From Lama guanicoe (Eukaryota), in assembly GCA_013239625.1 (NCBI GenBank), contig MU053811.1:10823-61610 (forward strand): a DNA stretch of 50,788 nucleotides, written 5' to 3'. The first letter of the stretch is position 1. Every line of letters begins with the position of its first letter. The position numbers and the translations under genes are program-made. Positions 1 through 50,788 of the stretch are shown one piece after another. Below the pieces are notes generated by a model, which was not told the DNA's origin, made no database searches, and saw nothing but the letters and a program-made list of their open reading frames with translations.

Positions 1-1380
1 GATTTACTGTTAGAGCCTTAAAGAATAATATTTTCCTCAAAAGATATTACGGCAAAGGGATTTCTTTTGGTGGAACTGTTCCGGCATCAAATCTGGTGCA
101 TGTCTCAGGCCACTGGCAACATAGAGATGATAGAAATTAGGAGGCATTATAAACACAGAATCATTTTTAAAGGAATTAAAAAAACTGGATGTGTGTAAAC
201 AAAGAATCAGAGAATATTCTGGTGAAATAAATGTATTTTTCAGCTTAAGCAAGACACGGGGTGAATAAATCTAAAATGAAAAATCCACCCAGAGATTATC
301 AGCGAGTCATGCATGCAGTGTGAATAAACAAAACCAAGTTGTTTCCAAACCAGTCTGCAGGCTTGATGCCTTCATGAATCAAATCTGTGTGGCACCTTGC
401 CACCTCGAATACATGTTGATGAGGTATTTATAAGCCCTTCAACATCCCAAATCAAAGCCCACACATGAGCCACCAGACCATCACCTACACATTTGGAAAA
501 CACACAGCATGGTGAATAGCAATTTTCTTGTTCAGTAGCTGGTGGCAGGGAACTGTGAGCAGACAGAGATATAGGGACACAGAGACACCTCCCCTCACTC
601 AGCTGATAAACTTCCGTGCATTCCTGGGGACAGGATTGTCATAAAATGTACCATGGATTGATCCTCCTCCTAGGAAAGGAACCGTAGGGCTGTCATTAAG
701 TTTGAGCAGGGGTGGGTGGAGGATCTCAAAAGAGTTGTTTCAGCACAACTAATAGAATTGTTGGCCACCGTGACCACGAAAGACAAGTCCCCTGTCATCC
801 CGGTAGGCACTTGGGCTCCTGACAAAAGCTGGGCTCAGTAAAGGGTTGAGTTGAAGGCACAGACATGAGGGATGCCCCAGTAATAGGCAGGAGGTAGGGC
901 CTGGTTTATACTGCTCTGGGTGTATCCCAACCCCATCCGAATACGAAATCAGAAATTTGCAAAACAGCAGAGCTGGGGTGGATCATCTACTCCAGACTCC
1001 TCACCTTACAGTTAAAAGGGTGGCAATCCTGACAGACAAAGCAACGTGCTAAAGGCAGAACGTGAAAGTGGCAGTGCCAGATGAAACGCAGCGTGCAACC
1101 CCCGTACAAGGCCACTGACTCTGACGACGGGGCCAAAGTTTCCAACGAGGAGAATAACACAGTGTAAATATTTTGTTCCCCCTAGAACCCCAAATGTTTT
1201 TTAAAGGCACAAAAACTCACCTTAACTAGCTCTCTTCTGAGGGGGCTCTCTTCTTCTTCGTCTTTCTGTCTCCATTTCCCTCTCTCAGACACAAACACGT
1301 CCAGTTTTGTGAAAGGGGACTTTCTGCCATACAAAGACAGACTTCACATCTTCAGAAAGATACCTGACAAAGCACGTTTC

Positions 1381-1653
1381 TCAATTCAAGTCTTTGTGTG
1401 AGTTCTGGGCAACTGGCTTATTTTCTAGAACAATCGGTATTTACAAAATCAGGAGATCATCTTCCCCAAAGGAAGAGTTCTGGTCCGTGTTGGTAAAGTT
1501 GGGGATGTCACATTTCATGAGTCTGTTCGACTCCTCCTCTGGCCACCTGCTGCTTCTGATGGCTTCCTGGAGCCGAATATCACTGTAAAGGGCTATGGTA
1601 GGGATACCAGCTTTGGCCTTGTCCAAGTGGTCCACTTCATTGATGTAGCAGTG
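1381..1653 (-). pseudogene. MRAP2: MRAP2 (melanocortin-2 receptor accessory protein 2) last coding exon with premature stop; 5' part lost in N gap
   Basis: Translation HCYINEVDHLDKAKAGIPTIALYSDIRLQEAIRSSRWPEEESNRLMKCDIPNFTNTDQNSSFGEDDLLIL*IPIVLENKPVAQNSHKDLN* aligns to the recalled human MRAP2 C-terminus (HCYINEVERLDRAKA...LQEAIRSS...LMKFDIPNFVNTDQN.FGEDDLLISEPPIVLETKPLSQTSHKDLD). TAA at 1443-1441 replaces a Glu; the native-position TGA is at 1383-1381. Confidence 0.88.
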
Positions 1654-2532
1654 NNNNNNNNNNNNNNNNNNNNNNNNNNNNNNNNNNNNNNNNNNNNNNN
1701 NNNNNNNNNNNNNNNNNNNNNNNNNNNNNNNNNNNNNNNNNNNNNNNNNNNNNNNNNNNNNNNNNNNNNNNNNNNNNNNNNNNNNNNNNNNNNNNNNNNN
1801 NNNNNNNNNNNNNNNNNNNNNNNNNNNNNNNNNNNNNNNNNNNNNNNNNNNNNNNNNNNNNNNNNNNNNNNNNNNNNNNNNNNNNNNNNNNNNNNNNNNN
1901 NNNNNNNNNNNNNNNNNNNNNNNNNNNNCACGGGATGGGGTCATGTGTGTCAGGGTGCTGTCCTACCCACGTGTCTCCCCTGATTCTCAGAACTGACAGT
2001 GCTGCCCCATTGGGCATGAAATACCACCATTTCACAATGCATACGCAGGGCAGGNNNNNNNNNNNNNNNNNNNNNNNNNNNNNNNNNNNNNNNNNNNNNN
2101 NNNNNNNNNNNNNNNNNNNNNNNNNNNNNNNNNNNNNNNNNNNNNNNNNNNNNNNNNNNNNNNNNNNNNNNNNNNNNNNNNNNNNNNNNNNNNNNNNNNN
2201 NNNNNNNNNNNNNNNNNNNNNNNNNNNNNNNNNNNNNNNNNNNNNNNNNNNNNNNNNNNNNNNNNNNNNNNNNNNNNNNNNNNNNNNNNNNNNNNNNNNN
2301 NNNNNNNNNNNNNNNNNNNNNNNNNNNNNNNNNNNNNNNNNNNNNNNNNNNNNNNNNNNNNNNNNNNNNNNNNNNNNNNNNNNNNNNNNNNNNNNNNNNN
2401 NNNNNNNNNNNNNNNNNNNNNNNNNNNNNNNNNNNNNNNNNNNNNNNNNNNNNNNNNNNNNNNNNNNNNNNNNNNNNNNNNNNNNNNNNNNNNNNNNNNN
2501 NNNNNNNNNNNNNNNNNNNNNNNNNNNNNNNN
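1654..2532. other. Assembly gaps (N 1654-1928 and 2055-2532) around a 126-bp island
   Basis: N runs seen directly. Confidence 0.98.
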
Positions 2533-3099
2533 CTCGTTGACCACTCAAGAAATGTGATGTGAAGATCAATGATTTACACAGGAGTACAACATTCACTAGG
2601 TCGTGGATTTAGAATCAGAGAAAAATCATTTGAGAAAGATTGACAGAATGTAGCTTTAATGCGAATTTAAGTATTCTTAACTTTCAGTAAATCATCTTCC
2701 CCTACTTATCACTTCACCCAAGTTTAAAAGATGTTTGAGAACAGGGATGAGTGTGCCAGGAATCTGTGACCCAATAACCTAAAATGTCACCTAGGAAAAC
2801 GAGGGGAGTAACACATTTTTAAAAAGCGTGGTGAGGATTGCGGGGCCACAGCCAACTCCAGACTAAGAAGCTCTGAGTAATAGCTTTCCTGCCTGCCTGG
2901 GGCATCAGCTGATGTGAAAATCCACCCAGAAAACTCACTGTCCAGCAGCTCTTCCATAACACAGGCTACAGTTTCTCAGAATTAATAATTGCGTCCAGTA
3001 ACCTCTTCGCTGAAGAATAAAGACAAAGAAGAACAAGAGAGTTCTGCCCCTCCACAGGGGAGAGCCCAGACCTTAGGCTGCATGCACTGCGCCCACCTC

Positions 3100-5150
3100 C
3101 CAGGAGAAGAATAAACTGGAAAAGGGCTTTCTGCGAAACTGGGGCAGCAAAGGTTGAGATGGGAACAAATTGACCAGCTGGCCAGGGACAGCACCCTCCG
3201 TCGCTGCCTTGGCGGCTGCCTCAGCCCCCTCAGCCCATCCTGCCCACCTCCGGTGGCAAAGCTGTCAGGGAAACTGCTTTGCGACCTGGAGCAACAGAGG
3301 CTGCCCTTAGGCCAAGCTGCGGAAAAGATGGGAGCTAAACCCCCAGCTCCCAAGCAGCAGGCTCCATACCCTCGCCAACACCCCGCGGCTCCCGCACCCT
3401 TCTGCAACCCCGAGGAAATATGGCCGAAGAAGTGTGACCTGGGAAACAGGGGCAGCAGAGGCCGCCCCCATGTCAGGCCTCCAGAGAGATTGGTGCTTAT
3501 CCTCCAGCTCTCAAGGGGCAGCCCCCTGTCCTCTCCACCCCCTGATCTCACGGCGCCCAACTCCCAGGAGCAACCAGACCCGGTGTGGGGTGTCAGGCGA
3601 ATCTTGCGCGGGAGAGGACGTCCCCAGGCCAGGTCAGGGGAGAGGAGAAGAAGTGGCCCCATTAGGCGGGGCAGCCGGCCGTCGCAACTACCTCTGCCCC
3701 TCGACCGCATCGAGCCTGTCTCCCAGGAGCAAGCTGACCTGGAGACGGGCATCCGGCTTCTTGGGCAGCAGAGGATGCCCCCAGGATTGGCCGCGGGGAA
3801 GAGGAGAGCAGATTGACAGGCTCCGCGCTGCAGGTCTTCTACCCCCGCCGTCGCCACCCCCGCACCTTAAAGGCACCGCCCAGGGTGCCCCTCCCCCAGC
3901 AGGCTGAGTGGGACAGCTGCATCTGGTGATCTGGGACAGGAGAGGCCACTCCCACACCAGGCCATCGGGGAGACGGGAGCCAATCCACCAGCTCCCCAAG
4001 GCAGCCCCTACCCCCGCAGCAGCCACCACTCTTGCCCCTGACCTCACAGTGGCCTCCTCTAGGGAGCAGGCTGACCTGGAGATGGACGTCCGGCGAACTT
4101 GAGCAACAGGGACCGCCCCCAGGGCAAACCATGGGGGAAGTGGGAGCAAATGGACAAGCTCCATGGGAAAACCTACCGTTGCTGCCACCACCCCCAAAGT
4201 ACCAAGTCCAACTCCCGGGGTCAGGCCGAGTAGGATACACGCGTCTCGTAACACAAGGCAACAGCAACCGCCCCCAGGACAAGACGCGGGGAAGATGGGA
4301 GCAAATGGGCCGCTCCCCCGCTGTAGGCCCCCGACCACCACCACCCCTGCACCCTGACTACACTGCCTCCCGCCCCCAGCAGTCAAAGTGGGACGGGGTG
4401 TCCCGGGACCTGGAGAAGCAGAGGCCGCCTTCATGCCACGCGGTGCAGACATGGAGCTAATCCACAAGCTCCTCCGGGGCAGCCTCCCTATGCCCGCAGC
4501 CACCACCTTACCAGCCCCCTGACCGCACCGCACCCATCTCCCAGGAGCAAGCTCACCTAGAGTCGGACCTCAGGCAAATCTCCGGGCGGCAGAGGTCGCC
4601 CCCAAGCCAGGCCGCGGGGGAGAGAAGAAATGGAGCAGCTCCCTGGAACACATCCCCTGCCCCTGCCGCCTCCGCCGCCGCCTCCCAGAAGCAAGCTCAT
4701 CTGGAGACCCGCTTCCCGCCTCTAGGGCAGTAGAAGCCGCCCCTGGCTCCGCCGCCGGGAGGAGCGGAGCGAATTGACCGGCTCCCCCGCGGCAGCTCCC
4801 CTCCCCCCGTGGGCCCCGCACCTTAACGGCGCCGCCCCCATTCCCCATTCAGGAAGCTGAGTGGGACAGGCGTGTTCGGCGACCTGGGGAAGCAGAGGCC
4901 GCTCCCAGGCCCAGCAGCCAGGACAAGGCAGCTATTCCACCCGTTCGCCAGGGGCAGCCCCGCTCCTCCCCTCTGCCGCTGCCGCGGCCCGCTGATCTAA
5001 CCGCCCCACCTACCAGGAGCAAGCTTACCTGGAGTCCAACATCTGGCGAATCTCCGGCGGCCAATCCCCACCCCAGGCCAGGCTGCAGGGAAGAGAAGAA
5101 ATCGACCGGCTTGCCCGGGCAGCCTCCCAACCTCCACCGCTCCCGCCGCC
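3100..5150. repeat. GC/CpG-rich diverged tandem array, ~13 monomers of ~140-170 bp with ~480-bp higher-order period
   Basis: A CAGAGG-like landmark within ...caggagcaagctgacctggag...cagaggccgccc...ggccgcggggaaga... recurs at about 3148, 3295, 3456, 3612, 3769, 3940, 4107, 4254, 4419, 4590, 4731, 4893 and 5061. Confidence 0.85.
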
Positions 5151-5473
5151 GCCGCCTCTGCCGCCCCAAAGCATTGCAATAGCCTCCCGGGGTCAGGCTG
5201 ACTGCAAGGATGTGCACTTGCCTTCTAATCCTGGCCACGTCCCTGAGCACCTCCCTGCATCCCTACACTCCATGCACCTCTGCTACTCTCTGCTATTCTG
5301 CTTCCCTCCACCCCCGCATCCCCTGAAATGCCTGCGCCCTCCACAGCCCCTGCACCCCTGTCACCAGTTACACTTTTGCACTGCTTACACTCCTGCACCC
5401 CTGCATGTCCCACACACCACCTCTTGGGCCTTTGGCAGAGTCTCTGCTGTTAGACCAATGCACAGTGACTCAC

Positions 5474-5803
5474 TCTTTGCCAGTATATGATGCATCAGTG
5501 GACGTCAGGGGTTGCCTGCAGGAAGGTACATGTTCCCGGTCACTAGCCTGGGCCACTAGGGTGATCTCTGTGAGGTCACCCAGGACGGGTTCAGAGATGC
5601 TGTTCTCTGGGAAGAGAGGAGTTGAAACCGGTCTTGAGGGCAGAGCTGTGCTCACCAGGCCGTCCACGCTTCATGTTTTACACAGGGCTTCGGAGAAGTG
5701 AAATGGATCCGGCCAAGTAATACCGGCCTGCTGTGAGCCCACCTCAGTCCTGGGCTCTGAGTCAGACCGACTGGCTCCCTCAATCAGGGCCCAGTTTGGG
5801 CAC
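5474..5803 (-). pseudogene. Candidate exon remnant of an unidentified gene
   Basis: CAG|...AAAGA|GTGAGT; 330 nt, phase-symmetric; one frame (CPNWALIEG...LCKT*SVDGLVSTALPSRPVSTPLFPENSISEPVLGDLTEITLVAQ...) has a single TGA. The polypyrimidine tract is weak and the parent is not recognised. Confidence 0.25.
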
Positions 5804-8800
5804 CTGAATGGTCCCTTTGAGGCATCCCATCAGTTCTCAGGAAGAAGTCTGTCTGCCTCCACCCCATGGCCCTCCCTCCTACTGTGCTGGCCTCAGGAAG
5901 GTTCCTTATCTGGGGAAGAAGGCAGCCCACCCCCTACCCTACCCCTCACCGTGCTCTCACCCAGGCTGGTGCTCTCTCTGCCCGTCAGAGTCTGGGAAGC
6001 CATCCCACTTCAGTTATGTCCCTTCTGAGATGGACTTGCTTCCACTCAATTCTAGGCGAGGATGCACCATGGAATGCACTGGGTAAGAGAACCAAAATAA
6101 ATAATTTCTTCTGTGAGGTTGTCTGTTTTTCTACTGGGGCCGGGCTGTGTGTAGTTTGCTATAGCTATTGGTGTGAGAGGCTAAAAAAACAGCCTGTCTT
6201 GTTTTCATCTCCCCGCTGTCTTTGGGTTTTCCCAAGACACTCCTGAGACATTTACTTCTTTTAGTTTTATTCCTGTTATTACACAGGGGTCCTACTGACA
6301 TGGAGGTAAGATGTTGGAGGAGCGGGACAGAGCAGGGCATCTGCAGTCCTGTGATTAGTTCTCATTGAGCCTGTGCCCTGAGCTGTGACCTCCACAAGTG
6401 TGTCTCTTTCCCCCCACCCCAATTTGGGTGACACAGAAGGGATTTCCCTTCTCCCAGGTTGGTTAGGCTCTGGTAAAATAATTTTTCATTAAAAAAACAA
6501 ACAAAAAACAACTTCTCCCAATGAAACAGAATGTTCTGGGTGTATTTCAATAGAGTTATTTTCTCCTTTCCAGGCAGGAAGCATGAGGAGTTTTCCTCTG
6601 ACCTTCATTCTGAGAACAGGGTACGGCCCTGGCGGTAAAATGCAAGAAAAAGAGCAGGGGGCCCCTCTGACTGGCCCCCTGGAGCTGTCACACTCAGATT
6701 TCCCCACGCTGAGACTCCCGCTGGCCTCAGGGACCTGTTAAATCTGCCTGCCCCCAGGGTTCTTAGAAAAGCGTGTCCTTCCCTGGGAACTGTGATTCTC
6801 CAAGCCTGCTTGGCTGCCTCTATGGGTTGGGAGCAGCTTTCCCCCTCAGTTTCCTTATGGATCTAAGAAGAGCAGTGGGTTTTCAGCTCCCTCAGCTCTG
6901 GTATTGTTTTCAGGACAGAAGGAGCAACTGCTGAGCTCCTCACAAGCTGGACTAGAGGCTGCAAGCCTCCCCTCCTCTGCCTCCATGCAGACAATCAGTG
7001 GCTATGGTTCTAGCCGAGTTTCTGAAGATCTGGATTTAAACACACACATCCCAGCCCCCACAGGAGCACACAGTCCAATAAATCCCTACAACTTCCACTG
7101 GTAACTATGGAGCTGATGAGGACACGGGTTTCGGTGCCGCAGAGGCCTGACTGCGCGACTTGCTCCGTGGACTATTTATGTGGTTGCTCTGGGCCTTGTC
7201 TGAAGTGGCTTGCTTACTATACCTGGTACATGGGAAATATAAAATAAGTATAAGAACCTCCATTTTTTCTCCCTCTTGGGCCTTCCAACCTAAAAAGTAA
7301 TAAGTGAACTCAGACGGCATAGTCACCACAAAGATGTCAGACCACCCTGGCTCTCCTGAGTGACCGGCACTGACTTGCACATTAACTCGGAATAGTAGGG
7401 GAACCGCCTTCCTCTAACTGGGCCTCTCCCCACACCAGGCACGCCCTCAGCTGAGACAGGGCCAACTCCCCCACTGAGGTGTGTGCTGGTGGCTTCAGTG
7501 TGACCTGGCCCTGCCGGGACACGAGCCTGCATTGAGGTGGAGGGTCAGGAGGAGAGGGTCCCTGCTGGGGCAGCAGGGGGCCCGGTGACACCCTGCCCAG
7601 CCTGGTGCATGGGGCTCCCCAACATCTCCTACGGCCCCCAGGTCGGCTCTGGTCCGGGCAACTGCATGCACCCACCCAGTATCTTTTCATTAAGTCCCTT
7701 TTCTGCTTTTATCAGACAGAGGTGGCTACTGTTGCTTGTTAAGTGAAACAGTGCATAAGGAAACCAGAATATTTCTAAGATCAGTAAAATTCCAACTTCG
7801 GTCAGCTCACCAGGCAGACCGTGCTGCACAAGTTCCCGCACAGGGCTGTGCAAATGCCTTACATGAAGGGTCCTCATCATCTGTCTTCAGAGATACAGAA
7901 GTTGGTGGTTCAGGTAAAACCTCATGGAGGGATTGAGAAATCCAAAGCTGGTTGGTTTCAGAGACTAACCGGTCGGACCAGACCCCTGAGCTGTGGTCAG
8001 AAGCCTGGCTCAATGTCACGCAGACTCAGCGCCCTAAGTGTCCGGTGGGGCCGATGCTGTTCCCTTCACAGGCTCTCGTTGGGGTGTCACTGTAGCCCCT
8101 TACACTCAGCAGGGAATCCAGCCCTCTTAGCCCCCACCCTGAGTGTTCCATGACACAAATCTCGGGAATGTTTAATTTTCATCTTTGTTTAGGAGGATGA
8201 AAGTGAGGCAAGAGGAGACATAAATTCACACTTAGTGACACCAAGTCACAGCCAGTACCTCCTCCTCGGAGAGCTATGTGCTCCCACAGTGGTGGCTGGG
8301 GGGAAGGGCAGAGCACCTGCACTGGTCACAGAGGGACTCTCTCCTCTGGCTGCAACTGATGGGTTGGACAACAAATCCAGAGGGGACAGAGCATCTTTCC
8401 CGGGAATTTGGAACTGACACACAGAAATTAATTTCACTCATCTGGGGATTGGGAGGAGGGTGGGAATCAAATGAAACCAGAGCAGGAGAGAAAGTTACAA
8501 GTGAAAGAGAAAGAGACAGAGAGACTGAGCTCGTGAGAGCAAATAGTGGGAAGGACAGAAAACAATCGGGACAGAGGAATTTCAGCTTCTGGCTGTCTAG
8601 TGTGTCCCAGCCCATCAAAGAACCTGCGGGATGGTTAACGTCATTCCAGTTTTGTAGATTAGGAAACACATTAATTGTCACTGACCCCTCACTTCCCACT
8701 GCCTGAAGGCACCATGATCCTCACAGGGACCCTGCTGTGCTGACAACCCATCACCCTGATCAAAGGGACCCGGTGGGAGTGGGAACCCCTGAGTGTGGAG

Positions 8801-9764
8801 AGTTCCCTGCACCGAGATGCCATGCATCAGCAGGTTCCCGCTCGCCCCAGGTTAACATCTCCCCAGCGGTGCAGTCTCCCGACCCGCTTCCCTCCCTGCC
8901 AGGCACCTCCGTTCTTACCACCGAGTGTACTGCAGGAATTCAGGCACAGGGATGCCCAAAGCAACACGAGCCCACCAGCAGTACAAACAGCAGACTCCCA
9001 GCCCCACCTGGGCCCAATGGGGATATTAGGTGTCTTCACCTTTCATGTATCTAAGGCAATTTGTTTCTTCAGCTGGAGGCTATAGAGAAAAATAAAAGTT
9101 CCAAAACATCATTCAGTGAGGAATTCCTCCAAGGACCTGACTCCAGAGTCTACAACCAGTTGTGCTGGCCGCTCCTACCCCCGGACTTTGGGTGAGGTGG
9201 ATTATTGATCAGCATAATCGCCGGTGGCCCAGCTCCTGGGCTTGGCTGCCCAGAGGGGGCTGGGGAAATGGGTAAGACCAGGGCACTCAGGAAGAGCACA
9301 GAGGACCTGGCCTCTCCCCTCCACACTTGTAAACCTTTCCCCAAATCTCAAGGCATCGGACAGAATGCAGCTACCACAATAATGAGATGCTCCCAACTCT
9401 TCACTCACTCCTGTCGTTTCACTTACGTGCTGAGCACCCACTGGGTTACAGGACATGACACACAGGATGGCCGATGGGACAGGCTTGGTACTTCCCCCTG
9501 GATCCTGTTCGATCTGATGGAAGAATGATCACTCATAAACGGTTTCTCAGAAGGATACATAGACAGAAGAGAAACTGCAGAGTGAATCAAATTTTAAAAT
9601 ATAAATGAAGATCCCCCAGTCTCTCCGCCTAAGGTTAACACCATAAAGAAAATAGATCTTGCCTTTGATCACCAAGGAAGTGGTCACCCCCTCTCAGGAG
9701 GATAGGAGAGTTATTCTTTGAGCAGGACACACAAGTGCTCCATCGAATTGGACCAGGACCTCTG

Positions 9765-12190
9765 CATTCATTCAGCAAATCTGTATAAGCTCCTACTACA
9801 TATGGGAATCTAGTAACTATACCCATTCCCAAGGGTCTTGGGCTTTATTAATCAACAAATTAGACACGACTCCCCATCACTGGGGGCTCAGAGTTTTAGC
9901 AGAGGAAACAGGCAGCATGTTTGGGGTAGCAAGAGCTTGGGGAAAAATAAGGGTGATATGAGCAAACTCAGGTGATGGTGGTGGGGTGCGAGGCAGGGAG
10001 GAGGGAAGAAGGCAATCCTGGCAGATCTCACGGAGTAATGAACTTGAAGCAGCATAGATCCGGAGGAAGAAGGAAGAGCCGGAGCCAGAGGCCCCCAGAG
10101 TGAGGGGGAGAGTGTGGGCAGAGAGGCAGAGAACGCCAGGTCCTGGAAGACTTTGGGACGACTTTGGCTCCTAATGAAATGGTGACCCTTTTAGTGAGTT
10201 TTGATGGGATGGGTGATGTCCAATTTATGCTTTTGTTTTGGTTTTTTGGGGGGAGGGTAATTTATTTATTTTCGTGAAGGTGCTGTTGTTTGAACCCAGG
10301 ATCTCATGCATGCTAAGCTGCACCCACTCCCTCAATGTATGCTTTTATAGGCTCCCTCTGACTCTGTGCGGATGAGATTGTAGAAAACAAAGATGGAAGA
10401 AGGCGGCTATTTGGTGTCCAAGAAGGGGCAGAAGGTGGCTCCTAGGAGGCTGGGGAACAGGGAGTACGTGGTTAATGAACAGAGAGTAGCCAGAATTTTC
10501 TAACAAGCTGGATTTGCTGTGTGTCTGTGTGTGTGTAAGAGAAAGAGAGAGAAAGAACATGGTTCCAACATCTGGACCTGGAAAATGGGATGGATATCCT
10601 CTCCATCCACAGGGGATGAGAAAAGATGGGGCTGAGCAGGTGGAAAGGGGCTGGAATCAGCTCAGATCTTCAATGTCATGGTTAAGGAGACTTAGATATT
10701 GCCACAGAAATGCCTAATAGGTAGAGGAGTCTGGGGTTTTTTTTTCCTTTCTTTTTAACATTAAAAAATATACTTTAAATGTATTAATTTTATTATGTTA
10801 ATGAATCTGGAATTTTATTTCATGCCAAGGTGTATGTTATAATAGCCAAATGGAAAATATATCAGAAAAGGTGAGAAATGAGGGCTTTCACATAAACTGA
10901 CTGTCCATAACTTAGATAAAATTTCAATAAAACCAGTCTTCAGTACAAAATCCTCATCTTGGTGTTACATAAAATTAAATGAAAAAGGACTATGTTGATG
11001 TATTATTATTTCATGTTACATAATAGCTCCAAACAAACACACTGTTTAACTATGAGGCTTGTAGAAATACTATTCACTTTATTGACATAAAAACCGAAAT
11101 GCAGAAAGGTTCTAAGGTAGAATAAGCATCTTAGTGGAAATAAAAGTGATCTGAGCATTTTACATGGTATGTATGGACTGATTCAAAATTTGGAAAAGTA
11201 ATTTACACAGTAGAAAATATGTATGAATGTGAAAGCAAGATGAATGAAAGAAAAAGAATATGAGTATCAGGGAGAGAGTTCCAAATGGAAAGGGCCAATC
11301 AGGGAGATTTGGACAAATCGAGAAATTGATGGTATGTCAATTTCCAAGTCTGGTTGCTTCCACCAAAGTTATAGCAGAGAGATAGTGGAGAGACCCAGGA
11401 CACACCTCCGGGGCACATTTGCAGTAAATGTTTGGAAAAAAGAGGAGACTTTGGCAAAAGACCAGCCAGTGGATCGAAAGCAGAGCGATGGGCTGGAGGC
11501 CAAGTAAAGCAGGAACACGGGGGAGGAGGGATGGAAGGGCTGGGTCAAATGCTGCCAAAGGGCCACGCATGATGAAGACTAAAAACTGACCACTATATTT
11601 AGCAACGTGGGGTCACTGATGGCCTTCACAGAGCAGTTTCCATAGAGTGAGGGATCAGGGGAAAAGCCAGAGTGGGTGCAAATGGGAATGGCTCAAGAGA
11701 ATATGCAGACAGTGAGTTTAAAGTACTAATTAAAGATTTGCTGCAAAGACATGGGGTGGCAATTGGTGGGGGCGAATTAGGGTCAAAGAGTGCTGTTTGT
11801 TTCTTTTAAGAGGATGGACTTTTATATACTGAAAAGAGACAAGTAGCAGGAGAACAAAATAGATGAGGTAGTGACAGAGAGGATGGATGTAGGAGTGACA
11901 GCCCGGAGAAGATTGGATGGATGGCCCCCCTGGCGACTTTTGGATGATCTGGCTATCGATGTCACCTGTAATAAGAGGTGGGGCAGCGAGAGTGAGGTCA
12001 CAGACATCAGAAGGCCAGCGTATGTGCTGGGATTTGCTGGTGAAAGTTCTCTTCTGTTGGCTTCAGTTTGCCTGGTCAAAGTAGAAATGTAAACTTACCA
12101 GCTGAGGAACGAGGAGGAAGAGTTACTGGAGTCATGAGCAGAAGATACAAAAGAGCCTTCAGGGACAATGGGACAGTGAAAAGAGCAAGG
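9765..12190 (-). mobile_element. Fragmented LINE-2 remnants with later insertions
   Basis: L2 3'-end signature cattcattcagcaaat at ~9765 and L2-like purine-rich tracts at 10.4-10.7 kb and 11.5-12.2 kb; bounds approximate. Confidence 0.55.
10232..10334 (-). mobile_element. Degenerate tRNA-derived SINE (Vic-1-like, camelid type)
   Basis: T-rich tail followed by ttgaacccaggatctcatgcatgctaagc, the reverse complement of the B-box region; same family as the copies at 30.4 and 47.9 kb. Confidence 0.7.
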
Positions 12191-12779
12191 GGAGACGGGG
12201 GGGGAGTGTGCTCTCAGAAAGTTACATTTTATCTTTGAGGTCCCCAAGTGTTGGATGTGTGATTGCCCTTCCTACTGTCTAAGAAATAAAAATTAAATAC
12301 TGTTCAGGGAAAATGCTATTTCATTCTAAGAGGCTGCCTGTTTCTCAGGAATGGTCATCTTAAACTGCAAACATTACAAAAATGTTGAAAAGAAGAACTT
12401 GTGTACCCAATGACCCACTATTTTCTTAAATTTAGTTGCTATTAGTTCCCCTATCAATACCACAGAACCGATACTGCCTAGGATGGAGATACATCGATGC
12501 TTAAATGGAAATGAAATCTGTATCTTTTTCCTAAAATCCATGACTTCCTTAACATCCCATTCCCCTTGGAATTTAGGGGTGTCCTGTATAAGAAATGAGA
12601 AACAGTTTGAGAAAATCCCGGCTCAGAATTACACAGCACAACCTCAGCTCAGAAATGTACAGCCGTAAAAATGTTTAGAAGCAAAACTCCGTAACTACTC
12701 TTAAAGTATTTTGCAAACATGGGCCTGCCCAGATGTTTCCAAACTAGAAAGGTACTCCAATCACTTGACCGGTACGGGA

Positions 12780-12865
12780 ACTAGAGGCTGGTCAGCCTTT
12801 TCTGTAAAAGCAAGAGAGTAAATATTTTCAGCTTTGCAGATCATTTTGTTGTAACCATGCCGGTC
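12780..12865 (+). mobile_element. hAT-Charlie (MER58-like) fragment
   Basis: ttttctgtaaaagcaagagagtaaatattttcagctttgcag resembles the MER58 5' end. Confidence 0.5.
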
Positions 12866-14479
12866 TGCAACAAGAAAGCGAAGAGAACTGGGAGACAGGA
12901 AACAAATGGGCATGCCCACACCCTCCCTTCCACTCAGGGCAGCTTCTCTGTGGTGGGGAGCTTTGCCACAATAACTTGTTTCTTTGTTTCCATTGGTTTC
13001 TTTGTTTCCACTTTACTGCTCAAGCTCAGAAATTCAAGTGAGCCTGGTCCTTCTGCATCCATGCAGAGAGAAGACTGAGCAGGGGTGGGGACCCCACCTG
13101 ACAGAGAATAGAGATGGCTTGTCACCATGCCATGAGACAATCACACCTTCCGGGGTGAAAGGGAACTAAGATAAGGGAGGGGCACAGCAGTGGGACCCCT
13201 GGGTCACCTGCCAGGCTTGCTCTCCCTCCACGTCCACCCTGGGGGCCTGGGTGGTTTTGGAACTCAGCTACAGTGATTAGGCTGAGGGGACTCAGGATAA
13301 AGGACCCTCCGTCTCCACACCGGGTTCCAAGCGCAGCCCCTCTAAGTCTACCCTCTGAGTTTCTGGAACTAACCTGGAAGAATACATGATCAGGCCAGAT
13401 CCAGAGCCGAAGCCACACACGACAGGTGTCACGTGGGGTTGTAACCCCTTGCTCAGTGTTCGGGGTCTCCTTGCAAATCTGCAGAAATCCCTGTTCTGCC
13501 TCATTCCTGGGAGAAACCCCACATCTCCTCCTACTCTGTTCTTCTCTTGAGGCTATTGTCCTGGAGGGATGCAGAGTCCTTGAACCTGGCCTTCCAAACG
13601 TACATAAGCAGCCTGTTCAATAAAACAAATTATGCAGTTTTTCACCTTTGCCAGTTTTTTGATTCCAGAAAGGCTGCGGGACTCTTTCTCACTGTCTCCT
13701 GTGCCCCCACCACTTGGTGGCCCTCTCCTCATGGAAACACGATTTCCCACAACTGCACCCTGCCTCCCAGCTTTTCAGAGGGGAGTGACCCACAAAGACA
13801 CAGGTGTTTGTGAGGATCCTGTCCCCAAGCAGAAAGCCTACTCCTGGAGCCACGGACAGGGATTTGGCTTCCTGAGCTGTTCAGCTCTAATTGAAAGCCT
13901 AAACTGGGGACCCCGAACATTGCTGAATGACCTTCTTAGTCACCTTGGCTGGAGGGGCCTGATTTTCCGTTCTAGAAATGGATGTAGCGCAGCCTCCATT
14001 TTCAGGGCTGACATTCATGATGGATCTAATTCCCCCAACTGCACCCCAGGAAGGAGAGGCCCTTCCATCCCACTGGTTAGAAACCCATCCCAGGGGAGTT
14101 CTGAAGCACCACACCGCTGTCAGGTCCAGCATCCCTGCAGAGTGGCCCCTGTCCCTGAATGAGCCCCTTCTCTGGGCCTTCCCTGCCCTGACATGACCAC
14201 ACCCCAGGTGGTGCTGGGGAAGGCAGGGAGTGCAGTGAGGGGTGGGGGTAACAGAGCCCCTTGCTCTGGAGTGAGGGTTCTTGGGGAGACCACAGAACAA
14301 GGCACACACCTCCCCCACCCTATACCCCAAACTCTTAGCCCCGCCAACACAGAGGCAGCTCTGCGCCCTCTCACCATGGCTCTCCTCTGAGACTGCACCC
14401 AACCCAGCATCTGGCACCCCAGCCCTACCTCCCCTCTTATGACAGATCCCGTCTTCTTGGAAACTGCCTAGCAGCGCTT

Positions 14480-15350
14480 ATTCAAGGCCGGCAGCGGGCC
14501 TGGCGGATCTGCATTTCAGGTGCCCTACCTGGCCAGCAGTGCGTGCCTGGGCTCAGTCCTCTATCTTGCCCATCGGTAACCTGGGTCCACGTCCAGTGCA
14601 AGCGGAGGCCACGGAGCGCAGGCTGATCCCCACACATGGACATGTGAGGGTGCCCCCGCCCCTCTGCCCCGCTGCCCCTCTGCCCCGCCCACTGGTGGCA
14701 GCACCGCCCCAGCCTCCGGCCGGCACCGCCTGTAGGTCAGGACTTCCGCACGGCCCTGCCATCCCGGCCCCGCCCAGCTATCTCATAAGCCTCCCCCCAC
14801 CCCCTCCTGGCCGCGCCCTGGCTCCCATTGGCTCCGCAAGTTCTGCCCTCCCACATCTAGACTCGGGAGGACGCACGACGCAAGCGCTAGGGGAGGGCCC
14901 CGCCGCGTTGCCACGGTTACAGGCGCCGCGCGCCATGCAGGCCGGTGTGCGCTTCTGGGGCGGGGAGCGGGCTCCGGAAGTGTGTAGCTGCCAGGGACCA
15001 GGCGGTGCTTGCTGCTGGGGATGATGGCTTGCTTGGCCGGGTGACTAGTTCTGGCCTGGTCAGTCGGGGGCTGACATCCTGTCTGGGGCGGCATCCCACA
15101 GATGCTAAACGTATGTCCGCGCCATTGGCGGGGCCGGTGGACATGAACCGGGGTGGGATCGGGGTTGGGGTGGTGGCCGGGGAGGGCTGTGGTGCCGGGG
15201 AGCGTGTTGGGGTGGGACGGGGCAGGGCTTGGGCACAGCCTCAAGCTTTCCTCCCTCTCAGGCCCTGGGGCTGGGGCCGCGAGTCTGGGTCGCCTTTGGT
15301 AGCCGCGGCCTCCCAGAACCCCCCGGGAACTGCAGGCGGAGGACCCATCT
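14480..15350 (+). promoter_or_regulatory. CpG-island promoter copied with the POFUT2 fragment
   Basis: High GC/CpG; inverted CCAAT (attgg, ~14826), GC box ggggcgggg at 14957-14965 and ETS/GABP motif CCGGAAGTG at 14974-14982 just upstream of the exon-1 remnant. Confidence 0.75.
14998..15104 (+). pseudogene. POFUT2: POFUT2 exon 1 remnant (disabled)
   Basis: *FWPGQSGADILSGAASHR matches POFUT2 EFWPGQSAADILSGAASRR. The start codon is lost (ccaggcg where ccATGgcg is expected), TAG lies at 15046-15048 and the donor position reads CT (15105). Confidence 0.85.
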
Positions 15351-15989
15351 TAGATGAAGCGGGGCCTTACCCTGGTTTTGAAGAGCCCCAGAATCAGATG
15401 TTGGAATGGGGTTGTTTATCAGCCTTGTTTATCTGCAGGGAAATTTCAGTTCCATCCAGATGTTGGTTCCGTCAGTCAACCTCAGGAATAAGACAAGGGT
15501 CAGTGCCGATAAGCAGTTATCTACGGCTTGACTCAAAATAAACAATGGTAAATGGGACCCTCTCTCTTGAAGTTAGCAGTCTTCTGGGATTAGAGGCCCT
15601 GGCTGAGGATTACATCCTCATCTGCAGTAATGGAGGTTGTGAGAAACACACAGAGAAGGGAGGGGTGTGGTGGCCGTAACTCATTACAGAATCCAGGACC
15701 CTTGCCTGGCTCTAGTGCAGAAGAGTCTCACCTAGGATATGGCAGCAGTTATCAAAGTATATCCAAGTCCACTGAGGTGCAAGACCATTTTCATAGAAAC
15801 GCCGGGATGTCACCTGCCTTTTGCACACTCTTGCTCTCCCGAGTTCCTGTGGGGTTTTCCAGGGAAAATCTGGCCTATGATATCACAAAACAGGGAATGC
15901 AGAGGCAGATAGGAGAATTCAGCTCTCACCAGTCCATAAGAGATTTGCAGAAATTAAAATCACTGCTTTTCTTCTCACTAATGATTTTT

Positions 15990-16214
15990 GTTTTGAAAAA
16001 TAGAATTATATTTTGTTTAAGAGTATTAATGGTACCATACAGTAGATTGTTAATATTTTTAAGTGAATTCATACACTTTTTCTAACTTCTTATTCAACTT
16101 CTAACACAGGAAATATTGATAGATTTAACTCACATAAATAACAGCCTTTTGGAGTTCTCAGTAATTGTTAAGAGTGCATAGGGTTCTGTAGAACAAGAAG
16201 TTTGAGAGCCCCTG
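15990..16214 (+). mobile_element. hAT-Charlie (Charlie4-like) remnant in the POFUT2 intron-1 copy
   Basis: End motif cttttggagttctcagtaattgttaagagtg...aagtttgagagcccctg. Confidence 0.5.
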
Positions 16215-16482
16215 GAGAACGGATGCTCAGGTGCTAGTCAGGTGCTTAGTGGTGTTAGACAGACGCCAAGATGTCTTCCGCAACTGTTCCCGGACTTGAA
16301 GTAATTGGCCACATGAAGATGGGTGGGCAGTGCCTCCACTCTACAAACCAGAAGCTGCTGAATGTGTCTGGATTCTAGGCCATGGGCTATGCAGGGATTC
16401 CCATTGTATCTGTTCTATCTAAGCCGGGATTCCTGTGCAGAGGCCTGGCCCTGAAGACCCGCTCTCCTTTGCTCCCTGCCAG

Positions 16483-16732
16483 GTACCTTCTGTGTGACTT
16501 GAACCCTCCAGAGGGCATCAGCCTCCGTAGGAACGTCTGCATCCACATTGCCTTCCTCCTGAAGACCCTGCTGAAGATGGAGGAGCCGGTACTGGTGCTA
16601 GCCCCTTGGGGCCACCTCTACCACTGGCAGAGCCCCGACATCAACCAGGTCTGGATTCCCTGGTCCGATTCCTTTAACCTCCCAAGTCTCAAAAGAAACA
16701 TCCTGATATTGAGTATGAGCAGTTCATTGCAG
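16483..16732 (+). pseudogene. POFUT2: POFUT2 exon 2 remnant (frameshifted)
   Basis: [73 protein letters not shown] aligns to POFUT2 [81 protein letters not shown] continues in another frame. The ccctgccAG acceptor and GTGAGG donor are intact. Confidence 0.93.
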
Positions 16733-17204
16733 GTGAGGTGGTGGTCATTTAACTGGGGCCAGGTGGTCGTTGTTCTGGTTCCGATCTGAACATCGGGCCA
16801 TCTTACTTTGGGCTTGTCGTTCTGCTTAGGGGTCTTGCTCATGTTTCCCACACTGCAGGTGAATTTGGTTTTTCCATAGTATTTTCAGGAAATAAATTTG
16901 AAGTGTATGAGCTCTATGTCCCCTCACCTCTGAAAACCCTGGCCTCCTGGTGAGATGGAGCGATGACAAGGAGGCCACTGCCACAGAGGCCTTGTCCCAG
17001 AAAGACTCGCTCCCTGTGCACTCAGGGCTGTTCTTACCTGTAGGAAAACACGATGTGTGTGTAGCATGGGCCACGTGCTGAAGAAGATATGTAACTGCCC
17101 ATCCAGTATAATTTGGTCCTGCTCAAGCTACCCATTTTAAGTTTTGTAAGAAGGAAGAGTTCAAGATTTTCTTTGAATAAAGGTATTTAGAGCTTATCAA
17201 TGTT

Positions 17205-18800
17205 TTTAAAATCGAAATGTGTTTGATTTACAATGTTTTGTTAGTTTCAGATATACAGCTGTTTTGTTAGTTTCAGGTATACAGCATAGTGATTCAGTTG
17301 TACATATACATAGCCTATTCTTTTTCAGGTTCTTTTCCATTATAGGTTGCAAGATACTGAATATTGTTCCCTGTGTTCTACAGCGAATCCTTGTCGTTTG
17401 TCTGTTTTACATATAGTAATTAGTATCTGTTGATCCCAAACTCCTAAGTTTGGTTTATAAGTCTGTGAGTCTGTTTTTGTTTTATAAATAAGTTCATTTG
17501 TATCATTTTTTTAAAATTCCACATATAAATGATATCATATGATACTTGTCTTTGTCTGATTTATTTCACTTAGTGAGATAATCTCCAGTTCCATCCAAGT
17601 TGCTGTAAATGGCCTTGTTTCCTTCTTTGTTATGACTGAGTAATATTGTTATGTCTAAATACCACATCTTTTTCCAGTCATCTGTCAGTGGACGTTTAGG
17701 TTGCTTTTATGTCTTGGCCATTGTAAACAGTGCTCCTGTGAACATTGGGGTGCAGGTATCTTTTGGAATTATGGTTCCTTCTGGATATATGCCCAGGAGT
17801 GGGATTGCTGGATTAGGTGATAACTTTTTTTTTTTTTGTCTTTTGAGGAATCTCCATACTGTCTTCCACAGTGGCTGCAACAAACTATATTCCCACCAAC
17901 AATGTAGGAGAATTTCCTTTTCTCCACAGCCTATCAGGCATTTATGGTTTGTGGACTTTTGAATGATGGCCATTCTGACTGGTGTGAGATGATAACATTG
18001 TAGTTTTGAGCTGCATTTCTCTGATAATTGAGCGATATTTAGCATTGTTTTACATGCCTATTGGCCATTTGTGTGTCTTCATTGGAGAAATTCTTGTTTA
18101 GTTGTTCTGCCCTTTTTTGGAGTTGGTTATTATTTTTTTCTTATTTAGTTGTATGAACTATTTATATAGTCTAGAAATTAAGCCATGGTCAGTCTCATAT
18201 TTTGCAAATATTTTCTCCCATTACATAGGTTGTCTTTTTGTTTATTTGTTTTACGGTTCTTTTGCTGTGCAAAAGTTTATAAGTTTAATTAGGTCTCATT
18301 TATTTATTTTGTCTTTTATTTCTGTTGCTTGGGTTGCTTAGATTGCCCAAGGAAAACATTGCTGAGATGTATGTCAAATAATGTTTTGCCTATGTTTTCT
18401 TGTTAGAAGTCTATAGTGTCTTGTCTAATATTTAAGTCTTTAAGCCATTTTGAGTTTGTTTCTTTTTGGTTTTTTTGTGAATCTATTGTATGCTTTTGAT
18501 TTGTGGTTACCTTATTCTTCAAATATATCAACCCATTACTATATCTTTTTCCTTTAGACTGATAATCACTTAGGCTCCAACACATCCTAAGAATAACGAA
18601 GAAAAAAAAGAAAGAAAAAATCTATATTTTCTTGCTCCCCTCTCCCATTCCCACCTTTTTTTATTTTGATGTCCTTTTTCATTTTTACATCTTTATGTTT
18701 TTTCTCTTGTATCTCGTTATTGCATTTCCAACTATGGTTTTCCTGTTTCTATAGCGGCCTGGTTACTTTCTGTTTAGAATAGAACTTTTAATGTCTCTGT
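17205..18800 (-). mobile_element. LINE-1: 3' UTR and ORF2 C-terminus joined at ~18460 to an upstream inter-ORF-like L1 segment
   Basis: ORF 17707-18045 gives YHLTPVRMAIIQKSTNHKC..CGEKEILLHCWWE..LQPLWKTVWRFLK..PAIPLLGIYP, the L1 ORF2 cysteine-rich end; SKWLKDLNIRQDTI lies at ~18410-18450. Confidence 0.9.
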
Positions 18801-19263
18801 TATGTTCAATATTGCTGAGTTATCTCCCCTCCCCCTTTCCCCTCCCCCCCGGTCTCTAAATACTCAGTCCTGGAAAGCTAAACCATTCTAGCCTTCATCG
18901 GTTATGGGAAAGCAATCTTCAGAGTGGGAAAAAAATTGAAAAATAATATTCTGTGAGTTGCTTTCTACCCTTGCCCAGAGATGAGAAACATCTGAAGGTG
19001 GAGGAAAAAAGTTGGAGGTGGGGAACACAAAGTCTTTTCTCCTTTTGCTACTGAAGAAATGATTGCTTTTGTAATTAGTGATGATGCCCTTTAAATTGGT
19101 GAGATCGAGATTCCACAGCTTCAGCGCCTGTGAATAACCAGCTGGGAGAAAGCTCTCTAGGGCCCCTGCAGTGGGAAAGGCAGCCCCTCTGAGCACTTGT
19201 TGTTCTCTATTCTTCCTGCCTCCACACGGGTTCGCAAGGCACCCTGCAGGACAATGCAGTTAC

Positions 19264-19638
19264 CCAAGGTGGATGACGGGGAGAACCCTGCTGTGTGGCG
19301 AGCCACAGGAGCCCACAGTTGATGGACAAACTGTAGAGTAGTGGGGCGGACATAGGAACAGAGGATGGTTGAGACCCAGGATATTGTCCTGCCGTCCAGC
19401 AGCCAAGGTTGCTGGGGCAGATGGGGCCCTGGGGTATTGGCAGTCCTTGAGGGATCTGAAGCAATGATAGCAACCAAGAGACTGGATTCGTGTGGGGGTA
19501 CAGTGCCGCTTGGAGGCTGCGGGGCAGCTCAGCGAGCCCAGGGGGAGCAGGCACTTCCCCAAAGCTGGGTTGACAGGTCACAACCAATTCACTGGGAACC
19601 GAGAGGCACTGAGTCATTTTTAACTTTTGTCCCTCTTC
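19264..19638 (-). CDS. Candidate fully open 375-nt internal exon, Pro/Leu/Ser-rich, parent unknown
   Basis: Acceptor tttcttttccAG and donor TGG|GTAACT; phase 0-0; 125 codons without a stop (EEGQKLKMTQCLSVPSELVVTCQPSFGEVPAPPGLAELPRSLQAALYP...RHPPW). Confidence 0.3.
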
Positions 19639-19849
19639 CTGGAAAAGAAACTGCTGCCTGTTAAATAGCCTGTGTCATTAGTGAGAATCAAAGACATGAA
19701 GCAAGATTGTCTCAAAAGTCATCCATTGTGTAGTTGTTAATAAAGTCAAATGCAAAATAGATGAAATGAATCATTCATCAGAGGATTTTAAAATCCTTTA
19801 AAATAAAAATTCTTGCTGCCTTTGTTCTTCATTTCAGGGTTCACTTGGT

Positions 19850-20225
19850 GATAATAATAGTAAACAAAGCAACAGCAAACCCTTACAGAACTCTGTCCTG
19901 CTGTTGCAGGAACGCTGTTTTCACGACAATTCAATGAGTTGGCACCACTATGAATTCCACCTTAAAGGTAAGGACATTCATTAATCACATTGCTAATAAA
20001 TGGCAGAGCTGGGATTTGAATCCAAGCTGTCTGGCCCCAGAGGCCCCTCTCAGCCCCTTCACTGCAGCTCATCACTTGGCATGCCCAACACAGGCCAGCA
20101 TTTAAAAGCAGCATGACCTTGGCCAAGGTTGTTTCACCGCTTGGTCTCTGTTTCCTCATCTGTAGAATGGGGGTGTGGTCAGTGAACTCTCTGAGCTCAG
20201 TGATCACTTCTTCCAGCTCTGCTAT
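19850..20225. mobile_element. Two MIR fragments in opposite orientation
   Basis: aaatggcagagctgggatttgaatccaagctgtctgg (minus) and tgaccttggccaag...tctctgtttcctcatctgtagaatgggg (plus). Confidence 0.7.
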
Positions 20226-20899
20226 TCTACTGCTTTGAGTAAGTTTGGTAAGTATCCGAGCTCCTACATGGCCCAAACATGGGCTGGTGCTTTGCTAGGC
20301 CCTGGGTTATGGAGAAAAGTAAGATCAACCTGCTTCTCTGAGGAGCCTGTGTCCCTCCATGGGAAGGAGCTGTGAGGCCCAGGCTCCCTCACTGGCTGTC
20401 GGGGGCTGGGCAGGAAAGTCTGATAAGAGACGATGGAGGCAGAGCCCCTCCGGGAATACTGGTGGCGACACAGCTCTCAGGAGCGAGAGCCTCTGTCCAG
20501 GCTGCTGAGAGGAGGGTCCTCATGAGGCCAGTAGTCCCCCCAACCTAAGCCCTCAGGACAAAGATCCAGCCACCCATGCAGTGTCACCATAGAGCCAGTC
20601 CATCCTCATCTCTGTGCCTCTGTGCTCCTTTGTCCTGGAGTCTCTCTTCCCCCTACACCCAGAAGATTTTTCTCCCTCTCTTCTCTGAGTGTTCCCTCAG
20701 TTCACCCGTGGTCCCTGCTTCCTGGGTAACCATCTCTGGAGTTGACGCTTTGCCACCTCACACACCCCTGTTTGATCAGGTGCCTGGATTGTCCTCCTTG
20801 TGCTCACTTTCCACCTTCAGATCATTGCTCCTCCTCTCTTGGGAGCACCTGAAAAACCCAGATCATTTCCTAGCAGTGCCTGCCACCCTGGCCTCCCTG

Positions 20900-21670
20900 C
20901 TCATCTGCCTCAGTCAGGAGCACCTGGACCACCAGCTCTGTATTTCCTCACCTCCTACCAGTATGACTTCAAAGTTGATTCTCCCTCCACCACTCAGTAT
21001 GATCATTTTAGGGTCTTCTTCTCCGTCAGCCTGAGCCAGCCACCCCCCATTCACCCTATCCCCAGGCTCATACCCGGGCTTGTCTCCTTCCAGGTTCAAG
21101 CCTCTCTCCTTGAAGTGCCCACCTCTACCAGTCCAGCTGCTTCTCCACCAGCATCCCTGGCCCTCCTTCACCCTTACTGGGGCATCAAGCATTGACTCTT
21201 CTGCTTTCCTGCCTGTCCACGTTCCTCTTACTTCCACTTCCCCACCTTCCAGCTCTGTATCCAGTCAGCAAACTCTTTATGACAAACAAAACCCCCTTGA
21301 CCCTTGATCTTTCCAGTTCCTCACCAGGACGACTTCCATCTCGGTTCACCCAGCTCTATTTTTTCTGAGCCTGCAGGCAGCAGGCTCTCCCAGCACAGAT
21401 TTCTAAGACTACAAATCAATGCCCACCATGTTGCCACTGCCAGGCAATCCTCCAGGATTTCTCTAGTGAGCACATTTCCCCACTTATCACTCAGTCGTGT
21501 CAACATTCTATGCTCTCTGCACACCTCTAAGCTTCCCTCTGTCTCTTCCCTGACTCCCAGCAGATGGCCTTGCCTCCTGCTTCAGAGAGAATGACATGTT
21601 ACTGGAAAGGAACTCACTCACCTGCAGCAAATCTGCTCACCTCACCTTTTATCTGTCCCTCTCCCACCTG
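20900..21670 (+). mobile_element. Old LINE-2-like remnant
   Basis: Pyrimidine-rich, L2-like phrasing (cttgcctcctgcttcagagagaa...ggaactc); bounds approximate. Confidence 0.4.
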
Positions 21671-22099
21671 GACTCTAGCTGTAGTTGTTCTTAATTCAGT
21701 GAGTTTAGTTGACATATATATACACAGTTAAAAGCATAGCACACTATAGGCTACCTTCTAGGGCTTAATTTTTCAATTTAATATAGTGTGTATCATTCAT
21801 CCATTTAGTTGCATGTACCTGCAGTTCATTTGTTTTAACTGATCTTATATATTGTGTGTGTTAAAATAACACAAGAGAAGGGTAAGCCAGGATTAAGGAT
21901 GCTGGTTACTTCCTGTGAGAAGATGCCAAGTGCAGGACAGGGAAAGAGGACACAGTATGTCACTGTCAATATTCCTGTTATGATGCTGGATGATATGTTC
22001 ACAACTGTGTCTTATAACATTAATTTTAATACGTAAATTCCTCTGATAGGCACCTAAGATAAGAATGTGTCATGAACCAAGACATACAATAGGTAAAAT

Positions 22100-22400
22100 T
22101 ACATCATTATTGTTATGTAATCTTGTTATATTATATATTAATGATAATCTTACATTATTTGTTATGGGTTATATATTATATAGATGCATGAATTATATAT
22201 TATGTATATAAACACCTACATATGTATTATATAAAATCTGCTAATAAATAAACAGAACATAATATGCTAGTATATCTTCTATTATGTGTTATTTAATAAA
22301 TAATAACATACTATATCCTGTTATATGACATGGCACATAATCTTTAATAACATAAGAAATCTGTCAATTATATTGGTAATTATTAAAATTAAAAAAAAAT
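22100..22400. repeat. AT-rich low-complexity tract
   Basis: Repeated TATA/TTAT/ATAA words. Confidence 0.7.
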
Positions 22401-24768
22401 AGCCCGCAACTTTTAACCCGACACCGCTCCAGGTGTCACTGTCTTTTCTCCTCCCTTTTATGGTCGAACTCCTCACAGTGCTATCCGTTCCCCCTTTCAT
22501 CTCCTTATCCTGAACATTCCTCCTTCTCCCTTCCCATGCTGCCTTCTGCCCCGGGGTCCCTCTAGTCACCAGCGGCCTCTGGAGCACTGATTTCCGGGCA
22601 CGGTCTCAGACCCCAGCTCACCCGCCTGTCCGCCGCCTCTGTCACCGCTGGTGGGGCGGGGCGGGGGGCAGAGTGCACCTGTTGTCCTGGAAGAGAACAC
22701 AGAACAGACTCAGTGAGCAGCAGCAGGTGTGGCCGGGACCTGCAGGACTGGGGGGAGAGCCAAACTGTCTGCATCCAGACCGGGGGCACTCGGAGTGTGA
22801 AGAAACCCAGTCCTCACTGCCCCTGAAGTGAGGAAATCACCCTCAGGTGAGTTAAAGTGCTTATGACCTAGGTCTGTTGGCTGGAAAGGACAAACGGGCC
22901 CCTAAGTGGAGGGTAGTTGATGTTCCAGGCCCCACGAAAGCCCTAAGGGCTGGCTGCGAACCAGGCTGGATGCTGCACTGGACCCAGTGCCCCCTCGGGG
23001 GTGGGGCCTTTGGGAACAAGCAGAAAGCCCTCGGTCTCTGGGTGGAACGGGGCAGTCTGGGAGCATCCCTGCAATGAGTCAAGTGAAGTCAGGGTCTGTG
23101 GGATCCATTTTCATGGCCACATCGATCCTCATCAGAAGCCACAGTAGGAGTGGATTCCTGTCTCTCCAGCTGTCATCCTCGTGCCTGAGTGCCAGGCTTC
23201 AGACCCGATTCCCTGGGGCGCTAGGACAGTTATAGACAGAGGTGGCTCGGGGAGGCCTCAAGAGGGCGATACTGGCCTTCCTGCCGACACAATTACACGA
23301 AGATGAAACAATCCATCGATGGGAAGAAAATAAGAACCATGGTCACATCTAGACCCCAAGCCGTGGTGCATGGGTGACATTTATCGACAATCCAGCGAGG
23401 TTCTGGCCAGAGTTAGAGTCCAGGGCAACAAGCCGTAAGTGACACTGAGGAGCATCATTGTGCAGAGGCTGGACTGGGGGTCTGCAGGCTCCTCCCAGGA
23501 GAAGCCTCAGCGTTTGGGATGTGGCTAATATGCCTCCTTCGTGTCACCAGCAAGTGATGCCACCTGCAGAAAATCAGCTGTAATCCTGAGATGGGTCAGC
23601 CCTGAGTGATGTGATAAAGGCTCCTACAAGAGGGGGCGCCAGATGGACAGTGAACCAACAAACAGGCTGAGGAGATTCCCGCCTGTGTTTATCGTGCATT
23701 CATAGCCAAGAATGAGGAGAGAGTTGAATGGCTCACCATGAATATTTTAACAACTTGAGAGGTTTCCATGTCTCACTGCATTTAAGTGTCACCTGGAGGA
23801 ATTCAGGAAGTGTTTAGACCCAGGGGAGGCTAACGGCCTCTAGTTCCTCATCAACCTGGCAAGCCCATCAGCCCTCTATGGCCAAACCTTGGCAAGTGCC
23901 TTCCCTTATTATAACAAAACCCTTCCCACGCACGCCTGTGATAAGCTTTTTTTTTAATTAATTGGAATGAGGATACCTTACAGCCTCCTCAGACCTTTCC
24001 TTAGGGCTTCTTGCCTTAGAACCCGTCAAGGGGGCCCGCTGCCCTGGGTCCTGCACTGCAGAGGGTCCCCCTGGCCCTGACACTTCCTCTGGCCACGCCC
24101 TCCATCGGGTGGAATCAGCAGGGCCAAGGGGACATGGTCATTGGCTCCATCCCGTGCTCTAGAAACCCAGGATCCCGAATGCCCTGCCTCAGCAGTCCCT
24201 GACCTATTTCTAGTGCCTGCACCGTCTCTCCCCGGAGTTCAGATTCCCAGGACTCACAGAGAGGCCAAAGGGCAGCTGTTGGCATGGAGGGTATGAGCAG
24301 AGCCCGGACATGAAATCTGATTGTCCCCCTGTTCACATCCAAGGCCTCTTGTGGCAATGGATCTACCCAGCATTGGGAAGAAAAGGGTCAGGCTAGTGAT
24401 CAGAGACTGAGAATCTGCTCTCCCCGCACGCTCACTTTCATTGCAGGACTCCCCTGAGTCTGTGAATTCTAATTTTGAACCTGGCCTTCCCCCTTATAAT
24501 GAATGTGTATTTGTAAAGTCAGGACCTTAGAATCTCCTGCAATTAAAATGTTTAAATATATAGGGTGTGAGCTCCCAGGTATGCTCTGGTCCTGCACTTC
24601 CAAAGGTCCATAGCAGTTATGTTGGCTCGACTGAGACTGTAAGTGGCAAAGACCGTCTCCAGAGAGGAGGGGCTCCTGCTTCATGCTCGGAAGTCAGGAT
24701 CTTCTGAGCGGATAAAACGATGGACACTGAGACCCTCAATTGTAAATTGGTTTAGAATAACGCCAAAG

Positions 24769-25027
24769 GTGTGTATGACGTGTGTGTGCACACATACGCA
24801 CCTGGGGAATTGTGTGGTACATGACTGTGAGTGTGTGTGTGGCTGTGCGCGCGTGCGCCTGGAGATGTATGTGCTTGTGAGTATGCTATGTTTGTGTGTG
24901 TGCATGAGGATGTGTGTGGTTGTGTGTATAGTATGTGTGTGTGTGGTACATGAGTCCATGTACGTGTGTGTAGGGAAGTATGTGGAGCAGAGTCAGTGTG
25001 TCTGCACGTGTGTGTGTATGTGCATGC
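24769..25027. repeat. Degenerate (TG)n simple repeat
   Basis: Interrupted TG dinucleotide runs. Confidence 0.9.
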
Positions 25028-25760
25028 ATTAGTTTTAACAGTAGAAGCTGTCCTTTAGAATTCTGAAGTAGTAAAATTTGTATGATGTCTTTCGCTGTAT
25101 AATTCAAAATTAAAAAAGTCTTCAGTCACCAGAAATTCATTCCCCCCCGATTCTGATTTTTTTTTCCATATTTATATGTCTTCATTTTACTGATGAGGAA
25201 ACTTAGCTTAGAGATGCTAACTGACTCAACCAAGGGCATGGAGCTCGCGCGCCCAGGGCCAGGATACAAGCCACGCCAGAGGCCTGGAGCCCTGCTCAAG
25301 ATCACGCGTGGCCTCTTGGCGGGGGAACAGATTCTGATGGGCTGTGGCCAGCGTGCAGGCTGCCCAAGCCGAGGACTCAGGATGCTGGGCGGAGAGTACC
25401 AGACAGCAGACAATAGTGAAGCCCTGCTCAGAAATCAGATAGGTTCCTAGGTCTTGGAAGAGTAAGGAGGCTTACTGCTCATCCTTGATCCCTTTGCTGG
25501 TGGCCAAAAGGGACCAAGGCCCACGAGAGCACTTCTGGGAGCTGCCTGCCAACACCTGGAAAAGGACTGCTCAGGACTGGCTCTGCAGTAGGAGCAGAGG
25601 AAGGAAATGTCGCCTCTTGGTGGACATTCTTGGAGGAGCAGGGCCTTAGCGGATGATCGTTTTCACCTCTCTTAAAAATCATTGCTTCATATATTGTATC
25701 CATTTTGTGGTTTACTTTAGGATTGTAAATATGGTCTCTGTTACTCCATATTAGATTAGC

Positions 25761-26810
25761 NNNNNNNNNNNNNNNNNNNNNNNNNNNNNNNNNNNNNNNN
25801 NNNNNNNNNNNNNNNNNNNNNNNNNNNNNNNNNNNNNNNNNNNNNNNNNNNNNNNNNNNNNNNNNNNNNNNNNNNNNNNNNNNNNNNNNNNNNNNNNNNN
25901 NNNNNNNNNNNNNNNNNNNNNNNNNNNNNNNNNNNNNNNNNNNNNNNNNNNNNNNNNNNNNNAAAATGAAATATTAGATCTTGTTCCTCAATAATGGTAA
26001 ATTTAGCATATTTTACCTCTCTGCTGTTCCAGATTATGTGTGTGCACGTTTGTGTGTGTGTGTGTGTGTATGTGTCCTCCAGTCCAGTTANNNNNNNNNN
26101 NNNNNNNNNNNNNNNNNNNNNNNNNNNNNNNNNNNNNNNNNNNNNNNNNNNNNNNNNNNNNNNNNNNNNNNNNNNNNNNNNNNNNNNNNNNNNNNNNNNN
26201 NNNNNNNNNNNNNNNNNNNNNNNNNNNNNNNNNNNNNNNNNNNNNNNNNNNNNNNNNNNNNNNNNNNNNNNNNNNNNNNNNNNNNNNNNNNNNNNNNNNN
26301 NNNNNNNNNNNNNNNNNNNNNNNNNNNNNNNNNNNNNNNNNNNNNNNNNNNNNNNNNNNNNNNNNNNNNNNNNNNNNNNNNNNNNNNNNNNNNNNNNNNN
26401 NNNNNNNNNNNNNNNNNNNNNNNNNNNNNNNNNNNNNNNNNNNNNNNNNNNNNNNNNNNNNNNNNNNNNNNNNNNNNNNNNNNNNNNNNNNNNNNNNNNN
26501 NNNNNNNNNNNNNNNNNNNNNNNNNNNNNNNNNNNNNNNNNNNNNNNNNNNNNNNNNNNNNNNNNNNNNNNNNNNNNNNNNNNNNNNNNNNNNNNNNNNN
26601 NNNNNNNNNNNNNNNNNNNNNNNNNNNNNNNNNNNNNNNNNNNNNNNNNNNNNNNNNNNNNNNNNNNNNNNNNNNNNNNNNNNNNNNNNNNNNNNNNNNN
26701 NNNNNNNNNNNNNNNNNNNNNNNNNNNNNNNNNNNNNNNNNNNNNNNNNNNNNNNNNNNNNNNNNNNNNNNNNNNNNNNNNNNNNNNNNNNNNNNNNNNN
26801 NNNNNNNNNN
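25761..26810. other. Assembly gaps (N 25761-25962 and 26091-26810) around a 128-bp island
   Basis: N runs seen directly. Confidence 0.98.
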
Positions 26811-26974
26811 CTCCAGGCAGGCCCTCCTTTCCCACTAGTTGTCCCTATACCTTCTCTCCTGCGCTACATAAGCTGAAGGAATTCCTCAGCGTTTCCAGCA
26901 GGTAGATGGCGCTCTTCTATGTTTGGACCCCTTCAGTGCTTGCAGTGGAAATTTAGGAGATGGAAAGGAAGAGC

Positions 26975-27293
26975 GTGGTGGTTCTCCGTATCTAGGGGCT
27001 CCCTATCCATCAGATTCAACTAACTGTTGTTTGAAAATGTTCTTGAAAAAACAGAAAGTTTCAAAAAGCAACACTTGAATTTGCCATACACTGACAAATA
27101 CTTACAATAGCATTCATGTTGTATTAGATACCATGAGTAATCTAGAGATAATTTAAAGTACACAGGAGAACACAGCAAAGAGAATGTGACAATGAATGTA
27201 CGTGTATATTCATGTATAACTGAAAAATTGTGCTCTAAGCTGGAATTTGATGCAACATTGTAAAATAACTATAACTCAATAAAAATGTTTGTG

Positions 27294-27327
<34 letters not shown>

Positions 27328-27461
27328 AAGTACATAGGAGGGTGCACATAAGTTCCATGCAAGTCCTATGCCATTTTATACAAGAAGCATCAGCATCCAT
27401 GGATGTTGACATCAGGGGTGAGTCCTGGAACCAGTGCCCCATGGTTACCCATGGATGACTG
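26975..27461 (-). mobile_element. MER2-like (Tigger) DNA transposon split by an L1 insertion
   Basis: gtaatctagagataatttaaagta...tatgccattttatacaag...cagcatccatggat...gtcctggaaccagtgcccc...ggatgactg matches the recalled MER2 reverse complement. Confidence 0.75.
27169..27326 (+). mobile_element. 5'-truncated L1 3' end with (TA)n tail and target-site duplication
   Basis: catgtataactgaaaaattgtgct...caacattgtaaaataactataactcAATAAA; TSD aaagtacacaggag (27155-27168) / aaagtacataggag (27327-27340). Confidence 0.85.
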
Positions 27462-27689
27462 GAAGTCCAGGCTCCTTATCCCAGCGTGGCAGGTCCCCAC
27501 GTGGTCTGAATCCTACCTGTACCACACTTCCCTTGTCACTCTCCTCCAGCCCTGGCAGAATGCCCTCTGATTCTTGAACAGGCCACACTCACTGTGCTTC
27601 ATGTCTGGCCCCTAGAAATACACGTTACTTTCTGAGCATGGCTCTGCTTTCACAAAACGGGCTGCATTTTCCCTAGAGAAGACAGTGTT

Positions 27690-28320
27690 GAATTTTCTTT
27701 AAAAACTGAAAATAGACTTAACTCATGATCCAGCCTTCCCACTCCCAGGCATATGTCAGAAGAAAACTCTAATTCAAAATTCACATGCACCTCAATGCTC
27801 ACAGCAGCACTATTTATAATAGCCAGGACATGGCAACAACCCAAATGTCCATCAACAGCTGACTGGATAAAGATATAGTAGTATATTTATACAAAGGAAT
27901 ACTACTCAGCCATTAAAAAGAACAAAATAATGCCATTTGCAGCAACATGGTTGGACTTGGAGATAATCATTCTAAGTGAAGTAAGCCAGAAAAAGAGAAA
28001 AATGCCATATGCTATCACTTATATGTGGAATCTAAAAAAAGACACAAATGAACTTAACTATAAAAGAGAAACAGACCCACAGACATAGAGAAACAAACTT
28101 ACGGTTACCAGGGAGAGAAGGGGATGGGAAGGGATAAGTATGGGTTTTGGAAAAGTGTCCCTCTTGGGGAGTTATGGAAATGTTAGCTATCTTGATTTTG
28201 GTGATGGTTTACTAGGTGTAGACATCTATCAAATTCTTCAAATAGTAAATGTGAAATACGTGTAATTTACTATACAGGAATCATACCACAATAAAGGTGT
28301 CTGTAAAAAAAAAAACAAAA
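27690..28320 (+). mobile_element. LINE-1 3' portion (ORF2 end and 3' UTR; the distal part looks older)
   Basis: cacatgcacctcaatgctcacagcagcactatttataatagccaggacatgg...gccatttgcagcaacatgg...ctaagtgaagtaagccaga; A-rich end at ~28305-28320. Confidence 0.85.
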
Positions 28321-28429
28321 GATTGGCGGCATTGTGTCCTACGATTTTATGTGTCTTTAGTGAGTGGGTCTTCAAGTTTCTGGTCTGCCATATATTCTGA
28401 ACCAGAAGTGCCCTCCTTCCCTTTTCTTT

Positions 28430-29420
28430 GATAAACTGTCAGTGGGTGGCATTTATTCCCATGGCTTTAACTTCTCTCTGTCCACTGATTAACTGTCAAA
28501 TCTTTTCTAGCAAGGACATTTCATTTCAGTCCCAGAAATATACTTATAATTGACAAGTAGACATTTCCACTTCATTAGCCCATAAAAATCTCAAGCTCTG
28601 TGTGTTTGAATTTACACTCGCTCAGAACTAGGTTTACTTCTTCAAACAATGGCAACACTATCCCATCTGTTTTCCGTGACATACATCTGGGAATTTTCCT
28701 TTACTTTTCTACTCCCTCACCGCCGTCAGTACTACAATTCTATTCTTTAGTATCCCCCAACTATGTCCCTGCTTCTTGCTTCCCACTGCATTAATTCACA
28801 CCTCTTGCTAGTCTCCCCAGTGCTGTTCTTTAGAGTGAATGATCCACTTTGCTCACTTTTAATGACTAATCTGTGTCACTCTCCTCCTTAAAACCTCAAA
28901 GAATTCCACACTGCGTGTGTGAGGAAGTCCATGCTCCCTGATTTAACGTCACATCTTCTCATCACCTAGTTGCTGCTTTTTTTTAGCCTCAGCTTCCGTT
29001 AGTTCCCCACAGCCTCTAGCCTCACTGACCTTCCTTCCCTAAGTGCAAAGTGCTCTTAGACACGACCAGACCTCTGCACGAGACACACAAGCTGCGGAGA
29101 ATCCCGTCCCCACCACGCACTCTCCTGGTCTAGAGATTTGCTGGAATCCTTCAGATGTCAGTGCAGAAAGCATTTCCTCTCTGACACCTTCCCTACCTTC
29201 TAGAACCCAGCCCCAGGCAGTGCAAGAGCCCCTCTGAACATACAATATATATGAAGCCAAGTGAGTCTTATCACATTGTTTTGAAAACCTATTTAAATTT
29301 GTCTCTTCCACGACACACTGTGATCTCCTTGAGGGATGGGGGCTGTGTGGTATTTGTGTAGACAGGTAATGTCTGGCACAGACCCCGGGCCATCGGTAAC
29401 AGTCTGCTGACTGATCAAAA
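28430..29420 (+). mobile_element. LINE-2 3' remnant
   Basis: cactgtgatctccttgagggatgggggctgtgt...gtctggcacag near 29.3-29.4 kb. Confidence 0.6.
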
Positions 29421-30438
29421 AGAATTGTCATCTTTGCGACATAAGAAAGACTACATGATCTTTGATCTTACACCATCCGGCAAAGGTCAAAATAATTTCA
29501 CATAGAACTATACAGGCAAAATATGTGTATTCTTTTCCTCTTTTTGAGCCCGAGATCATAGGCATCCTGGAACGTAGGTGTCACTCTAATCTCTCTATCC
29601 CCTAGGCTGTCACGTCCAACTTCAACATATTTTTTAGAAGTTGTAGTGATTAGTGTACATCATCCCGTCTTAGAGCAAACGGTGCTTCAGCCTGACCCAG
29701 TTTAATGTCCATATGAAAATCAGAAATCTTCCAAACTGAAGCCTGAGGAAACATTTCCCATCTCTCCTTCCAGTCTGTCTGCCATCTGCATCCCACATCC
29801 CCACTGCTCACCTGCGTCAGACCACCTTCCATCTAGAAACATTTCCGGTGGGACACTTGGATGAGAACTAACTACAGCAGTCATGAAAATGGCCCCATGA
29901 ACGTAGGCTCTGCACAAAAAGATGCTTTGACCAGAGGCCTCAGCCGTGTCCTGCAGGGTCTGTTCACGTTTTCTGCCTGGCTTCAATGCAGACGTTGTGC
30001 AGAAAATCAAGCCTGCAGTTAAAGTCATAGAAGGCCCAAGAAATCCAGAAAAATAGAGTGAGAGTCATCTCCTTGGGAATATTTTTGAAAACCATCCACT
30101 AATAAGAAGAAGAGCTCTAAAAGGTTCGTTTCAGAGCAGATGATGTCCAACTGCAGGTAGGTCAGTTTTGTCATTGTTGCCCTCTAGTTGGCTTTCTGCT
30201 GCTTCTAACACGCCTCTGTTTAGAGAAGTGGCCTGAGTCGGCCCTCAGAGAGAAAGGTGAGCTGGGCCTGGCGACAGCCAAGCTCCTCTGCTGTGTAGTA
30301 ACCCGCTGAGAAGGAAGGGATGGCCCAGGGCTTCCTCTGACTCTCTCCCTCAGTTATAAACTGTCTGAATGGAAAATGGAGTAAAAAATTCTTAATTCAG
30401 TATGATATTGTCAAAGTATAAAAATAATTGTCTTTGGA

Positions 30439-30545
30439 GGGGAGGGTATAGTTCAAGGGGTAGTATACGTGCTGGGTTCAAGTCCCAGTACCTCAACGTA
30501 AAAAAATAATAAGAAAAATTCTTTTTTAAAACATTAAAAAGAACA
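30439..30545 (+). mobile_element. tRNA-derived SINE (Vic-1-like), internally deleted
   Basis: ggggagggtatagttcaaggggtag (A box)...ctgggttcaagtcccagtacctc (B box) followed by an A-rich tail. Confidence 0.8.
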
Positions 30546-30849
30546 AAGAAGAAAAGAGAACTCAAACAATCCAACTTTAAAAGGAAAAAATAATATTTTA
30601 TACATAGTAATCAGCTCAGTCTTTTGCTAGATTAGGAGTTTGGGATTAACAGGTACACACTAATATGAATGAAATAAATAACCAAATCCCAGGTACTTAA
30701 TAAACTAGTTCAACCTGAATCCTTGCTCTTTTTTCCCCTAAGCAACCTGTGGAAACCTCTGAAATTCTCAACTTATAAAAAAATTCATTTAAAGGTGGTT
30801 TCAAAGTTACTGCTTAAAACATTTATTTGTGATTCCGTCAATATAGGTC

Positions 30850-31540
30850 TAGTAAGAAAGATAGACAATAAACCAATAAACAAATAAATATATTATGTAC
30901 TGCCAAGTACTAATAATTGCCACAAAGAAACATAAAACATATTAGGAGAGAAAATGATTGAATAGGAAATATGTGTGTGCTATTTTAAATTATGTGGTCA
31001 GATAAGTCCTCTCTGAGGGTAAAATAATTTGAACAAAGTCCTGAGTGAAGCAAAAGAATAAGCCACGTTGGTAACAGACAAGAAAAGCCTCCCAGGCCGG
31101 GAGAAGTGTAAGTACGAGACTTGGAGTTACAAACACAGCTGTCCTGGTGGGGACCGTCTGGGCGGTGAAGATGGGCTGGAGCAGAACAGTGAGACCTGAG
31201 GCTGCAGAGATGGGTGAGGGGCCGGATCACACGGGGCCTTGGTAGGGACTCTGGATATCCTTCTGAATATAATGGAAAATCACGAGAGTATTTTGCAAAG
31301 CGGAACGACTTGATCTGAATCATACTTTAATAAGGCCGCTGTGGGTAACATATGGGGACTAAGCAATGGAAGCAGGGCAAGGTAAGCTGATGGAAAGCCA
31401 GTGGGAAGAGTGCTGCTGACCTGGAGAGAGACACCGAGGTTGGGCTGGGATGATGGCGGGAGACGGGCTGAAAGGGGGACACGATTTGACAGTAACGGTC
31501 ACAGGCCTTAATGCTCGAGTTGGACACAGACACAGAGTGG
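30850..31540 (-). mobile_element. LINE-2 remnant
   Basis: gggccggatcacacggggccttggtagggactctggatat...aatggaaaatcac is typical L2 antisense sequence. Confidence 0.65.
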
Positions 31541-33664
31541 TTCAGGGTGATGGGTATGTGACATTTGGGGCTAAGCCGCAGTTTTTGTGCAGAGACCTGA
31601 CAGGAGAATAAAGTGGGGACGTTGATGTCGGTAAGAAGTGTTGGTGGGTGTTGAATTCCCCCTAGAGCTGCGTCTCTGTTTCTCTGTACATGAAGTCAGC
31701 AGAGCAGGGATTGGTGTTCCTATTTCTGCAGAGAATTGCGTGTCTTCCTTATCGGCAAATTCGAGAGGCCGACCTGCCCATCCAATTGCAACATCTTGAA
31801 TCTGCTTCTTTCTAGCCAGGAGGAGATTTCCAACTAAGATGCCAATGAAAAATTCCCGTGTCCAGAGTTAGAGCTGTGTGCCTTTGGGAGGATCTCAGAG
31901 ATGCCTCCACAGAGGCTCGGTGTGCTCTCTCTCCCTCAGAGAACACAGTTCCCTTCAGTCCGCTGGGTCTCAGCAGAGAAGATTTCACACATAGCCCCTC
32001 TCAGGCCCTGGGGACCAACCTCCCGCTTAGCCGATCTGTGAAAATGAGCACGAGTTCCGGGCAAAAGGCCTTCTCCAGGGCGCGATCTGGCAGGAAATAT
32101 AAGGAGAGTGTACAAAAGAGTGGGAGGGTTGATTGTATAAATGGATTTTAATTTTTGCTCTGAATCTGATTCTGTCCTTCCGTTTTGTTAAGGAAGTGTT
32201 CTTAGGCCAGACGTGATTCTCCTTTTTTCTTTCTATTTGATCATCCAAGAGTTTTAGATAGGGTATTGATTTAAGGGTAAGAATCTCAAAAAAAAAAACC
32301 TTGCAATTAGCGTATTGTTAGGCATTTGGACAAGACAACCAGTAAATACTCCCAGCAGTATTGAACCCCCTTGTTCCTCCAGGGGGTCTCCAAAGGTATA
32401 TACTTTCCAATTCTGACCCAAAACCAATGAGACTTTTCTTTCTTTTAATGACTTCTCCATGGACAAAAGATATCACCAAAGAAGGTGAGAAAAAAGCAGG
32501 TCCCCATCATCTAGAGTCCCTCCCAAAGAGCCCACAGAGAAACGGTTTATTTATACACACGCAGGAGCCAACCAGAAAAGTAACTACCATGTTAAATGGT
32601 GAAAGTTAAAGGCTTTGTTATCAAAATAACATATTATGGCAAAGGGAGAGGAGAGAATTGGCTTCCATGACAGGTTTCCTTCTACATCTATTGAATCTCA
32701 GCTATCTTCAGCTAAAGTGCTTTTGTATTAACTGGAGGTTCCATCTGACTATCCGTTCCTCGAAATTAGTTCTTCTTTTTCAAGATTCACTCATGTATTC
32801 TGACCCCCTGGATTTTCCACGTGAATTTTAGATTGATTGTCAATTCCTGCAAAACACCACCTGAGATTTGGGTAGGCATACTTTGAATCCTTAGGTCTAT
32901 TCGTGGACTACTGTCATCTTAGTAGGATGAAGCCTTCTGCTCCATGAATATGGGATTATTCTCTGTGAATGTAGGTCTTTATTTCTCTTGACAGAATCTC
33001 TCATCTATTGTAGTCTTCAGTGTCCAAGTCTGGTACTTCTTCCTCACCTCTATGGGATGCTGAATCTGAAAAGACACGACCTCCTGGAGAACCTCTGCTG
33101 CCTCGGAACTGACATGGAACTGAGTCCTGAGAAGGCTTCAAATTCTTTTAAAAATAGGATGAATGTACTTTAATTACTCCATAGATGAGTAATGAATGGG
33201 TCACATTAACATAGGATTTTAATCCTTTTAGAATTAGTATAGTAATACAGACAAAGTACAAAAAATTGAAATATTGCCTAAAAGAGAAGAGATTTGTAAT
33301 TTCCACCCTCAGAAGTGACTGTCATGAATGATTTGGTGCTTATGTCTCAGTCTCTGTGTCTCTCAGTATGTCTCTCTCCATCTCTTTCCCTCACACACTA
33401 GCAATTAGATCAATTTCCATCTATGCTGATTACTATGCTTTCACATATGTGTTGTTGCAGATGGGGCCCTGGGTGCAGACGGTGGGTCTGCATACTTCCA
33501 CCCTGAGGCCTCCTTGACGTTGGGTTTAGACCGGGCACCCAATTTTCCAACTGCACAGCATTCATTCATCCACATGAAGCAGAACGAGTGGACCCCATCC
33601 CCTCTCCATCAACATTAGCGTTGCTTTATTCCGACTGTTTCAACCAGTGCTGTGATGAACACCC

Positions 33665-34675
33665 TTGAAAAGACATCTTTGAATAAGTGTGTAAGGGTTT
33701 TAGTGGGATGAACTGTACGGATCAGAACTTCTGGGGAAGAGATGCATCTGTGGCCCTTTGATGCGTCCTGCACCCTGTTCTCCTGAAGAGGAGCGTCCCT
33801 TCACTCTTCCCTCCAGGGGATCTGCTGGAGCCTCTGCCTGCTTACATTGTCACCAGGGCTGGTTGTCACCTGACTAAAGACCCGCCAGTGTGAACCAGTG
33901 CTGTCAGTGTTTCCCTCTGCCTGTGTTGTCACCTGAGAGGTCAAGCATCTCTAACACACACTGGCCACCTGCATTGCCTCTCATTGGAACTGCCCATGTC
34001 TGTTCTGTTTCTGTTTAGAACATTGGGTTTGGAAACATTTTTGGAATACAGGGATGGGAAAACTTTCTCCAACTTTGGGTTATGAGGAATGCATTTTCCA
34101 GGTTGTGGTTTGTCTTTCAAGCAGTTTTTCTGGGCTTTTTCTATTTTTTTTGATTTGTTTGGTTTTTTTTTGCCACAGGAAAAGCTAAGCATCTCCCTTC
34201 TGTCTTCCGGCTGTGGTGTCACAGGGGGAACAGCAGTGTCTACCCTGAGATTATGCACAGAGTTACTAAAAGGGCTCCATTTTGTACATCACATCATTAA
34301 TACCCCTGGATATCCCCTGAAAATAATAAAAATGCTGTTTCAAGTGAAAACAAAAAAATCACCAGCCCCAGGTGAAAATATGTGGGCAGGCACAAAAAGC
34401 CAACTTTCATAAAGTTTCATTGAAAGGGAACACCCAGGAGAGGTAAAGACACGCAGACAGAAAGAGGACTTGGGGTTGTCAGGGGCTGGGTGAGGAGGGA
34501 GGGGAGTGCGCTCTCTGGATCCATGGTTTCACTTTGAGGAAAGAAATAGTGTGAAACTAAATGGTAGTGATGGTCGCACAACATTGTGAATGCCCCTAAT
34601 TCTCCTGAATTGCACAATTTAAAAGGGGAAAAGTCTATATTTTATTTCATAAAACTCTAAAAAGAAAAATAAAGG
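33665..34675 (+). repeat. Copy 1 of a ~1-kb diverged direct duplication (offset ~3626 bp), built on old L1 remnants
   Basis: gatgcatctgtggccctttgat (33741) vs gatgcacctgtggcactttgat (37366); collinear through to tttatt at 34641 vs 38268. Confidence 0.9.
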
Positions 34676-35005
34676 ATGCCATAAATGATGTGAAACAAAC
34701 AAAGGAAACTAAAGAAAACCAAACAAAAACATCTCCAGCGGAAGGGACGTCAAGTTTGGGGGGGTACTGACGGTGAGATTTTGGAAAACATTTTGGAGAA
34801 GAAGGTGTGGGTGGCTGCAGAGGGGGCTCTGCCCCAGGTGGTGGTGATGCCTGAACTGGTTCTCCTTTGCCCAGCAGTCCAGGTGCAGAAGCAGGTTCAG
34901 GAGGAGCTGCAGGAGCGGCATGAGGGAGCTCGGGGTCTCCTCCTGGATCCAGATCGTCCTTTTTTTGGCCTCTGATATCTTCCCCTGCCCCTGCCTCCTC
35001 TGTAA
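34647..35005 (-). pseudogene. RALGDS-like gene, terminal exon 3: Pro/Ala-rich linker plus hydrophobic tail; frame open
   Basis: aatAG| then VTEEAGAGEDIRGQKKDDLDPGGDPELPHAAPAAPPEPASAPG...PPKLDVPSAGDVFVWFSLVSFVCFTSFMASFIFLFRVL*; TGA at 34649-34647 is followed immediately by AATAAA (34646-34641). Confidence 0.65.
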
Positions 35006-35311
35006 CTATTACATGTGGAGAGAGTTTTAATTCTTGTGGAAGAGCTTATGCTGTGAGAGAGGAAAAATTTATCCATCTGCCTCCTTTTCAATGTGTCTCT
35101 TGAAAGACAGAAACCTTCCCAGACCTTTCCAGACAGCTCCCACCCAGAAAGTGCCCACAGGATGTGTTCTGTGACTGAATTTTTCCAGACAGGTGGTCTG
35201 AGGCCATTCTTTGCTCTGGTCCCAACAGTAGCCTCTGGGGACCCCTCCCTGTGTGGCCCAGCCCTCACCCCTCCCTCACCTACACACAGGCACCAGTCCT
35301 GCCTTTCTGAG

Positions 35312-35614
35312 CTTCGGGATCTGCTTCAGGGGCTCCTGGTCCTCCACCTGACTTGCAGCGAGGTGGGCACGGTGCTCCACGTCAGACCCGGGTGTGCTGA
35401 GCTACCCGTCAGCCCCAGGAAGAGCCCTGGGTGATGTCTGGGTCGGAGGCTTGCCCAACTGATTTCTGGGCCATGGTGGTGGGGACCCCTCATTATCCAG
35501 ACCCACCTGGAGCATGCGCTGGCCCTCAGAAGAGTAGCACACCAGCCTTTCACTTGGGGAGGGGGCGTTGGTGTTTGTATTCATCAGCTTCTGTTTAGTA
35601 TGTGGTATCTGGCT
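35312..35614 (-). pseudogene. RALGDS-like gene, exon 2 (degenerate REM-domain fragment)
   Basis: cattgcAG| SQIPHTKQKLM...NQLGKPP...DG*LSTPGSDVEHRAHLAASQVEDQEP resembles RALGDS QLNMPGSDLERRAHLLLAQLEHSEPIEAEPE. It has TAG at 35404-35402, a probable 1-nt deletion before EADPE and an apparently mutated donor; an alternative GTGAGG lies at 35279. Confidence 0.7.
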
Positions 35615-36020
35615 CTGCAATGACAGTGACCAGCTGCTGACCCGGCCTGGAAATCTCAGAGCCCTTTTCGGCCAGGAAAACTCCTGATTCTATCCACTCG
35701 ACCCTCTGCTGCCAGATCAGAAAGGGACCTTGTTCAGCTCAGACACCCGGGAGGGTATAGACATACCCAGAGAGCATGGGCTCCACCTCGGGCAGCAGGA
35801 CCCTTCCCCGGCTCTCCACATCCCAGCCAGCCAGCTTTGACCTGGGCTGTGGATGTTACCGGGCCCCCAGGCCATTGGCCTGCTCTTGCTTGAGGCAGAA
35901 ACCAATCCCCAACATGACTGCTCCACCTCCGCCAGCCAGGACAGGGCCGTGGGGCTACCTGGGTGGGATCTGAGTGGTGGCCCGGCCTGGGCGGGCCTGC
36001 CCTGGGCCTCCCTGTGTTAC

Positions 36021-36155
36021 CTTTGGGTCTCTCTGGCCAAAAGGCCAGAGATGCCTTAAGTGAGACCTGATCCAGCGCCGGCAGCGTTGGTACAGCCCCT
36101 CGCTGCGGGCTTTCAGGGGGCTGTGGCCTCAGGATAATGGGATGCAGCAGAACAT
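36021..36155 (-). pseudogene. RALGDS-like gene, first coding exon
   Basis: MFCCIPLS*GHSPLKARSEGLYQRCRRWIRSHLRHLWPFGQRDPK|GTAACA (45 codons). It resembles the MFxCC...LWPFxxR leader I recall from lineage-expanded 'RalGDS-like' genes. TGA at 36131-36129 is plausibly CGA>TGA. Confidence 0.7.
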
Positions 36156-37289
36156 TCCTCTGTCTCCAACCAGGTGAGCTGAGTAGGGACTTCTCTACAG
36201 AGTGGGTGCCTGGTGACTTCGGTTCCAAGTTCTCTTGGGCTCTATTGCCAGGGAAGTGTGGTCACTTCCTGGGGTCAACTTACCCAAGCTTCCTCCTGAC
36301 ACAAAGCTCCCCAAGGGACTTTCTGGGCTGCCGATCTCTCATTTTTCACTTCTTGCCATGTTCACACACAGTGACACCTACTTAGCCTCCCCCATAGCCC
36401 TGGGGAGGCCTGGAAGCAGCCAGTGCCGCAGCTCTGAGGACACAGCTAGGTTCAGACCTGGCTCTCCCCACCCAGCAGTGCTATCACCCTGGACAAGCAA
36501 CGTGCCTCTCAGGGTCTCCCCAATCCCCCATCAACACAGTGGGGATCATTCTGGCCCCTGCTTCCTAGAGAAGCCATCCAGTCTCTAGACCTAGAAACAC
36601 CTACTGCATCTGCCACCCCCACGGGCTGGAATCATAGGGAGCTCATGCACAAACTCAGCAAAGGAATGACCCCACAGAAGGATGGCGGAGTGCAGAGCAC
36701 ATGCCACACCGGCCGGGCTCTGCCCTGGGGTCTGGAGAAAGTCACTTTCCTTGCTACTTGATTCCCAGCTCCCAGTCGTGAGACTGAAATTAAAAACAAC
36801 TCTGACATCATCCGCTCTGGCATACAACCTCCTAGGTCATTCTGTCATTTTGACATACAGGTCCAGTGTCTCATCTCGGCCTCTGTGGTGAGCTGCCCCA
36901 CAATGGCTTCCTATTTTTTGCCTTCTGTTCCCACGCCATTGTGTTATCCCCACACCCTCCACTGGAAGGTGGATGGAATTTGGGACCATGTTCTGACATG
37001 TAGACTGACTTGTGAAAATGTGCGTGAGTTCCACTCATTACCAGCTCCAGTGTTCCTTCTCTCTGCCTCTGTCTCTCAGTGCCTCTCTCTCTGTCTTGTC
37101 TCTCTCTCTGTTTCTCTGTCTCCCCCTGCTTTTCTGTGTTTCAGTCTGTGTGTCTCTTTTCCTGTATATATGTGTATATATATTTATGTGCATTTGTGTG
37201 TATTTATGTGTGTGTATTTTTCGGGCCCACGGCAGGTCAATTCTGAAAATCCCTTGATGACATATTGATTATTTTGAATTCATGTTACT

Positions 37290-38304
37290 GAAGAAAAATT
37301 ATCTTTGAGAATTGTGCAAGAACGTTGGTGGGATCTCCTCTAAGGATCAGCACTGCTAGGGAAGGGATGCACCTGTGGCACTTTGATGTATGCTGCACCT
37401 TGTTCTCCCGGAGAGGAGCGTCCATTTGCTCTTCCCTCCAGGGGACCTCCTGGGGCCTCTGCCTGCTCACGTTGTCACCAGGGCTGGTTGTCACCGGGCT
37501 AAAGACCTGCCAGTGTGATGGTGGCCAATGCTGTCTCTGCAGTCTGTCCATCTGCCTGTGTCCTCACCTGAGAGGTCGAACATCTCTAGCAGACACTGGC
37601 CACCTGCACTGCCTCTCGTTGGAACTTTCTGTGTGTGTTTTGTTTCTTTTTAGAACACTGGGCTTCAAGATGTTTTTGGACCACAGGGATGTGAAGGTCT
37701 TCTCCGACCTTGGGTCATGAGGAAAGGTTTTTCCAGGCTGTGGTTTCTCTTTCCAGCTGTCTTTCTTGGCCTTTGTTTTCTGTTTTTGTTTGGTTTTATT
37801 TTGCCACAAGAAGAGCTATGCATCTCCCTTCTGGCTCTGGTTTCACACTTAGAACAGCAGTGCCTACCCCAAGATTATGCCAGAGTTACTAAAAGGGATT
37901 CATTTGGTACATCTCATCTTTAATCCAGCTGGTTTTCCCCTCAAAATAGAAAAATGCTAGTTCACGTGAAAACAAACAAAATTTCACCCATCCCTACTTA
38001 AGATATGTGGGCAGACAAAAAATAAAATGCCACCTTTTATATGATTTCATTGATAGGGAACCTCCAGGATAATTAAAGACATAGAGAGAGAAAGGGGATT
38101 AGGGCTTGTCATGGGCTGGGGGACGTAGGACGTGGGGTGCTCTTTGTATACAAGCTTTTACTTTGAGGAAGGAAATAGTCTGAAACAAGTGGTGCTGGTC
38201 TCACAGCATTGTGAATGCAATTAATGCTCCTGAAAATTGCACAATTTAAAATGGGAAAAGGATAAAATTTATTCTTATAAACTTAATACAAAAATAGAAT
38301 ATAC
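37290..38304 (+). repeat. Copy 2 of the duplication, ending in the last 9 codons, stop and polyA signal of a sister RALGDS-like gene (minus strand)
   Basis: Minus strand 38304-38275 reads VYSIFVLSL*, then AATAAA at 38273-38268, homologous in position to SFIFLFRVL*AATAAA. Confidence 0.8.
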
Positions 38305-38595
38305 TATAATAGAAAAGAAAAAAAATCTGACTCCATAGAAGACCTGTTCTTTTGGCTTTAACCCTGTGCCCTCTTTTCTAGGCTTACTCTTACTAGCTCT
38401 GCACATTTTGTAAAACAATGTTGCCTATAGCCTGAAATATACAGGAGAACCTATTTTCAAGGCTCTGATCTTTAAGGAAATTTAGTTTTGCACTTATATA
38501 AAGACAACAAGTTGCAGAATAGAAAATAACTTTTGTTTTGTTAGAGGTTTTACAGAGGCACTATGACCTGGTTTACTTAGACAGCTGCAGACCAA
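38305..38595 (+). mobile_element. ERV LTR 5' half
   Basis: Starts tataatagaaaag...aaatctgactccata; homologous to the reverse complement of 38720-39008, which starts TGTaatagaaaag. Confidence 0.75.
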
Positions 38596-38596
38596 C

Positions 38597-39008
38597 ATAA
38601 TGGCAGACTTGGAGGACCATCTTCCCCAAGTCAGACTTCAGGCTCCTTTTCTACTAAACAGGGGAGGGGCTGTGTTTGGTTGTTGCAAACTTCTTGGTGT
38701 AGGATTTCTTTGTTCTTGGAATCTTTTGCAGCTCTCCACGTGGGTCAGATCATGGTGTTCCTGAAAAACCTGCAACAAAACAAACTTTTTCTATTCTGCA
38801 ACTTGTTATCTTTATAGGAGTGCAAAAGGGTTAATATCCTTAAAGTTCAGAGCCCTGAGAATAGGCTCTCCTGTTTATTTCAGGCTAAAGGCAACATTGT
38901 TTTACAAAAGGAGCAGATCTAGCAAGACTAAGCCTAGAAAACATGGCAGAGGGTTAAAGGAAAATGAACAAATCCAATATGGAGTCAGATTTGTACTTTT
39001 CTATTACA
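38597..39008 (-). mobile_element. ERV LTR 5' portion, inverted relative to its neighbour
   Basis: Minus strand starts TGTAATAGAAAAG and shares ttttgtaaaacaatgttgcct.tagcctgaaata and aacaagttgcagaatagaaaa with the plus copy; TATA-like agtagaaaaggagcc near 38650. Confidence 0.75.
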
Positions 39009-40189
39009 GTGCCTTTTGGTGATAGCTAAGAGGATGATTCCTGGGTGGGTCCTCCACTGTCCCAGGCTGGAGTTTAGGCAGGATCACTGCCAGATTCCCT
39101 ATGACTTTGGACCTGATCTCCCGGAGAGAAAGGGACAATTATTGGTTTAAAATTTCCTGTCAAAATCCCTTCAATTGCCTGTAAACTATACCACAGCAGA
39201 GGATGTCTCATTCACCGTCAACTACCAGTCTCCCCTGATGCAAGGGACCAGTGTTGCGGCGGGATCCATGGTGGCCTGGAGAGTGCACCTACCTACTTTG
39301 CTCTCCAGCCTTGGCTTCCTAACTTTGATGCTTTGAAATCTCCCGTCCCTCTTCCCTATGGCCTGGTGTGAATGAACAAGATCCCTGCACCCACCTGGGC
39401 TGAGCCCAAGCCACACACACAGCCCCATGCACACAGCCCACCATCTGCTGTCTAACCCTGGGCTCAAGTGGACCCTCTGAACTCCCCCACCCCAAAGGTC
39501 TGCGTGCCCAGTGTCTCCGCCCAAATGTTCCAGATCACCATCAGGACCATCACAAGGCCCACAGGCCAGTGGCTGGCAGCTTGGGATCACCCTGACCCAT
39601 CGGGGCAGATGAGACACAGGGTGAGGGGATCAGGGTGCCAGGGCGGGAATTGGTACCGCCTTCATCCCAGCCTGCCTCACCCTGTAGCTTCAGACATTAA
39701 CTATGAAGGTGCACACTAGGCTGGATCCCCCACTGGTGGCAGTAGTCATCATTACTGGAGCCCAGATTTCCCCACCCCAACCACAGGTTGAGGGGTGAGG
39801 GTGTCAGCTCAGAGTAGGGGTGCAATCAGAGTGAAGGGGATCCCATGGTGAGGGGGTATAGGTTGAGGAGTGTGGGGCCCAGAGTGGAACTGACCTGGCT
39901 GAGAGGTGAGGGGGACAGTTTCAGGATGTTGGGGGTCCTGTTGTGAGGCATGAGGGTGTGTAGGGACCATAGGTTAAGATCTAGCAGGACGGAGCGTCAC
40001 GGCACGGACCTTGGTGTGAGGAGAAGAAGCCCTGTCTTCAAGGTCTGGTGGGAAACTGGGCCTGGCCAGGGGTGGGAGGGTAGTAACAGGGAGGGGAAGG
40101 TGAGCAGGGGAAGTGGGGCTGGCAGGGTGTGGCGAGGCCCAGGGCAGTCGTGGTTCTAGTTAAGTGCCAGGACCCAGTCGGTGGTGGGG

Positions 40190-41090
40190 TGAAGGCTCTA
40201 GGGATGGAGACCGGCGGGACGAGCAGGAGGGGCGCCACATGGCTCCTCCCGGCCCCAGTGGCCAGGTCCGGTAAAGCAGGAGACCCACCTGAGCAGTTTG
40301 CGCTGCGGGCGGGAGGAGGAGGGGGGCGCACGCGCAGACGGACAGACGCACGGACGCTGGAACCCACCCAGAACGCGTGGAAGCTGGCGGCAGCCGGTGT
40401 CTCCTAGACCAGCTCCTGGAAGAGGAACACGGCCTGGGGTCTGGGCCGCCACTTGCCCTCGGCTGGGCTGCCGCTGCCGGGCAGTTAAGGGGGAGCTGCT
40501 GGGGGCGCGCTGCTCGGGGAGCCAGCGGGTGACGCCTGGGCTGTGCAGCTGAGGAGGCGCCCAGTGAGGGTTGCCGAGGTGAGGTCCCGGCCGCGCGTCC
40601 CGTTAGGACCCTGAGGCGGTTCCCAGCCGCCGCTGTGGTTCGTTGTAACCCCGCTATTAGTAGTCCCTGAACCCCGCGTTTCTGCCGCCGCTTAAACCCG
40701 GGTTTAGGAGAGCAGGTACAGCCCTAGGAGTTGGGAGGGCGCCGAACGGCTCTGGAGCATCTCCGATTGGCCCTCAGATCATGGCCTGCTCCCGGGAGGT
40801 GGGTGCGGTGCGGTCGCGGGGCCTCGGATGGAATGGGGGCTGCCCCATGAGAGTCCCTGGATTTGCTCCAATCTTCCCCGCGGCCTGACCTTGGGGACGA
40901 CCTCTGGAGCCCAAGTTTCGTGGGACACAGGTTACAGGTCAGTCTGCTTCTGGGAGGTGTTCGCGGTGCGATCAGTGTGCTGGGATGGCTGCAGCAGCAG
41001 CGGGAAATGGTCGCAACCCCCGCGCTCTCACAGGGCAGCCCCAATCCCGCCATCGCAGCCGCCGCCATTCCCTGACAGCACAGCACCCGC
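40190..41090 (+). promoter_or_regulatory. CpG island with candidate non-coding first exon (donor GAG|GTGAGG at 40578/40579)
   Basis: CpG-dense, GC-box-like gggcgggag at ~40306 and a strong 5' splice site; gene not recognised. Confidence 0.6.
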
Positions 41091-41097
41091 CTTCCAG

Positions 41098-41713
41098 ATG
41101 TGGGATTGCTGGGTCATAGGGTAAGTCTACTTTAAGTTCTTTGAGGGATTTCCATGCTTTCCATAATGACTACACCAAACTGGATTCCCACCAGCAGTGT
41201 AAGAGGGTACCCTTCCCTCTACAACCTCTCTAGCATTTATCATTCATGAACTTCTGAGCGATGGCCATTCTGACTGGTGTGAGCTGATACTTCATTGTAG
41301 CTTTGATTTCAATTTCTCTGTTTATTAGTGATGCCGGTCATATTTCATGTGCCTATTGGCCATGTGTGTCTTCATTGGAGAAATGCTTGTTTAGGTCTTC
41401 TGCTTATTTTTGGATTGAGTTGTTTGTTTTTTTGTTATTAAGTTGTATGAGCTGTTTATATATGCTGAAAATTAAGGCTTTGTTAGTCGTATCATTTGCA
41501 AATATTTTCTCCCATTCTTAGGTTGTTTCCTTTTGTTTTATTTATGGTTGCCTTTGCTGTGAAGAAATTTATGAGTTTAATTACGTCCCTTTTGTTTATT
41601 TTTTTCTCTTATTTCCATTGCTTGAGTAGATTGCCCTAGGAGAACGTTGCTAAGATTTATGTCAGATAATGTTTTGCCTATGTTTTCTTTTAGGAGATTT
41701 ATCATGTCTTGTC
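41098..41713 (-). mobile_element. LINE-1 ORF2 3' fragment truncated at both ends
   Basis: tgggattgctgggtcatagggtaag...ttcccaccagcagtgtaagaggg...gatggccattctgactggtgtgag; homologous to 17800-18425. Confidence 0.88.
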
Positions 41714-44700
41714 CATCTGCATCTTAAGCCTGTACTCAACATCTGTGCTTCAGATTTGAATATTGAGCTTCTTAGAGAACTCCTACTCTTAGCTCATATG
41801 TCAGATTCAACCTGTCTAAAGCTGATTTCATAATCTTTTTTCTTGCAGCGTCTTCACTTATTCAGTGGGATAATCATTCTTCTGGTCTTAAATACCCAAA
41901 GGCTTGGAATGGTCTTTGATTTATCTTCCTCTCACCACCCTCCACATATTGTCGGCTTCTGGAACAGTATGTTTTTGGTTTCAAGTGTCTATTCTGATTG
42001 CTGATACTCTGATGAAGAGCTTCCATCCCTGATACATGAATTTTTCCTTCTGTTGACTTCTTGGATTTTCTCTCCCCCTCCTTTCAGTCAACCTACACTT
42101 TTGACGCTCCAACATCTAGAGTCAAGTCAAAGACTTACCATAACCAGATCTCAGCCAGGTAGTCTCGACCCTCCATCATTTTGGACTTACCTTATTTGTT
42201 CCAACCATTATGTGACTTAGCCTCCTAGGGTTACCTGTGCCTTATTAAAAACCAGGATTCACCAGCCTTTTCCTATCCAGTCCTCAGTTAAAACAGCTTA
42301 GAATTACCCTGAGAACTAGTTGGAGCCCCATCCCCTTCATAGAGTCTTCCCTATTTACTCCAAATACTTGTAGCTCCTCTTTGTATTCCTGCAATGTTTA
42401 TGATCGGTAGCCTGTAATCTTGGCTTTGAGTACTGACTTGGTACCATTCCCGGGTGGTTTCCAATGTGTCTCCTCACTTAGCTGGTAACAGGAGAAGACT
42501 CCCTTTTTCAGCTTCCTTTATACCCCTCACCCTGCTTAGCATCGGGCAATAGCAGGCATCCAGGCAGTGCTTACCTACTTTATTTATTCGCAGGGGTGGT
42601 GGTGTGGAGTATAGCTAGTAACTATTAATTCAGTGTTGCAATTAAAAATGAAAGCCAAGAAAATCCATAAAAATTTGTCTCCATATTCAGTTTAGCGCTT
42701 TACCTCAATAGTATTCTTAAGTCTGTGTTTACATTCACATAGTGTTCAGTGCTTGTACAGTTCCATGAGGCAAGCAGGTGAGATGTCATTATGTTTGACT
42801 TTCACCTTACATTTCATACTGGAAATATTTGTGGAATGACAAAACCTTATTTTATAAGTAAACAGCCGGAAGCCCAGAGAGACTAAGAGCCTAACCCAGG
42901 GTCACTTGGTTAGTGTTTGGCACAGGCCAGGACCTCGGTTCACATCTTCCAGCTGATCCTCTTCCAGTGCCTTTTCATTCCAGTGCTGGGAAATGTAGCC
43001 CCATCGGCCAAATGGCCAAGTCACATTGCTGCCCCTTTACCTGCCATTGATGGCGGTGCTACAAAAAGTGGCAAAGGAAAGGTCAGAAATAGGAGTGATA
43101 AAAGACATGGAAGTGCTGGAAATGGATCCTCAACCTCCTTCTCCCTATTTGAGTGCCACACAAGTGTCCCACTCTGACAGTGCTGTTCATTTTTTATAAC
43201 ATAGTCTTTAAAATCAGACTGATCTTTTATACGACATGTTTTTATCCTGGTCCCTTTCCTGCTAGAAGTCACAGTCATGGGCAGAAAGTGCCTGACTTGC
43301 TCTTTTTGTCACATAGGTGGGAGGGAAATTGGGAGAGGGTGCGTGTTGAATTGAAGCTGAGCTATTTACAGCTCTGTTGTTCTAGGACCAGAGCAGTTCC
43401 ACTCTTGCTTTCTTCACCTCTCCACCTCCGAGTCCCAGCCACCCACACTTGCCTGCTTCCCCACATGCCACGTCCTGGGGGAGGACAGTGTGGTGGGCAA
43501 TACCCCCTCCGCCCTCCGCTCTGGGAGGTGCAGGATTCTGCTTTAACTTTTGAGCTGTTTTGGTAATTGGGCTTTTCCAGCTTTTCTAGACATCTCCTTT
43601 CCAGCTCTGAGAAATTGGAGATGTAACTCAACCATACATGGACTATACTAATGTATTCAGTGGCATTAATGTGATGTTGTCTTTAAGGTGTGCTGTGACT
43701 GGATAGGAGGTTTTTAATTCACAGGATGCTTCACATCCAATTCTAAAGGCCTACAGGATGCAAGTGTAATTCAAGTTCTTACATGTCTGTAAGGCAGACA
43801 TGAACATTATTTGATAATATGACCATATGTTCATAGATTACGGTTAGTCCGCCGGCTCTGTATCTAATAAAAGTTTAAATTCCAAACGCTTGAAGAAAAT
43901 TTGCGGACCATGTCTTTTTGCCTGTAACTACTTGCAAAAACTGAAATCGCAACTCTACCACAAGCCACAGTGTTTCCCAGTAGAGAAAGCCCTCTACATT
44001 TACAACCTCTAAGTCATGCGGTGGTTCTTTGGGTGAGATGAGGGACGCCAGAATATTTTGTTGGGAAACTAGAGTGGCATGACAAGTGTTCTGTTACTGG
44101 TTACACTTGAATCTCTACTTCCTATGTCCTGGACTGATTACAGAGGCAATGTTAGTGCGGTAACCAACTTGTGAATGCAAGTGTAGCTAGGAAGACAACA
44201 GAGAAAATAGAAGGGATATAAAGTAATGGAGGTACTTCAGAGCAGTACAAATGGTGACTTTGGCACCACCAGCTGCTGATGTGAACTTGGCAAGAATTTG
44301 TGAGAAGTGGTGAGTGCCATTGCAAGCAGGAGAGTCCTGCAGTTTTTGGAATGAACAGGCAAAGGGGAGAACAGTTATGATGGCTACCCGGGGGATATTT
44401 GTGTCCTGAATGTGAAAATGTCCGGTCCCCTGTTCAATTTTGCAGCCACAACTTCACATGACTCAGGGCATTATTTCCACCGGAAAACCATAAAAACATA
44501 AACAACCTCTGTTTCCCAAAATATTTGTTCTCGATCTGAGATGATTGTCCTGTGGTGGGAGGTAAGTGGGCAATGGGGCCTATTACATCACCCTCTTTCA
44601 CTAGAAGTCTACCACGCTGCTTTTCAATCATACTCCTAGAGGTGCTGTCATTCTGTTACTCCTAGGCCTGTAAGACGGGCTTGCCTGAATCCTCACGTGA

Positions 44701-45829
44701 TGAGGGATGTTTTCGTGCAGTTTTAAAAAATTGCTTGGGTCATGAGGTCCTTTGTTCCCTCCATTGGAAATGACTTTTCCAGAACAAATAGTATGCAACT
44801 ATACAAACTATAGTTTGTATAAACAAAGACACATAGAAATTGAAAAACTGCACAAAGTACTTTATTGTTAAAAATGTTGACCTGTGGCAGGGTGTTGCAT
44901 TTGCAAGTGACTTTCAGTACAGGGAACACTTAAAAGAATGCAGTGTTATTTCTTTTTTTATTCCTTTAAGCCTTTGAAAAGAAGGTTTTCATTGCAGAGT
45001 TTCTGGAGTACATCAGAACAAACAGGAAATAAAAATAGCTTTATGAAAGCTCCAGTATAGACGTTGCTTATAGTGTGGTATCTGTATTAAAGTTAATTCT
45101 TTAAAGCAGGAATTTGTAACTCAATTTCTTAAGAAAATGTAAACATTCTTGACCCTTAATGACATTCTTTGTGGGTTGAAGCTGCTTTTGCTTCCATTCT
45201 GAGCATTGAAAGGCCTTCTATGATACTTCTACCAGTCATCAATATTTTCTTTTCCCTCTGATGTGAACATGTTATTAAACTTGAAGCAGATATAAATATC
45301 ATTAACTTGCTACATATGTAGATATTCAGTGTTACATAGTCAGAAAGATTGTGTACATCACACTTATCTACATAATTCCCCCTTTCCAACTGTGTTCCTG
45401 ATGAAAGGATGGTGGGAAATGGCATTATGGGGATATGTCTTATAGTACACAGTGTTTCCCCTGTTCCCTCTACCAGATCTGGATGTTCTTTCATCTTTCA
45501 GCTTCTAGACTTACTAGCTCTTTTTCTTAAGCCAGGTGTGTCTCATCCCCCTGTGCACACTCACATGCGTACACAAACACACACACACATTCTGCCGTAG
45601 GGAGTAGCGTGCACCATCCCATTCTCCCACACCTGCTCTGGACCCAACCCTTGGAGGAAGTGTCTTGCACGAATTCATTTGTAAGTTCCTTTTTAAAACT
45701 CGAGTGGTCGGGAAATAGGACTGATATCCACACCTAGTAGGCAGGCCCTCAAGGAAAACTTCTATGGTTAATGGCAGGTTTTCTTAATGTTTGAGCACCT
45801 GGGTTTCATGTCTTCCTCTACCACCTGTG

Positions 45830-46760
45830 TGACCCATGATTCCCACATTTCTGTCTCCCGCTAGACTTTTTCTCTCCAACTCTGAACTCTTACAATCTTC
45901 TGCTGATTTGCCATCTTCATTTGGAACTCTGATATCGTAAAACCAACATGTGTAAAAACTGAATTCTTGGTCCTCCTACCCCCCAAACTGGTCCTTTCTG
46001 CAGCCTCCCCCATTCAGTTAGTGGAAACTTAATCCTTCCAGCTGCTTGGGTCAAAAAACTTGGAGTTATTCTGACTTTCACTGACATACCACATGAATTC
46101 TGTCAATAGATCTGGTTTAACACTGACTTTAAAACTTATCCTGAGCCCAGCCACTTCTCACCATGGCTCCTGCCTCCACTGCTGCTTCCCTACCCTGAGC
46201 CACTGTCCTCTCCTCCTGCACAGCCCTTCTCAGAGGCTTCCCTCCTTTCATCTCTGATCCGTTTTGCCTATTCTCACCCGGCAGTCAAGTGAGCCTTGAA
46301 AACATAAGTTAGATTGTGTCCTCCTTCGGCAGTGCCTCCCCAATTCACTCCGGGTAAAATCCACAGTCCTTACAACGTCCTCCAAGGCCATACAGGATCT
46401 GCACTGACCCTTCTCCACAGCTCCAGCCGTGCCCCCATTCTGGAACATGCGAGGTGCACGCTGCCCTTGGTGATGGTTATTCCATCCACCTGGGACTTGT
46501 CACCTCCTAGTCTTATTAATCTCCACCCTCCAGCTAGACTTCAACCAAGCTCCGTGAGGACAGGAATTTTGTTTTGTTTATTGATCTATTATTCCAAGTG
46601 CCTAGATTAGTCCTGGGTACATAGTAGGCTGTCAAAAAAAAAATTATAAAGCTCCGTGAGGACAGGAATTTTGTTTTGTTTATTGATCTATTATTCCAAG
46701 TGCCTAGATTAGTCCTGGGTACATAGTAGGCTGTCAAAAATTATTTGCTAAATAAATTAA
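45830..46760 (+). mobile_element. LINE-2 3' region
   Basis: aagctccgtgaggacagg...ccaagtgcctag...gggtacatagtaggc terminal motif, with upstream L2-like text. Confidence 0.7.
46547..46744 (+). repeat. Near-perfect tandem duplication, period 102 bp
   Basis: aagctccgtgaggacagg...gtaggctgtcaaaaa starts at 46547 and again at 46649; the copies differ only in A-run length (10 vs 5). Confidence 0.95.
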
Positions 46761-47199
46761 AACACTATTTTAAAAATGAGTCATCCTTTCAGGAACGAGT
46801 GAGGAAAGGAAGCTGCATGAAAGAATGGTGCAGTAAATAATGATATTTGCCTGTTGTTCTTTGTGTGATATATATACTTGTGTTTTAGTCTTAATTTGGT
46901 ATCCAGTTTCTTAATTTAATAGCTGTATTAGGGTGTAATTTACAGCCATAAAATTCACACATTATAATTGTATAAGTCAGCCATTTTAGCTATTTCTAGA
47001 GTTGTGCAACTGTGTCCTCACAAAGTCCCCTTGTGTCCGTCTATATGCAGTTTGCCCTCCCCTCAGTGGCACCCTGATTTTATGTTTTTTTTTGGCAATC
47101 ACATCTCAAAAGAATAATTTACACAGCAGTACTAATATAGCTTTGTGCTTTTAGAAATGACACACTTAAATATGAAATCAGCGGTCATTGCTGAATGTA

Positions 47200-47420
47200 G
47201 GTAGCAGTATCAGACATCGGTGAGAAGAATGGGCTTGAGTGTCAGACTGGCTGCATTCTTACTCAGCTCCACCATTTACCAAGTTACCCAAATTATTTTC
47301 TGCCTCAAGCTCTTTATCTGTTATATGGGGGTAATAATAGCAGCTTACAGAGTTGTTGTGAGTATTAAGCAAACAGGGAAACAAAATTTAGTACAGTTGC
47401 CAGCTTATGTAATTACCTAA
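47200..47420 (+). mobile_element. MIR
   Basis: gtcagactggctg...cagctccaccatttacc...tgcctcaag...tatctgttatatgggggtaataatag...agagttgttgtgagtatta. Confidence 0.7.
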
Positions 47421-47811
47421 GAAATAGCCTTGCAGGCAGAGAGCAAAATTCAAATCAGTTTCTAAAGTATGTGTAAAATATGATCCAGTTCCTGCCTTGT
47501 TTGTAAACATGTATGCCTACTGCAGAATGTAAAAGCAGTCTAATTTCCAACAGAAAAGATCATTTCTTAGCATTTCTTTCAAAGGTATAAGCAAAATCAT
47601 TTCTACTAAATTTTCTGTGCCCATCTCTGACAGAGCTTTGACACCAGGGAAGTAATTATCTACTTTTTTGTTAAAATCATGCTGACCATCAGAAACTGTT
47701 CTCAATTATATTTTAGCCTTTATGTTGGGAAATACTGTGAGACTTCTTCTAAATTAATGGGGGGGCATTCATTGTAGCTCTTGTAGCCTGATAAGCCAGC
47801 ACTGAATTATC

Positions 47812-47968
47812 TTTTTTTAACTTTTAATTAAAGTAATTAATTAATTTTTTGCAGGGAGGTGGTAATTAGGTTTTTATTTATTTTATTTTTTGAAGAAGTA
47901 CTGGGGATTGAACCCAGGCCCTTGTGCATGCTAAGAATATGATCTTTCACTTAAGCTATACCCTCCCC
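47812..47968 (-). mobile_element. Full-length tRNA-derived SINE (Vic-1-like)
   Basis: Minus strand reads ggggagggtatagcttaagtg...ttagcatgcacaagggcctgggttcaatccccagtac plus an A-rich tail; imperfect TSD aattatcttt / aactatcttt. Confidence 0.88.
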
Positions 47969-48333
47969 ACAAACTATCTTTAACAAGGTCTTTTTCTCTA
48001 TTTTGTTGTTTTCTTTTATGTACAGATGCACAAAGCAGGGTCATCAGAAGCCTATCAATTTCAAAGATAATAACAGTGAAAAATATTGTGCAGTGACAGT
48101 GAATCCTTGGCATATGAAGAAAGATTGTAAAGTCCTGAATGATTTAAGAAGTTATTGTTACATTAACATACATGTAACCATGGCTCTCTTACCTTTATTT
48201 TTCACTTTATAATGAAGATACTCCCCACCCATCAAGGTTGTTTTGTTTGATACAGGGAATATCTAAAGCCTTTTCTGCAAGTTTCCTAAATTAGTAACAG
48301 CAGGTAATTTATCAGAAGTGTGAATGGTGTAAT

Positions 48334-48622
48334 CTGCTCTGTCTAGTATGGTAGCCACTAGCCACATGTGGCTATTTTGAATTGAGTTGTTCTATAAGTG
48401 GAAAATACATAATAGATTTTCAAGACTTCGTACAACAAAACTAATGTAAAATATTTATTAATAAGTTTTAAAAGTGTCAATCACACTTTTGAAATGATAG
48501 TATATTGGATATTTTGGGATACATATAATTATTACTGGAATTAATTACACTTGTTCCTTTTTATTTTCTAAATGGTATTCCTGGAAAATTGTGACTTGCA
48601 CTATATTTCTATTGACAGTTCT
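48334..48622. mobile_element. hAT-Charlie MER3/MER33-like element
   Basis: ctgctctgtctagtatggtagccactagccacatgtggctatt...tatatttctattgacag. Confidence 0.7.
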
Positions 48623-48664
48623 GGCTTCCAACTTATTGCAAATAATATGAAAAGAAAACTTTGA

Positions 48665-49461
48665 TTAAAAATTTTGTAATTGAGTAGTTGATTTACATCA
48701 TATTATTTTCAGGTGTGCAACACAGAGGCTCAAAATTTTTATAGATTATATTCCATTTAAAGTCACCATAAAATAATGGCTATATTTCCCTGTGCTGTAT
48801 GATACAGCCCTGTAATCTATCCATTTTATACATAGTACATTTTACCTCTCAATCCCCTACCCCCTTCCTGCCTCCCCTCTCCTCCTTCTCCCCATTGGTA
48901 ACCACCAGTCTGTTCTATGTACCTGTGAGTCTATTTCTGTTTTATTATAGTAATTAATTTGTTCTATTTTTTATATATACATATAAGTTAATGTATAGAA
49001 TATTTATTTTTCTTTCTCTGACTTATTTCACTTAGCATAATACCCTGTAGGTCCATCCATGTTATTGCAAATGGTATTATTTTATTTTTTATGGCTGATC
49101 AGTATTCCATTGTGTGTGTGTGTTCATGTGTGTATATGTATGTGTATATATATGTATATATACATATATATATAATATACCACAATTTCTTTATCCAGTC
49201 ATCTGTCAGTGAACACTTGTGTTGTTTCAGTGAACACTTGGTTTGTTTCAGTGTTTTGGCTATTGTAAATAGTGCTGCTGTGAACATTGGGGTGCACGTG
49301 TCTTTTTGAATTATATTTTTCTCCAGACATATGCCCATGAATGGGACTGCTGGATCACACGGAAGTCTATTTTCAGTTTTTTATGGAACCTCTATACTGT
49401 ACTCCATAGTGGCTGCACAATTTACATTCGCACCAACTGAGTAGGAGGGTTCCTTTTTCTC
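48665..49461 (-). mobile_element. LINE-1 3' end with internal (TA/TG) microsatellite and a ~22-bp local duplication
   Basis: ORF 49099-49338 gives KDTCTPMFTAALFTIAKT...DDWIKKLWYI; tcagtgaacacttg is repeated at ~49206 and ~49227. Confidence 0.9.
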
Positions 49462-49627
49462 TTAAAAGTTCAAAAATTCACTACATTTATATACTTTCCT
49501 TACAGTTTAGGACACAATTTGGCAAAAGCCAGATAGAATTTGATAGAAGTAAATACAGTAATTTTTTTAAATGTCCATGCATTATGGATAGATATGTTAT
49601 TGATGAGTTGGTTCCCTATTTTTGTAG

Positions 49628-50391
49628 ATGCAGAAGTTTTTATACCTTCACAGACATTTCAGTCTTGCAGAGAGAAAAATTTCTTTGCATTTTGCTGAAC
49701 TTGACCGGGTGGCTTTAGCGAATATGGTCCAGGCCTCCAGAGGTGAATACACATCCAAACCTGAACCATTTGAATGTCTGCAAGAATTTAAGAGTCTAGA
49801 ATGTCAGATCTGGAGTATAACTCTGGTGAATGACATCAGTGACTGGACTCAAGAATACTCCATTTGAGTGCAAAACCTTTCATAAGCCAAAAAAGGCATT
49901 GAAATTGTGGCAAAGCCAGAGGCTTTTTTGTGCCACATATGGCCACAAACCCATGGGGACAACCACAGGCCTTCTGGAGTGCCAAGGGAATTCCATGTGA
50001 GGAGTCCAGCACTCACAGGAATCCAGTAAGTCCCTGCCAGCCAGAGCACCTTCATTGCTACTGTGCTGTTTTGAGCAAATGTCTTTTCAACAAGTTCAAA
50101 TTGGTTTGTTGGGTTTTTTTGCATAAAAAAAATCAAACAACTTCTTGTTCCCTTGGTGAAAGTAAAAGCCTAACATTTTCTGATTTCTTTTGACAGAGGA
50201 AACATGAGCCTGTGAATCTAACCTCATCTGTGATGGTCTACAGCTGGGAGCAACCAGATCAGTGTCAGTCCCCTTGAAGCCACTGGCTGGGAGCCTGCAT
50301 ATTACCTGGAATGATATTTGAAACATGTCACACTAGCCGTGCCTTCGCTGTGGGCTGGGAGGCGAGTCAGTCAGAATCTGCATTATGGAAT
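49628..50391 (+). other. Two candidate exons (49628-50025 and 50197-50391) of an unidentified gene, non-coding or disabled
   Basis: tttttgtAG|..CCA|GTAAGT; 171-nt intron with CTAAC branch point and ttttctgatttcttttgacAG; AAT|GTATGT; all frames contain stops. Confidence 0.4.
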
Positions 50392-50788
50392 GTATGTTTC
50401 AGATCCACAGCTAGGAGATCTTTTTTAATAGCCAGAGAATGTAGTCATAAATATATCTATTAATGTATTTATGTAAGAACTGTTTTAAAGATTTTTTTTN
50501 NNNNNNNNNNNNNNNNNNNNNNNNNNNNNNNNNNNNNNNNNNNNNNNNNNNNNNNNNNNNNNNNNNNNNNNNNNNNNNNNNNNNNNNNNNNNNNNNNNNN
50601 NNNNNNNNNNNNNNNNNNNNNNNNNNNNNNNNNNNNNNNNNNNNNNNNNNNNNNNNNNNNNATGGCTGTTTTATATTGAACAGATATGTAAATAGTCCTA
50701 GGTTTCAGAAATTTATAAAATTGTCATTGCAATGCCACTGCAAAGAATATTTTGGTGTTTCTATTTTTAGTTACTAATTTGATTTGGA

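Follow-up and report, generated by a model that had tools for sequence, protein, structure and literature searches.

A broken guanaco copy of a spliced camelid multicopy gene, likely truncated and RALGDS-like, with a hydrophobic tail of likely antisense LINE-1 origin

The guanaco locus is a pseudogene with three exons

We analysed a window of 50,788 nt of Lama guanicoe DNA (the whole stretch under study). A minus-strand locus in this window is best explained as a damaged copy of a camelid gene that has three exons, is spliced and occurs in many copies. The gene is likely a truncated RALGDS-like one, and its hydrophobic tail a by-product of the T-rich antisense end of a LINE-1 (L1) element. We put the probability of this reading at about 60%. 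The original prediction had placed three minus-strand exons at the positions below, and the sequence confirmed them:

36021..36155, minus strand: exon 1, 135 nt (45 codons), with ATG and GT donor; encodes a basic di-cysteine leader
35312..35614, minus strand: exon 2, 303 nt, with AG acceptor; encodes PGSDVEHRAHL
35310..35311, minus strand: dead exon 2 splice donor, CT where GT is expected
34647..35005, minus strand: coding part of exon 3, preceded by AG; acidic Pro/Ala linker, hydrophobic tail and TGA
34733-34650, minus strand: hydrophobic tail within exon 3, followed by TGA at 34649-34647
34641..34646, minus strand: AATAAA abutting the exon 3 stop, inside the L1-like segment described below

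Exon 1 carries a TGA stop at codon 9. Exon 2 carries a TAG at 35404-35402 and has lost 1 nt near 35329, which shifts the frame. Exon 3 has no stop for 118 codons, counted from 35003, and runs through the tail to the TGA and the adjoining AATAAA; these features and the two upstream stops are all present as predicted. At position 35311, nearly all contig depth in each of the four sequencing runs compared has the G of a GT donor. The linker is ~50 residues shorter in the guanaco copy than in the alpaca paralogs.

Two stops, a frameshift of 1 nt and a dead splice donor make the guanaco locus a pseudogene. It had been proposed as a dead copy on account of both stops, and it is more damaged than that: the frameshift and the CT donor come in addition. 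Because its introns are retained, its lesions are disabling and intact paralogs exist elsewhere, it falls in the class of duplicated (unprocessed) pseudogenes.

Stop-free paralogs form a camelid family

Exon 1 was identical to alpaca proteins at 32 of 45 residues (E about 1e-17), and alpaca paralogs aligned to all three exons in the same order. The exon 3 query retrieved 2 alpaca proteins among 1475 candidates; an alpaca protein found in this way, used as query in its turn, gave 8 matches among 8000 candidates. The leader query gave 7 matches, all from alpaca, among only 12 candidates. Exon 3 had two matches among 1.84 billion representative proteins, both camelid. Thus, the protein homolog searches with exon 3, one paralog and the leader returned camelid matches only. 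After cluster look-ups, the family comprised 21 distinct stop-free sequences in 8 clusters: 20 from alpaca (RefSeq) and one fragment from wild camel (Camelus ferus). The alpaca accessions number at least 35, isoforms counted in, and lie on contigs of 7 differing sizes. Both the lineage-specific amplification and the existence of intact paralogs elsewhere, as had been proposed, are therefore borne out.

Stop-free paralogs are 227-381 aa long, and those that bear the tail are 311-322 aa. Named members include Vicugna pacos XP_072807712.1, XP_072796879.1, XP_072816812.1 and XP_072816817.1, labelled "uncharacterized protein", and Camelus ferus XP_032326716.1, labelled "predicted GPI-anchored protein 58"; the UniRef label of alpaca members is "Skin secretory protein xP2-like". 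These labels probably reflect Pro/Ala composition only. The leader, exon order and splice joints are common to the guanaco copy and to this xP2-like or uncharacterized multicopy family; the alpaca and camel RefSeq models have the Pro/Ala linker as well. The guanaco copy differs from these models in being broken, in its shorter linker and in a tail that lies in another frame. The locus had been put forward as an undescribed system. The family already has gene models in RefSeq, so it is uncharacterised rather than undescribed; we found no description of it in the open-access literature, of which supplements were covered for PMC7806701 only.

The leader is present in all 20 alpaca proteins, with cysteines at positions 3 and 4, and its net charge is +10 to +11 in the two proteins measured. 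Among four representative tail-bearing paralogs, identity is 0.96 in the leader, 0.88 in exon 2 and 0.61 in the tail. By these alignments, conservation is highest in the basic di-cysteine leader rather than in the tail. In four RefSeq models (P0007, P0006, P0019 and P0021), part of the Pro/Ala exon is read in another frame, so that the proteins end in Leu/Gln-rich or His/Pro-rich sequence.

Pfam detected no domain in any of the 21 paralogs and gave no match for four window segments; three Pfam matches to an LTI65 repeat in the paralogs were all sub-threshold and were rejected. In the PDB, the family alignment gave low-complexity matches only, and the exon 2 end gave none. Rfam gave no match, and none of 154 viral contigs matched the family. 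Candidate matches in the ESM Atlas were discarded, with no feature matched twice and TM values of 0.43 or less in the structure rows. One metagenome locus, retrieved from 158 pattern matches, was set aside as a chance match; it is apparently bacterial and its DNA is unlike that of the window.

Paralog transcripts are spliced

Sequencing contigs from four runs (RNA runs and one DNA run) were compared with the locus at 80% likeness. The exon 2-3 joint occurred in RNA runs X15 and X17 (depths 289.5 and 534) and in X16, and the exon 1-2 joint in X16. X15 and X17 belong to one study, labelled reproductive system. The DNA run had no contig for the exon 2-3 joint among the matches listed. RNA contigs spanning the linker through the tail region, from paralogs, were also present. 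In X15, 208 of 280 RNA contigs were less than 95% alike to the locus, indicating that most derive from paralogs. The best share of the locus's words in any run was 0.30 among the 24 runs listed; none reached half, and thus nothing shows that the guanaco copy itself is transcribed. Contig depths of the DNA run add up to a very high total, which is not a copy number.

The joints proposed for the gene were 36021>35614 and ~35312>35005. Paralog RNA contigs contain both, with both introns removed. The exon 2 side of the paralog joints has 19 letters and that of the guanaco copy has 18, so that joining 35312 to 35005, as proposed, puts exon 3 out of frame. The exon 3 acceptor at 35005 agrees with the paralog RNA joints. 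A rival acceptor, the AG at 35051 farther upstream, has the stronger pyrimidine tract, but we discarded it since the paralog joints use 35005.

Splicing of both introns argues against an alternative in which the family is protein-silent passenger DNA, with duplications too recent for the open frames to have decayed and with selection on none of its parts. So does the uneven conservation of the protein, with the leader 96% identical among paralogs and other regions 61-88%. This alternative would account for the many C-termini and frames among the 21 models and for the coverage of introns in the RNA runs. It also agrees with the lack of a domain and with the ESM Atlas model of one paralog, which is of low confidence throughout (pTM 0.16, pLDDT 0.43). 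We regard it as improbable.

Two RNA contigs of ~3 kb (X15 record 11 and X17 record 24; window 34978-35353) cover intron 2 and the first part of exon 3 and extend ~2.7 kb past this match. They may come from longer paralogs with further exons, which would bear on the RALGDS link.

Relationship to RALGDS

The leader presumably resembles that of mammalian RALGDS-like duplicates. We likewise take the 3′ end of exon 2, which is followed by the Pro/Ala linker, to resemble the REM C-terminal exon of RALGDS. On this presumed resemblance to RALGDS, RGL1-4 and the mammalian duplicates, the family is likely a truncated RALGDS-like offshoot. It differs from RALGDS and RGL1-4 in having no CDC25 domain, no RA domain and no detectable REM, and in ending in an L1-like T-rich segment.

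The predicted lack of a GEF domain held: Pfam found the CDC25-type RasGEF domain in none of the 21 paralogs and in none of the four window segments. The C-terminal RA domain, a feature of RALGDS and RGL1-3, was likewise absent from paralogs and window segments in Pfam. REM (RasGEF_N) had no match in Pfam or the PDB with a fragment of ~30 residues, which is perhaps too short. Judged by its domains, the family does not belong to the Ral GEFs. Searches of Pfam, the PDB and protein homologs (including the 1.84-billion-protein search), of the Atlas, and of metagenome and viral contigs returned no RALGDS-family sequence.

These domain results could also mean that the gene is not derived from RALGDS and that the short motifs are alike by chance, and no RALGDS-like protein was among the 7 leader matches. 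That search drew on only 12 candidates and is therefore a weak negative. Chance likeness is very improbable in our estimation. The presumed likeness to RALGDS-like leaders and to the REM C-terminal exon agrees with derivation, and GEF-less RALGDS-like paralogs are reported in elephant in the part of PMC7806701 available.

A truncated RALGDS-like origin, which we prefer, has a parallel in that elephant gene. According to the accessible part of PMC7806701, the elephant partial duplicate XP_023398370.1 has 313 aa and, unlike its RALGDS-like paralog, no RasGEF domain. In the same part it is described as disordered and proline-rich, with a retrotransposon adjoining the gene, features that liken it to the camelid family. 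It differs in that no transmembrane segment is predicted and a retroviral matrix-like domain is listed (PMC7806701, in part); the two are likened by description. Since a GEF-less RALGDS-like duplicate is thus in print, the general kind of gene is already known. In the part of PMC2873428 available, Rgl2 is the sole family member mentioned.

The tail and 3′ flank align with an antisense LINE-1 end

The 3′ part of the gene resembles the end of an L1 element elsewhere in the window. The features concerned are:

27729..28322, plus strand: LINE-1 3′ end used as in-window reference; ORF2 C-terminus, 3′ UTR, AATAAA and poly(A)
34439..34706, minus strand: L1-like segment; runs collinearly with a LINE-1 3′ end and its poly(A), in antisense
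33667..34684, no strand assigned: first copy of the 3′ flank block (copy 1), which forms a direct repeat of 1.04 kb
37293..38309, no strand assigned: second copy of the block (copy 2), 3.63 kb from the first and 77.6% identical to it, truncated within the tail region

The reference element matched LINE-1 ORF2p chains at E 1.7e-23. The L1-like segment extends over the second half of the tail and takes in the stop, the AATAAA and the 3′ flank. In its alignment with the reference, which was the one element on which the match rests, 153 of 246 columns were identical (62%, a match of moderate strength), from the poly(A) onward. The reference L1 was the best of 402 window segments for the gene's L1-like segment. 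None of 1000 block shuffles and none of 1000 local shuffles reached the alignment score; for the flank alone, none of 1000 local shuffles did so. The AATAAA of the reference L1 maps onto 34668-34673, within the tail codons.

Other comparisons gave less. A two-copy profile in nhmmer found the reference L1 only at E 1.8. The duplicate flank was matched or exceeded by 48 of 1000 shuffles and ranked the reference L1 sixth of 402, and two other L1-like pieces of the window gave no signal against the gene's segment. An unrelated segment near 12,200 also scored (z 4.0), and a short minus-strand segment at 12183-12241 resembles the 3′ flank of the gene (nhmmer E 0.0055).

From these alignments, the likely source of the tail and the AATAAA is an old LINE-1, read in antisense from its poly(A) end, and the T-rich stretch upstream of 34706 would then be the decayed poly(A). 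This likely L1 origin of the tail and the poly(A) signal is the element that our analysis adds. Copy 2 of the flank is likely the remnant of a neighbouring tandem gene unit. A palindromic element of ~700 bp at 38303-39010, with arms of ~290-330 bp that are 81-93% complementary, abuts the cut end of copy 2; it is possibly a transposon or LTR remnant.

The hydrophobic tail varies among paralogs and is predicted by composition

The tail is present in 8 of the 21 proteins and missing from 12 of the 20 from alpaca, and the camel model, which ends 9 residues into it, is truncated; the lack of a tail in some RefSeq models may reflect isoforms or the way in which the genes were modelled. By hydropathy only, the eight tail-bearers have a single C-terminal hydrophobic segment, with a 19-residue value of 1.85-2.59. 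Two of the three frames of the tail DNA in the guanaco copy also encode such a segment.

For the second half of the tail, seven of the eight tail-bearers use a different frame from the one originally quoted; P0001 departs from the common tail frame and then comes back. In the quoted frame, the guanaco tail is identical to that of P0009 at 8 of 28 residues; in the other frame, at 17 of 22. Two subfamilies end the tail at differing points. The tail is thus not kept in frame across the family, and both frame and stop vary.

The tail DNA is 61% T. When its bases were shuffled 20,000 times, 45% of the shuffles gave at least 19 open codons with a Kyte-Doolittle value of at least 1.6, and 29% reached the observed 2.08. 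T-rich 84-nt stretches of the window gave such a segment in 15 of 29 cases (the tail and its duplicate included), compared with 70 of 1153 stretches overall. The hydrophobicity of the tail is that expected from its T content.

The original prediction had suggested a family possibly anchored to membranes by its tail. The hydrophobic C-terminal segment in part of the family stands; the case for a conserved anchor is weakened by the varying frame and stop, the composition and the antisense L1 match. Chance T-rich sequence, with tail and stop not conserved, had been named as the opposing outcome, and in part it is what we found.

We also considered whether the tail, although L1-derived, has since come under selection as a tail anchor in one subfamily, the guanaco copy and the tail-less arrays having decayed. 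The protein would then be a putative membrane tether in reproductive tissue, formed by a lipidated basic N-terminus, a long disordered spacer and a C-terminal helix. The hydropathy of the eight C-termini, the single frame of seven tail-bearers and the return of P0001 to that frame are consistent with selection, as are the spliced paralog contigs (depth 290-534) in two runs of the reproductive-system study. Read in the paralog frame, moreover, the guanaco tail is 68-77% identical to three paralogs, compared with 71% for the leader and 50-54% for exon 2. Such high identity would also be expected from selection on the tail; low CpG content may be an alternative cause. However, a tail under selection is hard to square with its absence from most alpaca proteins, with a camel model that stops 9 residues into it, with the differing stop points of the two subfamilies, with its place as the least conserved region among the four paralogs, or with the finding that composition alone predicts it. 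A selected anchor is therefore unlikely, though it is the strongest of the alternatives.

Proposed origin and fate of the gene

For a tail that arose as a by-product, the reading that we favour, we infer the following order of events. A RALGDS-like duplicate would first have lost its catalytic exons. Next, reading beyond the Pro/Ala exon would have entered the 3′ end of an antisense L1, a possible source of T-rich codons, the stop and the AATAAA; the T-rich codons would in turn make the tail hydrophobic. Finally, the unit may have spread through tandem and segmental duplication, with copies that kept, frameshifted or lost the tail.

Di-cysteine polybasic N-termini are an established membrane-binding type. 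The product of the intact copies would be an acidic, disordered chain; its basic leader with two cysteines is predicted to bind membranes through palmitoylation and charge. The tail, where present, would not be a selected anchor but a substrate that BAG6/GET triages, either to be degraded or to be inserted. Selection, if it acts on the protein at all, more likely acts on the leader than on the tail.

The available parts of two sources describe a comparable route. T-rich noncoding DNA yields hydrophobic segments in the "TM-first" model of PMC7005711; the same route from T-rich DNA appears in 10.1101/2022.07.20.500724, in which BAG6 triages hydrophobic C-tails to degradation or to membranes. As far as these parts go, the camelid tail is alike in being a hydrophobic C-terminus from T-rich DNA that shuffles reproduce. 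It differs from them in having been added to an old gene fragment, apparently from an antisense L1 poly(A), and in being known from sequence alone.

Large, spliced and restricted to camelids, this expanded family is named in databases after its composition alone, and its importance is modest. Its near-identical paralogs with and without the tail offer a test, in a mammal, of whether a hydrophobic tail derived from T-rich DNA acts as a degron or an anchor. A more far-reaching proposal is that camelids built and amplified a doubly membrane-bound protein, with a RALGDS-like lipidated leader, a tunable disordered spacer, and a tail anchor and poly(A) signal both exapted from one antisense LINE-1 end. 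We consider this speculative and rather unlikely. If true, the copies with, without and with a frame-shifted tail would form a natural series of tail-anchor birth in a mammal.

Other features of the window

Several features outside the gene were also recorded. A GC-rich degenerate array with a period of ~160 nt lies at 3000-5200, with an inverted piece at 40787-40983 that adjoins an L1-like fragment (41094-41713). The array, which had no Pfam match in two frames, may represent a minisatellite or 5′ monomers of L1. On the minus strand, an open frame of coding-like composition at 1441-1650 enters a masked stretch and matched nothing in Pfam or the PDB. A perfect 102-nt tandem duplication (100% identical) at 46547-46740 is either very recent or an assembly artefact.
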